Positions 1 through 64,000 of a stretch of DNA of 64,000 bases are shown in pieces. Within the stretch, counting starts at the first letter, position 1; each line of letters starts with the position of its first letter. The position numbers were made by a program, and so were the translations under genes. The notes under the pieces were generated by a model. The model did not search any database and was not told the origin of the DNA. It saw nothing but the letters and a program-made list of their open reading frames with translations. The stretch spans positions 15,603 through 79,602 of the forward strand of contig DFFP01000013.1 in assembly GCA_002372275.1 (NCBI GenBank), read 5' to 3'. This stretch comes from Alphaproteobacteria bacterium UBA3773. GTDB lineage: Bacteria > Pseudomonadota > Alphaproteobacteria > RF32 > CAG-239.

Positions 1-873
1 TTAACAGCTGATTACGCCATCATTGAAATGGGAATGAGTGCACAAGGTGAAATCGAAAAACTTGTCAGTTACGTCAAACCCGATATTGCGCTTGTGACAA
101 ACGTGTTTCCGATGCATATCGAATTTTTAAAAACAATTGAAAACATTGCACGCGCCAAAGCTGAAATTTTCTCTGCCCTCTCATCAAATGGTATTGCCGT
201 GATCAACGCAGATACAAATTGCAGTGATATTTTAGAAAGCATTGCATCCGAGCATACAAATCATATCTTTTTGTTTGGTAAAAATCATTTACCGAATGTT
301 CCTTTTCAAACACAAGACCCCGGTGAAAACCATTTTTATAATGCGCTTGCCTGCCTTAAAACAATTGAGGCTTTAGGTCTTGATGTTCAAAAAGCCGCCA
401 CCTTTATCAAAGATTTCGGTCCTTTAGAAGGACGCGGCAAAAAACACCTTTTACATCTTTCAAAAGACGCCACATATACTTTAATCAACGACAGTTATTC
501 AGGTCAGCCCGAGGCAATGAAACTGGCTGTAAAAGCTCTTGATTTGATGCCGCATCATGGGCGCAAAATTGCGGTTCTCGGCAAAATGGCAGAACTCGGC
601 GATTTTTCAAAAGAAGCGCACCGACAAATCGGTGAAGTGGTTTCAAAAACAAACATTGATATTGTGATCGGTGTTTGTGAAGAGATGAAAGACATGCTCT
701 CCCTTTTGCCCCAAACCATCAAACAATACTATTTTGAAAGCAAAGACGGTCTCGCGCAATTTTTATTAAATGAACTCTTGCAAAATGATGATATTTTGCT
801 TATAAAAGGGGCAAGATATTCAAGCAAGCTCTATATGGTTGCGGATGAGCTGATTAAAAAAGGAACGTTATAA
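1..873 (+). CDS. Mur ligase family protein (MurF-like), C-terminal portion; 5' end outside window
   Basis: ORF 28..873 is in frame from position 1 with no upstream stop. The Mur ligase central and C-terminal domain pattern ends in LIKGAR..., like MurF/FolC-type ligases. Confidence 0.55.
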
Positions 874-874
874 A

Positions 875-1357
875 ATGAAATGTCCGTTTTGCGGGTTTGA
901 TGATACGATTGTAAAAGACTCTCGAAGTGATGATGATAACACCTCGATCAGGCGTCGCCGTGAGTGCCCTGAATGCGGTTCAAGGTTCACAACCTTTGAG
1001 CGTGTTCAGCTCAGAGAACTTATTGTTGTCAAAAAAAACGGTGAACGCGCCGTATTTGACAGAGATAAACTCTATCGCTCCATTTCAGTTGCTTGTAAAA
1101 AACGCCCGATTGCCCCTGAAAGAATTGATAAAATTATCAATTCAATTATTCGTCGATTTGAGAGCTCGGGTGAAGCAGAAGTTTCAACAATTTCAATCGG
1201 TGAAGCCGTGATGGAAAGTTTATCGCGTTTAGATAAAATCGCATATATTCGCTTTGCATCTGTCTATAAAGACTTCAAAGATGTTCAAGATTTTGAAGAT
1301 TTTGTTCACACAATTGATGAAATGGTTAAACCGATTATTCATGAAGGAAAAAATTAA
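875..1357 (+). CDS. nrdR: Transcriptional repressor NrdR
   Basis: N-terminal zinc ribbon MKCPFCG...[12 protein letters not shown] followed by an ATP-cone; 160 aa, typical NrdR length. Confidence 0.9.
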
Positions 1358-1358
1358 C

Positions 1359-1844
1359 ATGGCAAAATTCGTTTCAAAAAAAATCAGAAAAAAATCAAGT
1401 GCTCGTTTGGCAGCTGTTCAAGCCGTTTATATGGCAGCTTTCGGAGATCTTCCGATTGATGAAGTGATTGAAGATTTTATCACAGGCCAAGTCGGGCGTT
1501 ATGCCATTAAAGAAGAAATAAGCGGGCAAGAAGAACTTGTTGAAATTTCGCCGATTGATGCAACTTATTTTGAAACGCTCGTCAGAGGTGTTCACCAAAA
1601 CAAAGAAGCGCTTGAAAAATCACTTTCGCTTTTTTTGAAAGAAAGAATGGATTTTGAAAAGATGGACGGCGCAATGAAAGCTCTCTTGCTTTGCGCTGTA
1701 TATGAGCTGACATATACTTTAGATGTGGATACAAAAGTACTGATTCAAGAATATGTTGATTTGGCTTATGCTTTTTACAACAAAAACGAACCCAAAATGA
1801 TTAACGCCGTTTTAGATCAAATTTCACACCATATCAGAGGTTAA
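1359..1844 (+). CDS. nusB: Transcription antitermination factor NusB
   Basis: The internal ATG at 1359 (MAKFVSKKIRKKSSARLAAVQAVY...) gives a NusB-sized protein. The track ORF starting at 1254 overlaps the nrdR 3' end and is rejected. Confidence 0.85.
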   Translation: MAKFVSKKIRKKSSARLAAVQAVYMAAFGDLPIDEVIEDFITGQVGRYAIKEEISGQEELVEISPIDATYFETLVRGVHQNKEALEKSLSLFLKERMDFEKMDGAMKALLLCAVYELTYTLDVDTKVLIQEYVDLAYAFYNKNEPKMINAVLDQISHHIRG

Positions 1845-1848
1845 ATCG

Positions 1849-2379
1849 ATGAGCATACTTCCTTTAGTTGAATATCCGAATCCGCTTTTACACGAAAAAT
1901 CAAAACCGGTGACGCGTATCAATGATGATTTAAGAAAAACATTGGATGATATGCTCGAGACCATGTATGCCGACAGAGGTGTCGGCTTGGCTGCCCCGCA
2001 AGTCGGTTTATTAAAGCGTATGATTGTGATTGACGCCGAGCAGGAAGATGATGAAAACGGCAAACACATTCAAGGCAAGCCGATGTTTTTAATAAACCCT
2101 GAAATTATTGCCTCATCTGAAGAAACAATTGTTTTTTGCGAAGGATGTTTATCAGTGCCTGGGCAAAAGGCAGATGTTGTGCGCCATCAAAAAGTAACTG
2201 TCCGCTATCAAGATAAAGAAGGCAAACAAAAAACCATTGAAGCTGAAGATTATTTAGCCGTTATCCTGCAACACGAAATCGATCATTTAGACGGCATTTT
2301 ATATATCGACCATTTAAGCCGGCTAAAACGCAGTATGCTCCTCAAAAAGCTCCAAAAATCAAGAGAAAAAGAAGCCTAG
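1849..2379 (+). CDS. def: Peptide deformylase
   Basis: Conserved motifs GVGLAAPQ, EGCLS and QHEIDHLDG. Confidence 0.9.
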   Translation: MSILPLVEYPNPLLHEKSKPVTRINDDLRKTLDDMLETMYADRGVGLAAPQVGLLKRMIVIDAEQEDDENGKHIQGKPMFLINPEIIASSEETIVFCEGCLSVPGQKADVVRHQKVTVRYQDKEGKQKTIEAEDYLAVILQHEIDHLDGILYIDHLSRLKRSMLLKKLQKSREKEA

Positions 2380-2381
2380 TT

Positions 2382-3608
2382 TTATATTTGGAAAGATAGT
2401 TTTTCAAAAAACGCTTTGATTTCCTGATTTGAAATTGCTTCACAGGCTTCATTTAAAAAGGCTGAAGTCAATATTTTTTTAGCTTCATCTTCTGCTATAC
2501 CACGTGATTTTAAGTAAAAGAGCTGTTCTTCATCTAAAGCACCGCTTGTGGCACCGTGCGAGCATTTCACATCATCGGCATATATCTCTAAAGCAGGTTT
2601 AACATCCACTTTTGCGTCATCCGAGAGCAAAAGCGCACGATGTGTTTGGTGTCCGTTTGTTTGTACGGCACCTGGTTTAATTAAAATCTTTCCTTGAAAA
2701 ACACCGTGTGCATGGTCTCTCATCACACCTTTCACAATTTGATCAGAATTTGTGTGCGCCGACAAATGTTCGATATCCGTTGTTGTGTCGGCAAGTGTCT
2801 GACTACCTATCACATAAGCTCCGTTCACAAGTGCTGTTGCATTTTCTTGCTCTAACAAAACGTGCGTTTCGCACCGTGAAAGTTTGGAACCTGTTTGAAA
2901 GGCAAAACTATTGAAATGTCCGTTTTCTTTGACATGGACATGATTAAAACTGCTGTGCACGGCCGTCTTGCCGTCATTTTGCCATAAATAGTGCGTCAAT
3001 GTCGCATCAGGCGCAACAAAAATTTCATTGACCATATTGATAAAATAGGCTTCATCATTTCCTTGATAAAGTTCAAAAATTTCAGCCGTAACCCCTTTTT
3101 CTAAAATGATAAAGTTACGGATGTTATGAAAGCCTGCCGATTTTCCGTTATAAATGAGCGCAATCGGTTTTGCTGGCGTTTTAGAAATTCTTAAAAATAT
3201 CCCCTCTTGAACATACGCCGTATTGAGTGCCGCCAGCGGAAATTTATCCAAATCTATTTTATTTAAATATGGCGCTGTTTCATGATCTGCAAAAGCGTCT
3301 TCCAAACTCAAACATTCCGCACCTTCAATATAATGCAGATGATGGTGTAATGCCCCATCACAAAAGTGAATTTCATGCGCCTCAAAAGGTAAAAACTTTT
3401 TCTCGCAATCACAATGTGTATGATCATGGGCGTTTTTCGAAACTTTAAAATAATTTTCAGTCAAAACACTTTCAATCGGCGTATATTTAAAAGCTTCCGT
3501 TTTTAAATCCGTTAAATGCGCACATACTTCTCTTCCCTTTTGTTGAAAAGAAAATAAAGAAGGGACAGAGCTGTCTTGAAACTGAATGTGATCTGAAAAT
3601 TTTAACAT
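2382..3608 (-). CDS. sufD: Fe-S cluster assembly protein SufD
   Basis: 408-aa SufB/SufD-family protein lying downstream of sufC and overlapping it by 7 nt. Confidence 0.8.
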   Translation of the reverse strand: MLKFSDHIQFQDSSVPSLFSFQQKGREVCAHLTDLKTEAFKYTPIESVLTENYFKVSKNAHDHTHCDCEKKFLPFEAHEIHFCDGALHHHLHYIEGAECLSLEDAFADHETAPYLNKIDLDKFPLAALNTAYVQEGIFLRISKTPAKPIALIYNGKSAGFHNIRNFIILEKGVTAEIFELYQGNDEAYFINMVNEIFVAPDATLTHYLWQNDGKTAVHSSFNHVHVKENGHFNSFAFQTGSKLSRCETHVLLEQENATALVNGAYVIGSQTLADTTTDIEHLSAHTNSDQIVKGVMRDHAHGVFQGKILIKPGAVQTNGHQTHRALLLSDDAKVDVKPALEIYADDVKCSHGATSGALDEEQLFYLKSRGIAEDEAKKILTSAFLNEACEAISNQEIKAFFEKLSFQI

Positions 3609-4372
3609 TTTGCCTCGTTGATGAAATCAGTGTAACCTTTGGCCTCTAAGGTGAAGGCTAAAGTTTGATCGCCGGATTTGATGATTTTTCCGTCTGAAAA
3701 AACATGCACAAAATCAGGCTTCACATATTCAAACAAATCATCATGATGGGTAATAATCAAAAGAGATTTCTTTCCGTCAAGCAAGGCATTTATGCCTAAA
3801 AAAACGGTTTTTAGCGCATCAATATCAAGCCCCGAATCCGCCTCATCCAAAATCGCCAAATCCGGATTTAGAAGCGCCATTTGAAGTGTTTCCATACGTT
3901 TTTTTTCACCGCCTGAAAAGCCGACATTGATGGCACGTTTAAGCATTTCGGAACTGATATTTAATTTTGAAGCCTGCTTTCTGACCGTTTTCATAAATTC
4001 TGACATATCAAGCTCTTCAAGTCCTTGATATTTTCGCTTGGCATTCATAGCATATTTTAAGAACGTCATCATCGGAACACCCTCAATTTCAACCGGATAT
4101 TGCATCATTAAAAAGAGTCCCTCAAGTGCGCGCTCTTCTGTTTTGAGATCAAGTAAATTTTTGCCGTGAAACAAAATTTCGCCCGACGATACCACATACC
4201 CAGGTTTTCCGGTTAAAATATGCGAAAGTGTCGATTTTCCGGCACCGTTCGGCCCCATAATGGCGTGAACTTCCCCTTCATTAATGGTCAAATTTAGCCC
4301 TTTAATGATTTCTTTTCCCTCCACACCTGCATGCAGATTTTTGATTTCAAGTAATTCCTTTTTATATGTCAT
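3602..4372 (-). CDS. sufC: Fe-S cluster assembly ATPase SufC
   Basis: ABC ATPase with Walker A GPNGAGKST, signature FSGGEKKR and Walker B ILDEADSGLD. Confidence 0.9.
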   Translation of the reverse strand: MTYKKELLEIKNLHAGVEGKEIIKGLNLTINEGEVHAIMGPNGAGKSTLSHILTGKPGYVVSSGEILFHGKNLLDLKTEERALEGLFLMMQYPVEIEGVPMMTFLKYAMNAKRKYQGLEELDMSEFMKTVRKQASKLNISSEMLKRAINVGFSGGEKKRMETLQMALLNPDLAILDEADSGLDIDALKTVFLGINALLDGKKSLLIITHHDDLFEYVKPDFVHVFSDGKIIKSGDQTLAFTLEAKGYTDFINEAKC

Positions 4373-4417
4373 TATTTTTTCCTACTATATTCTCATCTCG
4401 ATAGATTTCCTACTGCA

Positions 4418-4444
4418 TTGTCATGCTGAACTTGTTTCAGCATC
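4418..4444. repeat. 27-bp hairpin-forming repeat, left copy of an inverted pair flanking the GIY-YIG gene
   Basis: ttgtcatgctgaacttgtttcagcatc. It contains an 8-bp stem (atgctgaa/ttcagcat). An 18-bp tandem duplication, aacttgtttcagcatctc, lies at 4429..4464. Confidence 0.7.
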
Positions 4445-4462
4445 TCAACTTGTTTCAGCATC

Positions 4463-4750
4463 TCATAAAATTTCATCATATAAATCTCTGAAACCATCAT
4501 TTGTTTTTTTGATTAAATTAATTTTCCAATCCCGATGCCAATTTTTAAGTTGCTTTTCTCTTTTAATCGCTTCATTGATGTCATTATATATTTCAAAATA
4601 AACCAATTTGCAAACATTATATTTTTTTGTAAAACCTTCATACAGTTTATTTTTATGTTCAAATATTCGTTTGATGAGATTTTTCGTAACTCCTATATAA
4701 AAAACATTATTGTTTTTATTTGTTAAAATATAGATATAGTATTGATTCAC
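4463..4750 (-). CDS. GIY-YIG (URI-domain) nuclease family protein, 95 aa
   Basis: YIYIL...FYIGVTKNL..R..EH motif. Inserted between sufC and sufB and bounded by inverted hairpin repeats. Confidence 0.8.
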   Translation of the reverse strand: MNQYYIYILTNKNNNVFYIGVTKNLIKRIFEHKNKLYEGFTKKYNVCKLVYFEIYNDINEAIKREKQLKNWHRDWKINLIKKTNDGFRDLYDEIL

Positions 4751-4766
4751 TTAATTTTGCCCCAGA

Positions 4767-4793
4767 GATCCTGAAACAAGTTCAGGATGACAA
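4767..4793. repeat. 27-bp hairpin-forming repeat, right copy (inverted) flanking the GIY-YIG gene
   Basis: gatcctgaaacaagttcaggatgacaa; its reverse complement matches the left copy at 25 of 27 positions. Confidence 0.7.
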
Positions 4794-4828
4794 ACTTGCT
4801 GATCTTCGATTCCGGAATTACATTTTTT

Positions 4829-5116
4829 TTATTTGTCATGCGTTTTTTCCCAATCATCTAAGCGCTTTTCAATTTTTTTCAGCTTTTCGGCTTTATAGCT
4901 TTCAACTTTATCTTTAATATCATAACAACATTTCAGTTGTTCAAGCATAATTTCGACATCAGCCGTTTCTTCAATCAATTCATCTACGTTATCTTTACCG
5001 CGATTAACATTTTTCAAAATTTCTTTGGTCAGTTCACTCATTTCTTCAATTACCTGAAGCATTTGAGGCGTTTTATGCCAAACGCGCAACGCTCTTTCAT
5101 AAATCGTTTCTTTCAT
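4829..5116 (-). CDS. MazG-like nucleotide pyrophosphohydrolase domain protein (95 aa)
   Basis: Small all-helical protein with paired acidic motifs (EEMSELTKE and EETADVE), as in the MazG/HisE fold. Its start codon overlaps the sufB stop. Confidence 0.5.
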   Translation of the reverse strand: MKETIYERALRVWHKTPQMLQVIEEMSELTKEILKNVNRGKDNVDELIEETADVEIMLEQLKCCYDIKDKVESYKAEKLKKIEKRLDDWEKTHDK

Positions 5117-6573
5117 TATCCGACACTTCCTTCTAAATTAATATTGATGAGTTTTGAGGCTTCAATGGCAAATTCCATCGGAAGTTTTTGCATCACCTCT
5201 TTACAAAAACCGTTGACAATCAATCCGACGGCATCTTCTTCTTTCATACCGCGTGATTTAAGATAAAAAAGCTGTTCTTCGCTGATTTTTGAGGTTGTGG
5301 CTTCATGTTCTAAAACCGCGCTCCGATTAGCATTTTCAATATAAGGTGTTGTATGTGAACCGCAAGTGGGACCAATAAGTAAACTGTCGCATTGAGAATA
5401 ATTTCGGGCATTTAAGGCTGATTTTGCAACTTTAACAAGCCCTCGATAAGTCTGGTCTGAATGACCGGCCGAAATACCTTTTGAAATAATTTTAGATGTG
5501 GTATGCGCACCGATATGGATCATTTTTGTGCCGGTATCAGCCTGTTGATAGTTATTTGTCAGAGCCACCGAATAAAATTCACCTGATGAATAATCCCCTT
5601 TTAACACGCATGACGGATATTTCCACGTCACGCTTGATCCTGTTTCAACCTGTGTCCAAGAAACTTTAGAGCGCAAACCTGCACAAAGTGCACGCTTGGT
5701 CACAAAATTATAGACCCCGCCCTTGCCGTCTTTATCCCCCGGATACCAGTTTTGAACGGTGGAATATTTTACCTCAGCATCATCTAAAACAACAATTTCC
5801 ACAATAGCGGCATGAAGCTGATTTTCATCCCGACGAGGCGCCGTGCAACCTTCTAAATATGAAACATAACTTCCTTCTTCGGCAATAATGAGTGTGCGCT
5901 CAAATTGACCGGTGTTTTGTGCGTTGATTCTGAAATAAGACGAAAGTTCCATCGGAGATTTTACGCCTTTGGGGATATACACAAATGAGCCGTCCGTAAA
6001 AACGGCCGAATTTAAACACGCAAAAAAATTATCCGTATACGGTACAACCGAGCCTAAATACTTTTGAACCAAATCAGGATGATTTTGGACTGCCTCTGAA
6101 ATCGAGCAGAAAATAATCCCTTTTTCAGCAAGTTTTGCCCGATATGTTGTGGCCACCGAAACACTGTCAAAAACTGCATCAACGGCCACAACACCTGCCA
6201 AAACTTCTTGTTCTTTTAAGGGGATTCCGAGTTTGTTATATGTATCCAAAAGCTCGGAAGAGACTTCATTTAAGCTGTTTGGTTTAACTTTTTGTTTCGG
6301 TGCGGCATAATAAAAAAGATCTTGATAATTGATTTTATCGTAACTGACCTTGGCCCATGTCGGCTCTTTCAATGTGAGCCAATGACGATAAGCCTTAAGG
6401 CGTCTTTCAAGAAGCCATTCAGGCTCATTTTTTTTGGCTGAAATCAGACGGATGATATCTTCTGACAAACCTTTCGGAACACTTTCAACCTCAATATCGG
6501 TTGTAAAGCCGTATTTGTATTTTTCGCCGCTTTCGTCGATGATATCAGGTTTTTGCGCCATTTTTTTTACCAT
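5116..6573 (-). CDS. sufB: Fe-S cluster assembly protein SufB
   Basis: 485-aa SufB-family protein, strongly conserved through the central and C-terminal regions. Confidence 0.9.
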
Positions 6574-6688
6574 TTATTTGTTTTATGCACACCATAAGCA
6601 TTTAAGCGCCAAAAATCAAGTATGTTTTTTGATTTGCCACGCATTTTTTAACGATTATTAAAACATTCAGGTTTTAATTTATGGACTA

Positions 6689-7627
6689 ATGTTAAGTGAT
6701 GCAAAAAAATATTTATCTTGCGCTGTATTTTGCCTTGCCTTAAACGGCTGTGCTTCATATCCGAACGGGTTTGAATCTTTCTATCGTTCGCTTTTAGGAA
6801 CGCCCGAAACAGTACAAGTCAATAAGGGGGACACACTTTATTCTATCGCCAAACGCTACGATATGACAATTGACGAGTTAATTGAACTCAACGGAATTGA
6901 CAGCCCGAACGACTTAAAAGTCGGGCAAATCTTAAAAACAACGTCAAATCGCTATTATATTGTCAAACGAGGAGATACCCTGGCCTCGATTGCCAGACGC
7001 CATCATACAAATTATAAGATTATTGCCTCAAAAAATAATTTAAAACCGCCATTTAACTTAAAAGTCGGTCAAAAGCTCACCATTGATGACACGCCATCAA
7101 AAGCATATACTTCAGCAAAACCTGTTTCTCAATCAAAAACAGCATCTAAAAAAGCATCTAAAAAAGCATCTAAAACAGTTTCTAAAAAAACAACTCAAAA
7201 AACAACTTCTAAAAAATCAACTCAAAAAACAACATTTGTTTCGACAACAAGAGGTAAAAAATTTATGTGGCCTGTTTCAGGCAAAATTATTTCAAATTTC
7301 GGCACACTCGGTAAAGGGCGTAAAAATGATGGTATCAATATTTCAGCTGCCAAAGGAACAACCGTTAAAGCAGGAGACGGCGGAACGGTTGCTTATGCCG
7401 GAAACGGCCTTAAAGGCTTCGGTAATTTAATTTTAATTAAACATAATGATGGCTACATCACCGCTTATGCCCACACCGATCAAATGTTTGTTAAAAAAGG
7501 TCAAAAAGTTTCAAGAGGGCAAAAAATTGCGACCGTCGGACAAACAGGCGGTGTCACGACCCCTCAACTTCACTTTGAAGTCAGAGCCGGCAAAAAAGCC
7601 GTTAATCCGAGAAAATATTTACCTTAA
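6689..7627 (+). CDS. LysM-domain M23 peptidase lipoprotein (NlpD-like)
   Basis: Lipobox LALNGC, two LysM repeats (DTLYSIAKRY..., DTLASIARRH...) and a C-terminal M23 LytM domain. A K/T/S-rich low-complexity linker is encoded by short tandem repeats. Confidence 0.8.
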   Translation: MLSDAKKYLSCAVFCLALNGCASYPNGFESFYRSLLGTPETVQVNKGDTLYSIAKRYDMTIDELIELNGIDSPNDLKVGQILKTTSNRYYIVKRGDTLASIARRHHTNYKIIASKNNLKPPFNLKVGQKLTIDDTPSKAYTSAKPVSQSKTASKKASKKASKTVSKKTTQKTTSKKSTQKTTFVSTTRGKKFMWPVSGKIISNFGTLGKGRKNDGINISAAKGTTVKAGDGGTVAYAGNGLKGFGNLILIKHNDGYITAYAHTDQMFVKKGQKVSRGQKIATVGQTGGVTTPQLHFEVRAGKKAVNPRKYLP

Positions 7628-7747
7628 AAAACAGTAATAATTAAGTCTTTTTTTCATGAAAAACAGTCAATAAATTGAAAATATCTGTTGCGACATTCTT
7701 TTTTTGTTGTATATTAGCGCAAGTCATAATTTTATGGGAGTAATCAG

Positions 7748-8107
7748 ATGTTGATTGGTAATGCACTTGCAGCAACAGAAAACGTTGCTGATGTAGCAGG
7801 AACATCAGTAGCGGCAAACATTATTCAAATTTTGCTTATCTTTTTGGTGTTTTATCTGCTTCTTATTCGTCCGCAACAAAAAAAGATGAAACAGCATGAA
7901 GCTGAATTAACCGCCATCAAAACAGGTGATCAGGTCATCACGGGCGGCGGTTTATATGCAACAGTCAAAGAGTGCCGTGATGATGAGTTAACACTTGAAT
8001 TATCGGAAGGACTGACTGTTAAGGCCAACCGCTGGACCATTCGCGAGGTTTTAAAAGCCAAAGAAAACTCCGCACCCGTTCAAAAAAATAAAAAGAAAAA
8101 GAAATAA
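7748..8107 (+). CDS. yajC: Preprotein translocase subunit YajC
   Basis: Single TM segment followed by RPQQKKMKQHEAEL..GDQV.T.GG; it lies upstream of secD. Confidence 0.8.
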   Translation: MLIGNALAATENVADVAGTSVAANIIQILLIFLVFYLLLIRPQQKKMKQHEAELTAIKTGDQVITGGGLYATVKECRDDELTLELSEGLTVKANRWTIREVLKAKENSAPVQKNKKKKK

Positions 8108-8117
8108 GGGGAACAAT

Positions 8118-9662
8118 ATGTATAAACTATCAAAAGAAAGAGTTATTGCCATACTGTCTATTTGTGCAGTCGGCTTTTTTCTTGCCATACCAAACTTTTT
8201 ACCAAAATCGGTTAAACTTCCATCATGGTGGCAAACAGTGAGTTTAGGCCTTGATTTGCAAGGCGGCTCAAACTTGTTGATGGAAGTTGATATGAAAGGT
8301 GTTGTGCGTGAGCGCATGGGACTGTTAGAAGACGCCGCCCGTCAAGCTTTGCGCGAACATCACATTCGTTATCAAAATTTAGCCTCCGGTGCAGACAGCG
8401 TAAAAGTCAAAATCGATAATTTCAATGCACGCACCCAAGCCATCACATATCTTAAAAAACTTGAAGATGGTTTAGAGGTCACAACCGATGAAAACGATGT
8501 GATTGAAATCAAATACTCTGAACCTGCGTTGAATATGTTAACACGCAAAGTTGTTGAGCAATCGATTGAAATTGTACGCAGACGTATTGATGAACTCGGC
8601 ACCAAAGAACCTGTCATTCAAAGCCAAGGAACAGACAGAATCGTTGTTCAACTCCCCGGTGTTCAAAACCCCGAAGAAGTTAAGGCATTGCTCGGCAAAA
8701 CAGCTAAAATGTCGTTTCACATGGTTGATGATCGCTCAACAGCAAGCGATGCAAAACGCGGAAAACTCAGCAACGCCTCTCGCGTTGTAAATAGCGTTGA
8801 AGGTGGTCAACTTGTAATTACCAGAAAGCCTGTTGTCGGCGGCGAAAACTTAACGGATGCCGGTGTTTCTTTCCAAGATGGCAGACCGGTTGTGACATTC
8901 AAATTTAACACCATAGGCGGTCGCAAATTCGGCGAAGCCACACAAAACAATATCGGAAGCAGATTAGCAATTGTTCTTGACAACGAAGTGATTTCTGCCC
9001 CCACCATTCAATCGGCAATTTTGGGCGGAAGTGGTGTGATTACCGGTAGTTTTAGTGCTGAAGAAGCCAATAATTTAGCTATGTTACTTCGTTCAGGTGC
9101 TTTGCCTGCGGAACTTTCTGTTTTGGAAGAACGCACGGTAGGTGCCGGTCTCGGTGCCGATTCCATCAAAAGCGGTGTCATTGCTTCAATTATCGGTTTA
9201 ATTGCCGTTGTGATTTTCATGATTGCGGCTTACGGCTTGTTTGGTATCTTCACAACAATGACCGTTTTTATCAACCTCTTTTTAATGCTTGGGGTTATGA
9301 GTGTGATTGGAACAACGTTAACGTTACCTGGTATTGCGGGTATTATTTTAACAATTGGTATGGCTGTTGATGCCAACGTGTTGATTTTTGAACGCATGCG
9401 TGAAGAAGTCAAGCTCGGTCGTTCAACGCGTGATGCCGCAGATGCCGGCTTTACGGAAGCTTGGACCACAATTGTGGATTCAAACTTAACAACACTTGTG
9501 GCAGCCCTTGTCCTCTTTTGGTTCGGAACAGGTCCTGTCAGAGGTTTTGCCGTTACACTTGCCATCGGTATTGCCACTTCCATGTTTACATCAGTGACGG
9601 TCACACGCCTGATTATTACATATTGGCTTAATCGTTACAAACCGACAAAATTACCAATTTAA
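8118..9662 (+). CDS. secD: Protein translocase subunit SecD
   Basis: 514 aa with a periplasmic domain and C-terminal six-TM SecD/SecF conserved motifs. Confidence 0.9.
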   Translation: MYKLSKERVIAILSICAVGFFLAIPNFLPKSVKLPSWWQTVSLGLDLQGGSNLLMEVDMKGVVRERMGLLEDAARQALREHHIRYQNLASGADSVKVKIDNFNARTQAITYLKKLEDGLEVTTDENDVIEIKYSEPALNMLTRKVVEQSIEIVRRRIDELGTKEPVIQSQGTDRIVVQLPGVQNPEEVKALLGKTAKMSFHMVDDRSTASDAKRGKLSNASRVVNSVEGGQLVITRKPVVGGENLTDAGVSFQDGRPVVTFKFNTIGGRKFGEATQNNIGSRLAIVLDNEVISAPTIQSAILGGSGVITGSFSAEEANNLAMLLRSGALPAELSVLEERTVGAGLGADSIKSGVIASIIGLIAVVIFMIAAYGLFGIFTTMTVFINLFLMLGVMSVIGTTLTLPGIAGIILTIGMAVDANVLIFERMREEVKLGRSTRDAADAGFTEAWTTIVDSNLTTLVAALVLFWFGTGPVRGFAVTLAIGIATSMFTSVTVTRLIITYWLNRYKPTKLPI

Positions 9663-9684
9663 CTTTTATCAAGGATAAAATAAG

Positions 9685-10626
9685 ATGAAAATATTCAGTT
9701 GGGTTACAAAAGATACAAATATCGACTTTTTAAAACCGCGTCGTTTGACCTATGCGCTTTCTGTTTTAATGGTTATCGCTTCATTTGCCTTAATGGCTTT
9801 TCACGGTTTTAATTACGGCATTGATTTTTCAGGCGGTGTTTTAATGGAAATTAAATCGGCTCAAAAAATCAATGTGGAACAAATTCGCCGTGATTTAGAG
9901 AGCGTCAAACTCGATGAACTGACCCTTCAAAGCGTCGGCGAAGAAGGAAACGAGCTTTTAATTCGCGCTCAAACCGACAACAACAAAGATGAAGAAAGCG
10001 AACGTTTAGCCGTTTCTGAAATTAAAAAGATTTTGGGTGACGGCTATGAATATCGCCGTGTTGAAACAGTTGGTCCGCAAGTCGGTTCCGAATTAAAACG
10101 TGCCGGTGTCCTTGCTTCACTCATTGCAATTTTAGCCATTTGTGCTTACATTTGGTTTCGCTTTGAATGGCAGTTTGCTTTGGGCGCATTACTCGGTTTG
10201 TTCCACGATGTGATTATCACGGTCGGTTGCTTATCGCTATTTAACTTTGATATCAGCTTAACAACCGTTGCTGCTGTTTTAACCTTGGCCGGTTATTCCA
10301 TCAATGACACGGTCGTGAACTATGACCGAATCAGAGAAAACCTCCGTAAATACAAAAAAATGTCTCAATATGATTTGATTAACAAAAGTATCAACGACAT
10401 TTTCTCTCGTACGATTTTAACGGGCTTGACGACCTTATGTGCGGCCGGTGCCTTATTTATCTTCGGCGGCGATGCTTTGCGCAGTTTTTCGTTTGTGATT
10501 TTCTTCGGCGTTGTCATCGGAACTTATTCTTCCATTTATGTTTCATCTGTGTTCTTAAATGTCTTTGATTTAAGAAAAACAGCTGAAGAACGTGCCAAAG
10601 ATGTTAATCCGTTCGGAAATGTTTAA
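9685..10626 (+). CDS. secF: Protein translocase subunit SecF
   Basis: 313-aa SecF lying next to secD. Confidence 0.9.
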   Translation: MKIFSWVTKDTNIDFLKPRRLTYALSVLMVIASFALMAFHGFNYGIDFSGGVLMEIKSAQKINVEQIRRDLESVKLDELTLQSVGEEGNELLIRAQTDNNKDEESERLAVSEIKKILGDGYEYRRVETVGPQVGSELKRAGVLASLIAILAICAYIWFRFEWQFALGALLGLFHDVIITVGCLSLFNFDISLTTVAAVLTLAGYSINDTVVNYDRIRENLRKYKKMSQYDLINKSINDIFSRTILTGLTTLCAAGALFIFGGDALRSFSFVIFFGVVIGTYSSIYVSSVFLNVFDLRKTAEERAKDVNPFGNV

Positions 10627-10647
10627 TTAAAACATAACCTTAAAAAA

Positions 10648-10670
10648 AGAGCCGAATGGCTCTTTTTTTT
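10648..10670 (+). terminator. Rho-independent terminator after secF
   Basis: Hairpin agagcc-gaat-ggctct followed by T8. Confidence 0.7.
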
Positions 10671-10787
10671 ATGCTTGATATTTTATCAATATTTTACTTA
10701 TATACAGAAAACACGAAACTTTACAAAATCTCAAAAAATAGATCCTGCGTAAATTTTGATATCAGTAAACATTAAATTAATAAAAAA

Positions 10788-11015
10788 CTAATCTTTATGT
10801 CGGAATGTGATACGACCTTTTGTTAAATCATAAGGTGTCATTTCGATATCCACCTTATCGCCGACCATCACACGAATGCGAAATTTACGCATTTTTCCGG
10901 CGGTCATCGCTAAAATTTCGACCCCGTTTTCAAGCTTAACCCGAAACATAGCATTCGGCAATTTTTCCGTCACAGTTCCGGTTAATTCTAACAATTCTTC
11001 TTTACTCATAAACAT
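10788..11015 (-). CDS. infA: Translation initiation factor IF-1
   Basis: S1-like fold sequence ...MFRVKLENG...GKMRK..IR...GDKV..E.TPYDL.KGRI..R. Confidence 0.85.
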
Positions 11016-11047
11016 TCTCTCTTGTTTTAATTTTAAGTTCTATACCC

Positions 11048-12694
11048 TTATTTTAGAGATTTTGCAATCTTTTTTTTCTCTATTGTCATAAATTTCAAAA
11101 TAAATGTTGTCCCTTGCCCTGTTTTACTTGAAACAGAAATTTTACCTTGATATTTATCGACCAACGATTTTACAATAGCCAAACCAAGACCTGTTCCGGT
11201 GCTGCGATTGCTACGCCCTTCTGAATAAAACGGTTCAAAAATATGCTTGATTTTGGAAGGTTTAATCCCGATTCCGGTATCTTTAATTTCAATCACAATC
11301 TTTTTGGCTTTTTCGTAAGCATTAAACGTTAACTCGCCACCTGAGGGCATAGCTTTAATTGCATTTTGGGCTAGGTTAAGCACAATCATCTTAAAATCTG
11401 ATTCATTGGCACTTATGGTGTATTTTTGGTTCCACAAACACCTCACCGCGATGCCGTTACGCTTTAATTCATAATCTAAAATTGAAACAACCTCTTCAAT
11501 ACTGCTGCATATTTCGATTATTTCATCGGTTTTGGTATCATAACGCGCTAATTTAAGCAACCTTTCCGGAATAGCCGCGCTTAAAACAACCTGTTCATAA
11601 ATCAAGTGAAGATAATGTTCTGCCTCACTTTGTGAAAGATTTTTTTGCGATGCCATCTCTTTCATGTTTTCCAAAATCATTCTGACTGACCCGAGATTAT
11701 TTTTCATCTCATGGGCCACAGAGGTAGCTAAAAACCCGAGTGAAGAAATTTTTTGCTGATGAGAAAAACGAATATCTTCACTTAAATCACGAATAGATTC
11801 AATAATCAGAAATTCGCCTTTTTTCATATTTTTCAAATAAAGCGGCGCCGCATTAACCGAAAGCGGTCTTCCTTTAATATTTTGAATAAGCGAAATGCTT
11901 TTAGAATTCTTTGCTTTAATCTCTTTTAAGGGACAATTAAACATCCCGTGTGGACACGGCATATCAAACCCGTATGCTTCAAAACATTTTTCGTTTAACG
12001 CAGAAAATTGCTCATGATAAGCTTTGTTTGAAAGAACAATTTTGTAATCTTTATCAATCACGCGGATACCGTCCGGAATTGCATCAATTAAAAGTTGCAA
12101 AAAATGCCTTGAATCTTTTAATTCTGCGATGTTATTTTCAATACTTGACATCATTTGATTAAAAGTTTCGGATAACGTATCAAATTCATCAACAACATAT
12201 TGTTTTTTCTCTTTTTCAATACGATGCGAATAATCGCCTTTTGAAATACGTTTGGCCGCATCAGATAATTTTTTGATAGGTATAATCACACACCTTTGCA
12301 AAACAAAACCCAGGCCGATAATGGATAATATTGAAAACAAAAAACTGACGCCGATAATTTTCATACCATCATAAAATGCTTGATGTTGCATATTAAAATT
12401 TTTTTGAATCTCAGCATTAATTGTACGTTCTTGTTTTAATTTTTCCTGCTTACTTGCAATATTATCATCCACCCCAACCGGCAAAGAAACATTCAGTTGC
12501 TTGAGTTTGCGCTGTAAAATAATGTTATCATACAAAAGGCTCATCACATATTGGTTACGCTTTGAAAGTGTATCGTGCGCTTCATTATATTTTCCGGCAT
12601 AGACAACCGTAAACATCACCATAAACAAAACGGACGTCACGACAAAAAGCGTAAAAACCGTATAAAAAATTTTTCTTTTTAAGCTTAAGTACAT
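11048..12694 (-). CDS. Sensor histidine kinase (membrane, HAMP/PAS-like, HisKA, HATPase_c)
   Basis: N-terminal TM segments, an H-box (ATSVAHEMKNNL) and N/G-boxes (NLAQNAIKAM, DTGIGI, GTGLGLAIV). Confidence 0.8.
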   Translation of the reverse strand: MYLSLKRKIFYTVFTLFVVTSVLFMVMFTVVYAGKYNEAHDTLSKRNQYVMSLLYDNIILQRKLKQLNVSLPVGVDDNIASKQEKLKQERTINAEIQKNFNMQHQAFYDGMKIIGVSFLFSILSIIGLGFVLQRCVIIPIKKLSDAAKRISKGDYSHRIEKEKKQYVVDEFDTLSETFNQMMSSIENNIAELKDSRHFLQLLIDAIPDGIRVIDKDYKIVLSNKAYHEQFSALNEKCFEAYGFDMPCPHGMFNCPLKEIKAKNSKSISLIQNIKGRPLSVNAAPLYLKNMKKGEFLIIESIRDLSEDIRFSHQQKISSLGFLATSVAHEMKNNLGSVRMILENMKEMASQKNLSQSEAEHYLHLIYEQVVLSAAIPERLLKLARYDTKTDEIIEICSSIEEVVSILDYELKRNGIAVRCLWNQKYTISANESDFKMIVLNLAQNAIKAMPSGGELTFNAYEKAKKIVIEIKDTGIGIKPSKIKHIFEPFYSEGRSNRSTGTGLGLAIVKSLVDKYQGKISVSSKTGQGTTFILKFMTIEKKKIAKSLK

Positions 12695-12706
12695 CGTTTT
12701 CCCTGC

Positions 12707-13600
12707 TTATTCATACTTTTCTTCCAATTGTGCTTCATCCATCAGATAAAGATGATAATACATAATGGTATAATCAATCAAGCCGGCATAATTTTTTAAG
12801 TTGCTGTCTGAAACCATTGCATAATCCATCCGAGGTCCAAACAGAGCATCACCGCGCCGACGCAAATTGGCTCGTGATTTTCTCAAAATATGGTAGTTGA
12901 CATTGGTATTGATTTTTAAGATATATTCACGAATAGAATCCTCTAATGTCGGGTAAATTTTATATCTGAAACCATCCCTGACATCTTCTAAGGGCTCTAA
13001 ACCATCATCGGTAAACCAAACTCTTTGTTTAAACAAATTATTTGCCTCTATGGCCACACGTGACGTTCCCCAATTGGTATGTACGGCGGCAGCTGCCACC
13101 ACAAGAGAAGGCGGCACAATATCAATCTGTTCTTTAAGGCGTGTCAACATCGTCATATAACGTCTACTATCCTTAAAAGGTGTAACAACTTCATATTTTT
13201 TGGCCAATTCATCGATATAATATCTGTCTGCTTCATCTAAATCTTTCGTTTCTTCCAAATCATACTCTAAAGCGTCAAGCATCTCACGTTCTTCAAGAAT
13301 TTCATCATTGACCTTCAAAATGAGCGGCACAATGATTTTCATAAAAATTCTGTTTCGCTCGGTGGTATCTTCCATTAAAGCAAAGTCTGAAGGAATGTTT
13401 TGTACAAAGATTCTGGGATATACGTTCCCCGGCGGATCAATATACTCATAATAAAGCAAATCCGAAAATATTTTTTGCAACTCTTTTGTGTTATAATCTT
13501 TCAGATAAATCCCTGTTTCATCAATCATATAATCCGGCTCGGCAGCTCGAAGCTGAAAAGAAACACAACATATCAATATCAAACAAAGTTTTTTGAGCAT
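12707..13600 (-). CDS. Bax-like / glucosaminidase-domain secreted protein
   Basis: Signal peptide plus a C-terminal glucosaminidase-like region (AAAAVHTNWGTS...). The family assignment is made from memory. Confidence 0.45.
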   Translation of the reverse strand: MLKKLCLILICCVSFQLRAAEPDYMIDETGIYLKDYNTKELQKIFSDLLYYEYIDPPGNVYPRIFVQNIPSDFALMEDTTERNRIFMKIIVPLILKVNDEILEEREMLDALEYDLEETKDLDEADRYYIDELAKKYEVVTPFKDSRRYMTMLTRLKEQIDIVPPSLVVAAAAVHTNWGTSRVAIEANNLFKQRVWFTDDGLEPLEDVRDGFRYKIYPTLEDSIREYILKINTNVNYHILRKSRANLRRRGDALFGPRMDYAMVSDSNLKNYAGLIDYTIMYYHLYLMDEAQLEEKYE

Positions 13601-13602
13601 GT

Positions 13603-14121
13603 TTATTCTCCTTTTTTGACGTCTTCAACAAACGGCAGATATTTTTTCAAAATTGATTGTACAATATTTTTTAAGGTTTCAGAAGCATGCACACATCCCT
13701 TACAATGACCTTCTAATTGGACAGATAAAACGCCGTTTTGAAAGTCTGTTACACTCAAATTTCCGCCATCTCGAATGAGAAAACCTCTGATTTGAGAGTC
13801 GATCAGAGCTTCAATGATTTTATGTTGCGCATTTTGAGAAAAAGTCATTTTTTCAAGATGATTAAAATCATAATCTGACAACTCTGCCATAATTTGCGAA
13901 GTCAAAAGTGCCCAATCGGCATTTTCTTCTTTTTCAACAAACAGCAAATTTTTCAACAATAAAACACGCTTTATTCCCATCAAATTTTGAATAATCTGTG
14001 TTAAATCTGCGCTGTTAAAATCAGAATCAGCGTACGATACATACATTTGCGGCTGTTCTTGCGTTTCAAAATAAAAATTCATTGCATTCGGATTATAAGT
14101 ATTTTCAGTTTCTATGAGCAT
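13603..14121 (-). CDS. NifU/Nfu-like Fe-S cluster scaffold domain protein
   Basis: C-terminal CxxC (GHCKGCVHAS) of the Nfu type. Confidence 0.55.
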   Translation of the reverse strand: MLIETENTYNPNAMNFYFETQEQPQMYVSYADSDFNSADLTQIIQNLMGIKRVLLLKNLLFVEKEENADWALLTSQIMAELSDYDFNHLEKMTFSQNAQHKIIEALIDSQIRGFLIRDGGNLSVTDFQNGVLSVQLEGHCKGCVHASETLKNIVQSILKKYLPFVEDVKKGE

Positions 14122-15049
14122 GATTTTTTATCACCTTTTTAAGAGCCTTTTCTGATTTAAGTGTCAAATACGCCAATTCAAGCAAATGATTGGGCGAAAA
14201 TGAAGAACCCGAATTGCCGTTTCGAATAATCAGCGGATCTAACACAACCCCCTTTTCAAGCGCTTGATAAACATCATCAAACAAAATATGATATTCCTGT
14301 TCAATGGCTTTTAAGAGCACATAACTTGTATATAAACGCCCTTGCGCTTTATAAAAGGCATCATCTGCTTTTCTGAATTTTTTGATTTCCATCGCCTCAT
14401 TTAATTCTTTTTCGGTGAAAATCAAATTATGCGCCACTGCATCCAAAACAATATTCGGATCGCTGAGCACATGACTTGGAACTTTGAGCAAAAATTGTTT
14501 TGCTTTGCGATATTGAGCCGTGGATGAGGGTTCGAGCTTAAAATCTTTTGTTTTGGAAAAAAGCCACACATCAAGAGGATACGACAAGAGTTCATCTGCT
14601 TTTTTCAAATTTTCATCTGTGGCTTGAAGTGCTATTTCATGAACAACATCTGATAAAGACAACATAATACCCGATTGAAAAGCCGGCATATTATCCAAAA
14701 TATAAGCCGGAAACACAAACGGCAGATTTGGCGTATACATATGCTTGTCAATTTCGCGGGTAATCAATCGAGACATTGTTTCAAAGACAGAATTTGTTGT
14801 TGTCTGATTTTTTTGTTCAAACTGAAGATTTTTATCAATTTTTTCGCAATATAAACTCCCAATGCCGTAATAAAGCACAATCAATGTCGGCACAATCACA
14901 ACAAGCGATTTCCATGATTTTTGAATATAAGCTGATATTTTTTTAATGTATGGTCCAAAATGGGCTTTGCACCACAAACCAAAATCTTTTAAATCGCGTC
15001 CCATCAGAAGTATATATATTTGAAGTTTATTTTTGAGTTCTTTTTTCAA
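14105..15049 (-). CDS. Hypothetical membrane-anchored protein
   Basis: Long ORF with one TM segment; no recognizable catalytic motif. Confidence 0.35.
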   Translation of the reverse strand: MKKELKNKLQIYILLMGRDLKDFGLWCKAHFGPYIKKISAYIQKSWKSLVVIVPTLIVLYYGIGSLYCEKIDKNLQFEQKNQTTTNSVFETMSRLITREIDKHMYTPNLPFVFPAYILDNMPAFQSGIMLSLSDVVHEIALQATDENLKKADELLSYPLDVWLFSKTKDFKLEPSSTAQYRKAKQFLLKVPSHVLSDPNIVLDAVAHNLIFTEKELNEAMEIKKFRKADDAFYKAQGRLYTSYVLLKAIEQEYHILFDDVYQALEKGVVLDPLIIRNGNSGSSFSPNHLLELAYLTLKSEKALKKVIKNHAHRN

Positions 15050-16623
15050 GATAAACCGCCTTTCTTTTTATGTATAATACCCTTGATTTGTGAAACAGAT
15101 ACAACCTTAAATGACACAACCAAAATCATATAGCCCGCAAGCCCTATTGTACCTAAAACCGCTAATGCTAAAAACCTGACGATAAAACCTTTTTGCCAAA
15201 TTTCAAAAGCATTAAATAAATCATTTGCGATAAACACAACTCCACCCGCAATCACAGAAGCAAACGTAATTTTCAAAATTTGATTTAAAAGCGAACGTGA
15301 AAAATGCCATAAATTTTTTTTATAAAGCCCATAAATATATTGAAAGAGCGAAACAAACGCAGCAATGGTTGTGGCGGTTGCAATCCCAACATGCCCGAAC
15401 GGCTTCATTAAAATCAGATTAAAAATCACATTGACAGCAAAAACGATTGCACTGTATTTGACAGGCGTTACCGTATCCCCTCTTGCAAAAAAATTCGGCA
15501 TTAAGGCTTTCACAACGACATAACAGGGCAAACCGACGGCATAAGCAATGAGAGCATATGCCGTTTTTAGGGTATCCGTTTCGCTAAAGCGACCATGCTC
15601 AAAAAGCACATTCACAATCGGCGCTGCCAAAACAATCATCAACACGGCAAACGGCAGCGAGAGCAGCACAGCATATAAAACGGCTTTGTCTTCTGTTTTT
15701 TGACTTTCTTCCAAATTGCCTGATTTTAACTGCTTTGATAACACAGGAAGTAAGGCCACACTGATGGCTGCCCCGACAACACCTAAAGGCAATTGTTGCA
15801 AACGATTGGCATAATAAAGCCACGAAATCGCTCCCGTTCCGACAAGCGAAACCAAAATAGTGTCCACAGCCATATTGATTTGATAGATCCCTGCCCCTAC
15901 AACCCCGGGTGCAATCCGTTTGAAAAGCGTTTTGATATCCGGATTTGAAAAAATCTTTACAAAATGTCGATGCGGCGAAATTTTCACATCAATTTTATGT
16001 AAGGCATATTTCAGCCAAAAAATTTCTAAAATTCCGGCAAGTGTCACGGCTATTGAAAATCCGTATGCCGGCATCGGCATAAAAGGCGCAATCAAAAAAG
16101 CCGATAAAACAAGAGATAAGTTCAAAATAATCGGGGCTGAGGCCGGCGCGGCAAATTTTTCAAACGATTGCAAAACACCTGCCTGAAAAGATACAACCGA
16201 AATAAACAATAAAAACGGAAATGTAATGCGACAAAGCGTTGTGGCCAGCTCGATTTTGCCCTCATCTCCGATAAAACCGGGAGCCAAAACTTGAACCACA
16301 TAAGGCATCAAAAGCTCAAAACAAATCACAAAAATCAACAACAAGAAACTTAAGAGCGAAATTGTTTCAGAAGCAAAAAAAATCGCTTTTTTCTTTCCGT
16401 CTGTAACAAGTTTTTGCGAAAACATCGGCACAAAAGCACTCGTAAAAGCCCCTTCGGCAAACAGACTACGAAACAGATTCGGCAACTTAAACGACACAAA
16501 AAACGCATCTGAGGCCAGCCCTGCCCCCAAAAAATTGGCTAAAACCACATCACGCACAAATCCCGTCAAACGGCTGAGCAGTGTAAATCCGCCAAAAGTG
16601 GCCACCGATTTAAATAAAGACAT
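15046..16623 (-). CDS. murJ: Lipid II flippase MurJ (MviN)
   Basis: 525-aa polytopic protein with the MurJ N-terminal signature ...FVRD...A..LG......DAFFVSFKLPNLFRSLFAEGAFTSAFVP. Confidence 0.85.
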   Translation of the reverse strand: MSLFKSVATFGGFTLLSRLTGFVRDVVLANFLGAGLASDAFFVSFKLPNLFRSLFAEGAFTSAFVPMFSQKLVTDGKKKAIFFASETISLLSFLLLIFVICFELLMPYVVQVLAPGFIGDEGKIELATTLCRITFPFLLFISVVSFQAGVLQSFEKFAAPASAPIILNLSLVLSAFLIAPFMPMPAYGFSIAVTLAGILEIFWLKYALHKIDVKISPHRHFVKIFSNPDIKTLFKRIAPGVVGAGIYQINMAVDTILVSLVGTGAISWLYYANRLQQLPLGVVGAAISVALLPVLSKQLKSGNLEESQKTEDKAVLYAVLLSLPFAVLMIVLAAPIVNVLFEHGRFSETDTLKTAYALIAYAVGLPCYVVVKALMPNFFARGDTVTPVKYSAIVFAVNVIFNLILMKPFGHVGIATATTIAAFVSLFQYIYGLYKKNLWHFSRSLLNQILKITFASVIAGGVVFIANDLFNAFEIWQKGFIVRFLALAVLGTIGLAGYMILVVSFKVVSVSQIKGIIHKKKGGLS

Positions 16624-16793
16624 ATCCTTTTTTTCTTTCCAAGTTCCAAAACAAATGATATACTAATCTACACGAAAAATCTTTTGATTGCATTTAAAAA
16701 AAAACTTTTGCACGATTAAAAAAATATATTGACAAAACTTTTTTTACATGTTATTTTTAGACAAAATGAATACGAAACATAGGAATCGAAAAG

Positions 16794-17006
16794 ATGAATA
16801 AGAAAGAAATTAGAGAAAAATATGGCATTGCGTCAGGTCAGAATCGTGAAGGAAAAACACCTTATAAGGTAGAAATGGTCGCGAAGGGATTTGATCTGGT
16901 TGCCAGCGGACATGATTATGCAGGTCCAACACCTCAAAATTTAAACAAGATGTTGGCTACTGAAAAAGCCATGAACCGTATGAATGATCGAGGTATGAGC
17001 TTATAA
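16794..17006 (+). CDS. Hypothetical small protein (70 aa)
   Basis: Good RBS (ggaatcgaaaag-ATG). Promoter-like TTGACA...TATTTT upstream and a terminator downstream. Confidence 0.3.
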   Translation: MNKKEIREKYGIASGQNREGKTPYKVEMVAKGFDLVASGHDYAGPTPQNLNKMLATEKAMNRMNDRGMSL

Positions 17007-17028
17007 TCAGTCGTGAATCGTTTTTGTT

Positions 17029-17069
17029 AACCGATTGCCTTCTCCCTGCAATCGGTTTTCTTTTTTTTT
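17029..17069. terminator. Bidirectional rho-independent terminator between the small ORF (+) and rbfA (-)
   Basis: Hairpin accgattgc...gcaatcggt followed by a T-run. Confidence 0.6.
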
Positions 17070-17129
17070 AAATAAAACTGCATTTCTGATCCTCAATTCT
17101 GGTTTGAAGTTGAGAATTTTATAAAGCAG

Positions 17130-17513
17130 CTAGTCTTTATGCAAATCTTGTGCCACTTGCGGATTTCTAAAAAGCTTTTCGATTTTATCCATTTCGGCAA
17201 AGCTGTCGTCCACTCTGAAATGAATTTCAGGCGTATAACGAAGCTGTAATTTGGCACCGATTTCTTTTCTGAAAACACCACTTTCGGCATTGAGCATTTC
17301 AAGCACAATGCCTAAATTTTTGCCGTTCAAGGTCATAATATAGGCATTTGCATACCTTAAATCGGGCGAAACACGAACCGAGGTAATGGTAATAAAAGCC
17401 TCTCTCAATTCTTTTGAGCGCATATCTCCTCTTTGAAGAACGCCCATAATGACTTTTTTGATTTCTTCTCCGACACGAAGTTGTCGTTGAGATGGTTCTT
17501 TATGTTCCGCCAT
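17130..17513 (-). CDS. rbfA: Ribosome-binding factor A
   Basis: RbfA family (RVGEEIKKVI...L..E..R), lying downstream of infB. Confidence 0.85.
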   Translation of the reverse strand: MAEHKEPSQRQLRVGEEIKKVIMGVLQRGDMRSKELREAFITITSVRVSPDLRYANAYIMTLNGKNLGIVLEMLNAESGVFRKEIGAKLQLRYTPEIHFRVDDSFAEMDKIEKLFRNPQVAQDLHKD

Positions 17514-17524
17514 TTCTTTTTCCT

Positions 17525-20032
17525 TTATAATTTTGCAGCTATTGTTTCAAGTTCATAACATTCAATCTGGTCACCTGTTTGAATGTCGTTATAGTTTTCA
17601 AAACTCATACCGCATTCATAGCTTTCTCTGACCTCTTTCACATCTTCTTTAAAGCGTTTGAGTTGTGCCATATTTCCGTCATGAATCACCACATTATCAC
17701 GAAGCAATCTGATTTTTGTGCCGCGTTTAACTAAACCTTCGGTAACCATACAACCGGCCACTTTACCGACGCCTGTGATGTTAAAGACATTACGAATTTC
17801 GGCATATCCCAAAATCTTTTCTTTAATTTCAGGCGAAAGCAAACCTTCCAAACCTTTCTTCACATCATCTACCACATCATAAATAATGGAATAGTATTTG
17901 ATATCAATATTGTCACGCTTGGCCATATCGCGTGCTTTTTGATTGGCACGAACATTAAAGCCGATAATAAATGCATCTGAAGCTTTGGCAAGTGTCACAT
18001 CCGATTCGGTAATCGGTCCGACGGCCGAATGCAGAATCTGAACCGAAACTTCATCATTTGAAAATTTCGTAATAGCGCCCTCAATAGCTTCAATAGATCC
18101 TTGAACATCTGCTTTGATAATAACGGCTAAATGCTTGGATTCGCCTGATTTGATTTTCTCAAGCATTTGTTCCATCGCCGATTTGGCAGATTTTACGAGC
18201 TTTGTTTCGCGCTCTTTTCTTAGTCTGTATGAAGTCACTTCACGGGCCTGATTTTCATCTGTGGCCACAACAAACTTATCACCGGCATCCGGAGTACCTT
18301 GAAGTCCGATCACCTCAACCGGTGTCGCCGGTCCTGCTTCATGAACGCGCCGCCCGTGTTCATTAAACATGGCCCGCACGTGGCCCCATTCTTTGCCGGC
18401 AATAATAATATCTCCGACTTTTAATGTGCCGTTTTGAACTAAAACTGTTGCCACACTTCCTCGACCCTTTTCCATTTTTGCTTCAATAACCGAACCTTCA
18501 CCTTTTCTGTTCGGGTTGGCTTTCAAATCTAAAATTTCTGCTTGAAGCAAAATGGCCTCAACAAGTTTGTCGATATTAATGCGTTTTTTGGCTGAAACTT
18601 CAGCGCATAAGCTTTCGCCACCCATTTCTTCGACAGCGATTCCGTGTTGCAAAAGCTCTGTTTTAACCCGCATCGGATCAGCCCCCGGTAAATCAATTTT
18701 ATTGATGGCGACCACAATCGGAACTTCGGCTGCTTGCGCGTGGCGAATTGCCTCCACCGTTTGCGGCATAATGCCGTCATTGGCAGCCACAACCAAAACC
18801 ACAATATCCGTCACTTTGGCACCTCTGGCGCGCATTTCGGAAAATGCTTCGTGTCCGGGGGTATCAATAAACGTAATTTTTTGTCCGCCTTCCACATCAA
18901 TTTGATATGCACCGATATGTTGCGTAATACCACCGGCTTCTTTAGCCACAACATTTGTTTCACGCAGAGCATCCAAAAGTGACGTTTTTCCGTGGTCAAC
19001 GTGTCCCATCACTGTCACAACAGGTGCACGTGGCAACAAATCTTCTTGAACGTCTTTTGGTCCAGTTAATCCTTCTTCCACATCACTGTCGGCCACACGT
19101 TTGAATTTATGCCCCATTTCTTCAACCACAATTTGTGCCGTATCGGCATCAATCGGTTGGTTAATGGTTGCCATCACACCAAGGCTCATCAGCTTTTTGA
19201 TGACTTCGGCACTTTTTTCGGCCATACGAGAAGCAAGTTCCTGAACCGTAATCACTTCCGGAATAATCACCTCTTTGATGATTTTTTCAGCTGCCGGAAC
19301 AGGAGCCTGAACAGGTTTAGGCTGTTTTTTCTTGAACCGCCTATGCGGCGCACCGAACCCGTAATCATCGTCTTCATCACCCTGCATATAAGAATTGATG
19401 TTGATTTTGTTATTACGGCGCGGAGATTCAAAACTGCGTCTTTGAATCTTTTTACGCTCTTGTTCAAACGTTTCTTCTTTGGTTAAAGGATGCGCACTTT
19501 GGGCAGATGATTTTTTATCTTTTTTATAGTCCGGTTCATCATCTTCATCATAATCATGAGATCTTTTATCTTTTTTATAACCTCTGTCCTCTTCTTGCGA
19601 TGAAGATTTTGAAGAAGCCGAAGCAAGAGACTTTTCTTGTTTTTTAAGTTTTTCTTCTTCTTTTCTTGCCTCTTCCTCTTTTTTCTTGTTTTCTGCTTCA
19701 ATTTGAGCGGCTAATTCTTCAGCTTCTTTTTTCTTGATCTCACTGATTTTTTTACGCTCTTCTTCTTTTGCTTCTTCAATCTGCTGACGCTTTGCTTCAT
19801 GTTCTTTGGCAGAAGCAATCAATTTTAATTTTTGTGCTGTTTCTTCATCAATTTCTTTTTTAGGTTCCGACGAACCATTCATTGAAATCGAACGTTTTTT
19901 ACGCACTTCTACTTGCACCAGCTTGCGCCCGCTATCTGTATTAACCTTAACCTGATTTTTTAGGGTTAAAGTCGGTTTCAAAGATAACGTTAATTTCGTT
20001 TTTTCTTCTGCCATGCTCTTATTTTTCTCCAA
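17525..20032 (-). CDS. infB: Translation initiation factor IF-2
   Basis: 835 aa with a K/E-rich N-terminus and a GTPase domain ([24 protein letters not shown]). Confidence 0.95.
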
Positions 20033-20033
20033 A

Positions 20034-20603
20034 TCAATTTTCTAAAAAGGTTTGATATCTTTTGATGTGTTTATAAACCGTATCTGCAATACCGCTTTTC
20101 AAAACAGCCGCATATACCGTATTTTCTGTTTGCAAAGCATTTGATATGTCATCACTGTCATATACTTCAAGCACTTCCATATCCCCTTTGCAAGCCTCAA
20201 TTTTTTGACGGCTGTCTTCTGCCGCATTGGTGGCCTCAATTAAAAAAGAAACTTTGCCTTGTTTTATCTCCGCTTTTACTTTTTCAAAACCGGTCACAAG
20301 TGCTCCGGCCTTTCGAGCTAAATTCATAGCCTCCAAACCTTTTTTATAGAGCAAATTTTCGACCATATTCGTTAAATCTTCGGGAATTTTCAAAAAAAGA
20401 TGTATCGATTTAATAAACAAATTTTTTTTCAAAGCTTCTTGTAAATTCTTTTTGCCGTTTGAAACATACAGACCCCGCCCGCCCAGTTTTTTATCAAAAT
20501 CCGGGACCAAACGGCTGTCAGGTGTTTTAACAAAGCGAAGGAGCTCTGAAGTCTCCTTCACCTCGCCTTTTAAAACACATTTTCGTTCTGTTTGTTTATC
20601 CAC
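20034..20603 (-). CDS. YlxR/DUF448-family RNA-binding protein
   Basis: Sits in the conserved slot between nusA and infB. Confidence 0.65.
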
Positions 20604-20622
20604 GGCACAGACCTTTTACGCT

Positions 20623-22158
20623 TTACTGTTCATCCTCTTCGTGATCATCTGTAAACCAGTGGGCACGTGCATCCATAATCACCTTGTTGGCATCAACAAG
20701 CGAGATAACGTTTTCGCCCAAAATTTCCACAAGTTCATCACCAGCAAGATCTGCCAAATCATCAATCGTTTTCACACCGGATTCTGCTAATTTTAGGAGC
20801 ATATCCTGATCGAGCCCGGAAATTGTTTTCAAACTCTCATCAAGACCTAAATCTTTACTCTTTTTTGCAAATTCGGCATTGCGTTTTTCAACAAATTCTT
20901 TTGCTCTGGATTGAAGTTCTTTGGCAATATCCTCATCAAAGCCTTCGATTTCTGCAAGTTCTTTCAAATCAACAAACGCAATTTCATCAACGGTTGTGAA
21001 ACCTTCGGCAATCAGAAGGTGACCAATCATATCATCAACGTCCAAAGCTTCCATAAAGCGGTTCAAACGGACTTTATTTTCATTCATGCGACGTTCTTGT
21101 TCTTCTGCTTCGGTTAAAACATCAATGTTCGCACCCAAAAGTTGTGAAGCTAACTTCACATTTTGACCACGTCTGCCGATGGCAATCGAAAATTGTTCTT
21201 CCGGAACAACAGCTTCCATACGGCCGTTTTCTTCATCTAAAACAACCTTCGTTACTTCAGCAGGTGCGAGTGCTGCAACCAAGTATTGTGCTCTGTCTTC
21301 GGAATAAGGCACAATATCAATTTTTTCGCCTTGCAGTTCGGTCACAACGGCTTGAACACGAATACCGCGCAAGCCAACGCATGCACCAACCGGATCAACC
21401 GTCACATCGTTTGTCTTAACGGCAATTTTAGCTTTTGAACCGGGGTCACGTGCCACACCCATAATTTCAACAATACCGTCATAAATTTCAGGAACTTCGG
21501 ATGTAAAGAGTTTTGCCATAAATTCAGGACACGTTCTTGATAAAAAGATTTGCGGACCGCGTGTTTCGCGTCTGACATCTAAAACATAAGCACGAATTCT
21601 GTCGCCGGCTTTGAATTTTTCTCTCGGGATTACTTCATCATGGCGTAAAACAGCTTCGGTTTTACCAATATCTACAATCACATTACCAAAATCAGCACGT
21701 TTGACGGTTCCGTTGACGATTGTGCCGATTTTTTCTTTATATTCTTCATACTGACGATTACGTTCCGATTCGCGAACTTTTTGAACAATAACTTGCTTCG
21801 CTGTTTGTGCTGCAATTCGGCCGAAATCAATCGGAGGCAACGTATCAATTAAAAAGTCTCCGACTTTAACATCTTTTTGAATTTTTTTCGCATCTTTCAA
21901 ATGAAGCTGTGCTGCCTCATTTTCGATTTCGGCGCCATCTTCAACAACTTCGCGATAACGTGAAAGTGTAATCGCGCCCGTTTTGCGGTCAATTGAAGCT
22001 CTGATATCGTGTTCTGCGCCATAGCGTGAACGTCCTGCTTTTTGAATAGCAATTTCCATTGCAACAAAAACATCTTCTTTATCAATGTTTTTTTCTCTCG
22101 AAACGGCATCGGCGACAAGGACGATTTCCGGTCTGGGCATATTTTCAGTATTTTCCAT
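20623..22158 (-). CDS. nusA: Transcription termination/antitermination factor NusA
   Basis: 511 aa with S1, KH and C-terminal acidic repeat domains. Confidence 0.95.
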   Translation of the reverse strand: MENTENMPRPEIVLVADAVSREKNIDKEDVFVAMEIAIQKAGRSRYGAEHDIRASIDRKTGAITLSRYREVVEDGAEIENEAAQLHLKDAKKIQKDVKVGDFLIDTLPPIDFGRIAAQTAKQVIVQKVRESERNRQYEEYKEKIGTIVNGTVKRADFGNVIVDIGKTEAVLRHDEVIPREKFKAGDRIRAYVLDVRRETRGPQIFLSRTCPEFMAKLFTSEVPEIYDGIVEIMGVARDPGSKAKIAVKTNDVTVDPVGACVGLRGIRVQAVVTELQGEKIDIVPYSEDRAQYLVAALAPAEVTKVVLDEENGRMEAVVPEEQFSIAIGRRGQNVKLASQLLGANIDVLTEAEEQERRMNENKVRLNRFMEALDVDDMIGHLLIAEGFTTVDEIAFVDLKELAEIEGFDEDIAKELQSRAKEFVEKRNAEFAKKSKDLGLDESLKTISGLDQDMLLKLAESGVKTIDDLADLAGDELVEILGENVISLVDANKVIMDARAHWFTDDHEEDEQ

Positions 22159-22179
22159 AAGTTACCTCTGTGTTTATTG

Positions 22180-22674
22180 TTAAAATGAGTTTTCGGTTTG
22201 ATATTGTTCTAAAAGTTCATCTGTTAAAACGATTTTTGCTTTTAAAATATTATCAAACGGCGTGATATATTCTTTTTCATCCATTAAAACATGGACATTA
22301 TGTTGCGGATCAATGGCTAACAATTTACCTTTAATGCGCTTACGTTCATCAACAGCTTCTTTTGTTTCAAGTTTCACTTCATTTCCTTGAAAACGAGCAA
22401 AGTGCTCAGGCTTTGTTAAGGGTCTGTCAATGCCGGGAGAACTGACTTCAAGCGTATATCGTTCTGAAATCGGATCTTTTTCATCTAAAATTTTAGAAAG
22501 TGCACGACTGACAACAGCACAATCATCCACATTTATTTCTCTTGAGCCGTCTTTTAAGTCAATCATAACCTGAAGTGTTTTGCGCACATTTCCCGTTAAA
22601 AGAACGCGAACGGTTTCATACCCCATAGAATCGAGTATCGGCTCAATGATTGACGTTAAATCGTTTTGCGACAT
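22180..22674 (-). CDS. rimP: Ribosome maturation factor RimP
   Basis: RimP family protein lying upstream of nusA. Confidence 0.85.
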   Translation of the reverse strand: MSQNDLTSIIEPILDSMGYETVRVLLTGNVRKTLQVMIDLKDGSREINVDDCAVVSRALSKILDEKDPISERYTLEVSSPGIDRPLTKPEHFARFQGNEVKLETKEAVDERKRIKGKLLAIDPQHNVHVLMDEKEYITPFDNILKAKIVLTDELLEQYQTENSF

Positions 22675-22823
22675 ACTTTGTTATCCTTAAAAAAATCAGC
22701 GGAGCTTTAACTTAAGCTCCACTGAAATAATATTTTTTATCGTTGTCAAGAGGTATAGCTTAAAAAAAAGCATATTGCAAGGTATTTTTTGATATTTTTT
22801 CAAAAAAATATATCCCGACACAA

Positions 22824-23789
22824 TTAAAACTCTCTTTTAATCTCTCGCTCAAACATACTTTTGATGGTTGTTTGAATATCTTGACCCTCGTACACAACCT
22901 GATAAAGCGCCTGGCAAATAGGCATATCTATATTTTCTTTATCGGCAATTGCTTTCACGGCTTTAAGTGTTGCCGGTCCTTCAGCTGTTTTAGATGATTG
23001 TTCGCCTTTAGCTAAGCGCTCGCCATACAAACGATTATGACTGTTTTGTGAAAACAGCGTTGCTTCATAATCACCCAAGTGTGCCAAGCCGTACGCTGAC
23101 ATCGGGTTGCCGCCAAAGTGTTTAATCAATCTTCCGACCTCAACAGGAGCCCTTGCCATCAATGCGCCTTTTAATCCATACCAGCCAAGTCCGTCTAAAA
23201 TACCGGCTGCAATGCCAATCACATTTTTGAGCGCAGCCCCGATTTCATTTCCAATCACATCATTACCGTAATAAAAACGAATAAGTTCACTTTGCATGAG
23301 GTTAATCCAATGTTTCTTTTCATTTTCTTCACGGCTGTCAATCACAGCACAGGACGGAACACCTTTCATATAATCCTGCACGTGTCCGGGGCCACCGAGG
23401 CAGGCAAAATGAACATCATCTTGGACAATTTCCTGGGCCATAATATCAACCGGAATTTGAGCACTCGGCTCTTCCAACCCTTTAATAGCAATTAAAAAAT
23501 GGTGCCCTCTTAAATCATAGGTATTCAGCTGTTTAGCCAGCTCTCTCAAATGTTGGCAACCGATTGAAATAATCACACTGTCATTTTTTAAAATTTCATT
23601 CAAATCAGGGGTTAAAAACATATTATCACGCAAACTCAAATAAGAATTTTTGCGCGTTTCTTTGAGTTCCAAAAAATTCGGTGAAGTCGGAATATCATAC
23701 AAAATGACTTTATCAACGACATATTTTGAAGCATACCAACCCAAAAATGTTCCCCATCTGCCGCATCCGATAACAGAAAGTTGTTTCAT
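22824..23789 (-). CDS. NAD(P)H-dependent glycerol-3-phosphate dehydrogenase-like protein
   Basis: N-terminal Rossmann GxGxxG (VIGCGRWGT) and a C-terminal GLAHLGD...S..SHNRLYGERLAKGE pattern resembling GpsA. Confidence 0.65.
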   Translation of the reverse strand: MKQLSVIGCGRWGTFLGWYASKYVVDKVILYDIPTSPNFLELKETRKNSYLSLRDNMFLTPDLNEILKNDSVIISIGCQHLRELAKQLNTYDLRGHHFLIAIKGLEEPSAQIPVDIMAQEIVQDDVHFACLGGPGHVQDYMKGVPSCAVIDSREENEKKHWINLMQSELIRFYYGNDVIGNEIGAALKNVIGIAAGILDGLGWYGLKGALMARAPVEVGRLIKHFGGNPMSAYGLAHLGDYEATLFSQNSHNRLYGERLAKGEQSSKTAEGPATLKAVKAIADKENIDMPICQALYQVVYEGQDIQTTIKSMFEREIKREF

Positions 23790-23884
23790 AACAAACTCCT
23801 TTTAAAAATTGAAATAGATGGGTTCAGGTTAAATCGTAAAACAGAACATTGCAAATATATAATGACAACAGTTCACAGATAAGT

Positions 23885-24262
23885 TTAAGCCTCTTCATCT
23901 GACATATTCATTTTTTTATGACGATGATAACCTAAAAGAACACGAATATAATCAAATTTTTTAAAAGCCTCATAGGCGACTTCTTCTTTTTCAACATCAA
24001 ACGTATAAAAAACCTGATTTGCAATCGATTCAATTGCCTGATCTATATCAGAAAAAGCTTTTTTGTAATCGTCATTATAAGAAAATGATTTAAACAGGCG
24101 AGATTTTTGTTCATGGTATGCAGCGATAATCTTTGCGGCTTCATCCGTCGCGTTCTGATAGCCTTTTTCTTCCAAATCGTGCACAATTTGTGTCGTTGTC
24201 TTATAAAAGCACTTATGTGCCAATATATTACGCTGTGAAAGATTATTACTGTTGATAATCAT
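23885..24262 (-). CDS. Hypothetical protein (125 aa)
   Basis: ORF only. Confidence 0.3.
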   Translation of the reverse strand: MIINSNNLSQRNILAHKCFYKTTTQIVHDLEEKGYQNATDEAAKIIAAYHEQKSRLFKSFSYNDDYKKAFSDIDQAIESIANQVFYTFDVEKEEVAYEAFKKFDYIRVLLGYHRHKKMNMSDEEA

Positions 24263-24382
24263 AGAACTGCACCTTACTTCTTCTCAAGGCGTTATTGTAT
24301 ATTTTGTTTTTTTAAAACGCAAGTACAAAAAACGCCCGGCAGATTTTGTATAAAGAAAAAACAAGAAAATTGACAATCAAAA

Positions 24383-24688
24383 TTATTCTAAGGTAATAAT
24401 TTTTGAAAAACCGACGACATCAAAAATTTGTTTAATCGAATCGTTTGCGTTGATGATTTTCATTTTGTTGTTATAGGAAGATACAATTTTTTGAATCTGT
24501 AAGAAAACGCGAAGTCCAACCGAAAAAATATAGTCTACATCTTTAAAATCAAAGACAAGTTCTTTTACATGTTCTAAATCGACATTTTTTGTTAAATCAT
24601 CCATCAGTTCCGGAGATGTATTCGGATCGAGAGACCCGTCTAATATAACCGTTAAGCGATCACCATCTTGTACTTTTTTGATTTCCAT
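24383..24688 (-). CDS. STAS-domain protein (anti-sigma factor antagonist-like)
   Basis: About 100 aa with an SpoIIAA-like pattern. Confidence 0.55.
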   Translation of the reverse strand: MEIKKVQDGDRLTVILDGSLDPNTSPELMDDLTKNVDLEHVKELVFDFKDVDYIFSVGLRVFLQIQKIVSSYNNKMKIINANDSIKQIFDVVGFSKIITLE

Positions 24689-24766
24689 TGTTTTTTCCTT
24701 CTTGGTACTTTAAGTTACGACCTGTAAAATATTTTTATTTTATTTTGACGCTTTCTTTCAAAAATT

Positions 24767-26020
24767 TCAAGCAGTTTTTTTATGTTTTTTCTTGATAATT
24801 TTCGGTTGACCCGTTCCGTTGACAACTTTTTCATCAACCACCACTTCCTCAACATCTTTTTCATCAGGAACAGAATACATCAAATCAAGCAAAATACCTT
24901 CCATAATCGCACGCAAACCTCTGGCTCCGGTTTGGCGCGCTATAGCCAAACGTGCAATTTCTTTTAATGCCTCATCTGTCAAGGTAAGCTTCACATCATC
25001 CATTTTAAATAGCGATGTATATTGCTTTAAAAGCGCATTTTTGGGCTCTGTCATCACACTGATTAAGGCTTTTTCATCTAAGTCATTTAATGTGGCAATT
25101 ACTGGAAGCCGTCCGATAATTTCAGGAATTAAGCCGAATTTTAACAAGTCTTCAGATTGAACATTTTTAATTGTCTGACCAATACCGGCGCTTTCTTTAG
25201 CGTTTATTTTAGCACCGAAGCCAATCGAATTACCTTCTTTACGGCGTTCAATAATTTTTTCAAGTCCGGCAAAAGCACCACCGCAGATAAATAAAATATT
25301 TTTCGTATTCACATGCAAAAATTCTTGCTGAGGATGCTTACGACCACCTTGCGGCGGAACATTGGCTATGGTTCCTTCGATAATTTTCAAAAGTGCCTGC
25401 TGAACCCCTTCACCCGACACATCACGTGTAATCGACGGACCATCTGTTTTGCGTGTAATTTTATCGATTTCATCAATATAAACAATGCCGCGTTCTGCTT
25501 TTTGAATATCATAATCTGCCGCTTGAACAAGTTTTAAAATGATATTTTCGACGTCTTCGCCGACATAACCTGCTTCGGTTAAGGTTGTTGCATCCGAAAT
25601 AGCAAACGGAACATCCAAAATTTTAGCAAGTGTTTCGGCAAGCAGTGTTTTACCCGAACCGGTCGGTCCGATAAGAATAACATTTGATTTTGCTATTTCA
25701 ACATCTTGTTGTTCATTTTGAGAATTCAGTCGTTTATAGTGATTATACACGGCAACGGAAAGAATTTTTTTAGCATCATCCTGCCCGATCACATATTGAT
25801 CCAAAAAAGATTTAATTTTAGAAGGCGAAGGCAACTCCCCTTCAAAAGGAGGAATATTTTGTTTATTTTCTTTTAGTTCATCAGCGACAATGTTAATACA
25901 TACATCAATACATTCATCGCAAATATAAACACCCCTGCCCGCAACCAGCTTTTTGACTTCATTCTGGCTTTTACCGCAAAAAGAACAATGCAATGTCGGT
26001 TCGTTTTCTTTACTGCTCAT
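24767..26020 (-). CDS. clpX: ATP-dependent Clp protease ATP-binding subunit ClpX
   Basis: Zinc finger CSFCGK...C, Walker A GPTGSGKT and the ClpP-binding loop. Confidence 0.95.
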
Positions 26021-26029
26021 AAAACACCC

Positions 26030-26659
26030 CTATTTTAATTCTTTTCTGTTTGTTATAATCTCATCAATAAGGCCGAATTTTTTAGCCTCTAAAGGCGTCA
26101 TAAAATTATCTCGATCCATCGCTTTTTCAATAACCTTAATTGATTGTCCCGTATTGGCGGCATATATTTCGTTTAAGCGTTTGCGCATATCCAAAATCAG
26201 TTTTGCCTGAATTTCGATATCTGCCGCCTGCCCTTTGGCTCCGCCTGAAGGCTGATGAATCATAATTTGTGAATTCGGAAGCGAAAAACGTTTTCCTTTA
26301 GCACCGCCGGCAAGCAAAAACGAGCCCATCGAACAAGCCTGGCCGATACACAGTGTCGAAACCTCAGGCGAGATATACTGCATTGTATCATACATAGCCA
26401 TTCCGGATGTAATCACTCCTCCGGGAGAATTGATATAAAGAAAGATATCTTTTTTCGGGTCTTCCGATTCTAAGAACAAAAGTTGGGCACAAACCAGCGA
26501 TGATACTTCATCGTTGACTTCGCCGGTTAAAAAGATAATGCGCTCTTTTAAGAGCCTTGAAAAAATATCAAATGAACGCTCACCTTTAGCTGTTTGTTCA
26601 ATCACCATCGGCACGAGCGTATTGTCATAAATTTCTAATGCGCTTTTTTCCATAACCAT
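26030..26659 (-). CDS. clpP: ATP-dependent Clp protease proteolytic subunit ClpP
   Basis: Contains the catalytic Ser motif GQACSMGS. Confidence 0.95.
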
Positions 26660-26736
26660 TCTCCGTAATTTTTTTTATTTTTAGCACATATTTAATCAAC
26701 AAATCGTAAATAAAAACAGGTAAATTTAAGATCTGT

Positions 26737-27543
26737 TTATTTCAGCCAATATTCAATTGTCGAAACAACACGCACCGTTTTATTGATTTGAGATGTTTCC
26801 GAAGCAGAGGGTGTTTGTTCGCGCGGTAAAATCGTAAACATACCTTGATTGGCATATTTAATGCGCCCGACTCTGCTGTTTGAACTTTGAGCAAACTGTT
26901 CAGCGGCTGCAATTGCATTTTTTGTTGCTTTTTCAAGCATTTCAGGTTTAATATCATTTAATTTTGTGAACAAATACGAAACAGGCGAACCATATTCTGA
27001 AGTAAAAATAATACCTTTTTTCACTAAATCGCCGGATTTGTTTAAAACATCTGCCACCAAATCAACATTTTCAGATTTGACAACAACTGTTTGATTTAAA
27101 ATAAAACGTATATTTCTTTCATTGCTTCCGTAAGGATTAGCGTTTAAGTCATTTGTTTCAAGTCTGCCTGTTGTAATTTCAGAATCCTTAAAACCGTTTT
27201 GATGTAAAAAATCTTTGATGATTTTTGTTTGTTCGGTAATTTTTCGTTCTGCCTCTGTCACATCATTTCCGGTGACGACATATTTCATTTCCCAAACAGC
27301 CAAATCCGCTTTCACATCCATTTCGCTCAAACCTTTAACCACAACGGTATTAAGATCCGTTTTGGCTTTATAATAAAAATACCCAGGAAAAAATCCTGCC
27401 AACACAACAGAAACGGCAAGCAAAATCGAGCAACTGCAAGCAAAATGTTTTGCTTTTTTATGAAAAGGTTTGCTATGAAAAGGCAATTTTTCAAAACGAG
27501 GATCACGAACATTTTTGTCATTTAAGTTTTCAATTTTAAGCAT
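26737..27543 (-). CDS. SIMPL/DUF541-like periplasmic protein
   Basis: N-terminal TM or signal segment and length consistent with BP26-like proteins; weak call. Confidence 0.4.
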   Translation of the reverse strand: MLKIENLNDKNVRDPRFEKLPFHSKPFHKKAKHFACSCSILLAVSVVLAGFFPGYFYYKAKTDLNTVVVKGLSEMDVKADLAVWEMKYVVTGNDVTEAERKITEQTKIIKDFLHQNGFKDSEITTGRLETNDLNANPYGSNERNIRFILNQTVVVKSENVDLVADVLNKSGDLVKKGIIFTSEYGSPVSYLFTKLNDIKPEMLEKATKNAIAAAEQFAQSSNSRVGRIKYANQGMFTILPREQTPSASETSQINKTVRVVSTIEYWLK

Positions 27544-27709
27544 TATTTATACTCCATTAAAAAAAATAATGCCTTCAAAGTATAATTTTAGATTAAAAGA
27601 GTCAAGTTTTTCAAACAAAATGATTTAAATCGGGGGAAAGGCATAAAGTTTTACTTGGCGTTTTTATTTTTTTTAAGTAGGTTAAAAGAAAAATAATAAA
27701 GGAAATCAT

Positions 27710-28633
27710 ATGAAAATCTCTGCAAAAAGCACTAAAACACCCACGACTTCTCATGAAGTCTTACAAAAAACAGTCTCAATTTGGCATAGTATTCAGGGTT
27801 TTATGTATTTTTTATATAAGCGTGTCCAAAATGACACGGTTTTACGTGTCGCATCATCTTTAAGTTACACATCTCTCATTGCTCTTGTGCCGGTACTGGC
27901 CATTGCACTTGCCGTTTTTTCGGCATTTCCGGTTTTTGCAGATGTTAGAGAGCAGGTTCAAAGCTTAATTATTTCAAATTTAATGCCTGATGCTGGTCAA
28001 GATATTGCGCTTTACTTTAACGAATTTATTCGAGCCACCGCAAAACTCACGACAATCGGCGTCGTCGGTATTGCCTTAACGGCGATTTTGCTTCTTTCAA
28101 CCATTGAAAACAGCTTCAATTTTATTTTTAAGGCAAGCAAAGCACGCCGCTGGACGACCAAAATCACCCTTTATTGGACTGTCATTACCCTAGGGCCTCT
28201 CTTAATCGGCACAGCGTTATCTTTAAGGGGGGTTGCCGCCTTTAATAATATGATGTCAGCCATTCCGACCGCGCAAGTTTGGATGGGTAAAATTTTGCCA
28301 TCCATCATTACCTTTTTGGCTCTTGTCGGTGCATACATTTTTATTCCAAATAAAAAAGTGGGGATTTTAAGTGCTTGTACCGGTGCATTAACCGCCCTTT
28401 TCCTTTTTTGGATTTTACGCTACGGATTTTCGCTGTTTATGCTTAAAAACAACACCTATAAAACGCTCTACGGTGCCGTTGCGGCTGTTCCGTTGACGCT
28501 TGTGTGGATGTATCTTTACTGGGCAGCTGTCATATTTGGAGCCGTTGTCACAGCCGCCTTGGATGAATATCGCGAGCTTGATCGCCGAAATTTGAACAAA
28601 ATTTTAGTCAAAGGTCAACCAAATCACAGATGA
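27710..28633 (+). CDS. YihY/BrkB family inner membrane protein
   Basis: Multi-TM protein with the N-terminal motif ...DT.LR.ASSLSYTSL.ALVP. Confidence 0.7.
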   Translation: MKISAKSTKTPTTSHEVLQKTVSIWHSIQGFMYFLYKRVQNDTVLRVASSLSYTSLIALVPVLAIALAVFSAFPVFADVREQVQSLIISNLMPDAGQDIALYFNEFIRATAKLTTIGVVGIALTAILLLSTIENSFNFIFKASKARRWTTKITLYWTVITLGPLLIGTALSLRGVAAFNNMMSAIPTAQVWMGKILPSIITFLALVGAYIFIPNKKVGILSACTGALTALFLFWILRYGFSLFMLKNNTYKTLYGAVAAVPLTLVWMYLYWAAVIFGAVVTAALDEYRELDRRNLNKILVKGQPNHR

Positions 28634-28718
28634 TCTGTGAAAAATTTAAAAAAGTTCTTGCATTAAGAACAAAAATAGAACATAAAGGACTTAACATTAA
28701 CTTGATTGGAAAAAACAC

Positions 28719-29747
28719 ATGGAAAAAGATAAAGCACTTGAAGCAGCTTTGAGCCAAATTGAACGTGCCTTCGGAAAAGGTTCGATTATGCGCCTCGGCC
28801 AAGATACAAAAATTGATATTGAAGCCATTTCAACCGGATCACTTGGAATTGATATTGCCCTTGGCATCGGCGGACTTCCCAAAGGCCGTATCGTTGAAAT
28901 CTACGGTCCGGAAAGTTCCGGTAAAACCACACTTGCCTTAAGCGTTATTGCTCAAAGTCAAAAAAAGGGAGGCACTTGCGCGTTTATTGATGCCGAGCAT
29001 GCCCTTGACCCCTCTTATGCCAAAAGAATCGGTGTTAATGTTGAAAACCTTCTTATTTCGCAACCCGATACCGGTGAACAGGCTTTAGAAATTGCCGATA
29101 CACTTGTCAGATCCGGGGCTATTGATGTGTTGGTCGTTGACTCGGTCGCCGCTCTTGTCCCGAAGGCAGAGCTTGAGGGAGAAATGGGCGATTCGCATAT
29201 GGGACTTCAGGCGCGTCTGATGAGCCAAGCTCTTCGCAAATTAACCTCAACCATTGCCCGTTCCAACACACTTGTAATTTTCATCAACCAAATTCGTATG
29301 AAAATCGGCATTATGTTCGGCAACCCTGAAACGACGACCGGCGGAAATGCATTAAAGTTTTATGCTTCCGTTCGTATGGATATTCGCCGAATCGGTGCGA
29401 TTAAAGATAAAGAAGATGTGATTGGCAACCAAACACGCATCAAAATTGTTAAAAACAAGGTTGCACCACCGTTTAAGACCGTTGATTTTGACATCATGTA
29501 TGGCGAAGGTATTTCCAAAACCGGCGAACTGATTGATTTAGGCGTCAAGGCTAACATTATTGAAAAAGCCGGTGCCTGGTTCTCATACAATGGTGAAAAA
29601 ATCGGTCAAGGCAGAGAAAACGCCAAAACATATTTAAAAGAGCATCCTGAAATTGCAGACGAAATCGAAAACAAAATCAGGGCTGATGCCGGTCATTTAA
29701 CAACCGAGATGATTGGTGATGACAATATGCCTGAAATGGATGAATAA
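28719..29747 (+). CDS. recA: Recombinase RecA
   Basis: Walker [10 protein letters not shown] and highly conserved RecA core sequence. Confidence 0.97.
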
Positions 29748-29768
29748 TTTGATGAAATCAAGCAAAAA

Positions 29769-29797
29769 AGAGAACCTTTATCGGTTCTCTTTTTTTT
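29769..29797 (+). terminator. Rho-independent terminator after recA
   Basis: Hairpin agagaacc-tttatc-ggttctct followed by T7. Confidence 0.75.
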
Positions 29798-29826
29798 GTA
29801 TTCAAACCAAATTCAGACAAAAAATA

Positions 29827-29855
29827 TTGACTTCTACAAGATTTTTAACTATAAT
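29827..29855 (+). promoter_or_regulatory. Perfect-consensus sigma70-type promoter (TTGACT-17 nt-TATAAT)
   Basis: -35 TTGACT at 29827..29832, 17-nt spacer, -10 TATAAT at 29850..29855. Confidence 0.6.
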
Positions 29856-29861
29856 TTAGAC

Positions 29862-29924
29862 ATAAATTTAAGTTTTATGAATGTATTGTGTGGAATGAAT
29901 ATTATTTCATTTGTGTCTTTTTTT
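29862..29924 (+). ncRNA. Candidate ~60-nt small RNA or leader/attenuator
   Basis: Predicted start about 7 nt after the -10. A long-range stem (gacataaat / atttgtgtc) is followed by T7 at 29918..29924. Confidence 0.25.
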
Positions 29925-29972
29925 CAGGGTGAAAGACTTTAACGCAATACGTGTACCCATTGTTTTTTACCT

Positions 29973-30227
29973 ATGAAAACAAACACTAATGTACAAAACG
30001 TAGAAGAAGTTATCGCTATTCTCAAATCTTGTTACGATGGACAAACGTCCAAAGATGAGGTGAGAGAGAGTCTTTCCAGCGTGAGCGAATCTTTGTATAA
30101 CGACACCTTCTGGAAGTTGTATTACACAAGAAACGGCTATGAAAGCTTTAGAAGCTCGCACGGATATGACTACTACGATGGTTTGTTGAGTATTCTCAAA
30201 GAAACATCAAGGTATTATAACAAATAA
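29973..30227 (+). CDS. Hypothetical small protein (84 aa)
   Basis: ORF sitting between the promoter/terminator-like elements and a strong downstream terminator. Confidence 0.3.
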   Translation: MKTNTNVQNVEEVIAILKSCYDGQTSKDEVRESLSSVSESLYNDTFWKLYYTRNGYESFRSSHGYDYYDGLLSILKETSRYYNK

Positions 30228-30236
30228 TCTGCGTTT

Positions 30237-30277
30237 GAAAGAAGCAACTCTTTTTTAAGTGTTGCTTCTTTTTTTTA
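30237..30277. terminator. Bidirectional terminator between the convergent genes
   Basis: Hairpin agaagcaac...gttgcttct with T-runs on both sides. Confidence 0.7.
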
Positions 30278-31504
30278 TTTGATCATTTTTTGAGCCTCAG
30301 ATTGAAGTTCTGTAAGGCTCATTTTAAAATCAGATTTAATCCACATATCTTTTAAGCGACCTAAAACTTCTTTAATTGGTGAACAATCTGTCATTCCAAG
30401 GTCTATTAAATCTTTTCCATGAAGCGGAAACGAGGGAATCTGCATTTTATCAATTCGGTTAAAAAGGTCTTGAAGCTGATCTGAAAATTTATTTTGTTCA
30501 ACAAAAGAGACTAAAATTTTGTCTTTTACGAATTCAGAACCATGTAAAAACAAAACTTTTTGAAGATATGAAAAATCTTGTACTTTATTATTATCAAAAG
30601 AAAAACGTGCCAAATCAACCAAACGTAATTTTTGAACTTTTGTCAGTTTGAAACGTGTTGCGATGGAATCAGCTAAATTTTTATCAGGCCCAAACAACAC
30701 AAAAAGCCGCCGCACAATATCCGGTTTTTGATGATTTAAAACAATCAACTCGTCCAAAAATTGAAGTTTATTTGCATAAATATCATGCGGTAAAACAAAA
30801 TCCAAAATATCATTCTGGCGCATGAGTTCAATGGTTTTACCTGCGTTAGGCGTCGTTAAAATCTTAAAAAATTCTTCTCTGATCTTTTCTGTGGTCAATG
30901 TTTTTAAAAGTTCTCTATTCTCAACACAAGCTTGTAAAGAACGCTTATCCGGCTCGGTTTTGGAAAAAGTGGAATAAAATCTGAAAAAACGCAAAATACG
31001 TATCGGTTGTTCAATAATTTTTTCGTTTGGATTGTCAATAAAACGTACAATACCGTCTTTTAAATCATTGATACCGTTATAATAATCAAAAACATTGCCA
31101 TGTTCATCAGCATAAACGGCGTTTATGGTCAAATCACGTTGAGAAGCATCAGCATTCCAATCATCCGTAAACGATAAATCAGAATCCGTCAATTTATTTT
31201 GCACCTTTTTATGAAGTGATGAAACTTCCAAAACCTTATTATTGATAATCACACCTGTTCTGGCAAATTTGAACCCGAGGCTGACAGTTTTGAGCCCGTT
31301 TTCATTACAAGCCTCTAACAATTCGTCGGTTGATAAATCTGTTGCCAAATCAATTTCAAAACCTTTAAGCCCGGCCAGTGCATCACGCACGGCCCCACCC
31401 ACAAAACGCAAGGCACCGCCGTAGTCTTCAACGGCGCGAAATAATTTTAAGATAGACTGATCATCAATAATACGCGTGATGTCCAAATAGTTCGGTATCA
31501 TCAT
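30275..31504 (-). CDS. CCA tRNA nucleotidyltransferase / poly(A) polymerase family protein
   Basis: Pol-beta-like head domain GGAVRD...EIDLATD. Confidence 0.75.
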   Translation of the reverse strand: MMIPNYLDITRIIDDQSILKLFRAVEDYGGALRFVGGAVRDALAGLKGFEIDLATDLSTDELLEACNENGLKTVSLGFKFARTGVIINNKVLEVSSLHKKVQNKLTDSDLSFTDDWNADASQRDLTINAVYADEHGNVFDYYNGINDLKDGIVRFIDNPNEKIIEQPIRILRFFRFYSTFSKTEPDKRSLQACVENRELLKTLTTEKIREEFFKILTTPNAGKTIELMRQNDILDFVLPHDIYANKLQFLDELIVLNHQKPDIVRRLFVLFGPDKNLADSIATRFKLTKVQKLRLVDLARFSFDNNKVQDFSYLQKVLFLHGSEFVKDKILVSFVEQNKFSDQLQDLFNRIDKMQIPSFPLHGKDLIDLGMTDCSPIKEVLGRLKDMWIKSDFKMSLTELQSEAQKMIK

Positions 31505-31598
31505 TTTTTTATGCCTTTAATGACTAAAATCTTTGCTTTCTTTTAACATTTATTTTTTATAATGCAATTCAAATTTTTGATATATCAGAGGAAAAAAT

Positions 31599-32105
31599 AT
31601 GAAAAAAATACTGTTTACGGGATTACTCTTACTTGCCAGCAACGCAGCCGCCGTTGAAGTGCCGCAACTCATTGGAGATTATAACGATTGGTCAGCCTAC
31701 ACTTTTAAAGAAGGTAAAAATACCGTTTGTTATATTGCCTCAACCCCAAAACGTGACGAAGGAAACTATACCAAACGCGGCGACATATATGCTGTTGTCA
31801 CACATCGTCCTGCTGATAAAAGTTTTGATGTGGTAAATTTTGTTGCCGGATATTATTTAAAAGAGCATGCTAAATTTACCGTTAAAATCGGAAAAGAAAC
31901 TTTTCAAAATTTTTATACGGATCATGATAAAGCATGGACTTTTAATGATGAAGAAGATCAAAAGCTCGTTAAAGCCATGTTTCGCGGCGAACGTATGATT
32001 GTTGAAGGAACATCAAACCGCGGCACCGAAACAAAAGACACTTATTCTTTAAAAGGATTTGCCAAAGCCTACAAAGCTATTAACGCGAAATGTGGTAAAA
32101 AATAA
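31599..32105 (+). CDS. ialB: Invasion-associated locus B (IalB) family protein
   Basis: Signal peptide plus the conserved IalB domain; 168 aa. Confidence 0.75.
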   Translation: MKKILFTGLLLLASNAAAVEVPQLIGDYNDWSAYTFKEGKNTVCYIASTPKRDEGNYTKRGDIYAVVTHRPADKSFDVVNFVAGYYLKEHAKFTVKIGKETFQNFYTDHDKAWTFNDEEDQKLVKAMFRGERMIVEGTSNRGTETKDTYSLKGFAKAYKAINAKCGKK

Positions 32106-33163
32106 TGCAAAGCGAAATTATCGGTTTATCTAAAGAAGAACTCTTAAATATGATCACCGAAATGGGTGAAAAGCCTTTTCGTGCCAAACAGATTTGGCAG
32201 TGGATCTATTTTAAGGGCGCTTTAAGTTTTGATGAAATGACAGACTTATCAAAACCCTTTAGAGAAAAGCTGAAAGAACGTTTTAAGATTTCAAGACCTA
32301 AAATCATCAAAGAGCAAACTTCAAATGATAAAACCCATAAATGGCTTGTTGAATTTGAAGATGGCGAACGTGTCGAAATGGTTTATATTCCGGAAATTGA
32401 CAGAGGCGCTGTATGTATTTCGACGCAAGTCGGCTGCGCCATGGGGTGCAAATTTTGCCACACAGGTACTCAAAAACTTACTCGAAATTTGACTGCCGGT
32501 GAAATTGTCGCACAATTTATGCTTGCAAGAGATACTTATCATGAATGGCCTAGTCCGACAAGCGAAACACGTTTTCTTTCAAATATTGTCGTTATGGGTA
32601 TGGGCGAACCTTTGCAAAATGTCGACAACCTCATCAAAGCACTTCAGATATTATCTGACGGCGACGGCATTGCTATTTCAAAAAGACGGATCACCGTATC
32701 AACCTGCGGTATTGTACCTCAAATTAATTACGTTTTGGAAGAAACAGGCGTTAGACTCGCTATTTCGCTTCACGGCTCAAACAACGAAATCAGAAGCAAA
32801 CTTATGCCGATTAATAAAGTATATCCGATCGAAAAAATTATGGAAGCTTGCCAAAAATATCAATCTAAAGATGGCAGCCGATATGTGACATTTGAATATC
32901 TGATGATTGATGGGGTTAACGATCATCTTGAAAATGCAAAGGAACTTATCAAAATCTTAAAATCATATCATATTCGTGCCGGATTTAATTTAATTGCATT
33001 TAATCCATGGCCAGGATGTGAATTTAAGCCAAGCCCTCAACATCAAATCGAAGCCTTTGCTAAAATACTATCGAGCGCCGGGTTTGCCTGCCCCGTTCGC
33101 CTTGCCAGAGGTCAAGATATTTCGGCCGCATGCGGTCAACTTAAATCCGAAAACAAAAAATAA
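32105..33163 (+). CDS. rlmN: 23S rRNA/tRNA m2A methyltransferase RlmN (radical SAM)
   Basis: Radical SAM motif CAMGCKFC and a conserved C-terminal Cys. Confidence 0.9.
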   Translation: MQSEIIGLSKEELLNMITEMGEKPFRAKQIWQWIYFKGALSFDEMTDLSKPFREKLKERFKISRPKIIKEQTSNDKTHKWLVEFEDGERVEMVYIPEIDRGAVCISTQVGCAMGCKFCHTGTQKLTRNLTAGEIVAQFMLARDTYHEWPSPTSETRFLSNIVVMGMGEPLQNVDNLIKALQILSDGDGIAISKRRITVSTCGIVPQINYVLEETGVRLAISLHGSNNEIRSKLMPINKVYPIEKIMEACQKYQSKDGSRYVTFEYLMIDGVNDHLENAKELIKILKSYHIRAGFNLIAFNPWPGCEFKPSPQHQIEAFAKILSSAGFACPVRLARGQDISAACGQLKSENKK

Positions 33164-33253
33164 TTTTTGTTTTGAAATTATTTTATCAAATTATTTGACA
33201 AATCTTTTTTTTTCGTGCTATTTATACTTTATCAAAAACTTTGGAGAATTTAT

Positions 33254-33775
33254 ATGCTCGGACGTTATACTTATACTCTAGGGACATTAACACCAGGAGA
33301 AGAAATTATTCTGGTCGGCAGATTGCATTATTTTGCACTCATCATCCCGTTTACTTTAACTGCTTTAACATTTATTGTAGGTTTTGCAGGCTTAATGGTT
33401 ACATTCGGCGAAAACTACACGACCTATGGTACACTTGGAGTTGTTTTTGTCTGGCTTTGTTTTTTGGCGCTGTTGATTTGTACGATTACTTCTTGGTTTA
33501 AACGAAACCTCATCGAATTTGTTTGTACAAATAAACGTGTTGTTAAAAGAACAGGCATTATTAATGTCACCACAGAAGAGTTAAATCGTGAAAGAATCGA
33601 GTCTGTTGAAATCAGGCAAAGTATTTTCGGTCGTCTTTTCAACTATGGTGATATTCTTTTTTCCGGAACGGGAACTTCTAAGATCGTTTTTAACTTTCTT
33701 AATCAACCGAAATTAATGAAACAAATCATCGACTCGGTGATTTCAACTCCGAAATCCGATGATAATCCTGGATAA
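33254..33775 (+). CDS. Membrane protein with a bacterial PH (YdbS-like) domain
   Basis: RBS GGAGA followed by an ATG at 33254; two TM helices then a PH-like region. Confidence 0.5.
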   Translation: MLGRYTYTLGTLTPGEEIILVGRLHYFALIIPFTLTALTFIVGFAGLMVTFGENYTTYGTLGVVFVWLCFLALLICTITSWFKRNLIEFVCTNKRVVKRTGIINVTTEELNRERIESVEIRQSIFGRLFNYGDILFSGTGTSKIVFNFLNQPKLMKQIIDSVISTPKSDDNPG

Positions 33776-33796
33776 TCAGTCTTATAAACATTAAAA

Positions 33797-33822
33797 AAAC
33801 CTCCTGATCGGAGGTTTTTTTT
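33797..33822. terminator. Bidirectional rho-independent terminator
   Basis: Hairpin aacctcc-tgatc-ggaggtt followed by T9. Confidence 0.75.
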
Positions 33823-33835
33823 AATTTTATTCGCA

Positions 33836-34429
33836 CTATTTTGCTTTTGCTTTCAAATCTTTAATTAAATCATCTACACCGTTCGGAGCTTGTTTGATAA
33901 AGGCGGTGTATTCATTACGTGCCGTAATGGCAAGTGAAACATTTTCAATAATGATATCGACAATTTTAAATGTTTTATTTTGTTCTTTGACACGCCACAC
34001 AACCTTCGCCGGAGCTCCTTCTTTCATTTGAACAGATGTATTTACAAAAATCTGCCCCTCGGAATTTGAAGGTGTTGTCCCTTCAAAATCAAAATGTTTA
34101 CCCTTAAATTCATCAAAACGCTTGGACCATGTTTTGACATTAAACTCGCGATAAACCTCAAGGAAGTCGGCACGCTGTTTTTCATCAGCCGTTTTCCAAT
34201 AACGTCCCAAGACAAATTTTCCGATATAATCTAAATCGAGATATTCATTAAACAGCTTTTCAAATCTTTCATTTTTTTGTGCTTGTGACACATCAGCATT
34301 GATAATTTCTTCAATACCTTCAGTTGTTACTTTTTTAACAAAATTTTCTGCCTTTCCGGCATCTAAAGCATGAGCTTCAAACGAAAAAGTTAAAAGAGCA
34401 GCGGTTAAAAGTGAAATTATTTTTTTCAT
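33836..34429 (-). CDS. mlaC: MlaC/Ttg2D-family phospholipid-binding periplasmic protein
   Basis: Signal peptide plus the toluene-tolerance Ttg2D-like pattern; adjacent to mlaA. Confidence 0.7.
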   Translation of the reverse strand: MKKIISLLTAALLTFSFEAHALDAGKAENFVKKVTTEGIEEIINADVSQAQKNERFEKLFNEYLDLDYIGKFVLGRYWKTADEKQRADFLEVYREFNVKTWSKRFDEFKGKHFDFEGTTPSNSEGQIFVNTSVQMKEGAPAKVVWRVKEQNKTFKIVDIIIENVSLAITARNEYTAFIKQAPNGVDDLIKDLKAKAK

Positions 34430-34451
34430 TATAGTCTCCGTTCAATTTAAG

Positions 34452-35228
34452 TTATTCTTCGTCCATGTCTTCAAAGTCAAAATCATAGCTTTTAGGAGCC
34501 GATTCATCTTTTTGAGCACACAGACTTTCAAATTTTGTTCTGTTTTGTAAGAATGCCGATTTTACGGTTTGATAAAAATCAACCGAGCTTTCTTCCAAAC
34601 CGTCCAAAAGCTCCATATTTTCAGCACGTAAATTAATATATTTCAAACCTGTTCCACCATAAGCAGCCACTTGCCCCCATGTTTCATCTTGTTTATCATA
34701 TAAAGCCAAATACATCGGGTCTGCAAATGCATCTACCCCTTGCCCGACAAGGGATCTGGGCGTTGCAGGTCCTAAAATCGGCATAACGATAAACGGCCCG
34801 TCCGGCATACAATATAAAGACATCGTTGCATCAAAAGTATTTTTGGCCTTTGAAATTCCCCACCCTGAGGCCACATCAAACGTACCAAGCAGCCCAAGCG
34901 TGCTATTTATGGCAAAACGGGCAACCGAAACACCGCTTTTTTTCATGCGACCTTGCAATAAATTGTTGACAGCCGATGCCGGTTCTTCCAGGTTTGCAAA
35001 AAAGTTCGTCACACGATTCCGCATGCTTTTTGTTGTCACAACTTTATAGCCTTTGGCCACCGGCTTTAAAACAGCTTTATCGACCTGATAGTTAAAATTA
35101 AACATCGCTCGGTTATAAACCTCCAATTTTGAAGGTTCATCACTCACATTCATTTTGGTTCCGTTCGGATTTGTGGTGCAGGCACAAAGCAAACCGCTCA
35201 ACAAGAAAATATAAAACTTATTATTCAT
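34452..35228 (-). CDS. mlaA: MlaA/VacJ family outer-membrane lipoprotein
   Basis: Start MNNKFYIFLLSGLLCAC (lipobox) and the VacJ conserved core; the track ORF's N-terminal extension is rejected. Confidence 0.8.
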   Translation of the reverse strand: MNNKFYIFLLSGLLCACTTNPNGTKMNVSDEPSKLEVYNRAMFNFNYQVDKAVLKPVAKGYKVVTTKSMRNRVTNFFANLEEPASAVNNLLQGRMKKSGVSVARFAINSTLGLLGTFDVASGWGISKAKNTFDATMSLYCMPDGPFIVMPILGPATPRSLVGQGVDAFADPMYLALYDKQDETWGQVAAYGGTGLKYINLRAENMELLDGLEESSVDFYQTVKSAFLQNRTKFESLCAQKDESAPKSYDFDFEDMDEE

Positions 35229-35396
35229 TTTTTGTTCCGTTACTGTTTTATTTTTACTTGAATATATCATTATTTAACGTTCAATCAAGACAAATTGTTC
35301 ATTTATGTTACAATTCGGAAATTTTTTGTGTTTTGAAATGAACTCAAAAATAACATACTATCCTTTCCAGTTTGAACTTTAACAAAGGAATATAAA

Positions 35397-36557
35397 ATGA
35401 CAAATCAACCTTCCAAATCCATCGGTCTTTTTGATTGTGCAACTTCTCAAAAAGTCATCGGACAGGAAAAATTTTTAGATTCATTTAGAACAGTATTAAA
35501 CCATGGTGGTTATTGCCAAGGTCCTGAAACAAAAGAACTTGATAATAAATTAGCTGCCTATGCCGGCACAAAATATTGTTCAACATGCGGTTCAGGTACA
35601 GACGCATTAACTCTTGCTTTAATGGCTTGGGGAGTGAAAGAAGGCGATGCCGTGTTTGTCTCGTCGTTTACATTTGTTGCCTCAGCCGAAGCCCCTGTTT
35701 TGCTTGGTGCAACACCTGTTTTCGTTGATTCAAAACCGGATACATACAATATGGATCCCGAAGATTTGAAACGTGCCATTGAAATGGTTAAAAACGAAGG
35801 AAAATTAAACTTAAAAGCTGTTATTCCGGTTGATATTTTCGGAAGTCCGTGTGAATACGACGAAATCATCAAAATTGCCCACGAAAACGGCATGAAAGTT
35901 CTTTCAGATTCATGTCAGAGTTTCGGCTCTGTATATAAAGGTCATCATGCCGGCTCAAACGGCGATATGGCCGCCACTTCATTTTATCCGACAAAACCGC
36001 TCGGCGGTTATGGTGACGGCGGTGCCGTATTTACCAACAGCGAAGAAGAAAACGCACTTGTTCAATCATGTCGTGTTCATGGTATGAGCCCTGAAGATCA
36101 CTATGATAACGTTCGTTTAGGCATGACAGGTCGTATGAATTCGTTCCAAGGTGCTGTGCTTCTTAATAAAATGACAATTTTGGATGATGAACTTCAAAAA
36201 CGTTATGAAGTTGCCAAACGTTATGACAACGAACTCAGTTCATATTATGGCAAACAACGCATTTTAGATGGATGCCGTTCAGCATATGCTTTGTATACCA
36301 TTAACTGCGAACATCGCGATGAATTAATGGCTTATTTAAGAGAGCGCGGTATCGGTTGCGGTGCATATTATCCGAGACCTGTCAATACACAAACAGCTTA
36401 TGCGAAGTGGAATATCAGAAGCTTGCCTGTTTGCGAAAAACTCTCTAAAACAGTTTTAAGCATTCCGATGACACCGTATTTGACAAATGATGAACTTTCT
36501 TACATCATTGAAACGATGAATGAGTTTGCTTCAAATAAAATGTCTAAAGCTGCTTAA
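35397..36557 (+). CDS. DegT/DnrJ/EryC1/StrS family PLP-dependent aminotransferase
   Basis: Fold-type I aminotransferase pattern with the conserved Lys region (FYPTKPLGGYGDGG). Confidence 0.85.
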   Translation: MTNQPSKSIGLFDCATSQKVIGQEKFLDSFRTVLNHGGYCQGPETKELDNKLAAYAGTKYCSTCGSGTDALTLALMAWGVKEGDAVFVSSFTFVASAEAPVLLGATPVFVDSKPDTYNMDPEDLKRAIEMVKNEGKLNLKAVIPVDIFGSPCEYDEIIKIAHENGMKVLSDSCQSFGSVYKGHHAGSNGDMAATSFYPTKPLGGYGDGGAVFTNSEEENALVQSCRVHGMSPEDHYDNVRLGMTGRMNSFQGAVLLNKMTILDDELQKRYEVAKRYDNELSSYYGKQRILDGCRSAYALYTINCEHRDELMAYLRERGIGCGAYYPRPVNTQTAYAKWNIRSLPVCEKLSKTVLSIPMTPYLTNDELSYIIETMNEFASNKMSKAA

Positions 36558-36581
36558 ATCATTGAAAATTTGATAAAAAAA

Positions 36582-36609
36582 GTCCCTACTTTCAGTGGGG
36601 ATTTTTTTT
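36582..36609 (+). terminator. Rho-independent terminator after the DegT gene
   Basis: Hairpin tccctact-ttc-agtgggga followed by T8. Confidence 0.6.
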
Positions 36610-36688
36610 AGACAATAATAAAAAAAACATTTGACAATTTAGACAAATTATTTTATTCTATGGTCAGGTAAATATTTGGAGAATCCCC

Positions 36689-39600
36689 ATGGCAAATGAA
36701 CAAATGAGAAAATTTAACAGTAAAAATTTAGAAGAATATTTGGAAAACGCCGAAAATATTTTTAAGCACGGTTCGTCAGATGAGTTTGCAACCTCGCATG
36801 AACGCGCATTAGAGTATTTAGACGACTTTAATAACGGAAAATTAGATATTGATTTTGATGCAATTGATTCCATGGAGCGTTTTATTGAATATTTTGTCGG
36901 CGGATATAAAGTTGACAACCAAATGATGGCGCTTTACGATAAAGCTATGAAAAGATTAGAAGAATTGCGCAATGCGGCCAAACAGCAACAGCTTGAAGCA
37001 GAAAAGTCGGATTCTCAAGAAGAACTTCAAGCTCAAGAAGATAAAAAACAGCAAGAAAATGCAATTAAGGAAAATACTGAAGAGGTTGAAGTTGCCGATT
37101 TAACAAAGCTTTCAAATGAAAATCCTGAAGATCGCGCTAAAGTTGCACAAGTTCTCGAAGATCATCAAAAAGACTTTCCACTTGTTTATCAAAGTTTCGA
37201 AGAAATTTATCAAGATATTATCAAGGCCTATAAAACAGGCGAAGAAATTGATACACTTAACGATAAAATTCAAACAAAAGCTGACGCCGAAGCAGCACAG
37301 TTCGTGAAAAAAATTGTTGAAGAAAACACAGGCCATCAAGTTCCGACAATCAAAAAAACTTTGGTTATTGAAGACACTCATACTGATCAAGGTATTGATG
37401 ATAAGAAAATCAAAGATGTTGCCGAGCGCATTATAAATAACATAAAAGATACAAATAATCCTAAAGACGGCCGTCTTGATACCATTCAAAAAGAACTTTC
37501 AAGCTTAAATGGCGCTGAAATCGGTGCTCTTTATACCGAAATTGAAGGTAGAGATATTTCAACGAAGATTAAAGATAGATTGAAAACACAGTTATCTTAT
37601 CATTTAACAGAGAAGTTTTTAATCAAAAAAGAAGATCAAAAGCATACTTTTGAAGTTAGAGAAGATGTTGTTAATGCACTGTCTAATGAAGACGCAGCCG
37701 GTTATGTGACAGCTTTAGATATCGTGATGCAAAAGTCATATGATCAAAAGCGCCTTGATGACCTTTATGCCGCATTAAAACGCCGGGCAGAAGAGAAAGA
37801 ACAAACAAAAGTTTTAGATGATCTTTTAGGTCGTATTCGCAGTTTAAATTCGAATGCCAATGAAATCTTTTTAAATAGAGTTCGAATTGAAGCTTTACAT
37901 TCAATGAACAAAATTACGGATGCTGAAAGAACAGAGGCTTTACAAGATTCTCAAAAAGCAGCTCTATTGGTTGCCAATCACGAGTTAGAGCTTTCAGAAA
38001 ATCCGGCTGATCTTCAAACATATCGTGATTTTGTTTTTGATAAGTTGTTTGAAAATAAACAAACAAGAGATCTTGTACCACCGAAATATTTAGCCGCTAA
38101 ATATCTTGAATATGCTCAAAGAGCTGCCACAGAGCAGGATGTACAAAAAGTTCAAGAATATCAACAAAAGTGGCACGCTGTTGCAACCAGAATCCAAGAA
38201 TTAACGGATATGTTCGCCCGTGATGGACACCTGTCAAGGGATTTATATTTTGCTGATATCACCAACATAGCCGATATTTACGATGGATATATGGCCATGT
38301 TTGCCGCTGTTAAACCGGATTTAGAAGCTATGCTTCAAAATCCTCAAACAAAAGAAAGAGCAGAAGCAGATTTAAAGAAAATTGAAACATGCACTCAAAT
38401 TTTAGATGAACGAATCAAAGAATACGATGACGAATGGAATTTGACTCATTTACAAGAAACAGATGCTTTAGATGTTAATTCACGTATTGCCAAGATTCAA
38501 GATCAAATAAAAGACATTAAAGTCGATTCTGAAACCCTTAAACTTGCAAGTAATCTCAAATTCTTGGATGAAAACGGTAATATTGAACCTCAATTTATTG
38601 ATGAAAATGGTAACCAAACAGATGTATATTCCGAAGGTGCTAGGATTATTGAAGGAAGTAAACTTGATCAGCTCATCTATCTTTCCAAACAAGAAGTCAT
38701 TTCTAAAAATGCCGGTTCATCAGAAGAAATTACACCGGAATTTTTACAAAAAGAGCTTTCGGAAACTTTGGCCTCTTCTTTATATGCCATTCATGTTTCT
38801 GATCAAGTATCTAAAGGCGCTATAGAAAAAATTGATCAATTTACCAATAAAGATCATTTTGAAAAATTTAAAAATGATTTAGCGGACACTTCTCATCCGA
38901 TGAAGATCAGTCATCGAGGTTTTGAAGCCGGCAGATTTTCACTTGTTAATCGCTTGGATGCATATCGATCAAGGCTTACTCAAAAAATCGGACGCAATGC
39001 TCTGACAAATCGCGATGCGCATGCTGAAATGATTAAAAGAAAAGCCATGCAACTTGGTATGGCGCTTGGTGTGTCAACGGCCATCGGGCTTGTTTCCCTC
39101 GGAACAAACAAGGTTGTCGGTGCCGGTCTTGGTTGCGCACTGGGTGTAACGCTTTCAATTAAACAAATCCATAATTGGCGCAAACAACAAAAGGCCGAAG
39201 GAAAGCCTGCCGGTTTGAAAGAAATGTTTCATGATCGAAGACTTCGTCAAACAGTTGAAACGACAGCTTTAGCCGGTTGTGCCTTTGGCTTTTTAGCAAC
39301 AGGCAACCCTGATGTGGCCTTAGTTTTAGGAGGAGCCGCAATGGCAGTCGGATCAGTCAATGGCGCCATCTCTGATTATCAAGATGCCCAAAAAATGGGG
39401 ATGGGCAAAGGCTGGGCTGCCCTTTATGGCGCACTAGCGCCTATTATAACTGTCGGAGGAGGTCTTTTAGGCTCACAAGTTGTTGCACCGGGTATTGCAA
39501 ACTATGTTAACGAGCATTTTCCGAATAATACGATTTTCCAGCATAATGAGATCGTAGCTGGTGAAACGAAATCTATCAAAGTTGGAGAACGGACAACTAT

Positions 39601-41176
39601 AGATCAAGAAGCATTAGAAGCTGATTCTTCGCGTTATAACCAGCAATATGATATTGCCGGACGTCTTCATAACGGAATGACTCATGATCAGTATATGCAA
39701 GCCGTTGAAGAGTATAACCTCTCCCATCCGGATGCACCGATTACGCATCCTGATAATTTGTTACAACACGCATATAATGCAGAAAATGTTTATGGTCAGG
39801 GCTGGGCATCTGATCATGGTGTATCAATGACAGATATTAAAACATTGAGTCATTTAATTAATCCGGATGGTTCTATAAATCCTGATGCTGTCCAAGTATA
39901 TGAAAATGGTCAATTTATAAATCATGCCGGTTTAGAAAATTTTGTGGGAAAAGTATCTGATCCCAATATTGAACAAAGAGCTGATTTATATCCGACAAAA
40001 GATCCGCATTCAACCTATTCTGATATGAATCAACCGACAAAAACCGAAGCCATATACCGTGAAGTAACACCCATTGATCGTGTACCAGTGGCAAATCAAG
40101 GTCCTTTAATTATGGCAACTTTTGGCATATTAGATAGAGCCAAACAAAAATTAAGAAATACCAAAGAACGCATCGGCGCTTTGGCGGATATAGTTCTACG
40201 TCGCAAAAAAGACAAGCCTCGTCCCGGACCTCAACCGGTTATTGTTAATCCCCCACACGAGGATGACAATAAGAAGAAAAAGACTTATGTGACACCTGTC
40301 GTGACACAAATTGAAAAAGAACCGGTACATATTCTTCCCTCATCCCCGGCACCTCAACCTACTCCGGTCAAAGAAGATCCGAAACAGGCTCCAACGCCGA
40401 AACCTGAGCCATGGAAAGATAAATTATTGATTGATGAATATAAAATCGTCTATGGTATCGAACCGAAAGTTACTGCTTCTGAAGGTGAAAAGAGCCCTGC
40501 CGAGTTGTACTATGATCGTATTGAAAGTGAGCGTAAAGTTGAAGCTCCTGATTTATCCATGACCGACTATCTTTTAGCTCGTCGTGAAAAATTGGATAAA
40601 CTTGTTGCAACGATTGAAACTCAAGCAAACAATGCTTCTTTTGATCCGACAAAATGTAGAGCCGACTATATGACACGCAAAATAAAAGATCAAAGAGCCG
40701 GTGCAGAAATTGTTGCCAAATCGCGTCAAAGTCTGCAACAAAGTAATTTAACACATGAAAATTACAATCAAAAAGTTACTTTGACTCATTTCTTGAAATA
40801 TATGGAATATTATATTAAAGGGTCTGATGTTGTTGCTGATGGCTCTCGCGATATGACCTTAAATCCCGAGTTAAAACGTGATAATCGCGTAATTCACACA
40901 TATGATATCAATAAAATTTTGCTTGAAGGAAAAGATCCGAGTAGTGATGACAGTAAATTAACTGGCGATGCTCACATCACCTTTGGTGATATCAGAAGAA
41001 TCCATAACGAACGTACACGCGATGAAAAAATCGATGGTATCCATCCACCATTGACAAACGAAGTTGTCGCCAATTTTGCTAATCGCTTGGCAAAACTTGA
41101 TGAGGACAAAGCTAAAAATAACAGTCAGAGCGCTCAAGTTTCTGCTGGCAAAAAAAAAAGATACACGGGCCGATGA
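36689..41176 (+). CDS. Giant modular protein, N-terminal 1,495-aa segment (frame broken at an A10 tract)
   Basis: No signal peptide. Acidic coiled-coil-rich N-terminal ~800 aa, a Gly-rich hydrophobic region (~39040..39500), then the first ~180-aa C-terminal module. It terminates 16 nt after A10 at 41150..41159. Confidence 0.7.
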   Translation: MANEQMRKFNSKNLEEYLENAENIFKHGSSDEFATSHERALEYLDDFNNGKLDIDFDAIDSMERFIEYFVGGYKVDNQMMALYDKAMKRLEELRNAAKQQQLEAEKSDSQEELQAQEDKKQQENAIKENTEEVEVADLTKLSNENPEDRAKVAQVLEDHQKDFPLVYQSFEEIYQDIIKAYKTGEEIDTLNDKIQTKADAEAAQFVKKIVEENTGHQVPTIKKTLVIEDTHTDQGIDDKKIKDVAERIINNIKDTNNPKDGRLDTIQKELSSLNGAEIGALYTEIEGRDISTKIKDRLKTQLSYHLTEKFLIKKEDQKHTFEVREDVVNALSNEDAAGYVTALDIVMQKSYDQKRLDDLYAALKRRAEEKEQTKVLDDLLGRIRSLNSNANEIFLNRVRIEALHSMNKITDAERTEALQDSQKAALLVANHELELSENPADLQTYRDFVFDKLFENKQTRDLVPPKYLAAKYLEYAQRAATEQDVQKVQEYQQKWHAVATRIQELTDMFARDGHLSRDLYFADITNIADIYDGYMAMFAAVKPDLEAMLQNPQTKERAEADLKKIETCTQILDERIKEYDDEWNLTHLQETDALDVNSRIAKIQDQIKDIKVDSETLKLASNLKFLDENGNIEPQFIDENGNQTDVYSEGARIIEGSKLDQLIYLSKQEVISKNAGSSEEITPEFLQKELSETLASSLYAIHVSDQVSKGAIEKIDQFTNKDHFEKFKNDLADTSHPMKISHRGFEAGRFSLVNRLDAYRSRLTQKIGRNALTNRDAHAEMIKRKAMQLGMALGVSTAIGLVSLGTNKVVGAGLGCALGVTLSIKQIHNWRKQQKAEGKPAGLKEMFHDRRLRQTVETTALAGCAFGFLATGNPDVALVLGGAAMAVGSVNGAISDYQDAQKMGMGKGWAALYGALAPIITVGGGLLGSQVVAPGIANYVNEHFPNNTIFQHNEIVAGETKSIKVGERTTIDQEALEADSSRYNQQYDIAGRLHNGMTHDQYMQAVEEYNLSHPDAPITHPDNLLQHAYNAENVYGQGWASDHGVSMTDIKTLSHLINPDGSINPDAVQVYENGQFINHAGLENFVGKVSDPNIEQRADLYPTKDPHSTYSDMNQPTKTEAIYREVTPIDRVPVANQGPLIMATFGILDRAKQKLRNTKERIGALADIVLRRKKDKPRPGPQPVIVNPPHEDDNKKKKTYVTPVVTQIEKEPVHILPSSPAPQPTPVKEDPKQAPTPKPEPWKDKLLIDEYKIVYGIEPKVTASEGEKSPAELYYDRIESERKVEAPDLSMTDYLLARREKLDKLVATIETQANNASFDPTKCRADYMTRKIKDQRAGAEIVAKSRQSLQQSNLTHENYNQKVTLTHFLKYMEYYIKGSDVVADGSRDMTLNPELKRDNRVIHTYDINKILLEGKDPSSDDSKLTGDAHITFGDIRRIHNERTRDEKIDGIHPPLTNEVVANFANRLAKLDEDKAKNNSQSAQVSAGKKKRYTGR

Positions 41177-43565
41177 TACAACAAGGCAGAGGGCTGTAAA
41201 TCCCCCTGCCCCGAAACCTCAATCTCGAGGGGAAAAAGGCCTTACGGGTATAGCACCTGTTGAAAAACATGCTAAGCCTGAAGAACGTCGCGAACCCGTG
41301 ACACCTCCCGCACCGGTTCAAAAACCTAAAGAGGAAACAAGAGAAGCTCCAAAACCCGAGCCAACTGTTGTTGAAACAAGAGAAGCACCGAAACCTGAGA
41401 CAACTGTTGTTGAAACAAGAGAAGCACCGAAACCTGAGCCAAAAGTTGTTGAAACAAGAGAAGCACCGAAACTCGAGCCGAAAGTTGTTGAAACAAAAGA
41501 AGCGCCGAAACCTGAGCCTGTTTCAGAAACTCAGCTGTTCATTGACGAATATAAAACCGTCTACGGCGTCGAACCGAATTTCAAAGCGCCTAAAGGTGAA
41601 AAAAGCCCGGCAGAGTTGTACTATGATCGTGTTGAAAGTGAGCATCAACTTGAGGCTCCGAAACAATCGATGAGAGATTATCTGCTGGCTCGCCGCAAAG
41701 CATTGAATGACATCATCAAGGGTAATCCTCAATATGGTCAAACAAATGCTGAAATTATTGCAGCCGCTCGTCAAAGTTTGCTTCAGAGCAATTTAACAAC
41801 GGAAAATTATAACAATCGCCTGACTTTGTCTCACTTTACACGCTATATGACACTTTTCATTCATAGCGATGAAATTTTGGCTGACGGCTCACGCGATATG
41901 ACCTTAAATCCCGAGTTAAAACGTGATAATCGCGTAATTCACACATACGATATCAACAAGATTTTGTTTGAAGGAACGGATCCGAGAAGTGATGACAGTA
42001 AATTAACCGGCGATGCTCACATCACCTACGATGACATCAGAAGACTCCAAAATGAGCGCACACCTGAAGAAATAGAAAATGATTTTCATATTTCTCTGAC
42101 AAATGATGTTGTTGCAAATTTTGCCGAACGCTTTAAAGAACTTGATAAAGCTAAAGAAATTCAAGAAGCTGAACTCAAAGCAAAAGAAAAAGAAAAAGAA
42201 AAAGAAAAAGCTGAGACCGTGACACCTCCGATGCCGGTTCAAAAGCCTGAACCGAAAGAGAAAGAAGCTCCAAAACCCGAGCCGACCATTGTTGAAACAA
42301 AAAAAGCGCCGAAACCTCAATCTCAAGAAGAAAAAGGTCTCACCGGCGCGGCACCTATAACGGAATATGTCAAACCCGAGGAACACCATGAACCTGTTCA
42401 AAGCGTTCAAGATGAAAATAAATCTCTTCAAAATGAACCTTGGAACAATCCGTTATTGCTTCAAGAGTACGAAATCGTTTATGGTATTACGCCAAAAGTC
42501 ACTGCTTTAGAAGGTGAAAAGAGTCCTGCCGAATTGTACTATAAACGCGTTGCCAAAGAACGTTCTTTAGAAGGCTCACATCAATCAATCACGGATTATC
42601 TTTTAAGACGCCGTAAGAGATTGGATGAAATGGTTCAACTTTTAAAGCATCAACCAAACAATGCGACCTTTGACCCGAAAATCATGCTCGAGGATTACAG
42701 CGATCACTTAACGGGGCGCAAATCAGGTGGCAGAGCCGGTTCTGAGATTGTCACAAAAACGCGTCAAAGCCTTATGCAAAGTAATTTAACACCTGAAAAT
42801 TATGTCAAGCGTCTTACTTTGACACACTTTTTAAGATACATGAAACATTTTATTGAAGGTAATGAATTATTTTCTGACGGCTCACGTGATATGAGTTTGA
42901 ACCCAAGCTTAAAACGTAACTCAAATCACATATCGACTCATGATGTGAATGATGCCATTTTAAGCGGCAAAATTGAAAGAGCGCCAAAACGAGTAACAAA
43001 TGTAGTCATACATCGGCCCAAAAAAGAGCCTTGGAAAAATCCGTTATTGATGGAAGAATACAGAATCGTTTATGGTGTCGCTCCGAAAGCTGATTTAGAA
43101 CACTTAAAAGCTTACTGTAAACGTGTCATCAAAGAGCATCATAAAGAAGGCTTACACCGCTCAATGACAGAATATCTTTTAAGACGCCTCAGAAGGTTAG
43201 ACAGACTTGTAAAAGAAGTCAAAACGCAACCTAATAATGCTACTTTTGACCCTCAAGTAATGATCCAAGATTACAGCGATCACTTAACAGGTAAAAAAGC
43301 AGGCGGCCGAGCCGGTTCTGAAATTGTCATGAAAGCTCGCCAAAGCCTCATGCAAAGTAATCTGGCACCTGAAAATTACGTCAAGCGCTTTACTTTGACA
43401 CACTTTTTGAAGTACATAAAACACTTCATTGAAGGTAATGAGTTGGCCTCTGACAGCACGCGCAATATGAGTTTGAACCCTGACTTAAAACGTCGTTCAA
43501 ACACTATTCAAACACGTGATCTCAACGAAATCATTTTAGCGGAAAAATCTTCAAAAAGTAAATAA
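41064..43565 (+). CDS. Giant modular protein, C-terminal 833-aa segment (would be fused to the upstream ORF if A10 were A9)
   Basis: Overlaps the upstream ORF by 113 nt in another frame. Contains PKPEP/ETREAPKPEP linker repeats and three further ~180-aa modules homologous to module 1. Confidence 0.7.
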   Translation: MSPILLIAWQNLMRTKLKITVRALKFLLAKKKDTRADDTTRQRAVNPPAPKPQSRGEKGLTGIAPVEKHAKPEERREPVTPPAPVQKPKEETREAPKPEPTVVETREAPKPETTVVETREAPKPEPKVVETREAPKLEPKVVETKEAPKPEPVSETQLFIDEYKTVYGVEPNFKAPKGEKSPAELYYDRVESEHQLEAPKQSMRDYLLARRKALNDIIKGNPQYGQTNAEIIAAARQSLLQSNLTTENYNNRLTLSHFTRYMTLFIHSDEILADGSRDMTLNPELKRDNRVIHTYDINKILFEGTDPRSDDSKLTGDAHITYDDIRRLQNERTPEEIENDFHISLTNDVVANFAERFKELDKAKEIQEAELKAKEKEKEKEKAETVTPPMPVQKPEPKEKEAPKPEPTIVETKKAPKPQSQEEKGLTGAAPITEYVKPEEHHEPVQSVQDENKSLQNEPWNNPLLLQEYEIVYGITPKVTALEGEKSPAELYYKRVAKERSLEGSHQSITDYLLRRRKRLDEMVQLLKHQPNNATFDPKIMLEDYSDHLTGRKSGGRAGSEIVTKTRQSLMQSNLTPENYVKRLTLTHFLRYMKHFIEGNELFSDGSRDMSLNPSLKRNSNHISTHDVNDAILSGKIERAPKRVTNVVIHRPKKEPWKNPLLMEEYRIVYGVAPKADLEHLKAYCKRVIKEHHKEGLHRSMTEYLLRRLRRLDRLVKEVKTQPNNATFDPQVMIQDYSDHLTGKKAGGRAGSEIVMKARQSLMQSNLAPENYVKRFTLTHFLKYIKHFIEGNELASDSTRNMSLNPDLKRRSNTIQTRDLNEIILAEKSSKSK
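41150..41159 (+). repeat. Poly(A)10 homopolymeric tract at the frameshift site
   Basis: Ten consecutive A's. Deleting one A (or inserting two) joins the two ORFs into a single reading frame of about 2,290 codons. Confidence 0.9.
41338..41519 (+). repeat. 39-bp tandem repeat, about 4.7 copies (encodes ETREAPKPEP(T/K)VV)
   Basis: The unit agagaagcaccgaaacctgagccaaaagttgttgaaaca is repeated in tandem with minor variation. Confidence 0.85.
42181..42210 (+). repeat. (GAAAAA)n hexanucleotide tract encoding (KE)n
   Basis: gaaaaagaaaaagaaaaagaaaaag lying inside the coding sequence. Confidence 0.8.
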
Positions 43566-43579
43566 GTTAAAATGAATAA

Positions 43580-43608
43580 AAAAACCTCTCAAATGAGAGG
43601 TTTTTTTT
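43580..43608 (+). terminator. Rho-independent terminator after the giant gene
   Basis: Hairpin acctctc-aaatg-agaggt followed by T8. Confidence 0.75.
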
Positions 43609-43625
43609 ATATGATGCCGAAAAAA

Positions 43626-43841
43626 TTATTTTTCTTTTTCAATAGCGGTTGATGCAGAAAATAATTCATCATAAATAAGCCAAAGGGCAGACAATCCGAC
43701 CAATACATAAACAATTCGGGTTAAAATACTTAAATTCCCAAAAAGCAAAGCGACCAAATCAAGATTAAAAGCCCCGACGAGTCCCCAGTTCAAACCGCCG
43801 ATAATCACGAGCCAAAGTGCAATTTTACTTAAGTAATGCAT
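43626..43841 (-). CDS. DUF378 small membrane protein
   Basis: Two TM helices with the ...GGLNWGLVG.F..DLVA..FG pattern. Confidence 0.6.
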   Translation of the reverse strand: MHYLSKIALWLVIIGGLNWGLVGAFNLDLVALLFGNLSILTRIVYVLVGLSALWLIYDELFSASTAIEKEK

Positions 43842-43907
43842 ATTTGTTTCTCCTCAATGTTGATTTTACAAAACGGATATATATTCCCCTTGTCTGTTTT
43901 CAAGTGT

Positions 43908-44579
43908 TTATTTTTTTTCAATCAGTTGAATCATCGCTTTAATCATATTATCGGCGCCCTCGCAAACTTCTTTAATTGAATGCGCAAGCATATAGGCAGG
44001 TGTTGTCACAACCTTATTTTCTTCATCCACACAGACCTCGGTTGTGTTTTTTTCTTCTGCGACAGCACCTGTGCGAACAATTGCCGCCTCAACGTTTTTA
44101 TCATTTCCGATTGTAACATGAACGCCTTTAGAGCCAAGCACTTTAGCAATTAAAACAGGTGCGATACACATGGCCCCTATCACCACACCTTTATCATAAC
44201 TTTGAATAATGGCCTTTCTGACACCGAAATCAACATCACATTCAATGCCTGATAAACTAAAATCGCACCAATTTGTCACAGCGCCCAACCCACCCGGAAA
44301 AACAATACCGTCAAAATCAGAGGGATTATAATCTTTTAAGTCAAGAATATTTCCCCTGGCAATTCTGGCCGATTCCACCAAAACATTGCGTTCCTCATTC
44401 ATTTTTTGACCTGTCAAGTGGTTAATCACAACAGCTTGTTTGATATTGGGTGCAAAACATTGATACGTTGCCCCTAAACAATCAATTGAGAGCATGGCGC
44501 AGGTTGCCTCATGTATTTCGCTCCCGTCTGCACGCCCACAACCTGAAAGCACAATTGCAAATTTCGGATTTTTTTTCAT
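43908..44579 (-). CDS. DJ-1/PfpI-superfamily protein (ElbB-like glyoxalase)
   Basis: Class I glutamine-amidotransferase-like fold with Cys in GAMCIAP. Confidence 0.7.
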   Translation of the reverse strand: MKKNPKFAIVLSGCGRADGSEIHEATCAMLSIDCLGATYQCFAPNIKQAVVINHLTGQKMNEERNVLVESARIARGNILDLKDYNPSDFDGIVFPGGLGAVTNWCDFSLSGIECDVDFGVRKAIIQSYDKGVVIGAMCIAPVLIAKVLGSKGVHVTIGNDKNVEAAIVRTGAVAEEKNTTEVCVDEENKVVTTPAYMLAHSIKEVCEGADNMIKAMIQLIEKK

Positions 44580-44664
44580 GATGTTGTTCCTTTCAATTTC
44601 AGTTGATTTATCCTATATCCGAGATATAATACTGTCAATTTTAATTTAAACGGAACGATTACAA

Positions 44665-45927
44665 ATGAAACATCAAATAACAACCTTAAAAAACGGATTA
44701 AAAATTATAACAAGCCCTCGCCCCGAAATTGAAACCGTCTCACTCGGAATTTGGGTAAACACGGGCTCGGCATATGAAACGATGGATGTCAACGGCGTTT
44801 CACACTTTGTGGAACATATGGTTTTTAAGGGAACGCAAAAAAGAAATGCGCTTCAAATTTCTGAAGATATTGAAAACGTCGGCGGACACACAAACGCTTA
44901 TACTTCGCGCGAATTTACGGCCTTTTATGCCAAAATGCTCAAATCCGATATAGAACTTGCCATAGATGTGATTGCCGATTTTGTTGCAGCACCGACATTT
45001 GATGAAAATGAAATGAAAAAAGAAAAAGAAGTTGTCATTCAAGAAATCAAGCAAAGCATCGACACTCCTGATGATGCTATTTTTGATCTTTTTGAAGCCG
45101 ACGCTTTTAAAAATCTTCCGATCGGACGCACCATTTTGGGCCCTGAAGAAACAGTCCGTTCATTTACCCCAGATGTTTTGCGCTCTTATATGAAAACACA
45201 TTACAGCGCAAACAACATGGTTGTCACAGCCGTCGGTAATTTGGAACACGATACATTTGTGAAAATGGTTGAAGAAAGACTGGGAACTTATCAAGAAAAA
45301 GCTTCTTTTCATATTGAGCCGCAAGACTATGTCGGCGGATTTACATCTGAAAATCGCCCGATTGAACAAACACATATGCTTCTGGGGTTTAAGGGGTTTG
45401 AATATAAAAATCCGCTCTATTATCCGGCGTCTGTCTTTTCTGCCATATTCGGCGGCGGAATGTCTTCGCGCCTGTTTCAAGAAATCAGAGAAAAAAGAGG
45501 TCTTGTTTACACTGTTTACAGTTTCACAAATTCGCACACATCAGGCGGCTTGTTTGGTATATATGCCGGCACAACAGCCGATGAGTTAAATGAACTTGTT
45601 CCTGTTGTTGCAGATGAAATTAAAAAAGTCGTCAATGAAAAAGTCTTAAGTGAAGAATTAAAACGTGCTAAAATGCAACTCAAGGCGAGCATGCTCATGG
45701 CACTCGAGAGTTCTTCTTCCACTGCCGAAGTAATGGCTCGTCAATATCTTATTCACGGGCGCATCATTGACACAGATGAAATTACAAAAAATATTGAATC
45801 TGTTACAGCTGATGATATTCAAAAAGTGGCGCAAACTATTTTTACCACCACACCGACATATACGCTTTTAGGTAACCTCAAAAATTATCCCTCTTATGAA
45901 AAATTAAAGAATTTGTTGAAGTTTTAA
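44665..45927 (+). CDS. M16 family zinc peptidase (pitrilysin-like)
   Basis: Inverted zinc motif HFVEHMVFKGT. Confidence 0.85.
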   Translation: MKHQITTLKNGLKIITSPRPEIETVSLGIWVNTGSAYETMDVNGVSHFVEHMVFKGTQKRNALQISEDIENVGGHTNAYTSREFTAFYAKMLKSDIELAIDVIADFVAAPTFDENEMKKEKEVVIQEIKQSIDTPDDAIFDLFEADAFKNLPIGRTILGPEETVRSFTPDVLRSYMKTHYSANNMVVTAVGNLEHDTFVKMVEERLGTYQEKASFHIEPQDYVGGFTSENRPIEQTHMLLGFKGFEYKNPLYYPASVFSAIFGGGMSSRLFQEIREKRGLVYTVYSFTNSHTSGGLFGIYAGTTADELNELVPVVADEIKKVVNEKVLSEELKRAKMQLKASMLMALESSSSTAEVMARQYLIHGRIIDTDEITKNIESVTADDIQKVAQTIFTTTPTYTLLGNLKNYPSYEKLKNLLKF

Positions 45928-45967
45928 GTGTATTTGTTAACATAAGAAAATACTCAAGGAGACTCAC

Positions 45968-47035
45968 ATGTCACGCGCGGAAGATATTTTTCAAAAACTG
46001 ATTTATTTTGGCGAAGATGCTTTAGATGAATTTATTGCCGAGCGGCAAACGGAAGAACTTTTTTTAGATTTTAAAGAAGCTGTTTCAGACGGCAAAAAGT
46101 TTAAAACACTTTATAAAGATGACAGACGCAATCTCGCCAAAGCAATTTCCGGATTCGGAAATTCGGAAGGCGGCGTTGTGGTATGGGGTGTTTCCTGCGC
46201 ACGTGACAAAGAAATCGGCGATGTTGCAAAAGCCAAAGTCAAGGTCAAAAATGTTCATCGTTTTTTAAGTTGGCTTGAAAATGCTATTTCAGGATGCACT
46301 ATTCCGAGTCACAACAAAGTTCGAAATCATATCATCAGTGTTGATGAAAACGGCGACGGATATGTGGCAACATATATTCCGAAATCTGATATTACCCCTC
46401 TCATGACCACGACTTCAAGCACCATATATATTCGCTCGGGCTCAAATAATGTGCCGGCTCCCTATGCGGTTATTGCCGGCATGTTCGGTAAGCGCCCGCA
46501 GCCGAATATTGATCTTTTGTTTGAAGATAAAACCTTAGAAATCATCGAAAATGTTGATGAAGATATTCTTTATCCGAAAACGATTGATAATCCGCCCGAT
46601 AAATATGTCAAAATCAGCTTTTCAATTATTGCTGACAATCAAAGCGACGCTATTGCCAAAGAGCTTTATTTTTCGGCAAATACATCAGAGACCGGCAGCG
46701 AATATAATAAAGTCCGCTTTTTGGGATATAACCAAATGGATTCGATTTCAAGTATTTCAGGACACTTTAATCTCATCACAAAACCGGAGCTTCGACTTCC
46801 GCCACGCGGAAAATTAAAGTTTACAACGGTGCAAATTATTTTATCCCCGTTTGCTGAAAGTGATTTTTGCTTTAATGGTGTGATAGGAGCTGAAAACGCA
46901 ATGCCGCGCGATTTCAGATTTTATTTATCCAAAAACGACCTGCGCTCATTTGTGGCTAAAGCACTCAAAAGCGAGGATGAAAGCCATATTTTACTTGCTG
47001 AATTTTTCTCTGACTTTTTAAGGGGAAACAATTAA
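45968..47035 (+). CDS. AlbA_2 / Schlafen-like putative DNA-binding domain protein
   Basis: N-terminal E...LDFKEAV....[19 protein letters not shown] pattern typical of the divergent AAA-4/AlbA_2 domain. The C-terminal ~220 aa has no recognizable domain. Confidence 0.55.
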
Positions 47036-47036
47036 A

Positions 47037-47489
47037 ATGATGAAACGCGTTGAAATCTATACAGACGGTGCTTGTTCCGGAAACCCGGGAATCGGTGGTT
47101 GGGGGTGTATTTTGCGCTATAAAGAAAACGAAAAAGAACTCTCGGGCGGAGAACTTCAAACAACCAACAATCGTATGGAGCTCACCGCCGTTATTGAAGC
47201 CTTAAAAGCCTTAAAAACAAGCTGTAACGTCACGCTTTATACCGATAGCAAATATGTAATGGACGGCATTACCGAATGGCTTTCAGAATGGAAGAAAAAC
47301 GGCTGGAAAACCAAAAGCAAAAAAAATGAAGTCAAAAACATTGACCTTTGGCAAATGCTTGATGAGTTGAAATCAAAGCATGAAATTCGTTTTGTTTGGG
47401 TCAAAGGCCATAACGGGGACGAAGGCAACGAAAGAGTTGATGCTTTAGCCAGATCGGAAGTCATAAAATTAAAAGCACAAGAAAAGTAA
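47037..47489 (+). CDS. rnhA: Ribonuclease HI
   Basis: [15 protein letters not shown] and a conserved C-terminal DE..N.R.D.LA. Confidence 0.9.
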
Positions 47490-47574
47490 TCGTCTTTTTG
47501 AATTTTTTTGAGCTCATTTTAATAACTCTTTAACATATCTTTTTATATCTTTCGGTATATATCCATTTCAGAGC

Positions 47575-47603
47575 TTGACCTTTGATTAAAAATCACATAA
47601 TAT
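47575..47603 (+). promoter_or_regulatory. Sigma70-like promoter upstream of the pilin-like gene
   Basis: TTGACC, 17-nt spacer, TAATAT. Downstream direct repeats tcttc(c)aacgtta lie at 47641..47679. Confidence 0.4.
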
Positions 47604-47700
47604 GGGTTCAGATACTTTGAAACAGGTATTTATGAGGTAGTCTTCCAACGTTACTTTAGATTATCTCTTCAACGTTAACTTTTTTGATATCAAAAGGAAT

Positions 47701-48306
47701 ATGAAAATGAATAACATCAATGAAAAAGGTCGTTCAATGGTTGAAATGCTTGGCGTTTTGGCAATTATCGGTGTTTTGTCTGCCGGTGGTTTGGCTGGTT
47801 ACTCCAAAGCTATGTTCAAACATAAAATGAACACGACAATTGACCAAATCACAATGATTGTCACAAACATCCGTACACTTTACGGCACACAAGGCAATTA
47901 TGCCGGTTTGGACAATGGTATGGCTATTAAAGCCGGTATTATCCCGAATGCTATGTATACAGCCAATTCAGCAGGCACATACGCTTCAAATGCTTCTTTA
48001 GTCAATCCGTTTAAAGGTGGCGCAACAATTGCAACAGCTGAAGCAAAATCAGGTTTAGCAGATACAGCTTTTATAGTGACATACTCAAACTTGCCGTCTG
48101 AAGCATGCGTCCAAATCGCAACTTCTGACTTCGGTACAGGCGCAGGTTCCGGCTTTATCGGCTCAGGTGCTAAGAATACAGATGGCGCTACTGTAACCAC
48201 AATGGTTGGTGAAGGTAATGAAGGTAAACCGTTGGATTTAGCCACAGCTATTGCAAATTGTAATGGTGCCGGTACGGTTAACTCTGTTGCTTTGAAATTC
48301 TATTAA
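47701..48306 (+). CDS. Prepilin-type N-terminal cleavage/methylation domain protein (type IV pilin/pseudopilin-like)
   Basis: Leader MKMNNINEKG|RSMVEMLGVLAIIGVLSAGGLAGY: Gly at -1, Glu at +5 and a hydrophobic helix. The body is Gly/Ala/Thr-rich. Confidence 0.55.
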   Translation: MKMNNINEKGRSMVEMLGVLAIIGVLSAGGLAGYSKAMFKHKMNTTIDQITMIVTNIRTLYGTQGNYAGLDNGMAIKAGIIPNAMYTANSAGTYASNASLVNPFKGGATIATAEAKSGLADTAFIVTYSNLPSEACVQIATSDFGTGAGSGFIGSGAKNTDGATVTTMVGEGNEGKPLDLATAIANCNGAGTVNSVALKFY

Positions 48307-48325
48307 TATATAGAAAAGCTAAAAA

Positions 48326-48350
48326 AGCCGTCCTTCGGGGCGGTTTTTTT
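48326..48350. terminator. Bidirectional terminator between the pilin-like gene and nfo
   Basis: GC-rich hairpin ccgtcc-ttc-gggcgg followed by T9. Confidence 0.65.
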
Positions 48351-48354
48351 TTGT

Positions 48355-49188
48355 TTAATCATTAAAATTAGCGCGCAAAAACTCGATTTCGCTTGCCCAG
48401 CCTTTTAAATCATTTGGCGTTTCTAAAACAAAGGGTAAATGTTTCAATAAGGGGTGATTGACAAACTTAATCAGCGCCTCAGCCCCAAGACTTCCCTCAC
48501 CTATTTTTTCGTGTCTGTCTTTATGCGAGGCAAAAGGCGTTTTACTGTCGTTTAAATGGATGGCTTTGAGTTTTTCAAGCCCAATGATGTTATCAAATTT
48601 TTCTAAAACCCCGTCTAAATCTTCTTTAATATCATAACCTGCCGAATAAACGTGGCAGGTATCCATACAAACCCCGATTTTGTCTTGGCATTCAACACGC
48701 CCCATAATCTCTTTTAATTCTTCAAAGGTGGAACCGACTTCAGAGCCTTTGCCGGACATTGTCTCCAAAAGAACCATCGTTGATTGTTTGGGTGTTAACA
48801 CCTTATTTAAAAGCGTTGAAATCATCTCAATGGCAACATCTGTACCCTGCCCGACATGTGACCCGGGGTGAAAGTTATAATAATTAAAAGGCACATATTC
48901 CATACGCTTTAAGTCATCATTGAACACAAGCTCTGCAAATTCGCGTGTTTTTAAATTATCCGAACACGGATTTAAGGTATACGGCGCATGCGCCACAATG
49001 GGTGCAAAATGATTTTGATTTGAAATCTCTAAAAATTTTTGAACATCTGGTGCGTTAATATCTTTAGCCTTTCCGCCTTGCGGATTACGTGTAAAAAATT
49101 GAAATGTATCGGCTTTGATAAAAAGAGCGTCTTTTCCCATTTTTTCAAAGCCTTTAGAACTTGAAAGGTGTGCACCGATATGAAGCAT
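48355..49188 (-). CDS. nfo: Endonuclease IV (AP endonuclease family 2)
   Basis: TIM-barrel Nfo pattern (MLHIGAHLS..., HAPYTLN, ...CMDTCHV..GYD). Confidence 0.85.
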
Positions 49189-49304
49189 AGAAATTCCTTA
49201 TATAAAAATTTATAATGAGCCTATAACAAAAAATTTTCAAAGAAAAGCAAAAAAAGACTTGCACAGAAAAAAATAATGTTGTATGAAGTGAGCGTTACAA
49301 CAAT

Positions 49305-49381
49305 CGGATTGTAGTTCAGCCTGGTAGAACGCTTCGTTCGGGTCGAAGAGGTCGCTGGTTCGAATCCAGTCAATCCGACCA
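49305..49381 (+). tRNA. tRNA-Pro (anticodon CGG)
   Basis: Cloverleaf: acceptor CGGATTG/CAATCCG, D-stem GTTC/GAAC, anticodon stem CTTCG/CGAAG with loop TTCGGGT, T-arm GCTGG-TTCGAAT-CCAGT, encoded CCA. Confidence 0.9.
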
Positions 49382-49399
49382 ATATAGATAACAATTAGG

Positions 49400-49429
49400 A
49401 AACGGATACTTTTGAGTGTCCGTTTTTTT
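49400..49429 (+). terminator. Terminator-like hairpin after the tRNA
   Basis: aacgga...tccgtt followed by T7. Confidence 0.5.
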
Positions 49430-49550
49430 GTTGCCTATTAGAAAAGTATTGTCGTTAAAGTAATTTCACGATATTAAAAATTTTATGACCATGAGGTCAC
49501 TTTTGAGGAATTTTTTCGTAAAAACGCTCTTTAAATATAAATTTGAAACT

Positions 49551-49586
49551 TGACCACGTGGACACTTTTCACGCGCCACGTGGTCG
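49551..49586. promoter_or_regulatory. Pair of inverted GACCACGTGG motifs (candidate operator)
   Basis: tgaccacgtggacac at 49551..49565 and cgccacgtggtcg at 49574..49586. The palindromic core CCACGTGG recurs at the cassette boundary. Confidence 0.35.
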
Positions 49587-49702
49587 TAACGCATTGATTT
49601 TATTTAATTGTCATAAAAATCTATGCTGTTTTCCGCAATCTTAAGAGTGGTGGGGTATACTGAGGATACTGACAACGTGCTTTTTATTATTAAAAATCAA
49701 CA

Positions 49703-49722
49703 ACATATACTGTCCACGTGGT
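49703..49722. repeat. Left 20-bp terminal inverted repeat of the defence cassette
   Basis: acatatactgtccacgtggt. Confidence 0.75.
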
Positions 49723-49791
49723 AATAAAACTTGACTTTTATATTTTTTCAAGCGTTATTGTAGTAAGTGTCTATACAGAAAGGAGAACAAC

Positions 49792-49977
49792 ATGACTCAA
49801 GCCGAAAAACTCGTTAAAATTATCATGCCGGATTTGTTAAGATATTTAAAATTAAAAGAACGTGGTCTTGTATGTCAAAATCGCGTTTTGCAACGAATTC
49901 CGTTAGATCAAAGGGAGAAAAAAGAGGAAGAATTTGAAGAATTCAGCGAGGAAGCTAATAAAATCTTAAATAAGTAA
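49792..49977 (+). CDS. Small hypothetical protein (61 aa), first gene of the cassette
   Basis: Strong RBS (aaaggagaacaac-ATG); basic N-terminal half and acidic C-terminus; possible regulator. Confidence 0.35.
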   Translation: MTQAEKLVKIIMPDLLRYLKLKERGLVCQNRVLQRIPLDQREKKEEEFEEFSEEANKILNK

Positions 49978-50036
49978 AATTTTTATTGCTATAATTTTTA
50001 ATTCAGCCTATACTCTTTTCTGACCTAGGATACAAA

Positions 50037-50972
50037 ATGAATAACGCATTAATTTTAAATGAAGACTATTTAGAGTTTCATGCAAAGCCCGTTTTAAAGT
50101 GGGCTGGCGGCAAAGGTATGCTTTTACCACAAATCACAGAGCATTTACCTACAAAGTTAAAATTTGGTGCAATAAAGCGTTATATTGAACCGTTTGTCGG
50201 CGGTGGTGCTGTTTTCTTTGAACTGACAAACAACTATAATTTTGAAGATGCGTATCTGTTTGATGTTAATCCTGAACTAGTTATACTCTATAATGTGATT
50301 AAAAATAACGTTGAAGATTTGATATCTGAGTTGTCCGTTTTACAGCAAGCTTATAATGATGCATCGGATAAAACGGCATTCTACTATTCTATTCGTGATG
50401 AGTATAATCATTTTGATAAAAATGTGGATGCAAATAAATATACAACTGATTTTATTAGGCGCGCAGCTTTAACAGTTTGTTTGAACCGAACCTGTTTTAA
50501 TGGTTTGTTTAGGGTTAATTCAAAGGGACTGTTTAACGTTCCTGTCGGAAAGTACAAGAATCCGCGGATTTTAGATGAAAGTAATTTAAGAGAAGTTTCA
50601 AAAGCTCTGCAGTGCGCAACAATACTGCAAACGGATTTTGCTTCTGCTTTAGACTATGTAAACTCTGATGCCTTTGTTTATTATGACCCACCGTATCGAC
50701 CGATTAACGCCAGTTCGTTTAATTCTTATGCTGTTGGCGATTTTGATGATGATGAACAAAGACGTTTAAAAGATGTTTTCGCTAAGGCAAATGAGTTAGG
50801 CGCTTTGCAGATGCTCAGCAATTCTGACCCGACCAACTACAATCCTAAAGACATGTTCTTTGATAGTTTATATCGTGATTATACAATTCACAGAATTTGG
50901 GCAAAAAGAATGATTAATGCTGATCCGAATGGTCGCGATGGTGTAAGGGAACTTTTAATTACGAACTATTGA
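50037..50972 (+). CDS. Dam-family (alpha-class) N6-adenine DNA methyltransferase
   Basis: N-terminal AdoMet motif LKWAGGKG and the catalytic YYDPPY later in the sequence, which is the order seen in Dam/M.DpnII-like enzymes. Confidence 0.85.
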   Translation: MNNALILNEDYLEFHAKPVLKWAGGKGMLLPQITEHLPTKLKFGAIKRYIEPFVGGGAVFFELTNNYNFEDAYLFDVNPELVILYNVIKNNVEDLISELSVLQQAYNDASDKTAFYYSIRDEYNHFDKNVDANKYTTDFIRRAALTVCLNRTCFNGLFRVNSKGLFNVPVGKYKNPRILDESNLREVSKALQCATILQTDFASALDYVNSDAFVYYDPPYRPINASSFNSYAVGDFDDDEQRRLKDVFAKANELGALQMLSNSDPTNYNPKDMFFDSLYRDYTIHRIWAKRMINADPNGRDGVRELLITNY

Positions 50973-50974
50973 GA

Positions 50975-51760
50975 ATGAAAGAGATTTATAATTTATATTG
51001 TGCCGATTGTATTAAAAAATTAAAAGATTTCCCTGAAAACACTTTTGATATGATTTTTGCTGACCCGCCTTATATGCTTTCTAATGGTGGTATTAGTTGT
51101 CAAAACGGACGTGTTGTTTCCGTTAATAAAGGTGATTGGGATGAAAGCAAAGGTTTCAAAGAAGATTTTAAATTTCACAAGAAATGGTTGTCAGCCTGTA
51201 AGCGCGTTTTGAAACCAAATGGAACTTTATGGGTATCCGGAACCTATCACAGCATTTTTCAATGTGGTTTTGCTATGCAGTTACTGGGGTATCATATTCT
51301 AAATGATATTTCTTGGTTTAAGCCTAATGCCAGCCCGAATATGTCTTGTCGTTATTTCACAGCAAGTCATGAAACGTTGATTTGGGCCAGAAAAGATAAG
51401 AAATCGCGGCACTATTTTAATTATGATGCGATGAAAGACGGGGATTTTCCGAAAGATTTTATTAAAAAACCTCACTCGCAAATGAGAAGTGTTTGGTCTA
51501 TCGGAACACCTACACCGAGTGAAAAACAATTTGGGAAGCACCCGACCCAAAAGCCTTTGGAGTTGTTGGAACGAATCATTCTCGCTTCAACAAAGGAAAA
51601 TGACCTGATTTTGGATCCGTTTATGGGAAGTGGCACAACCGGAGTAGCCGCTATGAAATTAGGTCGACAATTTATCGGAATCGAAAAGAATCCGGAATTT
51701 ATCGTGCTGGCGGATAAAAGGATTTTTGATGCGTATCAACATAAGGAGAATAAAGAATGA
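50975..51760 (+). CDS. Beta-class N6A/N4C DNA methyltransferase (M.DpnA/M.MboIC-like)
   Basis: Catalytic DPPY near the N-terminus (MIFADPPYM) and AdoMet motif ILDPFMGSGTTG near the C-terminus. An ATG at 50975 is preferred over the TTG at 50969. Confidence 0.85.
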   Translation: MKEIYNLYCADCIKKLKDFPENTFDMIFADPPYMLSNGGISCQNGRVVSVNKGDWDESKGFKEDFKFHKKWLSACKRVLKPNGTLWVSGTYHSIFQCGFAMQLLGYHILNDISWFKPNASPNMSCRYFTASHETLIWARKDKKSRHYFNYDAMKDGDFPKDFIKKPHSQMRSVWSIGTPTPSEKQFGKHPTQKPLELLERIILASTKENDLILDPFMGSGTTGVAAMKLGRQFIGIEKNPEFIVLADKRIFDAYQHKENKE

Positions 51761-52299
51761 AAGAAAATGGTATAGGTGGTGCAAACACCAAGACAGGTTT
51801 GGTCTTTGAAGGAAAAACAGATTTGCAAACATTTTTATGTGGGCAAAAGGGATACTCATGCCAAACTAATAATTCAGGTTGGGTAGATGTCTTTTATAAC
51901 AAAGAACAAGTTGCTTCTATTTTTAAGAAAACAGCACTATATCGTTTTCTCGACAGTAGAAAGGTTGATTGGAAATCTATATTATCCAAAAAACTTTTGC
52001 CAGACGATTCTATTTATGTCGTCTGCAATAATACCTTTTTTGTTATAGAATGTAAATTTCAGAAAGTTGCAGGTTCTGTTGATGAAAAACTACAAACATG
52101 TGATTTTAAGAAAAAACAATATAAAAAGTTGTTGGCTCAACTTAATATGGAAGTAGAATATATATACTTATTGAGTGAGTGGTTTAAACAAAAACAATAT
52201 AAAGATGTTTTGGAGTATATTATTTCTGTTGGATGCTCTTATTACTTTGAATACATTCCGTTGAGCAAGTTTGGTTTACCTGTTCCTGAAAAAATATGA
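51757..52299 (+). CDS. Putative type II restriction endonuclease (PD-(D/E)xK)
   Basis: 180 aa with PDD...(15 aa)...IECK, matching the PD-(D/E)xK signature. Its ATG overlaps the MTase stop (ATGA). Specificity unknown. Confidence 0.5.
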   Translation: MKENGIGGANTKTGLVFEGKTDLQTFLCGQKGYSCQTNNSGWVDVFYNKEQVASIFKKTALYRFLDSRKVDWKSILSKKLLPDDSIYVVCNNTFFVIECKFQKVAGSVDEKLQTCDFKKKQYKKLLAQLNMEVEYIYLLSEWFKQKQYKDVLEYIISVGCSYYFEYIPLSKFGLPVPEKI

Positions 52300-52312
52300 A
52301 AGGAAAATTTAT

Positions 52313-53368
52313 ATGACAAAAGAATATAATTACAAGTTAACGAGTTATAATGCGAGTTTTAGCTTAAAAGAGTATACAGAAAGATATGCTGAAAAAAGTA
52401 TCTCTGATGAGGAAAATGTGCTCAAAATAGGTCGTTTCTTTGCACCAGCTTTTCAAAGAAATGCTGTTTGGACTGATAAAGCTAAAAGTAAGCTAATCGA
52501 AACTTTTTTAATTAAGTTACCTGTTCCTCCTGTTTTTTTATACAAAAATAGAAATGCTCAACATGAAATTATTGATGGTTATCAGAGAATTAAAACAATA
52601 TATGATTTTATGAAAAATAAGCTAAGGTTGGTAGGTTTAGATAGCTGTTACAACAAAAAAATCTTTGATGATTTATCAGAAATAGAAAAAGCTGACTTTG
52701 AAACAAAGATGTTAAATTGTGTTATCATAGAAAATATTGATGAAACAAGTGATAGAGATGCTTTATATGAAATTTTTGCGCGCCTAAATTCTGGGGGAAC
52801 AAATTTAAATAATATGGAGATTAGAAGAGCGATAGGTTGGGGCAGATTATTATTTGACATAGAAGAATTTAATAAAACTAGAGAATGGAAACTTTTATGG
52901 GGAGAAAAAACAGCAAATCGTTATGAGGATATAGAATTAATTTTAAGAATTCTGGCATTATCTGAAGTAGTATTTGATAAAGGAATGAGGGAATTTTTAA
53001 ATAATTATCTTGAAGACAATAAATATGCAGATAAGCGTGAAAAGTTAAATCTTCTGAAGAACTCCATTTTACTAATTTTAGAAAATTATAAATCTAATAA
53101 GCCTTTTCACAGCGAAAAAGGAACAAGAGTAAATTTTGCTCTTGCTGATTCTATTTTACCTGTGATAATGAATCATCCCGAAATTTCCAACATTTCTCAA
53201 AAACTTCATAAATTACTGGATAGAGATTTTGATAACTATTATAGTAGCGAGCTAGAAAAGGAACTTTGTAAAAATTTCCAAAGTATTTGTTTTAAAGGGC
53301 AAGGTTCTATATCGAAAAAAGCTGTTTGTGAACGTAGAAATATCGCTGAAAAGATTTTATTGTCATGA
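52313..53368 (+). CDS. DUF262 (ParB-like, DGQHR-motif) domain protein
   Basis: Conserved FQR...DGYQRI motif (the DGxQR of DUF262/GmrSD N-terminal domains). An RBS aagga immediately follows the REase stop, and the ATG at 52313 is preferred over the TTG at 52271. Confidence 0.7.
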   Translation: MTKEYNYKLTSYNASFSLKEYTERYAEKSISDEENVLKIGRFFAPAFQRNAVWTDKAKSKLIETFLIKLPVPPVFLYKNRNAQHEIIDGYQRIKTIYDFMKNKLRLVGLDSCYNKKIFDDLSEIEKADFETKMLNCVIIENIDETSDRDALYEIFARLNSGGTNLNNMEIRRAIGWGRLLFDIEEFNKTREWKLLWGEKTANRYEDIELILRILALSEVVFDKGMREFLNNYLEDNKYADKREKLNLLKNSILLILENYKSNKPFHSEKGTRVNFALADSILPVIMNHPEISNISQKLHKLLDRDFDNYYSSELEKELCKNFQSICFKGQGSISKKAVCERRNIAEKILLS

Positions 53369-53886
53369 TAGTATATCTAAAACAGACGGAAAAACTTTTT
53401 CTTTCTCTTAACGAGGAATATAAAAATTCAAAAGCTGCAGGTGTGTTGACAGTTGTAACTCCTACGGCATTTGTTTCTTTTTTAATTATTCGTCTATCGT
53501 GCGAATTCGAATATTATGTACATGACATTGTAATTAAAAAGTGGAAATCTGAAACAACTTCAACAAAATTACATAATTTTCTACAAAATAAAATAAAAAT
53601 TCGTTCCTCTAAAAGAGAGCAATTACGTAATAATTTAAAAGAATATTTTGTAGATATTGATAATATTGATATTTTGTTTACTGATGACAAAGGGAAAAAT
53701 TACTATGATAAGATATTTGGAAAGAAAAAGGATGAGACAGGAGAGAATAATATAAGAGACCAAATAGCACATTTGTTAAGTTTACAGTTTTCTCTGTTGC
53801 CTCAATGGGATGAAATGTATGATTATATCCAAATTTGTGATAATGCCTTACAAAATATTGAAGCGAATTTGGATTTTAAGATGTAA
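53365..53886 (+). CDS. HEPN-like protein (Rx4H motif), possibly of the MAE_28990/MAE_18760-like family
   Basis: The start overlaps the DUF262 stop (ATGA). All-helical, with a C-terminal ...NNIRDQIAHLL (R-x4-H) motif. The family assignment is made from memory. Confidence 0.45.
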   Translation: MIVYLKQTEKLFLSLNEEYKNSKAAGVLTVVTPTAFVSFLIIRLSCEFEYYVHDIVIKKWKSETTSTKLHNFLQNKIKIRSSKREQLRNNLKEYFVDIDNIDILFTDDKGKNYYDKIFGKKKDETGENNIRDQIAHLLSLQFSLLPQWDEMYDYIQICDNALQNIEANLDFKM

Positions 53887-53899
53887 AAATAATCTTAAG

Positions 53900-53919
53900 A
53901 CCATGTGGACAGTATATGT
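53900..53919. repeat. Right 20-bp terminal inverted repeat of the defence cassette
   Basis: accatgtggacagtatatgt; its reverse complement acatatactgtccacatggt matches the left repeat at 19 of 20 positions. Confidence 0.75.
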
Positions 53920-54082
53920 CATTGTTTTTGAAATAAAAAAAGTACGTGGCTGGTATCTTCAGTTTGGGTGTTCACAATGGTTGCGAAACTGCGACCAAGT
54001 GGTATAACTAATTGAAATAGAATAATTTTTTAACCGTCAAAAAATGGTATCTTTTTCCTGATTTAGGGGTAGTTTGCACGAC

Positions 54083-54126
54083 CAAGACACAAAGACCGCC
54101 TTTATGGCGGTTTTTTTTGTGTCTTG
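54083..54126. terminator. Long bidirectional terminator hairpin
   Basis: caagacacaaag-accgcc-tttat-ggcggt-tttttttt-gtgtcttg (nested stems). Confidence 0.7.
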
Positions 54127-54139
54127 AATGCGAAAGCGT

Positions 54140-54156
54140 GGGGTTCGAACCAGCGA
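54140..54156 (-). other. Decayed tRNA T-arm-like fragment (13-nt identity to tRNA-Pro, inverted orientation)
   Basis: The minus-strand sequence tcgctggttcgaa is identical to positions 49350..49362 of the tRNA-Pro gene. The flanks do not fold as a full tRNA. Confidence 0.4.
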
Positions 54157-54248
54157 GAAGCTGTTCGACAAGAAGGATAAGGCACACGAGGTGTGCCGGT
54201 GCCGTTAGGCATATCCGACGCAGCGACGCAGATTTTTTTGATAAAAAA

Positions 54249-54270
54249 ATCAAGTCAATCCAGTCATAAG
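54249..54270 (+). repeat. Direct repeat copy 1 (atcaagtcaatccagtcataag), weakly resembling the tRNA-Pro 3' end
   Basis: About 19 of 21 positions identical to copy 2 at 55572..55592. Shares agtcaatcc with the tRNA 3' strand. Confidence 0.5.
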
Positions 54271-54379
54271 GCCAACACAAGAAAATCCTGCCCTTTTGAC
54301 TTAACAGAACTTATTTCTCTTGATTTTTGACAAAAATAGTATAAAATATTGATTAGTTAAAGATGGATTAGAGGCGAAA

Positions 54380-55426
54380 ATGAACTGCGACGATTTTGAA
54401 GCTTTGAGTTGTTTGTGTAAGATAACTGCATCTGCTGAAACTGGTTTGGTTAGATTTGAAGCACAGAGAGGATATGAAGTTACTGTGGCTGAATTAATCA
54501 AAAAAAATCAGCTTGAAAATTTATCTACGAAAGCATGGCATAATTTTTGGGAGGAATATATGCCAACTATTCAAGTACGTAGAAAATTAAGAGAACAGAA
54601 AATCAATGATTTTAAAAATAAGTCTTCGGAAAATATCGCTCAGCTTTCGTTAAAAGAAAGAATTGATTATCTTGAAGCCATATTTCATAAATATCAAACA
54701 AAGGGTGAAATGTCTGATATTTGCTCTAAAAATAAGGATAAATTAATGACGCTGCTTTATGGCATCAAATTGCCGAAGGATTTTTGGAAAAGTGAGGATC
54801 AACAAGCCGATCGCTTTGTTTCATTGGTTGCTCATAATAAAAAAATTACCGATAATATGAAAAATTGGCACAATATCAGTATAGAAGATAAAAAAGAAAC
54901 AATAAAAGAAACGGTAAAGATTATTGGATATGTATATGGTGCTCCTTTGGAAGTCGGATTTTATACTTCGGAGGAATATCGGAAAAAAGAGAATCTTGAT
55001 GAAAATGCACCGGTATTCGGAGCATATCATCAAGAAGGAAAATTATTTTTTAATACCGATCGTTTAGAAAATAGCGATAACTATATGGGAGTATCTGTTG
55101 TATTTCATGAATTTACACATAAACGGCAAAAAGAAACAAAGTTTGAAGACCCGTTGATAAACAGATTATTTGCTTGTAGAGTATATAACGCTGTTGGTTA
55201 TGAAAGGATAAATGTAGATACTTCCTCTCCGGAATACGGCGATATATATTCGTTAATGCCAACTGAAGTACACGCGTATGCTATGCAAAAATATGTTGAA
55301 GATGAGATTACAAATAAAACCGGAATAGAAAAGACTCAAGCTCAAGAAACAAAAGATGTAAGGCAAGTGCATGATAAATCTTTTGCTGTGGCTGCAATAG
55401 CATTGCAACATTCAAATCGAAGATAA
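54380..55426 (+). CDS. HExxH zinc-metallopeptidase-like protein (348 aa)
   Basis: Motif VVFHEFTHKRQ in the C-terminal third; flanked by ~21-bp direct repeats. Confidence 0.45.
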   Translation: MNCDDFEALSCLCKITASAETGLVRFEAQRGYEVTVAELIKKNQLENLSTKAWHNFWEEYMPTIQVRRKLREQKINDFKNKSSENIAQLSLKERIDYLEAIFHKYQTKGEMSDICSKNKDKLMTLLYGIKLPKDFWKSEDQQADRFVSLVAHNKKITDNMKNWHNISIEDKKETIKETVKIIGYVYGAPLEVGFYTSEEYRKKENLDENAPVFGAYHQEGKLFFNTDRLENSDNYMGVSVVFHEFTHKRQKETKFEDPLINRLFACRVYNAVGYERINVDTSSPEYGDIYSLMPTEVHAYAMQKYVEDEITNKTGIEKTQAQETKDVRQVHDKSFAVAAIALQHSNRR

Positions 55427-55571
55427 CAACCACATTCTCAATGAAGAACCATACGACGAAAGCCGAAGGTATCTTTAGCTTGCTCCGAACGACTCTTGTC
55501 TATCCGTCTTTTCGTCAAGCTTTGGGTTCGTTTTTCACCGCATGGAGCAGGTAGTTTATACATTTGCTATT

Positions 55572-55592
55572 ATCAAGTCAATCCGGTCAAAG
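55572..55592 (+). repeat. Direct repeat copy 2 (atcaagtcaatccggtcaaag)
   Basis: See copy 1. Confidence 0.5.
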
Positions 55593-55670
55593 ATAAATAT
55601 AAAATTCATTTTACAATCATTTTTTTATCAATATAATATCTAAAAAAATCAACTCTGAGGCATTGATAAA

Positions 55671-56477
55671 ATGTTTGAAATCATTGAAGACGGTGTTTTA
55701 CTTGATCAAAACGTGCAAATCGGAAATTATGTCACCATCAAAAAAGGTGCTAAAATCGGTAAAAACACAATTATCAGCGATTATACATATATCGATTCAA
55801 ATGTTGTTATCGGTGAAAACAATTATATCGGCACAGGTGTCATCATCAAAGGAAACGTTCAAATCGGTGATAATAATCATATTCTTGATCAAACAATCAT
55901 CGGCCTTCCTTCCAAACATATCGGTTATCATTTTTATAAAGGACGCGTTTTAATCGGAGACAATAACTTTATCGGTAATGCTTGTGCAATTGATTGCGGT
56001 AACAATCACTTATCTTGCAAACATCCTGAATTATTGCCATATTTAAGCGTCGATTTGCCGCAAAATACAGATTATGAAGATGCCACAATTATCGGTAATC
56101 GCTGTTATATTTTAAACAATGTCACCATTCATCACAACTGCCGCATCGGGCTCGGAAATCTTAAAAACAGCTCAAGCGAATATGACACCGTGATATGCAC
56201 CGGTTGCTGTTTGAACGGATTTGTTTCACTGCGAAAAGGTTGTGAACTCGGTAGCGGAACATATATAAGAGAATATGCATCAATCGGCGAAGGAGCATAT
56301 ACATCTATGATGACGCATGTTGTCAAAGATGTTCCGCCTTTTGCATTTATTCGAAATAATCAATTTGTCGGCGATTTTGAAAGATTAATTCAAAAATTTA
56401 AAATCTCAAAAAATGAAATCATAAAACTTCGAAATGAATTTGAAAACAAAAGAAGTCAAAAATTAAAATGTTATTAA
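55671..56477 (+). CDS. LpxA-like hexapeptide-repeat acyltransferase (left-handed beta-helix)
   Basis: Multiple [LIV]-G-x-x-x-x hexapeptide repeats and a C-terminal ...VVKDVPPFAF...G... helical domain, like the LpxA DVPPY region. Confidence 0.65.
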   Translation: MFEIIEDGVLLDQNVQIGNYVTIKKGAKIGKNTIISDYTYIDSNVVIGENNYIGTGVIIKGNVQIGDNNHILDQTIIGLPSKHIGYHFYKGRVLIGDNNFIGNACAIDCGNNHLSCKHPELLPYLSVDLPQNTDYEDATIIGNRCYILNNVTIHHNCRIGLGNLKNSSSEYDTVICTGCCLNGFVSLRKGCELGSGTYIREYASIGEGAYTSMMTHVVKDVPPFAFIRNNQFVGDFERLIQKFKISKNEIIKLRNEFENKRSQKLKCY

Positions 56478-56498
56478 CTTTGCCAATATAAGGAAACT

Positions 56499-57662
56499 TT
56501 GATGCTCGAAAGAAACACATTTCTATTTAAAATTTATCATTTTTTTTGGCGATTTAAGCCGCTTGAAGTCTTAATGATTGTGTATTTTTATCATGTCACG
56601 AAATCATATACATTTGCCGCCGCCGTTTTTGCCATTTTTAATATTTGCTATGCATTAGCAAAAATCCCATGCGGACTTATTTCAGATAAAATCGGCAGAA
56701 AACCTGTATTAATTATCTCTAATTTTTTCTTAACCGCCGCTTTTCTTTGTTTGGGGTTCGCCGGACAATTTGAAATAAAATATCTCTTGTACCTTTTTTC
56801 TATATTTTGGGCCTTAAGTGAGGCTATGGCTGTCGGGACCGTTGATGCTCTGATTTATGAAACGTCACAAAGTTTAGGACAATCTGATAAATTTTATTTA
56901 ATATATTCAAAATCAATGTTCTTTTCTCAAGCCGGATGCGCTTTCGGTTCTTTTTGGGCCATGATTGTCACATATGCTTTCCCATTGCAGTTTGTAGCTT
57001 GGCTTTCTGTTTTTCCCCCAGCTATGCAGTTGATTATTTCTTATTTTTTTGTAGAACCGAACATCAAAAAAGAAAAAACTTCTTTATCGCTCAAAGATAC
57101 GTTATCTGCATTAAAACAATTTAAATACAACAAAAATCTTTTGTTTTATGCTATCACAGATATTCATTTCAGCGCCCTCGGCGATATTTCGCATCGTTTA
57201 GAAAGTGCTTATTTCAAGCTATTTGCAAGCGATTGGATTATCAGTTTTGCACGAACGCTCAAACACCTTTGCGGTATGGCCGGATGTGTTTTCGTCACGC
57301 ATTTACGCCGATTTTCAAAAGCGCATGTCTATTTCGGCTCCATTATCTCAAATGTTTTTGTTCGTACACTTGCCCTTATTTTCAACAATATTTGCACCCC
57401 GTTTATCCACGCTTTCATTAACTTTTTTTACACAACCGCCTTAACAACACAAACAGAAATTATGCAAGAAAAATACTTGCCTCAATATCGTGCAACATCG
57501 CAGTCGCTTATCCAATTTATCAAAGGTATATACATGGCTCTTTTGATATTTTTTCTCGGTATTTTTGCAGATTTTTACGGTATATATTTTGCGATGATCG
57601 CACTTTTAATCTTAAGATTAATTGGTTTTGTTTTGGTATATTCATTTCGAAAATTCGCTTAG
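56499..57662 (+). CDS. MFS-type transporter
   Basis: About 12 TM segments with the loop 2-3 motif SDKIGRKPVL. Confidence 0.7.
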   Translation: MMLERNTFLFKIYHFFWRFKPLEVLMIVYFYHVTKSYTFAAAVFAIFNICYALAKIPCGLISDKIGRKPVLIISNFFLTAAFLCLGFAGQFEIKYLLYLFSIFWALSEAMAVGTVDALIYETSQSLGQSDKFYLIYSKSMFFSQAGCAFGSFWAMIVTYAFPLQFVAWLSVFPPAMQLIISYFFVEPNIKKEKTSLSLKDTLSALKQFKYNKNLLFYAITDIHFSALGDISHRLESAYFKLFASDWIISFARTLKHLCGMAGCVFVTHLRRFSKAHVYFGSIISNVFVRTLALIFNNICTPFIHAFINFFYTTALTTQTEIMQEKYLPQYRATSQSLIQFIKGIYMALLIFFLGIFADFYGIYFAMIALLILRLIGFVLVYSFRKFA

Positions 57663-57763
57663 CACTCATCTCATAACAGAAAAAAATACTTGACAAAATT
57701 TTAACATGCGTTATGATGTACGAACTTTAGTAAACTTTATTAACTTATAAATTCTCTACAATT

Positions 57764-58456
57764 ATGACACTATTTGCTATTATCGTTACAGTCGGTGTGA
57801 TATATGCCGCCTGTATGTATGACCCCGAATTGTTATGGGTTATCGGAGTTGCCTGTGTGGCGCAGTTTATTCGCAATTTGTTAAAGACAGAACCTGAATT
57901 AAGCCAAAAGCAGACCCAGGATCGATTAGTCTACAACGACTTTTTTAAAGGTATGAGGTATTCGCCTTGGTCTAAGTATTTCAGTATTAATGAAGCCAAA
58001 GAAAAGCTTCAACAAACGACAAATGAAATGGTTATTAAGGCACTCTACCATGAAATTTTAGATGACCTTGAAATTGAAGATGATAAAACATATTGCAATA
58101 ATATGCACTATGTTCTCATCGAAATCAGGCAAGAAATTGCAAACAGACAAATTGAAGCTTATCGCCACGGCAAGCCAAAAGGTGACACCAACTATGCCCA
58201 AAACTATGCAGCTTCGCTCGGCGTTTCGCTCACATCTTCTGAGTTAACTGATGAAGAAGCTCTCAAAAATGCCGGACAGTGTTCAACTGCTGATTTGGTC
58301 TACGTGATCTTAGATGTGCCGGAGCAAATTAGCAACACTACAGCTGAGCTGACAACCGGACGCGAGGAAGAAATGGAAGGTTATTACCACAACAACTTGC
58401 GCAAGATTGAATATCTTCTCCGCCTTGAGCTGGCAAAGCGTTTTCTTGAATCGTAA
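57764..58456 (+). CDS. Hypothetical membrane-anchored protein (230 aa)
   Basis: N-terminal TM hairpin; no recognizable motifs. Confidence 0.3.
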   Translation: MTLFAIIVTVGVIYAACMYDPELLWVIGVACVAQFIRNLLKTEPELSQKQTQDRLVYNDFFKGMRYSPWSKYFSINEAKEKLQQTTNEMVIKALYHEILDDLEIEDDKTYCNNMHYVLIEIRQEIANRQIEAYRHGKPKGDTNYAQNYAASLGVSLTSSELTDEEALKNAGQCSTADLVYVILDVPEQISNTTAELTTGREEEMEGYYHNNLRKIEYLLRLELAKRFLES

Positions 58457-58504
58457 GATTGATTTGGTTTTACAATCTATCAAGCATTTGCTTATCAGGT
58501 AAAA

Positions 58505-58532
58505 AAGAGGCACTTTCTGCCTCTTTTTTTTG
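58505..58532. terminator. Bidirectional rho-independent terminator
   Basis: Hairpin agaggca-ctttc-tgcctct followed by T9. Confidence 0.75.
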
Positions 58533-58536
58533 CTTT

Positions 58537-59190
58537 TTAACAAACGCGTCTTGAGTTTCGTGTAATGTCTTCTGCTTTCTGATTATTTTCCAAAACTTTC
58601 GGGATACATTCAAAAATTTCATTGATCGGATTGTGATACATTTCATCGGTTGAGGCCGTATGAATATTCGGAAAATATCCGAAATTGATATAGCATAACA
58701 TTTTACGCATCATTTGATTGGGCGAACAAACAAGGTGCAATTCTTGAAAATGATGTTTCTTAAATAATTCACAAGAAACGTAGCATTCATCCGTTGAATT
58801 ATAAACACCCTTTTCACCCATGATTTCCGAATTGGCATCATCTGCATAAATATTTTCACTTTTTACCCCTTTGGAAATCAAATAATTTTTTCCGGCAGAA
58901 GATAAAGAACACAAATCCGCCTTGCCGTTTTCCTGATGTCTTGATCCCGGTACATAAAAATATACTTCTTTGCTGCCTTTAAGTTCATGATATATTTTAA
59001 TTCCCAGATCAAGCCTTGCCTGAAATTCACTCCCCGGAAACTGTCCATCCTTTAAGGGATGTTGCGCGGCAACTTCGATAAGAACATTTTGACCGTTTTT
59101 CTTGGCCTCTTTCATGTTTTGTAAAGCCGTTTGATATTTTTCAAGCCACAATAAGTGAAGCGGTGAACGTGTATTTTGTGAATCTGTCAT
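58537..59190 (-). CDS. Hypothetical protein (possibly DUF218/YdcF-like)
   Basis: Weak resemblance only. Confidence 0.3.
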   Translation of the reverse strand: MTDSQNTRSPLHLLWLEKYQTALQNMKEAKKNGQNVLIEVAAQHPLKDGQFPGSEFQARLDLGIKIYHELKGSKEVYFYVPGSRHQENGKADLCSLSSAGKNYLISKGVKSENIYADDANSEIMGEKGVYNSTDECYVSCELFKKHHFQELHLVCSPNQMMRKMLCYINFGYFPNIHTASTDEMYHNPINEIFECIPKVLENNQKAEDITRNSRRVC

Positions 59191-59216
59191 TTTATAAGCC
59201 TTTCAAATATAAATTT

Positions 59217-60038
59217 TTAAAGATTTTGATAAGCGAAATTGCTGACATCATTAATTTCTTTATCAGAAACATTATATTCACTCATCATTTTTAAAAGATG
59301 TTCGGCATAGCCGTTTTCTTTAAATATCTCTTTTGTTTTAACATAATTTAAATCAAAAATCCATGCCAAAACAAATAAAATTCTATCAGAAAATGAAATC
59401 ACACTTTGAGATACAACAGGTCGGCTTGCAAAAAACTGCTCTTTTACTTCTTGAGATAAACCGGCCTCTAATGCCTCTTTGGAAAGTAATTTAAAAAATA
59501 TATCTTTGCGTAACCTGTCTTTTTCTTTAATATCTTTGAGAAGTGCCATTTTATCGGCATCACGGACAAGATAGAGTATCTTTTCACAATCTTGTGCATA
59601 CGGGCTTTTTTGCGCCTCTTCCCACAAAGCTGTTTTTTTTACTTGATCTATCATTTTACCATGATAACGAACGGCAAGTAAAATACGAATATCGTTATAT
59701 AAAGGATTGTGTTTCAGCTTTTCATAGCCGATTAAACCATGATCATACTGATTTAATATCATCGGATTTTTTTCTAAATCAGGTGTATGATACCTCATCA
59801 CCGCCTCTTCAAATCTGCCGACATCGTGAAACAAAAGAGCTTTTTGTGCAATATTTTTAAAATCATCGGATTGAAATTTTAGCTCCGGCGTTTGATATAA
59901 AATATGCTTACCGTAGTGTAATACACAAATCGAGTGCCGAAACTTGTGATTGATCGATTCCATAAAAAATGAATCTTTGACAAGTTGAGATGCCGCCTCC
60001 AAGTAGTATTTTTTAAATTCTATAAAATTTTCTCTCAT
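59217..60038 (-). CDS. HD-domain phosphohydrolase family protein
   Basis: H...HD signature (HSICVLHYG ... LLFHDVGR). Confidence 0.6.
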   Translation of the reverse strand: MRENFIEFKKYYLEAASQLVKDSFFMESINHKFRHSICVLHYGKHILYQTPELKFQSDDFKNIAQKALLFHDVGRFEEAVMRYHTPDLEKNPMILNQYDHGLIGYEKLKHNPLYNDIRILLAVRYHGKMIDQVKKTALWEEAQKSPYAQDCEKILYLVRDADKMALLKDIKEKDRLRKDIFFKLLSKEALEAGLSQEVKEQFFASRPVVSQSVISFSDRILFVLAWIFDLNYVKTKEIFKENGYAEHLLKMMSEYNVSDKEINDVSNFAYQNL

Positions 60039-60156
60039 TTTTGATCCACATTCAATTAAATTCTATTGTTAATCGTATTCATTTTTGTTAACTTATATTG
60101 TATATTATTGATTTATATCCGCTTGTACAAGATAAAAAAAATTATAGGTATATAAA

Positions 60157-60945
60157 ATGAGAAAATTCGGATTTAAATTATTTTCTTCCAATTTACAAAC
60201 AGCCCCTGATTTAATTGATGAATGTGCGGATTTTGCTGCTACACATGACGATATTTTTGTTGAGCTGATGGTGATTCCAAACACTCAAAAAGATGATTTA
60301 CTCAAGATAAAATCAAAACTTTCAAACTGCGAAGTCAGAATACATGCGCCCCATAGCACCATGGGATTTGATGCCGGCAACAAAGATTTAAGAAAGCAAA
60401 ATCAAAAAATGTTTGCTTTATCTCAATGGGCAGCCGATATTTTTCAATCTCAAACAATTGTGGTGCACGCCGGATGCGGGCACAATAAAGAAAATATTGA
60501 AGAAACAACCAAACAATTTTTGTTGTTTCACGATCCGCGCATTGTTATTGAAAATTTACCGCGTTTTGATTCAGACGGAGAACTTTTGCACGGCAATACA
60601 TTAGAGGAAATTAAATTTATCATGAATGAAACAAAATGCGGCTTTTGCTTTGATTTTTCACATGCTATTTGTGCCGCTTTAAGCTTCAATATCGATATTG
60701 AAAAACAACTTAAAGGATTTTTTGAGCTAAACCCGAGTGTTTATCATATGTGTGATGGGGATATCAACAAGGCAGAAGATGCTCATCTGCATTTTGGCGC
60801 AGGAAATTACAATCTGAAACATTTTTTAAATGATTACACAAATGGTAACGCTTATATTACCATGGAAACAGGAGAAGGCGTTTTGCACCATAATCATTTA
60901 TGGATTCAGGATTATCATTATTTGAAATCTTTACAAAAAGCATAA
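60157..60945 (+). CDS. Sugar phosphate isomerase/epimerase (xylose-isomerase-like TIM barrel)
   Basis: VVHAG...ENLP...H...DF.H... pattern typical of AP_endonuc_2/TIM-barrel isomerases. Confidence 0.6.
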   Translation: MRKFGFKLFSSNLQTAPDLIDECADFAATHDDIFVELMVIPNTQKDDLLKIKSKLSNCEVRIHAPHSTMGFDAGNKDLRKQNQKMFALSQWAADIFQSQTIVVHAGCGHNKENIEETTKQFLLFHDPRIVIENLPRFDSDGELLHGNTLEEIKFIMNETKCGFCFDFSHAICAALSFNIDIEKQLKGFFELNPSVYHMCDGDINKAEDAHLHFGAGNYNLKHFLNDYTNGNAYITMETGEGVLHHNHLWIQDYHYLKSLQKA

Positions 60946-61000
60946 AATATTCTTGATCCAAATTTAAAATATGCTATACTGATAAAGACAACCAAATTAA

Positions 61001-61825
61001 ATGTGTCCTCTCATGTTGGCAAGTGAGATTCAAGGACGAATGCCGAAATTAAATAATATCATTATTATGCAAAACAATTTTAACAAGGTTTTCCGAAGCG
61101 AAGACGGAACAGTATTCACAAAGCTGACCAGTAAAGAAATTGAAGGTTTCAAAGGTAACTACATCACTGTCATTGACAATCAGCCGATTGCCGTTGTTGA
61201 TGGAAAAGAAGTTCCTATACCTTCCGTTCTGTTCAACGAAATAGGTGTTGCCTACTTCTTTGTTAATTTTTATCAGCATGGTCTGAAAATGGCAAAGAAA
61301 CACGGTATCTACTACGGCGTAAAGCAAGAACCTATTCGTGTATGGAAGAACATTCAGCCGGGCGAGCCCATCGTAACCGTGATTGACGGTTATATTGAGC
61401 ACGAAATTCCATCTTTGGATGAGAATAGCGTTGCCGCCCAAAACGTTGTAAAAAACGAGTTCTACGCCATGCCGAAATCCGTCCTGGCACAGAAGTATCG
61501 TTTTGAGCGTAGCGAATTCGACTACGATCTTTACATACCCAAAAGTGATGTCGTATCACAATGGGTATATTCAGATGTGAATGTGTTTGGTATTCTTTGG
61601 GGAGTCTTTGAGTTTCTGACAACCCCAATGATTAATATCAGCAACAAGAATGACTGTTATGGTTGTAACTACGTGGTATGGTGGGGAAACGACGGAAGGC
61701 TGGCCAGTTACAAGGTGGTCGGTTATTTCCGCGCCTGTGGAACACTCTTCTACGAACAGCCAATGTCGCTGCCCGTCGCAGCCGAAGAAGCAACATTCGA
61801 ACCGCCCAAAGTGCTGACCCACTAA
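61001..61825 (+). CDS. Hypothetical protein encoded by anomalously GC-rich DNA
   Basis: Windows inside this ORF run about 45-60% GC, against ~32-37% in the flanking DNA. The true start may be an internal Met (about 61067). A CYGC...ACG motif sits near the C-terminus. Confidence 0.45.
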   Translation: MCPLMLASEIQGRMPKLNNIIIMQNNFNKVFRSEDGTVFTKLTSKEIEGFKGNYITVIDNQPIAVVDGKEVPIPSVLFNEIGVAYFFVNFYQHGLKMAKKHGIYYGVKQEPIRVWKNIQPGEPIVTVIDGYIEHEIPSLDENSVAAQNVVKNEFYAMPKSVLAQKYRFERSEFDYDLYIPKSDVVSQWVYSDVNVFGILWGVFEFLTTPMINISNKNDCYGCNYVVWWGNDGRLASYKVVGYFRACGTLFYEQPMSLPVAAEEATFEPPKVLTH

Positions 61826-61845
61826 TTAGTGCTTCAGGGCAAACA

Positions 61846-61884
61846 AAAACAGCAAGGAAAATTTTTTCCTTGCTGTTTTGTTTA
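61846..61884 (+). terminator. Rho-independent terminator
   Basis: Hairpin cagcaaggaaaa-tttttt-ccttgctg followed by a T-run. Confidence 0.75.
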
Positions 61885-61990
61885 TCAAATCATCTGTAAC
61901 GCATAAATGTAAAACTCCCCAAAAGAGCTTGATATTACCCTCATTATTTTGTATAAATGTAGCAAAGAAATTATCAAAGGAGTTTTTTAA

Positions 61991-62425
61991 ATGAGCACAT
62001 ACTATATTGTTTCCGGTGGTTTTGACCCTATTCATGAGGGGCATATTGAAATGATTAAACAATCGGCAGCAGCCTCAGACGGCGTCATTGTTTTAGCCAA
62101 TTCCGATGAATGGCTTTGCCGTAAAAAAGGAAAAAATTTCTATAACATTAAAACACGTAAAGCAATTTTAGAAAACTTAAAAGGCGTGATTGATGTGCTT
62201 GAATTTGATGACAGCGACAACTCTGCCTCAGACGGTATAAAAAAAGCACGCGCCAAATACCCTGATGACACACTTGTTTTTGCAAACGGCGGCGACAGAG
62301 GAAAAGACAATATTCCGGAAACTAAAACTTGCCAAGAATGCAACGTTTCTCTTGCTTTTGGTGTCGGCGGTGATAATAAAGCCAATTCTTCCTCGTGGAT
62401 CTTAAAAAAGTGGGAAGATCAATGA
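61991..62425 (+). CDS. Cytidylyl/adenylyltransferase-like nucleotidyltransferase (TagD/RfaE-domain-II-like)
   Basis: N-terminal GGFDPIHEGH (the (H/T)xGH motif). Confidence 0.75.
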   Translation: MSTYYIVSGGFDPIHEGHIEMIKQSAAASDGVIVLANSDEWLCRKKGKNFYNIKTRKAILENLKGVIDVLEFDDSDNSASDGIKKARAKYPDDTLVFANGGDRGKDNIPETKTCQECNVSLAFGVGGDNKANSSSWILKKWEDQ

Positions 62426-63600
62426 GTTTTCTTTATAAAGAAGAAAAAACATATAAACACAAAATTTATAAAATTTGCGGTCTGAAATTCAGTTTTCAGC
62501 GTCCAAGATACAAGAGGCAATCAAAACTTTTTGATGCGGTTGATCCGAAAACAATTCAAAAAAACGGCTTTAGCGTTGTTGCTGATTTTAAAAATCACAG
62601 CGGGGAAACACAAAATGCACTTGATATGCTCAAAATTTTCAAGGAATTTGGGATTGCCTGTGAAGCTGTTGATATTAAAAAACCGACTTCTGCCCCGAAG
62701 TATTACACCAAAATTGCCGTTTCGACTTCGGAATATTTCAAACACAAAAATTATAACAATGTTTCTCTTCTGGTGTGGGAGTTTGAAAGCGGAATGTTAG
62801 AGGCGCGTCCTTATGCTTTTGAAAATATTCAAACAGTTTTAACAACATCTACTTTTTGCTACAACTATTTCAAAAAAATTATCCCTGCCGGTGTTAAATT
62901 GGTGCATATCCCCTACCCGTTTGATTTTGCATCTATCCCTTCAAAAATCAATGAACAAACACGCGCCAAATACGGCATCAAACCTGATGATTTTGTTTGT
63001 TTTTTTAATTTTGCTTATTCGTCATCTTATCACCGCAAAAATCCGGAAGCCGTTTTGAAAGCATTTGCTTTAGCCTTAAAAGGCCAAGACAATGCCAAAC
63101 TTTTTATCAAAACGTCAAACAGCCAAAAGAACAAATATCGCGAGCGTTTTTTTGAAAAAATAAAAGAATACGGCCTACAAGACCAAATCATTATTGAAGA
63201 AAACAGCTTAAATCGAAGTGATATGATGGATGTCATCAATACCTCAGATGTATATTTATCGCTTCACAGAGGTGAAGGCGTCGGGCTTGGAATGTTAGAG
63301 GCCATGGCAATGGGGAAACCCGTTATTGCAACCAATTACAGCGGTAACACAGATTTTGTTAAAGAAGGCGTCGCGTTTCCGGTTTCATATAAGCTTGTCA
63401 CCCCAAAAGAAAATGATTTAAAAGTTTACAATCATGTTTTGCTTTGGGCCGAACCGAATATCAAAGAGGCTTCAGAGATTTTACTTAAACTTTATCAAAA
63501 TCCTGAACTCAAGCAAAATGTCGGGCAAAAAGCAAAAGAATTTATCAAAAAAGAATTTGATCATAAAAAGATCATCAAAATTTTGAGAGAAATGTTATGA
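62422..63600 (+). CDS. GT4 (family 1 fold) glycosyltransferase
   Basis: C-terminal EGVGLGMLEAMAMGKPVIATNYSGNTDFV motif. The ATG at 62422 overlaps the upstream stop (ATGA) and is preferred over the GTG at 62395. Confidence 0.8.
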   Translation: MSFLYKEEKTYKHKIYKICGLKFSFQRPRYKRQSKLFDAVDPKTIQKNGFSVVADFKNHSGETQNALDMLKIFKEFGIACEAVDIKKPTSAPKYYTKIAVSTSEYFKHKNYNNVSLLVWEFESGMLEARPYAFENIQTVLTTSTFCYNYFKKIIPAGVKLVHIPYPFDFASIPSKINEQTRAKYGIKPDDFVCFFNFAYSSSYHRKNPEAVLKAFALALKGQDNAKLFIKTSNSQKNKYRERFFEKIKEYGLQDQIIIEENSLNRSDMMDVINTSDVYLSLHRGEGVGLGMLEAMAMGKPVIATNYSGNTDFVKEGVAFPVSYKLVTPKENDLKVYNHVLLWAEPNIKEASEILLKLYQNPELKQNVGQKAKEFIKKEFDHKKIIKILREML

Positions 63601-64000
63601 ATAAAAAACGTGTTGTTTTTGATGTAGGTATATTGTCACAAGCAATTACAGGTGATGGAAGCGGAATTTTTTATACTGCTCTTAATCTTTTTGAACAATT
63701 TATTAAAAATGAAAATATTGATGTTGTTTTATATTCTTCACAAGGGCATGTTTGTTCCATTCAAAAATACTTACAAAAGCTTTTTGATAAAAAATTTGAA
63801 TGTCTTGGAGTCGACAAACTTGAAGATCTTTTATTTGAACTGAAACTCAAAAGAAGAAATTACAAGGCAAAACATCAGCATATTCGTCATTTGTTTTTTG
63901 ATATATATGCTATTTTTGTTAAAATTGCTCGACAATTAAGAGATTTGTTACATCCCCTTTCAACACCTGTGATTGACGGAGATATATATTTTTCAACAAA
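63597..64000 (+). CDS. Probable second glycosyltransferase, N-terminal part (3' end outside window)
   Basis: The ATG overlaps the upstream stop (ATGA), and the reading frame stays open to the window end. The ORF track omits it because no stop codon falls inside the window. Confidence 0.45.
   Translation, partial: MNKKRVVFDVGILSQAITGDGSGIFYTALNLFEQFIKNENIDVVLYSSQGHVCSIQKYLQKLFDKKFECLGVDKLEDLLFELKLKRRNYKAKHQHIRHLFFDIYAIFVKIARQLRDLLHPLSTPVIDGDIYFST

Follow-up and report, generated by a model that had tools for sequence, protein, structure and literature searches.

A probable Ssn cassette, a GIY-YIG nuclease gene between inverted hairpins, at a variably occupied junction of an alphaproteobacterial suf operon

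Introduction

In the suf operon of an uncultured gut alphaproteobacterium, a gene for a 95-aa single-domain GIY-YIG protein lies between two inverted 29-nt hairpins (together 4418-4793 of the window, i.e. of the whole 64-kb stretch of DNA analyzed here). What kind of unit is this, and has it moved in and out of the operon? The original prediction described a discrete GIY-YIG cassette associated with palindromic repeats, which our analysis bears out, and suspected a selfish, homing-endonuclease-like element, which fared less well (see below).

Two published lines of work provide the background. The Ssn family (Chenal et al. 2025, Nat Commun 16:2388; PMC11893778) comprises site-specific ssDNA endonucleases flanked by cognate SRM hairpins in the layout SRM-ssn-SRM, and corresponds in CDD to cd10448, GIY-YIG_unchar_3 (Chenal et al. 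2025). Binding and cleavage by SsnA are confined to ssDNA and strand-specific, with the cut placed upstream of the hairpin; dsDNA is not cut, the hairpin RNA is not bound, and in N. meningitidis the presence of SsnA makes transformation with DNA carrying the hairpin ~5-fold less efficient (PMC11893778). The CGTC-tagged REPs, which include dRS3 of Neisseria and RPE-4/RPE-6 of Rickettsia, are a hairpin class without a known transposase (Di Nocera, De Gregorio & Rocco 2013, BMC Genomics 14:522; PMC3733652). Whether the hairpin-gene-hairpin unit is mobile, and what spreads the repeats, was left open by both the Ssn paper (PMC11893778) and the survey of CGTC-tagged REPs (PMC3733652).

Results

Organization of the locus

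The annotation of sufB (5116-6573), sufC and sufD (2382-3608) was confirmed, all three genes being on one strand (Table 1). The 95-aa ORF between the cassette and sufB had been labeled MazG-like; this label could not be confirmed, as a search of Pfam and NCBIfam with the ORF returned no match above threshold. The GIY-YIG assignment of the cassette-borne gene (ssn) holds (Pfam E = 8e-19, with the domain spanning residues 3-78). Its AF2 model is a single compact domain (pLDDT 94.9); among solved structures it comes closest to the UPF0213 GIY-YIG protein BH0048 (1ZG2), with Slx1 and the N-terminal domain of UvrC next. At the sequence level the resemblance to UPF0213 proteins is marginal (E 0.03), and so were the best matches of a PDB sequence search, which revealed no solved structure of the family. 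The family alignment shows no variation at Y7, Y18, R28, H32 and E65 (26 homologues for Y7, Y18 and E65).

The two ends of the cassette are 93% complementary and, read in the same orientation, identical at 27/29 positions; the 25/27 previously counted is the same match over shorter ends. Both differences (G/C at 4425 and 4441 vs C/G at 4786 and 4770) are mutually compensatory in the predicted 8-bp stem, which forms, with a 5-nt loop, when either arm is folded as ssDNA (-6.1 kcal/mol, z -2.9, for the upstream and -7.7 kcal/mol, z -3.4, for the downstream SRM). The hairpins have a TGTC head, the stems ATCCTGAA and ATGCTGAA, the loop CTTGT and the tail CTC; one is located 14 nt upstream of the ssn start codon and the other 0-18 nt downstream of its stop codon. 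An 18-bp tandem duplication at the left end, also noted before, was confirmed: the repeated unit spans the downstream SRM from its loop through the 3' arm to the tail, with the second copy extending into the ssn stop codon. Half-hairpin duplications are seen in relatives too (12-nt in L088; others in L007, L048, L042 and L015).

A degenerate 29-mer representing the arms occurs exactly twice in the window (0/100 shuffles). With a covariance model derived from homologous loci, each copy reaches ~43 bits with E ~3e-9 (43.5 bits and E 2.5e-9 upstream; 43.2 bits and E 2.9e-9 downstream), against 14 bits for the next-best match in the window, and no dispersed hairpins are detected in the 64 kb besides these two. 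The count of repeats and paralogues, which applies to the 64-kb window only, thus stands at two hairpins and zero ssn paralogues; a weak tblastn match at 55268-55360 turned out to be the wrong strand of a real ORF.

A promoter/terminator scan found no promoter consensus or terminator-like site at the cassette. As ssn shares the strand of the suf genes and no terminator-like signal intervenes, it is probably co-transcribed with them. An Rfam search of the interval 3500-6000 at E <= 1 gave zero matches, and the hairpin thus corresponds to no curated RNA family. A listed defence system was considered and rejected, PADLOC having returned sub-threshold noise only.

Two minor features of the spacers are recorded in Table 1. 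Both copies of the short direct repeat start like the SRM end ATGACA, and an analogous 25-nt repeat pair is found in L088 at the same place, between the downstream SRM and the sufC start. The 10-nt palindrome resembles the GTCATTCCG...CGGAATC type of SRM in L015, L045 and L077; it is possibly a relic of a third SRM without loop, a weak assignment, and the covariance model does not detect it.

Table 1. Coordinates of the features of the suf-located cassette and its borders (window numbering)
Feature	Position	Strand	Description
sufC	3602..4372	-	Flanking gene, intact; same strand as the cassette
Right copy of duplicated target junction	4359..4372	-	ATGACATATAAAAA; sufC start; 13/14 match to left copy
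Segment missing from L084/L085	4373..4825	-	Two SRMs, ssn, 34-nt left spacer and 45-nt right spacer
Two short direct repeats, ATGA(C/G)A..AGTAGGAAA	4406-4424 and 4378-4396 (overall 4378..4424)	-	84% identical; between downstream SRM and sufC start
Downstream SRM (3' of ssn, inverted relative to upstream SRM)	4418..4446	+	TTGTCAT GCTGAA CTTGT TTCAGC ATCTC; stem 4423-4430 with 4436-4443
18-nt tandem duplication, second copy	4447..4464	+	AACTTGTTTCAGCATCTC; first copy 4429-4446
ssn	4463..4750	-	GTG start, 95 aa, TGA stop overlapping the duplicated half-hairpin
Upstream SRM (5' of ssn, sense orientation)	4765..4793	-	TTGTCAT CCTGAA CTTGT TTCAGG ATCTC; stem 4788-4781 with 4775-4768; GTC head, C tail
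Perfect 10-nt palindrome	4809..4818		ATTCCGGAAT within TGTAATTCCGGAATCG; weak by-eye call
Left copy of duplicated target junction	4826..4839	-	ATGACAAATAAAAA; end of the 95-aa ORF including its stop codon
95-aa flanking ORF	4829..5116	-	Outside the cassette; its 3' end is the insertion target

Assignment to the Ssn family

As a reference for SsnA we used the 94-aa N. gonorrhoeae orthologue (L181:598-882) in place of N. meningitidis CAX49033.1. The window protein is 46% identical to it over 93 aa without gaps (E 2e-34 pairwise, 7e-24 in a database search), well inside the homology limits of Chenal et al. (blastp E < 1e-10 with >=75% coverage), and its Y7, Y18 and E65 occupy the positions of Y6, Y17 and E64 in the Neisseria orthologue. 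With 95 aa it is also a single-domain GIY-YIG protein below the limit of 150 aa set for the family, and its gene has the SRM hairpins in both the 5' and the 3' flank that are a trait of Ssn loci. When trained on the window hairpins together with their homologues, the covariance model also picks up 13 NTS copies around Neisseria ssnA as well as Wolbachia SRM copies. Overall, sequence and layout make it likely that the locus is an Ssn cassette, consisting of a 95-aa protein of the GIY-YIG ssDNA-endonuclease family and two inverted cognate hairpins. An Ssn cassette is an already described kind of system and no novel class of element.

The published SRM string, HGTCWYN(0-2)YYVSBRHN(0-5)WNVSBRGN(0-2)RNCYNB, matches neither of the two hairpins nor any other part of the window. 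It matches 8/80 related loci, and the Wolbachia hairpin passes. Built on 29 genomes whose stems are richer in GC, the string serves as a search heuristic and does not define the family; the window hairpins fail it because their stems are AT-richer. The AT-richer class CCTGAA-CTTGT-TTCAGG in fact dominates among the closest homologues in many phyla.

Homologous loci across phyla

The same hairpin-gene-hairpin layout was found for Ssn homologues from more than 15 phyla (80 loci). Hairpins were counted with a strict motif (GTCA, >=8 bp and C; background 0.023 per kb), while dispersed copies were assessed with this motif and the covariance model after a looser motif (>=6 pairs) had been dropped for its background of 0.5 per kb. 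Within 200 nt upstream of ssn, the strict motif occurs in the sense orientation 58 times and in the antisense orientation 19 times; within 200 nt downstream, the antisense orientation prevails (59, vs 18 sense). Both flanks carry hairpins in 42 of the 80 loci. The stems covary (96.7% of cells paired, 134 cells changed on both sides, a level reached by 0/500 shuffles), with the pairing statistics inflated by the selection of the alignment with a motif that itself requires 6 pairs. Conserved features include the unpaired GTC head, the C tail and the orientation of the loop. Across phyla, the upstream and downstream hairpins each keep a fixed orientation toward ssn.

In the other taxa, not one of the 80 loci is located in a suf operon. 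Some homologues (L018, L025) are adjoined by gene-less hairpin doublets. A search of 2.9 million viral contigs yielded 1 Ssn homologue only.

A comparison of the window ssn with its orthologues gave pN of 0.12-0.19 and pS of 0.58-0.79, values that indicate strong purifying selection with synonymous sites saturated. Its GC3 (0.20) is slightly below the family trend, in which ssn GC3 follows host GC (r = 0.75).

Filled and empty sites in related suf operons

The cassette had been predicted to be an insertion in the suf operon, and relatives agree with this. In the sister lineage (L084/L085; SufB 97.5% identical) the site is empty, the stop of the small ORF overlaps the sufC start, and the protein encoded by this ORF is 100% identical to that of the window; in the blastn alignment, positions 4827 and 4348 of the window correspond to 4290 and 4299 of L084. 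Of the other suf loci, retrieved through the neighboring 95-aa ORF, 16/19 are empty as well, and four more distant relatives are filled at the same 95-aa-ORF/sufC junction. The suf series comprises the window, L088, L091 and L096, filled at one junction, L104, filled at another, and 17 empty relatives. The sufB junction holds an insertion of a second, distinct Ssn lineage (57% identical). Filled and empty lineages are interleaved in a SufB+SufC tree, a pattern that requires 5 or more gains or losses in the 24 related lineages. The suf-located Ssn proteins form a weakly supported cluster (15% bootstrap) and have diverged in step with SufC. As the site is filled in some relatives and cleanly empty in others, the cassette, judged by these comparisons, has been gained and lost as a unit over evolutionary time, and it behaves as an insertion/excision polymorphism at the suf junction.

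In the empty-site relative, the bases of the left junction copy, where the 95-aa ORF ends, double as the sufC start, and this stop/start junction is duplicated on either side of the cassette, so that no ORF is disrupted, as had been predicted. The duplication extends over 13/14 nt in the window and is perfect over 14, 25 and 28 nt in L088, L104 and L091, respectively. By eye, similarity between the two window copies runs further upstream into a purine-rich ribosome-binding stretch (GGGAAAAAACGC vs AGGAAAAAATA). Among 45 other loci, ~6 have flanking target duplications that exceed the control maximum; at least one of these, at L025, was discarded, being really a repeated hairpin-doublet unit.

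Two simple histories were considered. A single ancient fixed gene, suggested by the four relatives filled at the same site, is weakened by the census through the neighboring ORF and by the host tree. A recent horizontal arrival in the window lineage is disfavored by a GC3 close to the family trend and by the diverged target duplication, which together make an old insertion, followed by loss in the sister lineage L084, the more likely origin of the window copy. A different composition is seen in L096, where GC3 is 0.23 in ssn vs 0.67 in the flanking suf genes.

Discussion

Proposed mode of action

By analogy with the Neisseria and Wolbachia enzymes, Ssn would bind the hairpin only while its strand is single-stranded, and only the strand reading 5'-TGTCAT..ATC-3', and would then cut a few nt 5' of the GTC head. 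Since the two hairpins are inverted, the predicted cuts would fall just outside both cassette ends and on opposite strands (~4794-4799 on the minus and ~4412-4417 on the plus strand). Entry of the cassette would have duplicated the stop/start junction and thereby kept both neighbor genes intact. In this genome the cassette is a single, old copy under purifying selection, and with only two hairpins in 64 kb the genome-wide marking role proposed for Neisseria is not simply transferable to it. For the same reasons (a single copy in the window, purifying selection, diverged target duplications and no dispersed hairpins in 64 kb) the term "selfish element" of the original prediction can be kept as a hypothesis only.

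Alternative interpretations

A stronger reading, compatible with the assignment as an Ssn cassette, is that of an autonomous transposable element with Ssn as its transposase, which would nick beyond the two inverted hairpins; the unit would move via an intermediate that is single-stranded or coupled to replication. Entry would create the 14-28-nt target duplication, and precise excision would restore ATGACAAATAA. The layout is indeed that of an insertion sequence, with predicted cut sites outside both ends (see also the discussion in PMC11893778), and the repeated gain or loss among the 24 lineages, the perfect 25-nt and 28-nt duplications around the L104 and L091 cassettes, the second Ssn lineage at another junction of the same operon, the occurrence of cassettes in unrelated genomic contexts across phyla, the deviating GC3 of the L096 gene and the hairpin doublets lacking a gene beside homologues such as L018 and L025 all point in this direction. 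On the other hand, there is one copy per locus and no second one in 64 kb, neither GIY-YIG enzymes nor Ssn have a known strand-transfer or ligation activity, and duplications above background are rare beyond the suf series. Their varying length (14, 25, 28 nt) is unlike the product of a transposase with a fixed stagger, the correlation of ssn GC3 with host GC speaks for long residence, and the grouping of the suf Ssn proteins with their SufC-like divergence would fit one old insertion followed by losses through recombination between direct repeats. We therefore regard transposition by Ssn as possible, albeit doubtful.

An unlikely but still plausible alternative is a domesticated host module, in which Ssn would cut incoming or transient hairpin-bearing ssDNA (during transformation, conjugation or at replication gaps) and so restrict recombination at its own locus, in line with the proposal made for Neisseria. 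The strong purifying selection on ssn with its saturated synonymous sites is consistent with such a role, as are the effect of N. meningitidis SsnA on transformation (PMC11893778) and the position of the gene on the suf strand with no terminator between; co-transcription would tie ssn expression to the control signals of the suf operon. However, two hairpins in 64 kb, both at ssn, leave little to mark, and most related lineages lack the cassette.

The hairpins might also be RNA-level elements of the operon (terminators, attenuators or mRNA stabilizers) with an incidental association with the nuclease. They would be transcribed within the suf mRNA, and REP elements can act on mRNA stability according to the literature, but this reading appears very improbable: neither hairpin is followed by a U-tract, the cassette contains no terminator-like site and no Rfam match, SsnA does not bind the RNA version of its hairpin (PMC11893778), and the conserved GTC head, C tail and loop orientation, together with the fixed orientation relative to ssn across phyla, are foreign to it. 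Finally, a homing endonuclease of the I-TevI type, cutting the empty dsDNA allele and being copied in by repair, hardly deserves credence in spite of the GIY-YIG domain, a sub-threshold match to the group I intron endonuclease model (TIGR01453, 25.2 bits vs a cutoff of 56.05) and the filling of the same junction in several lineages, as the 95-aa protein has no linker or DNA-binding domain, the gene resides in a bacterial operon with no intron or intein, characterized Ssn members cut ssDNA only, beside their own hairpin, and not dsDNA (PMC11893778), and homing leaves no target duplication of the kind present here; the "homing-endonuclease-like" part of the original prediction is abandoned accordingly.

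Significance of the suf series

Taken alone, the locus is one more Ssn cassette and leaves our knowledge of the enzyme unchanged. Its value lies in the comparative series, i.e. in closely related gut alphaproteobacteria that have the same suf operon with and without the cassette, along with junction duplications, of which some are perfect, and a second Ssn lineage at a neighboring junction. This series makes the question of mobility testable with defined filled and empty sequences. A second outcome is that the published hairpin string misses a large, AT-richer class (CCTGAA-CTTGT-TTCAGG).

Tentatively, and with more doubt than confidence, we put forward a broader proposal: SRM-ssn-SRM cassettes may constitute a previously unrecognized class of prokaryotic mobile elements whose sole protein is a 95-aa GIY-YIG ssDNA nuclease, which would insert at gene junctions with unusually long duplications (~14-28 nt) that spare both neighbors and would be removed precisely by recombination between these duplications. 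If this were true, Ssn would be the long-sought mobilizer of the orphan CGTC-tagged REPs (dRS3, RPE-4/6 and the Wolbachia repeats), and the suf series would provide the first natural collection of occupied and vacant sites to document such mobility.

Comparison with known systems

With I-TevI-family homing endonucleases and UPF0213/YhbQ-type proteins the window protein shares the GIY-YIG catalytic fold. It differs from the former by lacking a DNA-binding domain and by its location outside introns, and the Ssn clade is set apart from the latter by its association with hairpins. The inverted ends, the junction duplications and the empty sites in relatives are traits of a generic insertion sequence; the single copy, the varying length of the duplication and the lack of a known transposase chemistry are not.

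The REP/REPIN-RAYT and IS200/IS605 systems likewise have a single-copy nuclease gene between inverted hairpins that are recognized as ssDNA, and gene-less hairpin doublets in some related genomes; they and the Ssn system alike have been proposed to be domesticated mobile elements. Their enzyme is an HUH tyrosine (Y1) transposase, whereas the sole domain of the window protein is GIY-YIG, and IS200/IS605 inserts without target duplication, in contrast to the 14-28-nt junction duplications of the Ssn cassettes.

The hairpins themselves closely resemble the CGTC-tagged REPs, with which they share the TGTC head (an allowed variant of CGTC), an 8-bp stem with A-T and T-A as first pairs, a 5-nt loop, a short unpaired tail and the mutual inversion of the two copies. 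As described for that family, an unpaired CGTC or TGTC head precedes a stem of 8-9 bp, and the loop measures 4-5 nt (PMC3733652). The tail is CTC in the window vs the REP consensus CCA, and the REPs are dispersed in high copy number while "lacking a dedicated transposase", whereas the window has two copies in 64 kb, both attached to a nuclease gene.

The closest counterpart is the Ssn/SsnA system of Neisseria, which has the same single-domain GIY-YIG protein of ~94 aa with the catalytic Tyr/Tyr/Glu, the same hairpin-ssn-hairpin layout, and hairpins with the same (C/T)GTCAT head, 8-9-bp stem starting with A-T and T-A, and ATC tail. Stem and loop of the window hairpins, however, belong to the AT-richer class that escapes the published string. 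Pathogenic Neisseria carry hundreds of hairpins, as compared with only two in the 64 kb analyzed here, and the window cassette sits in an essential operon of an uncultured gut alphaproteobacterium.

Organization of the cassette

The cassette (4418-4793), an insertion in the suf operon, very probably consists of a gene for a site-specific single-stranded DNA nuclease of the Ssn family and the two hairpins cognate to it; the activity of the enzyme is predicted. The features are collected in the table. As the original prediction had it, the ends are inverted repeats with 8-bp-stem hairpins; the two 29-nt arms are 93% complementary, and their two mismatches represent a swapped third stem pair (G:C to C:G), so that either copy keeps a perfect 8-bp stem and a 5-nt loop. 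Their folding energies as ssDNA are -6.1 and -7.7 kcal/mol (z = -2.9 and -3.4). A degenerate 29-mer detects only these two sites in 64 kb (0 of 100 shuffles), and a covariance model run with filters off finds exactly two hairpins across the window, at 43 bits each (runner-up 14 bits). The proposed count of repeat and paralogue copies thus gave these two hairpins and, within the 64-kb window, no second ssn-like gene. The enclosed 95-aa GIY-YIG protein and the tandem duplication of 18 bp at one end were likewise as described. Tandem duplications of half a hairpin (a single arm, with or without loop) are common at ssn cassettes, in unrelated taxa too: besides 4429-4464 in the window, they occur at 3939-3962 of the relative L088 and in the upstream or downstream flanks of homologue loci L007, L015, L040, L042 and L048.

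Features of the window cassette and of related suf loci
Feature	Locus	Position	Strand	Remarks
Hairpin TTGTCATGCTGAACTTGTTTCAGCATCTC	window	4418-4446	+	29 nt, inverted relative to other copy
Hairpin TTGTCATCCTGAACTTGTTTCAGGATCTC	window	4765-4793	-	29 nt, inverted relative to other copy
Tandem duplication AACTTGTTTCAGCATCTC	window	4429-4446 and 4447-4464	+	18 nt; loop, 3' arm and tail of plus-strand hairpin
ssn ORF	window	4463-4750	-	GTG start, 95 aa; Pfam GIY-YIG, E = 8e-19
sufB	window	5116-6573	-	same strand as cassette
Small ORF	window	4829-5116	-	95 aa; same strand as cassette, between it and sufB
sufC	window	3602-4372	-	same strand as cassette
sufD	window	2382-3608	-	same strand as cassette
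Junction duplication ATGACAAATAAAAA / ATGACATATAAAAA	window	4826-4839 / 4359-4372		13/14
Junction duplication TTGGAAGGAAGCGTCGGATAATGGA	L104			perfect, 25 nt; sufB end and small-ORF start (sufB-stop/ORF-start overlap)
Junction duplication TCTTGATGAATGGGAGAACAAAAAATAA	L091			perfect, 28 nt
Junction duplication GAACAGACGCATGA	L088			perfect, 14 nt, with a third, degenerate copy
Ssn homologue P0003	L088	upstream of sufC
Ssn homologue P0010	L091	upstream of sufC
Ssn homologue P0009	L095	upstream of sufC
Ssn homologue P0063	L096	upstream of sufC

A scan of the cassette found no terminator-like or promoter-like consensus, so that it is probably transcribed together with the suf genes by read-through. 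Compared with its orthologues, the window ssn differs at 0.12-0.19 per non-synonymous site, while synonymous differences are saturated (0.58-0.79), a pattern indicating that the gene is maintained by selection.

Probable assignment to the Ssn family

The Ssn system has already been described by Chenal et al. 2025 (PMC11893778). SsnA of Neisseria meningitidis, a 94-aa single-domain GIY-YIG protein (CDD cd10448), binds the hairpin repeat NTS (CGTCATTCCCGCGMAVGCGGGAATCYRG) as ssDNA only and on that strand only, and cuts a few nt 5' of it; dsDNA and RNA are not substrates, the mutations Y6A, Y17A and E64A abolish cleavage, and GTC ahead of the palindrome matters for cutting and C behind it for binding (PMC11893778). 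Enzymes of two more Neisseria species and of Wolbachia were shown to cleave their own motifs, and among homologues across bacteria 71% have at least one "Ssn-related motif" (SRM) and 42% have it on both sides (PMC11893778).

A direct comparison with Neisseria SsnA was possible because PLSDB lists as plasmids two complete N. gonorrhoeae chromosomes (~2.17 Mb), in which the ssnA region is unannotated (L181, NZ_CP119140.1). The window protein matched such a chromosome at E = 7e-24; the ORF at L181:598-882 encodes 94 aa, including Y6, Y17 and E64, and aligns with the window protein over 93 residues, gapless, at 46% identity (E = 2e-34). Residues Y7, Y18 and E65 of the window protein are invariant across the family alignment. 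Its AlphaFold model is one GIY-YIG domain (pLDDT 94.9), with UPF0213 BH0048, Slx1 and the UvrC N-terminal domain as the best solved structural neighbours; no solved Ssn structure was found by structure and sequence comparison with solved proteins.

The covariance model of window and homologue hairpins recovers 13 NTS copies in 1.5 kb around the Neisseria gene and also detects the Wolbachia hairpins. The literal degenerate SRM string of Chenal et al. fails on both window hairpins and matches in only 8 of 80 homologue loci, since it requires GC-rich bases in the stem and allows little variation in the tail; it was treated here as a heuristic for searching rather than a family definition. The CCTGAA-CTTGT-TTCAGG class, commonest in the closest homologues, is under-counted by it.

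Hairpins and homologues across taxa

Homologues of the window protein (~65-78% identity) number in the thousands and come from widely differing phyla. Eighty loci were taken from species-representative genomes of Alpha-, Gamma- and Deltaproteobacteria, Patescibacteria, Bacteroidota, Ignavibacteria, Cyanobacteria, Dehalococcoidia, Omnitrophota, Elusimicrobia, Treponema, Wolbachia and others. Nearly all are flanked by a sense hairpin, (T/C)GTCAT-stem-loop-stem-ATC, 5' of the gene and by its reverse complement 3'. A strict motif, GTCA followed by 8 or more consecutive pairs and then C (background 0.023 per kb), scored 58 sense and 19 antisense within 200 nt upstream of the gene and 18 sense and 59 antisense within 200 nt downstream, with canonical hairpins on both flanks at 42 of the 80 loci. 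Stem sequences vary by taxon yet pair (CCTGAA/TTCAGG, CCCGCG/CGCGGG, CCAGTG/CACTGG): in an alignment of 92 hairpins, selected by a motif that itself needs six pairs, 96.7% of cells are paired and 134 are changed on both sides (0 of 500 shuffles as high). Four features that the search did not impose are conserved as well: the G that precedes TCAT, a preferred T in front of that G, T/C behind ATC, and the orientation of the loop.

The combination seen in the window, third stem pair C:G upstream and G:C downstream, is the commonest in alignment A2 (L004-L083 and the window), at 9 of 37 two-hairpin loci vs 2 with the reverse; the G:C pair is enriched downstream (15/45 vs 6/47 upstream; Fisher p = 0.025, uncorrected for relatedness). 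The two cassette ends may be functionally distinct, a "left" and a "right". Five homologue loci (L018, L019, L025, L056, L064) carry, in place of single hairpins, REPIN-like head-to-head doublets with spacers of ~45 nt. One of 2.9 million viral contigs has a relative of the window protein (L180, IMGVR_UViG_3300045988_146177), with three hairpins directly 3' of its gene; phages do not seem to carry the cassette as a rule.

Filled and empty suf sites

The comparison with suf operons of relatives proposed in the original prediction did reveal an empty site, both in a sister lineage (contigs L084 and L085, on which the small 95-aa protein is 100% identical) and in 16 of 19 census loci. In the sister lineage (SufB 97.5%, SufC 96.4% and nucleotides 87-92% identical to the window) the cassette is absent and the stop of the small ORF overlaps the sufC start (CATGACAAATAA), the window having ~455-470 nt extra. 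The census, seeded with the small ORF and not with ssn, covered 19 loci with the sufB-ORF-sufC context: none is filled at the small-ORF/sufC junction, in L100 the place is taken by a tandem paralogue of the small ORF (817-1095, between that ORF and sufC), and L117, truncated before sufC, was left unscored. In a further census locus, L104, the sufB/small-ORF junction is occupied (1053-1487) by another Ssn lineage (57% identical), whose hairpin stems are of other types (GTCATTCTGAAC.. and GTCATCCTGAGG..).

The closest Ssn homologues occupy the same site, directly upstream of sufC, in L088, L091, L095 and L096, four lineages at a greater distance (identity to the window 81-86% for SufB and 67-76% for Ssn). 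At the 80 loci from other taxa, ssn has no suf genes as neighbours. In a neighbour-joining tree of SufB and SufC, filled lineages are intermixed with empty ones (window with L084 at 100% bootstrap, L088 with two empty lineages at 88%), which requires at least five gains or losses under any scenario. The ssn of L096 (4001-4288) has a GC3 of 0.23, vs 0.67 for sufB and sufC and 0.58 for the small ORF, a mismatch suggesting that it reached this junction recently; L033 (Ruminococcaceae) deviates in a similar way.

In L091 (4300-4727; also L092, GCA_017470585.1) the interval from ssn to sufC contains seven hairpins and a tandem duplication of 189 nt (157 nt at 91% identity), including a degenerate extra copy of the small ORF 3' end; together they make up a local BIME-like array within the suf operon. 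Two LRR_5-domain genes of L084 (676-1509 and 6610-7524), the first between yajC and a LysM/M23 gene, the second between sufD and def, are missing from the window (~7630-7750 and 2380); several small insertions around the suf operon thus distinguish the two genomes. The small ORF had been called MazG-like, a name left unconfirmed by our searches, in which it had no family match above threshold; by eye it has E-x2-E ... E-x2-D-like acidic motifs. Its homologues (39-56% identity) are common without suf context (L119-L179), and L095 has the suf operon and ssn without it.

Junction duplications

In the suf series, the gene junction interrupted by a cassette is directly duplicated on either side of it (table). 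The window copies show weak further similarity into a purine-rich stretch upstream. As the genes originally overlapped, the duplication lets both neighbours survive, and the predicted repeat-associated insert sparing all ORFs is borne out by this arrangement and by the empty sites. The direct repeats would also offer a route for precise deletion of the cassette, which would explain clean empty sites. The next best homologue of the window Ssn is 77-78% identical, and a near-identical donor is absent from a very large database; together with the diverged duplication, this makes a recent gain less likely for the window copy than an old insertion that was lost in L084. Of 45 other loci scanned, only about six had flanking repeats above control (at least one of them a repeated hairpin doublet and no target duplication), and the duplication is thus well documented in the suf series only, where empty sites allow comparison.

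Two short direct repeats (4378-4396 and 4406-4424) separate the downstream hairpin from the sufC start; both open with ATGA(C/G)A, as do the hairpin end and the sufC start. A 25-nt repeat pair holds the equivalent position in L088 (4309-4358), and L091 has a run of (G)ATGACAA repeats. The ATGACA motif may repeatedly have been a site of slippage or renewed cutting. In the spacer that separates the small ORF from the upstream hairpin, a perfect palindrome, ATTCCGGAAT (4809-4818), within TGTAATTCCGGAATCG (4807-4822), resembles an additional, third SRM, of the GTCATTCCG..CGGAATC type and without its loop; it is not picked up by the covariance model.

Possible mobility of the cassette and comparison with known systems

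If the Neisseria enzyme is a guide, the cleavable strands would be the minus strand at the upstream hairpin and the plus strand at the downstream one, and the cuts would fall a few nt beyond 4793 and before 4418, outside both cassette ends. Such cut sites, along with the IS-like layout, would suit a mobile unit moved by Ssn itself, a proposition that we nevertheless regard as doubtful; joining chemistry is not known in GIY-YIG enzymes and there is one copy only. Long perfect junction duplications speak for it, although their length varies. The turnovers at the suf site (at least five) and the second Ssn lineage at the adjacent junction in L104 also argue for movement; on the other hand, the suf-located Ssn proteins cluster (15% bootstrap only), in line with a single old insertion and later losses. 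Cassette contexts are unrelated from phylum to phylum and the L096 copy is unameliorated, but composition is host-like in most genomes (ssn GC3 vs flank GC, r = 0.75).

By analogy with Neisseria, it is possible that Ssn has a domesticated role, limiting recombination of hairpin-bearing ssDNA; this role is hard to square with there being two hairpins in 64 kb and no cassette in most relatives. The homing-endonuclease-like character originally proposed was rejected, as the protein is single-domain and characterised SsnA does not act on dsDNA, and so was a reading of the hairpins as RNA elements, given the lack of terminator-like consensus at the cassette and the inactivity of SsnA on RNA (PMC11893778).

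Overall, the cassette is of the Ssn kind already described and not a new class, and the locus itself is ordinary for the family. Chenal et al. likened NTS-ssnA-NTS to an insertion sequence, with domestication as their hypothesis (PMC11893778). The same hairpins had earlier been defined by Di Nocera et al. 2013 as "CGTC-tagged REPs", with a CGTC/TGTC head, an 8-9-bp stem starting A-T, T-A, a 4-5-nt loop and a short tail, which "apparently lack a dedicated transposase" (PMC3733652). The series of filled and empty sites with target duplications bears on the question of mobility, both of Ssn cassettes and of the CGTC-type REPs that accompany them.

Follow-up and report, generated by a model that had tools for sequence, protein, structure and literature searches.

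A 64-kb window of DNA (the whole stretch analysed here) from an alphaproteobacterium that is probably rumen-dwelling raises the question of whether a run of ten A's cuts one giant gene in two, separates two genes, or is put to use by the cell. A preliminary description had placed two overlapping reading frames on either side of this run, and their coordinates, frames and 113-nt overlap were all reproduced exactly (ORF1, 36689..41176; ORF2, 41064..43565). The run at 41150..41159 does consist of ten A's (A10). No homopolymer in the window is longer, and no other of at least nine bases lies inside any of its coding regions; the 9-mers A9 at 16696 and T9 at 17061, 33205 and 48344 are intergenic. 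As had been predicted, deletion of one A gives a single open frame, here of 2,291 codons with a computed mass of 260.0 kDa. Translated as written, ORF1 is a protein of 1,495 aa and 168.7 kDa ending in ...AGKKKRYTGR and a stop, and the part 3' of the tract encodes 801 aa (91.9 kDa). The features of the locus are as follows.

36575..36609, 5' of the promoter-like site: terminator hairpin of the preceding DegT-type aminotransferase gene
36631..36659, + strand: promoter-like site TTGACA-17-TATTCT (consensus scan, 10/12 matches, and direct reading; a consensus match only)
36678..36691, + strand: Shine-Dalgarno-like GGAG, then the ATG start of the gene, TTTGGAGAATCCCCATG
36689..41176, + strand: ORF1 (identical protein on record, P0001)
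39044..39499, + strand: Gly/Ala-rich hydrophobic region, residues 786-937, with about four predicted membrane segments (Kyte-Doolittle windows)
39494..40213, + strand: conserved domain past the membrane region, residues 936-1175
40403..41149, + strand: module 1, long type, LLIDEYKIVYG..., the standard C-terminal module (module profile)
41125..41203, + strand: conserved island with the A-run and the stops of both shifted frames (DNA alignment with L001, frame translations)
41150..41159, + strand: A10 tract, the frameshift site
41160..43565, + strand: extension of 801 codons with two Pro-rich linkers and modules 2, 3 and 4, ending in ...AEKSSKSK and a stop
41334..41518, + strand: 39-bp tandem repeat, 4.7 copies, encoding ETREAPKPEPKVV, inside linker 2 (Tandem Repeats Finder)
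41505..42155, + strand: module 2, long type (module profile, DNA identity)
42423..42989, + strand: module 3 (module profile, DNA identity)
43014..43562, + strand: module 4 (module profile, DNA identity)
43578..43608, no strand assigned: two-way terminator hairpin A7-stem-loop-stem-T8, common to the gene and the convergent DUF378 gene

A single gene and its ortholog

ORF1 is laid out as a helical N-terminal part, a Gly-rich membrane region that is strongly conserved across the family, the conserved domain, a Pro-rich linker and one module; the extension is reached only by a +1 change of frame. In a sister species, the same gene neighbourhood contains an intact, single ORF of 2,245 aa (P0002) with A12 at the homologous site, and because this syntenic gene of 2,245 codons is whole we regard the locus as one gene and not two. 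The fused product aligns with P0002 from end to end, a match that on sequence comparison is far beyond chance, and the join falls exactly inside the tract (...SAGKKK followed by DTRADD... in the window, ...PAGKKKK ATQDD... in the ortholog). The earlier suggestion of a giant gene interrupted at the A-run is thus borne out by the single ORF of the ortholog and by the second frame, which has no credible start.

Database annotators do start a second gene, at GTG 41298 or TTG 41616, as would fit a standard gene with one module and, 3' of it, a three-module gene translated on its own. However, neither a Shine-Dalgarno sequence nor an ATG or other credible start codon was found near the beginning of the second frame; its first candidate starts are TTG and ATG codons without a Shine-Dalgarno sequence 5' of the tract, followed by a GTG 140 nt past it. 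Up to the tract itself, ORF2 is also in a frame homologous to the single ORF of the ortholog, and on the + strand between the two ORFs there is nothing terminator-like and no convincing promoter, making two separate genes highly improbable. One promoter-like site with a Shine-Dalgarno sequence stands upstream of the whole, and one terminator hairpin, the first terminator-like site 3' of the gene, stands downstream.

Both ORFs encode the same module family, as had been noted, with four copies that share one profile (E 1e-57 to 1e-72) and have pairwise DNA identities of 65-80%. When compared with 1.84 billion representatives, the module profile recovered just 71 proteins, nearly all of 1,100-1,600 aa with one C-terminal module, and 17 relatives have exactly one terminal module. 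The gene of the nearest single-module relative is followed directly by a DUF378 gene, the same as lies 3' of ORF2 here. Judged against the family, ORF1 alone is a complete standard architecture of body plus one C-terminal module, the three modules of ORF2 form an extension specific to this lineage, and the position of the A-run is exactly the boundary between the standard form of the protein and the three extra modules.

An AlphaFold2 model of module 1 was all-helical (pLDDT 80.5), and no fold relative was found. The preliminary description had likened the gene to large surface or effector genes, for which sequence searches gave no backing: Pfam, NCBIfam, PHROGs and PDB-sequence searches with both ORFs gave no real match; a Mov-10_helical match (E 4e-7) was dismissed as no stretch of it passed alone, as was a PrsA match below the cut-off. 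A search of viral contigs gave no match and hence no link to phage, a search of genome contigs for relatives gave three distant loci only, and of two scans of metagenome contigs the first was empty and the second gave one truncated distant locus (L007). The conserved body with exchangeable C-terminal modules resembles polymorphic proteins of the Rhs/CdiA type, as do a displaced orphan cassette with a piece of the conserved core just downstream of the gene in the relative L004 and the different type of module 1 in the two sister species. Unlike in Rhs/CdiA-type proteins, searches of Pfam, NCBIfam and PDB gave no matches, neither toxin nor immunity domains and neither Rhs/YD nor FHA repeats were found, the modules share homology with one another where unrelated toxins would be typical, and the downstream gene is the convergent DUF378 gene.

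Coding around the run

The length of the tract determines what is translated. With A9 or A12 the gene has 2,291 or 2,292 codons, the frame remaining open for 801 codons past the run. With A10 translation stops five codons past the run (TGA, 41174..41176), and with A11 it stops 13 sense codons past the last Lys codon (TAA, 41197..41199), giving a protein of 1,503 aa that ends in ...MIQQGRGL. The stops of both shifted frames fall within the island 41125..41203, which is conserved between the two species in a linker that is otherwise unalignable, and no gap is needed here to align the ortholog with the window once the run is set to A9. Tract length differs between the sister species only (A10 vs A12), the window and two other assemblies of its strain all having A10. 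Only two species in the searched databases carry the tract, so its conservation is thinly sampled.

Although AAA accounts for 83.5% of Lys codons, all ten other Lys runs of at least three residues in the ORFs of the window, and the one at the ortholog locus, are interrupted by AAG; one of them is a run of four Lys in this gene, 880 nt upstream (AAGAAGAAAAAG). The difference between the pure-A tract and these runs has P ~2e-4 as calculated from these counts; the argument from AAG interruption rests on 11 other runs. As a counterpoint, the bias towards AAA by codon usage alone puts the prior for a pure tract near 0.5. In a second clade of the family, the linker before the module has a G8 run conserved in three strains and an out-of-frame G9 in a fourth (L006). 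Misassembly is another possible source of this G9.

The preliminary description had also offered a pseudogene as an explanation. The frame is indeed disrupted relative to an intact ortholog, but we found neither relaxed constraint nor additional lesions downstream: the extension has a dN/dS of 0.23 against the ortholog (modules 2-4, 0.09-0.27) vs 0.32 for the upstream part, and no further stop or frameshift in its 2.4 kb. An old pseudogene is ruled out by the 801 stop-free codons and this dN/dS. A younger lesion, that is, a recent, effectively fixed and functionless +1 insertion that has just cut off an extension bound to decay while the cell lives on the single-module protein, is harder to dismiss, and we consider it rather unlikely. 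In its favour, mutation is frequent at homopolymers, nothing of the family architecture is missing from ORF1, the closest outgroup lacks the extension, and dN/dS against another species mostly reflects the time preceding the mutation; with a complete standard protein encoded by ORF1, the cell could simply tolerate losing the extension. Against this stand the purity of the tract in both species where other Lys runs are interrupted, the lack of even one other lesion in the 2.4 kb, the similar polymorphic linker homopolymer in the second clade, and slippage of RNA polymerase, which at A10 would be expected to restore some of the long form in any case (PMC5009743; PMC4256274).

An artefact of sequencing or assembly, or a minority length variant chosen by the assembler, would leave a true genome with A9 or A12 and a plain intact ORF of 2,291 or 2,292 codons. 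The A10 is the longest and hence most error-prone homopolymer of the window, SPAdes k-mer coverage is low (7.8; the contig is named cov_7.79), no decay is seen in the extension, as expected if it were uninterrupted, and A9 is the length that aligns without a gap. However, A10 was output for the window and for two other assemblies of the same strain, and de Bruijn assemblers output only paths that are present in the reads. This agreement is weak independent support because both other assemblies break at the same base in the 39-bp repeat (L003 with a contig end, L008 with an N-gap) and all the assemblies may go back to one read set. When 120 homopolymers were lengthened or shortened by one base, the A10 alone fused two real ORFs, and the other 119, A8 and T8 runs inside genes included, break no gene, so that homopolymer errors show no general pattern here. 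Illumina data have a low indel rate at 10-mers. The reads would be PCR-free Illumina HiSeq 2x150 data (PMC4158751) if the record name SHIW14-1 refers to the work of Shi et al. (2014) on the sheep rumen, a link by name only; a literature search for the sample accession SAMN02144231 gave no result. Taken together, we regard an artefact as unlikely. The same one-base test also flagged an A7 at 8082, which was rejected as a plain case of two adjacent genes, each with its own ribosome-binding site. A search for in-frame variants within the species with a 167-aa peptide spanning the tract returned 0 matches and also missed P0001, and was taken as an index miss.

Proposed slippage and its parallels

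The explanation we favour is that a single transcription unit codes for one modular membrane protein, from a family of alphaproteobacterial proteins that is uncharacterised, and that the A10 is a real slippery tract giving a short and a long isoform by slippage of RNA or DNA polymerase; we judge it about equally likely to be right or wrong. The A-run would then lie in a linker at the former ancestral C-terminus, between the single-module protein and its three-module extension. Since the genome carries A10, plain decoding would give the 169-kDa standard form. Slippage is efficient at 9 A's or T's (PMC5009743); at runs of at least nine A's bacterial RNA polymerase slips, and DNA polymerase too at a lower rate, so that a fraction of transcripts or cells with A9 or A12 would make the 260-kDa four-module form, and A11 transcripts a second short form. 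In the sister species, with A12, the default would be reversed, the long form being made by default and the short forms through slippage. We infer both that slippage occurs here and that the isoform ratio is important. The preliminary description had suggested a slipped-strand phase-variation switch. This idea is refined here in that tract length decides whether the three extra modules are appended; as ORF1 is the complete standard form, switching the whole protein ON and OFF is probably not what the tract does, and the run probably sets the amounts of short and long protein instead of killing the gene.

A change of frame by the ribosome would lead to the same fused protein. In this case the P-site tRNA-Lys would slip at AAA-AGA while a slow AGA waits in the A site, and the slip from AAA A to A AAA does re-pair perfectly and gives exactly ...KKKDTRADD. 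Comparison cases of +1 ribosomal frameshifting are Ty1 (CUU-AGG) and prfB. However, AGA cannot count as a rare codon, since it accounts for 28% of Arg codons in the ORFs of the window, no Shine-Dalgarno-like stimulator was found in the sequence just upstream, and the 100 nt downstream fold no better than shuffled sequences (z = -1.09). A hungry-codon +1 frameshift was rejected on codon usage and on these missing stimulators, and we find programmed ribosomal frameshifting barely credible at this site.

Slippage by RNA polymerase has close precedents. In tssM1 of Citrobacter rodentium, an A11 run precedes a part needed in the +1 frame, transcripts with 10-15 A's are made, and 20-25% of the product is the long form; experiments there demonstrated the slippage itself, the two products and the requirement for each of them (Gueguen et al., 2014; PMC4256274). 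The present locus resembles tssM1 and tssM of Yersinia pseudotuberculosis in that the gene of a large inner-membrane protein is interrupted prematurely, with a poly-A run a few codons before the stop (A11 in tssM1, A10 here) and a C-terminal part in the +1 frame that is restored by the loss of one A or the gain of two. Unlike tssM1, where slippage and products are known from experiment, our case is a prediction from sequence and belongs to an unrelated protein family, and the part missing from the short form, an essential standard domain in tssM1, consists here of lineage-specific modules added to a short form that is itself standard. In dnaX of Thermus thermophilus, the tau and gamma products arise by transcriptional slippage, with stops in both non-zero frames (reviewed in PMC5009743). 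The same features are found here: a homopolymer of at least nine bases at a domain boundary (A10 here and A12 in the ortholog, both above the threshold of about nine A/T taken from PMC5009743), close stops in both non-zero frames by which slipped transcripts would give a defined shorter product, and a long ORF in the target frame. The in-frame A12 arrangement of the sister species fits dnaX especially well. Unlike dnaX, an essential replication gene with products in a fixed 1:1 ratio, the two species here differ in the default isoform. A comparable slippage gene is spa13.

Contingency loci such as those of Neisseria, Haemophilus, Campylobacter and Helicobacter likewise have a homopolymer within the open reading frame of a large and variable gene, length differences between relatives that are not multiples of three (A10/A12 here, G8/G9 in the other clade) and a downstream frame that stays intact when out of frame, here for 801 stop-free codons. 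They differ in that the present tract lies near the 3' third and truncates the protein instead of abolishing it, and tract lengths were compared here between relatives. A poly-A of 10 is also less prone to switching than the poly-G/C tracts usual in contingency loci. Poly(A)-tract frameshifts rescued by polymerase infidelity are described for Buchnera and Blochmannia in work cited in PMC5009743; purifying selection continues downstream of an out-of-frame poly-A of about 10 there as here, but the phenomenon is genome-wide in very AT-rich reduced genomes, whereas here it concerns one site, and such runs are otherwise avoided in the genome.

Should the tract prove real and slippery, one base of a homopolymer would set the ratio of a 169-kDa standard protein to a 260-kDa protein with three extra modules in an uncultured rumen or gut alphaproteobacterium, with the sister species set the opposite way. 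This would be a further case of tssM1/dnaX-type isoform control, from beyond the model organisms and in a family with neither assigned function nor assigned fold. If the tract is an artefact, the lesson would be the ordinary one that long homopolymers in metagenome-assembled genomes should be checked. The sheep rumen study deposited both metagenomes and metatranscriptomes, and a direct test would be possible if the inferred link to it holds.

A further elaboration, which we put forward tentatively and think rather improbable as a whole, is that the A-run has been selected for decoding in three frames, at the ancestral C-terminus of a family that swaps cassettes. All three frames of the island would then be used, the two short frames would restore the C-terminal Arg signature of the family, and each species would set its isoform ratio by tract length. 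Arg occurs within the last four residues of 18 of 21 relatives, vs a background of 15%. The short frames of the window end in ...YTGR and ...QQGRGL and those of the ortholog, translated by hand, in ...SYSR and ...QQGRRL, each followed by a stop; the long frame ends in ...SSKSK, without the signature. Counted by hand, the two species differ at five nucleotides of the island, all five changing an amino acid in the long frame. In the frame ending in ...MIQQGRxL, two of the four differences before its stop are silent, which gives weak sequence support for dual coding. In current databases, annotation pipelines split the gene into two arbitrary ORFs, P0001 together with P0022 or P0023.

Structure and ancestry of the gene

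The two overlapping open reading frames on the forward strand, ORF1 (36689..41176, frame 2) and ORF2 (41064..43565, frame 0), meet at a run of ten A's (41150..41159); no other homopolymer in the 64-kb window is as long. ORF1 encodes 1,495 aa (168.7 kDa) and ends, as written in the DNA, in ...AGKKKRYTGR*, and ORF2 comprises 833 codons counted from a TTG. Without one of these A's the two become one continuous ORF of 2,291 codons (260.0 kDa), with 801 aa (91.9 kDa) after the tract. The preliminary description was correct in every detail: the 113-nt overlap, the frame switch at the ten A's with fusion on loss of one, and a shared module family in both ORFs were all confirmed, with one module copy before the tract and three after it (65-80% DNA identity among the four).

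Repeated modules of the gene (forward strand), with dN/dS against the sister-species ortholog where calculated
40403..41149, forward: module 1, 5' of the tract
41505..42155, forward: module 2, 3' of the tract, dN/dS 0.27
42423..42989, forward: module 3, 3' of the tract, dN/dS 0.09
43014..43562, forward: module 4, 3' of the tract, dN/dS 0.17

Among 5.8 billion proteins searched with the fused sequence, the sole match besides ORF1 itself (P0001) was the relative P0002 (2,245 aa, 79% identity over the best local alignment), which is encoded on metagenome contigs L001 and L002 of a sister species. The neighbouring genes are the same as in the window, both upstream (MlaC, MlaA and a DegT-type aminotransferase) and downstream (DUF378, a DJ-1-like gene and an M16 peptidase). 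The alignment of P0002 with the fused window protein runs from one end to the other, the join falls within a Lys run, and the ortholog carries an in-frame A12 at this site. The preliminary description had proposed a comparison with orthologs, and P0002 proved to be a single ORF rather than two genes. Database annotation does call a separate second gene, starting at GTG 41298 in one record and at TTG 41616 in another. However, no start of its own was found for ORF2: the first in-frame TTG/ATG candidates lie upstream of the tract and lack a Shine-Dalgarno sequence, and none follows until a GTG 140 nt 3' of it. ORF1 is preceded by a promoter-like site (TTGACA-17-TATTCT), and its ATG has a GGAG 7 nt upstream. 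The first terminator-like hairpin on this strand past the gene start (43578..43608) follows ORF2. ORF1 and ORF2 are one transcription unit and ancestrally one gene, and two separate genes are very improbable.

Protein family and the three-module extension

Searches of Pfam, NCBIfam and PDB sequences with either ORF gave no meaningful match. A profile of the conserved core recovered 20 relatives (977-1,554 aa), all hypothetical proteins from Alphaproteobacteria metagenome-assembled genomes, and three further loci came from uncultured Alphaproteobacteria genomes, gut samples among them. The module profile matched only 71 proteins among 1.84 billion representatives. The domain order is the same in nearly all relatives: a helical N-terminal part leads into a Gly/Ala-rich membrane region (residues 786-937 of the window protein, with about four predicted membrane segments), then come the conserved domain and a Pro-rich linker, and a single C-terminal module with a short tail closes the protein. 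Two modules were observed in one relative and four only in the window protein and P0002. At locus L009 the gene of the nearest single-module relative, P0011, is directly followed by the same DUF378 gene that follows ORF2, which marks modules 2-4 as a lineage-specific extension. ORF1 alone has the full make-up of a standard family member.

An Arg within the last four residues was found in 18 of 21 relatives against 15% expected (p ~1e-12, not corrected for relatedness), with endings such as ...GGR, ...GRS, ...GRE and ...AKSR (P0003-P0021, P0026-P0073). This C-terminal signature, which may be a sorting or processing signal, is missing from the four-module long forms; the long product of the window ends in ...SSKSK.

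Modules 2-4 and the flanking core are 76-89% identical between the window and the sister species. Module 1 (40403..41149) and its counterpart at L001 ~13740..14310 share only 32% identity and are of different cassette types, the window copy resembling the P0011 module and its own module 2, and the ortholog copy resembling modules of P0019 and P0013. L004, a distant family locus, contains directly 3' of the family gene (13110..13700) an orphan copy, out of frame, of the final ~60 aa of the conserved core; the copy is 68% identical to residues 898-957 of L005, precedes a degenerate C-terminal tail like that of L005, and resembles the displaced C-terminal cassettes of Rhs/CdiA loci. This arrangement at L004 suggests that the family exchanges C-terminal modules by recombination at the end of the core.

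The poly-A tract and its possible products

Lysine is encoded by AAA in 83.5% of cases in the long ORFs of the window, and all other runs of at least three lysines are interrupted by AAG (10/10 in the window, 1/1 in the ortholog locus; the chance of all 11 being interrupted is ~2e-4, calculated from codon frequencies). A KKKK 880 nt upstream in the same gene is written AAGAAGAAAAAG. Slippery A-runs are avoided in the genes of this genome, and the tract is the exception in both species. The surrounding ~80 nt (41125..41203) are an island of conservation between the two species, amid linkers that cannot be aligned; on its 5' side is the divergent module 1, and the flanks are 85-90% identical. 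Both shifted frames stop within the island, with the following endings.

Shifted-frame endings at the tract (those of the ortholog translated by hand from the DNA alignment)
One extra A relative to in-frame: window ...KKKRYTGR*; ortholog ...KKKKSYSR*
One A fewer, or two extra: window ...KKKKIHGPMIQQGRGL*; ortholog ...KKKKLLKMIQQGRRL*

Judged from these translations, short products would carry the family's C-terminal Arg signature and the long product would not. The pattern is suggestive rather than conclusive: given the conserved GATGAT, the chance of an Arg codon before the TGA is ~1/2.

The tract could be a sequencing or assembly artefact, which we consider unlikely. A10 is also present in two other assemblies of the strain, L003 (SPAdes contig, cov 7.79) and L008 (scaffold, sample SAMN02144231), but both are identical to the window outside a 39-bp tandem repeat and break at that repeat, so the same reads may underlie both, and the agreement between them is independent only in part. 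When one base was added or removed at each of 120 window homopolymers, only A10 fused two real ORFs, which argues against a general homopolymer problem in the assembly. An A7 (8082..8088) flagged in the same test sits where a 119-aa ORF ends, with 10 nt separating it from the following gene; these are adjacent genes with their own ribosome-binding sites, not a frameshift. Judged against gene maps, all other 9-base runs in the window are intergenic. The source data would be PCR-free Illumina HiSeq 2x150 if the record name SHIW14-1, the basis of this link, points to Shi et al. 2014; a literature search for accession SAMN02144231 gave no match. A pseudogene, also raised in the preliminary description, is excluded in its old form, as the extension has no stops in 801 codons and a dN/dS of 0.23 against the ortholog (0.32 upstream of the tract). 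What is left of that proposal is a very recent, neutral truncation, a somewhat unlikely alternative.

The most likely reading, of about even probability, is that the poly-A tract is genuine and slippery and marks the point where the standard protein gives way to the three-module extension; slippage would yield mostly the 169-kDa form and some of the 260-kDa form. Bacterial RNA polymerase slips efficiently on at least nine A's or T's, and the resulting transcripts have bases added or, in some cases, missing (PMC5009743). C. rodentium tssM1 is the nearest precedent: a premature stop follows its A11 within a few codons, and its C-terminal domain is in the +1 frame; its transcripts contain 10-15 A's, the long form makes up 20-25% of the protein, and both forms are required (PMC4256274). 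Here too, the long frame is reached from A10 by losing one A or gaining two. The arrangement in the sister species, where A12 is in frame and stops are near in both other frames, resembles Thermus thermophilus dnaX. Slippage at the DNA level (true phase variation) is as compatible with everything seen as slippage at the RNA level. Ribosomal +1 frameshifting at AAA-AGA would yield an identical fused protein, but AGA is common (28% of Arg codons) and neither an upstream SD-like element nor a downstream structure (z = -1.09) was found at this site, making it exceedingly improbable. Homopolymer-mediated isoform control or phase variation is already known; the protein family here is uncharacterised.

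A poly-G tract in a distant clade and other window features

In a distant clade, a G8 lies in the linker that joins the body to the single module. It is in frame in L010 (4031..4038), L011 (4061..4068) and L012 (4031..4038), three strains that come from different samples, and in proteins P0003, P0005 and P0007. In L006, a Hadza-gut genome, the tract is a G9 (5514..5522) and splits the gene as A10 does in the window. None of these genes has another long homopolymer. These tracts either vary in nature or attract assembly errors.

The 39-bp tandem repeat (ETREAPKPEPKVV) at which the other two assemblies break occupies 41334..41518, and the contig ends of L003 and L008 carry additional units (GAAACAAAAGAAACTCAGAAACCCGAGCCGAAAGTTGTT) absent in the window. 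The window's array may have collapsed, or copy number may be polymorphic; the frame is unaffected because the units are multiples of 3 nt. Elsewhere, a low-GC stretch (~50340..53870, corresponding to L008 18422..21950; GC 0.29 at 52-54 kb) encodes two DNA methyltransferases (MethyltransfD12, N6_N4_Mtase), a PDDEXK_11 nuclease-like gene and a GmrSD_N gene. The stretch is a probable restriction-modification or defence island, and in the sister species its place is taken by rhamnose-biosynthesis genes. The sole Rfam match in the window is a single tRNA gene at 49305..49378.

Follow-up and report, generated by a model that had tools for sequence, protein, structure and literature searches.

The repeated region at positions 40409 to 43562 of the window, the 64-kb stretch of DNA analyzed here, raises the question of whether four copies of an undescribed domain sit at the end of one protein and, if so, how these copies arose and on what kind of protein they are carried. 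The original prediction described four tandem C-terminal modules of about 180 aa and proposed recent gene conversion between them. Four tandem homologous modules (M1 to M4) are indeed present. In the protein alignment, M2, M3, and M4 are 62%, 55%, and 50% identical to M1, respectively, with 51 invariant columns, and a repeat search at the DNA level (families D1, D2, D4, and D5) gives the same register. The module starts given earlier lie within a few bases of the in-frame starts (Table 1). The length of about 180 aa applies to M3 and M4 (~180 to 196 aa) but not to M1 and M2, which carry an additional tail of ~60 aa. Likewise, the proposed consensus is valid overall, but GEKSPAELYY is missing from M4, NA(S/T)FDP is missing from M2, which has a deletion in common with its ortholog, and GSRDM(T/S)LNP has become STRNMSLNP in M4. 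The AF2 model of M1 (mf2d269ad219c) is all-helical, with a pLDDT of ~90 for residues 1 to 140, and the module is modeled with seven to eight helices. The module tails are short and of mixed charge, with several K/R residues (KSSKSK and HRPKKE here; ...KKNAERKSSRE in relatives).

Table 1. Features of the locus (positions refer to the window).
Feature	Position	Strand	Remark
Promoter-like site, TTGACA-17-TATTCT	36631..36659	+	consensus scan alone; within shuffle expectation
ORF1	36689..41176	+	1495 aa; M1 at its end
Membrane region, aa 786-937 (predicted)	39044..39499	+	hydropathy, AF2 helices, charge distribution
Pro-rich spacer 5' of M1	40277..40408	+	translation
Module M1	40409..41128	+	240 aa; type A, canonical, mosaic
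Gene-conversion tract, M1 side	40841..40985	+	56-nt perfect core 40847-40902
A10 homopolymer, M1/M2 boundary	41150..41159	+	site of frame change
ORF1 stop TGA	41174..41176	+	five codons (15 nt) past end of A-run
ORF2, +1-frame continuation (spacer, M2, spacer, M3, M4, stop)	41160..43565	+	
39-nt tandem repeat, M1-M2 spacer	41334..41518	+	4.7 copies (ETREAPKPEPKVV units)
Module M2	41517..42167	+	217 aa; orthologous to P0010 module 2
Gene-conversion tract, M2 side	41886..42030	+	alignment to M1 side
(AAAGAA)5.7 microsatellite, M2-M3 spacer	42177..42210	+	encodes (KE)n
Module M3	42438..43025	+	196 aa
Module M4	43026..43562	+	179 aa; stop codon 43563-43565 directly after
Palindromic GC stem with A-run and T-run flanks, bidirectional terminator-like	43578..43607	.	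sequence scan

As written, the modules do not belong to one protein: M1 ends ORF1, and M2 to M4 follow in ORF2, in the +1 frame. ORF1 starts 30 nt downstream of the promoter-like site, with GGAG located 8 nt 5' of its ATG, and no signal peptide was found in it. Its product opens with an acidic helical N-terminal region and continues with a conserved helical domain (aa 381 to 770; pLDDT above 90 in AF2, model residues 1 to 390), five Gly/Ala-rich predicted membrane helices, an alpha/beta domain, a basic amphipathic segment, the Pro-rich spacer, and M1. The exact ORF1 protein also occurs in ENA/NCBI assemblies. The frame changes at a run of 10 A's, the longest homopolymer within the window, in which the four other runs of at least 9 nt all lie outside ORFs of at least 150 aa. 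Beyond this run, ORF2 stays open for 800 codons, with no stops or indels over 2.4 kb. It has no plausible start of its own and none that preserves M2; the gene caller starts it at an internal TTG within M2, yielding a protein of 649 aa (P0011). No plus-strand terminator was found between ORF1 and ORF2, and the sole strong terminator-like site of the unit is located downstream of M4. Removal of one A produces an open frame of 2291 aa, and in silico either A9 or A12 joins the two ORFs into a 2291-aa protein with the predicted junction peptide ...SAGKKKDTRADD... (or its KKKK version). The copy number of the 39-nt repeat in the M1-M2 spacer is uncertain because other assemblies break there.

A syntenic ortholog in a sister species (P0010; 79% amino acid identity) is a single uninterrupted ORF of 2245 aa with four modules, and the genes flanking it correspond to those of the window from SIMPL to pilin. 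P0010 carries A12, in frame, at the position of A10 in the window, and its junction AGKKKKATQDDPTRQ aligns with AGKKK and DTRADDTTRQ of the window across the frame change. The GNPQYGQ deletion of M2 is also present in P0010 module 2. Given the intact ortholog, the alignment across the junction, the open frame obtained by removing one A, the position of the terminator, and the lack of a start in ORF2, we conclude, at the level of sequence, that ORF1 and ORF2 are one gene. When compared to P0010, M2, M3, and M4 have dN/dS ratios of 0.28, 0.09, and 0.18, respectively, and the core has a ratio of 0.17 (dS of ~0.5). By this measure, M2 to M4 are demonstrably under purifying selection. Together with the 800 stop-free codons, these ratios indicate that ORF2 has not decayed.

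This leaves the A10 tract itself to be explained. A10 is found in three of three assemblies (the window, L001, and L019) and A12 in two of two assemblies of the sister species, which may not all be independent samples. The three A10 assemblies are identical outside the 39-nt repeat and perhaps derive from one sample, and the name of one A10 contig gives a k-mer coverage of ~8, so a consensus error in the homopolymer is possible. The true tract would then be A9 or A12, the gene would be an ordinary intact one of ~2290 aa with no switch, and no two isoforms would be made beyond background slippage. The intact ortholog with A12 and the fully functional appearance of M2 to M4 in the dN/dS comparison agree with such a miscall, as does the difficulty of assembling this region: 350 nt downstream, a contig ends and an N-gap occurs. 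The identical assemblies may even stem from the same reads. Against it, A10 appears in three separately deposited assemblies, and one-base consensus errors in a 10-mer are uncommon with short reads. We regard a miscall as unlikely, though as an account to be reckoned with.

If the tract is real, two experimentally demonstrated cases of poly-A slippage provide a precedent. In Citrobacter rodentium tssM1 (A11; Gueguen et al. 2014, PMC4256274) and Thermus thermophilus dnaX (A9; Baranov et al. 2005, PMC1088944), slippage yields two length variants. Similar to these genes, the locus has nine or more consecutive A's inside the coding sequence (A10 here, A12 in the ortholog), a zero-frame stop within a few codons, a long conserved extension in another frame (~800 codons here), a product that is putatively a large envelope protein, and an uninterrupted gene in close relatives. 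It differs in that we infer slippage, which would need a shift of minus one or plus two A's, and in that the extension consists of three more copies of an upstream domain and not of a domain that is unique and essential; the family is also unrelated. By analogy, standard decoding of A10 would give the canonical 1495-aa protein with one module, or head, ending five codons past the tract. With one A fewer or two A's more, through RNA polymerase slippage in the mRNA or replication slippage in the DNA, the product would be a 2291-aa protein with four heads, the form that the sister species (A12) encodes directly. We infer that both products are made; the tract would thus switch between isoforms or phases, as in tssM1 and dnaX. 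A test for selection on the uninterrupted A-run fell short of significance, and conservation of the run says little about selection, since 75 to 83% of the Lys codons of the gene are AAA.

The same tract could instead mark a recent pseudogenization, in which a fixed frameshift cut off M2 to M4, leaving them untranslated and decaying, and returned the protein to an ancestral one-head architecture. The ORF1 product, with its single head, does have the architecture of all other family members, and the startless ORF2 fits this account as well. However, the 2.4 kb free of stops and indels is at odds with decay, and an A10 run is expected to give some in-frame mRNA (PMC1088944, PMC4256274). The dN/dS ratios of 0.09 to 0.28 at a dS of ~0.5 mean that the modules have mostly been constrained since the species split, so the loss would have to be very recent. 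We consider it a doubtful account, less likely than a sequencing error.

M1 and M2 had been reported to be ~93% identical over ~145 nt. This identity is recovered (134/145 positions, 92.4%; offset 1045) once the M2 tract is shifted by one base relative to 41885-42029, where the identity to M1 is 24.8%. The 56-nt perfect match at the core of the tract was reproduced; none of 20,000 codon-column shuffles gave a run as long (maximum, 50; P ≤ 5e-5). Identity at third codon positions is 18/20 and 15/20 inside the tract, compared with ~10/20 elsewhere. Across a 201-nt region around the tract, 14 sites are shared by M1 and M2 of the window but not by module 2 of the ortholog, and over the 56-nt core M1 and M2 are identical while ortholog module 2 differs. 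These patterns support gene conversion between M1 and M2 later than the split from the nearest sister species. The modules themselves are old, since pairwise paralog dS ranges from 0.94 to above 3 and one-to-one orthologs of M2, M3, and M4 exist in the sister species. The word "recent" in the earlier proposal thus fits the converted patches only. The GEKSPAELYY block is common to M1, M2, and M3 solely in this lineage.

M1 as a whole has a mosaic structure. The 3' part shares 91% identity with M2. The 5' part shares 73.5% with M2 and 70.1% with M3, more than M2 and M3 share with their respective orthologs (58.9% and 67.4%), and the middle part is similar to the single-module relatives. The first module of P0010 is a second conserved subtype (type B), unlike M1 of the window. 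Type B is the only module in L022 and occurs twice in P0054, and the idea that P0010 module 1 is a degenerate copy was rejected because of this conservation. The nearest relatives do not point clearly to either type A or type B as the ancestral form of M1. A mosaic M1 and a first module that seems exchangeable between species would be expected if ORF1 were an expression site and the promoterless M2 to M4 served mainly as donors that rewrite its M1 through segmental gene conversion, in the manner of pilE/pilS or msp2. Such silent cassettes are improbable here, since in the sister species all four modules lie within one ORF, and no more than one or two conversion patches are visible.

The module was said to match nothing recognizable, and it had no catalogued match in any resource searched. 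Pfam, NCBIfam, PHROGs, and PADLOC, queried with ORF1, ORF2, single modules, and six relatives, returned sub-threshold noise only (DUF5681, Snf7, PrsA, and PD-T4-1). Neither the module profile nor ORF1 had any match in a PDB sequence search, and Foldseek gave no match at an E value of <0.9 for the module model against PDB and BFVD or for an 860-residue core model against PDB. Several candidate identities were discarded on inspection by eye. A HEPN-like Rx4H motif (KRLTLTH) was dropped, as its Arg is not conserved in M1 or the relatives, and a Fic-like motif was dropped, as its H...DGSR residues are non-contiguous and have no fold match. A polymorphic toxin array (CDI/Rhs orphan CT modules) was rejected, the modules being 50 to 62% mutually identical, adjacent, and in one frame; no immunity ORFs were found, and no ORFs lie between the modules.

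A search of 1.84 billion (1.84e9) representative proteins gave 60 module matches, essentially all from one family of polytopic membrane proteins of 1000 to 1800 aa. Four matched stretches occur only in the present gene pair. The other relatives have one module, rarely two, always C-terminal and preceded by a proline-rich spacer; in 15 species-representative genomes, a single module ends an ORF of 1000 to 1630 aa. All of the ~60 representative family sequences come from gut or rumen alphaproteobacterial metagenomes. The module is therefore a family-specific end domain and not a portable delivery module, and the expectation that it would be found at the C termini of diverse secreted effectors was not borne out, as the search led to essentially one membrane-protein family.

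The module had also been suggested to be a delivery or host-binding domain. The nearest parallel for delivery would be a C-terminal translocation signal like the BID domain of alphaproteobacterial type IV secretion substrates, to which no fold match was obtained. BID domains occur in tandem arrays, with four in BepG, and their crystal structures have been described (PMC6509941). As in Bartonella BepF and BepG, the carrier is alphaproteobacterial and ends in a helical domain of ~100 to 180 aa, present in tandem as linker-joined, diverging copies; the short basic tails (KSSKSK, HRPKKE, and ...RKSSRE) and a weak OspF/RamC_N-like N-terminal extension in one distant relative might also fit. In contrast, the module is modeled with more helices than a four-helix bundle, no BID entry is among the matches listed by Foldseek from PDB, which should contain the BID structures and gave nothing at an E value of <1, the carrier is polytopic with five predicted membrane helices, the module occurs on no other kind of protein in the 1.84e9 searched, and no type IV secretion genes were seen adjoining the 17 loci. 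We consider a role as secretion signal very improbable. Least credible of all is a precomputed annotation of the module as the helical domain of a MOV10-type helicase (PF21635, Mov-10_helical; 'faint' on P0010 and P0011), because the whole-protein score of ORF2 (31.3 bits; cutoff, 24.8) sums the same weak 42-residue match over three modules, the best single module reaches 15.5 bits (E = 0.031; gathering threshold, 24.8), the match extends over 42 of the 67 positions of the model, only 1 of 12 family members has any match, and no helicase core (SF1, UPF1-like) is present in ORF1, ORF2, or six relatives.

The membrane region probably consists of two Gly-zipper-like helical hairpins and a fifth helix. 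The AF2 model contains five long helices at modest confidence (pLDDT of ~50 to 77), and they are moderately hydrophobic (mean Kyte-Doolittle value, 0.6 to 1.3). Among 34 relatives, the mean K+R counts are 11.1, 7.6, and 3.1 in the segments predicted to be inside, compared with 0.6 and 0.2 for the short loops; past the fifth helix, the segment is on average net negative. This distribution is consistent with an N-in/C-out orientation, in which the C-out placement depends on the fifth helix, the weakest of the five. Pro-rich spacers are present in all relatives (repeat types PKPEP, PEPK, PVVE, and TPAP across the window and relatives). The resulting layout resembles TonB and TolA in its membrane anchor without a cleaved signal peptide, its (Glu/Lys)-Pro-rich rigid spacers, and its globular C-terminal head. 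It differs from them in having five predicted membrane helices and a ~780-aa cytoplasmic domain instead of one anchor helix, in its predicted all-helical head without similarity to TonB_C or TolA_III (Pfam, NCBIfam, and PDB sequences), and in the lack of adjacent ExbBD or TolQR genes. The only TonB-related Pfam signal is TonB_N in one member (E = 0.6). Charge distribution and spacers together suggest an envelope protein with a cytoplasmic N-terminal part, five helices across the membrane, and spacers holding the head or heads in the periplasm or beyond. There, the conserved polar motifs of the head (RQSLxQSNL and ADGSRDxSLNP) could bind an unknown envelope or external partner.

Taken together, the reading that we prefer, while giving it only an even chance of being right, is that of one envelope-protein gene whose head domain has been amplified and evolves in concert and whose poly-A tract toggles between one-head and four-head products. 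The product would be a giant protein of the inner membrane, known to date solely from uncultured Alphaproteobacteria of the gut and rumen. One C-terminal helical head, as in nearly all relatives, would be the family state, and amplification to four would have occurred in an ancestor that this organism shares with one sister species. The old copies would each be kept by purifying selection, with gene conversion homogenizing patches such as the M1/M2 tract and the GEKSPAELYY block, and the poly-A tract lies exactly where the first head ends and the additional three begin. These are known phenomena, here combined with an undescribed domain. A more far-reaching version, which we consider speculative and rather unlikely, is that the poly-A tract is a conserved, selected recoding or phase switch that sets the ratio of one-head to four-head protein while the downstream heads serve as a conversion reservoir diversifying the exposed head. 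If true, uncultured gut Alphaproteobacteria would possess a variable envelope organelle of a new kind, and a head exposed to host, phage, or partner would be diversified. Similar to contingency loci of host-adapted bacteria, the gene has an in-ORF homopolymer that differs between sister species (A10 versus A12) and combines the 39-nt variable repeat, a hexanucleotide microsatellite, and inter-repeat conversion in one putative envelope gene. Unlike in such loci, no length variation within a population was seen (three plus two assemblies), and surface exposure is putative.

With this locus, a protein family absent from the catalogs and a new domain at its C terminus are defined. The 390-residue helical domain and the 140-residue head core are predicted with confidence, and Foldseek matches neither of them to the fold libraries used (PDB and the BFVD viral-protein models). 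The locus is also a clean natural case in which a domain was amplified and its copies then evolved in concert, and the ortholog allows these events to be dated. Gene callers split the gene into a 1495-aa protein and a 649-aa fragment starting inside a domain, so that the locus illustrates concretely how a homopolymer can interrupt a gene that slippage may nevertheless decode. [quoted passage not shown]

Fold searches and flank comparisons provided no functional clue from a partner, fold relative, or conserved neighbor. The flanks of distant relatives share no conserved neighbor with the window, and no secretion genes are among the neighbors shared between 17 loci (~10-kb flanks). A scan of JGI metagenomes with the M2 profile for further multi-module relatives and tract variants yielded three distant single-module loci only. 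In a clade of eight members, a coupled partner ORF, which has no annotation and is absent from the window, is located between dnaJ and dnaK.

The four homologous modules (M1 to M4) are real, as had been predicted: in a protein alignment, M2, M3, and M4 share 62, 55, and 50% identity with M1, with 51 invariant columns, and DNA repeat families reproduce the same module register. M1 and M2 each have approximately 60 additional residues as a tail, M2 lacks the NNA(S/T)FDP segment, and the GEKSPAELYY block is missing from M4. The near-identical patch reported between M1 and M2 is also present, but it had been placed one base off, where identity is 24.8%. At the true offset of 1045, positions 40841 to 40985 match positions 41886 to 42030 at 134 of 145 sites (92.4%), with a perfect run of 56 nt at 40847 to 40902.

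Coordinates of the modules and associated sequence features in the window
Feature	Position	Strand	Remark
ORF1	36689-41176	+	1495 aa
M1	40409-41128	+	in-frame coordinates
A10 homopolymer	41150-41159	+	site of frame change between M1 and M2-M4
39-nt (13-codon) tandem repeat	41334-41518		4.7 copies; encodes ETREAPKPEPKVV units
M2	41517-42167	+	in-frame coordinates
M3	42438-43025	+	in-frame coordinates
M4	43026-43562	+	in-frame coordinates
Terminator	43578-43607		strong, perfectly palindromic, A7 and T8 arms; after M4

That these are C-terminal modules of one protein, as the original prediction had it, is not established: M1 forms the C terminus of the giant membrane-protein ORF1, and M2 to M4 lie in the +1 frame, within a second plus-strand frame (ORF2) open from 41064 to 43565. 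The frame changes at a run of ten adenines (A10), the longest homopolymer in all 64 kb of the window; runs of at least 9 occur at four other places, all outside every ORF of ≥150 aa. After A10, the ORF1 frame reads AGA TAC ACG GGC CGA TGA, and zero-frame translation ends five codons past the run; removal of one A opens a single frame of 2291 codons. No terminator-like site was found on the plus strand between ORF1 and ORF2, and no start codon available to ORF2 would keep M2 whole, the public ORF2 gene call (P0011, 649 aa) starting at a TTG within the module. The terminator after M4 is common to the giant gene and the convergent DUF378 gene.

The gene structure is settled by an ortholog. The sole matches to an ORF1 query were ORF1 itself (database copy P0009) and P0010, a 2245-aa sister-species protein that is 79% identical to ORF1. 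Its locus shares with the window both the upstream neighbors (SIMPL, BrkB, RecA, PcnB-like, IalB, RlmN, bPH_2, MlaC, MlaA, and DegT) and the downstream ones (DUF378, a DJ-1-like gene, M16 peptidase, Schlafen/AlbA_2, RNase H, and type IVb pilin). P0010 is an uninterrupted single ORF with four modules. Where the window has A10, it has twelve adenines (A12), in frame, and its junction ...PAGKKKKATQDDPTRQ... matches ...SAGKKK-DTRADDTTRQ... of the window, read over the frame change (hyphen). ORF1 and ORF2 are thus one gene with four homologous heads, and the slippage-prone tract sits exactly between the ancestral product and its extension.

We infer that slippage at A10 acts as an isoform switch. 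RNA polymerase would yield mRNAs with 9 or 12 A's, or the replisome would yield such alleles, and the cell would make both a one-head protein (1495 aa, the canonical form of the family) and a four-head protein (2291 aa). In the sister species, with A12 in frame, the default would be reversed. The mechanism proposed here from sequence has been demonstrated in Citrobacter rodentium tssM1, whose A11 run gives rise to mRNAs with 10 to 15 A's and of which both length variants are required (PMC4256274), as well as in Thermus thermophilus dnaX (A9) and Shigella mxiE (PMC1088944).

A homopolymer miscall at A10 is the strongest rival, albeit an unlikely one. The run recurs in two other deposited assemblies of the window sequence, L001 (ERZ12302850) and L019 (ERZ28612945), which may not be independent samples, since they are identical to the window outside the 39-nt array; A12 is found in both sister-species assemblies. 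L001 and L019 both break in this array (one at a contig end, one at an N-gap) and show an additional variant unit (ETKETQKPEPKVV), so that the window may underestimate a possibly variable copy number. Copy number does not alter the frame, each unit being 13 codons long. A second slippage-prone repeat of the giant gene, an (AAAGAA)5.7 microsatellite in the M2-M3 spacer (42177 to 42210), encodes (KE)n and is likewise in-frame by unit length.

Very recent pseudogenization of the tail is less probable again, as it is disfavored by an intact, constrained 2.4 kb. The frameshift is followed by a stop-free stretch of approximately 800 codons, and dN/dS relative to the ortholog is 0.17 for the ORF1 core, 0.28 for M2, 0.09 for M3, and 0.18 for M4, at a dS of approximately 0.5 (saturated for M3). 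Purifying selection has therefore acted on M2 to M4 through most, if not all, of the period since the two species diverged.

The window modules (here W1 to W4) were aligned with those of the ortholog (O1 to O4) and seven single-module relatives. W2/O2, W3/O3, and W4/O4 are one-to-one orthologs with shared indels, at 80, 72, and 86% nucleotide identity versus 86.5% for the core. The quadruplication is therefore older than the species split, and the paralogs are old (pairwise dS of 0.94 to above 3). In the segment DGSRD...DIRR, identity is 90.9% for W1-W2, 35.5% for W1-O1, and 89.7% for W2-O2. In the 201 nt around the near-identical tract, W1 and W2 agree at 14 sites but differ from O2; in its 56-nt core, W1 equals W2 and O2 is different. 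None of 20,000 codon shuffles gives a run as long as this one, and the homogenization extends to synonymous positions. In the N-terminal segment, W1-W2 (73.5%) and W1-W3 (70.1%) exceed W2-O2 (58.9%) and W3-O3 (67.4%), and the GEKSPAELYY block common to W1 to W3 is missing in O2 and O3. Post-speciation gene conversion is thus well supported, although the predicted "recent" fits the patches only, the duplication itself being old.

O1 (P0010 residues 1256 to 1450; locus L017, 14315) represents a second conserved subtype, type B (MFQTN...QDLPRNQMTLQKFT...TAAHDN), which lacks RQSLxQSNL and GSRDxSLNP, is the sole module of the relative L022, and occurs twice in another, P0054. As M1 is of type A, the first head has been swapped between closely related species. 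A silent-cassette model, which has a slim chance of being correct, would fit the mosaic nature of M1 and a first module that can be exchanged, but is at odds with the single ORF of the ortholog.

The expectation that the module matches nothing catalogued was borne out, with nothing above threshold in Pfam, NCBIfam, PHROGs, and PADLOC and empty PDB sequence searches. Reading it as a BID-like secretion signal draws on an attractive analogy to multi-BID Beps (PMC6509941), but is very improbable, given that Foldseek against the PDB finds no match, that the module is not promiscuous, and that its carrier is polytopic; the suggested delivery domain is not established. A MOV10 domain is rejected as a near-negligible prospect: the only seeming match, Mov-10_helical in ORF2 (31.3 bits), has a score that sums one weak 42-residue match over three modules, a single module reaching only 15.5 bits, and the match occurs in 1 of 12 family members.

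The module profile retrieved only 8 proteins from a word-indexed set of 5.8 billion and, in an exhaustive reading, 60 (E ≤ 1e-3) from 1.84 billion representatives. With one genome scanned per species, there were 15 loci, all from "uncultured Alphaproteobacteria" MAGs of human (Hadza, BRZ) and deer gut, plus two labelled Azospirillaceae, each with one module approximately 110 residues from the end of a 1000- to 1630-aa ORF. A few representatives show two matched stretches; one of these, P0054, carries two modules in tandem, as the result of an independent duplication. The architecture is constant. It starts without a signal peptide, with a variable acidic N-terminal region, followed by a conserved helical domain (window aa 381 to 770; AF2 pLDDT above 90), five Gly/Ala-rich hydrophobic helices, an alpha/beta region, a short hydrophobic strand that precedes a basic amphipathic segment (consensus KKLKxRxGALxDKI), a proline-rich spacer of varying repeat type, and the module. 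The module is therefore an end-domain specific to this family rather than a portable one.

In 34 relatives, mean K+R is 11.1 ahead of helix 1, 7.6 from helix 2 to helix 3, and 3.1 from helix 4 to helix 5; the two short loops have 0.6 and 0.2, and past helix 5 the net charge is negative. By the positive-inside rule, the N-terminal 780 residues would be cytoplasmic and everything past helix 5 outside. The (Glu/Lys)-Pro spacers are similar to the rigid rods that TonB and TolA have in the periplasm. The protein may therefore be read as an envelope-spanning tether presenting a helical head, whose invariant polar motifs RQSLxQSNL and ADGSRDxSLNP would bind a putative partner; the latter motif lies in a low-confidence, probably flexible stretch. 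The tether reading is weakened by helices of modest hydrophobicity and modest prediction confidence, most of all the fifth, and by the lack of a partner. These phenomena are of known kinds, carried by an uncharacterized protein family; new here are the poly-A-interrupted single-gene structure, the intact orthologous gene, the family context, and the undescribed domain and family.

In eight distant relatives (L002 to L008 and L011; e.g., L002, 1421 to 10323), dnaJ and dnaK enclose the family gene and a translationally coupled partner ORF, both on the opposite strand, in what looks like a two-gene cassette inserted in the dnaK-dnaJ operon. The partner (545 to 680 aa) has a conserved C-terminal block of approximately 150 aa and no Pfam match, and is absent from the window. 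At L013, L015, and L016 (locus starts, minus strand), the family gene has a second paralog on the other strand, approximately 5 kb upstream of the first, so some genomes hold at least 2 copies. The N-terminal extension of P0054 (1838 aa) shows a weak RamC_N/OspF-type lyase likeness at residues ~90 to 140 (E = 0.0098, 15.8 bits, below cutoff).

Downstream of the giant gene, the M16 peptidase and RNase H genes flank one for a Schlafen AlbA_2-domain protein (45968 to 47035; E = 3e-10). A pilin gene of type IVb (47701 to 48306; PilS_N, 6.4e-17; Bundlin, 4.7e-14; N-methylation motif) is found 4 kb downstream of the giant gene and is kept in the ortholog locus; there, the pilin and AP-endonuclease genes are followed by glycosyltransferase and rml (dTDP-rhamnose) genes. 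Positions 52001 to 54000 of the window, with a GC content of 0.288 versus approximately 0.37 elsewhere and a strongly positive GC skew, are probably a horizontally variable polysaccharide locus.
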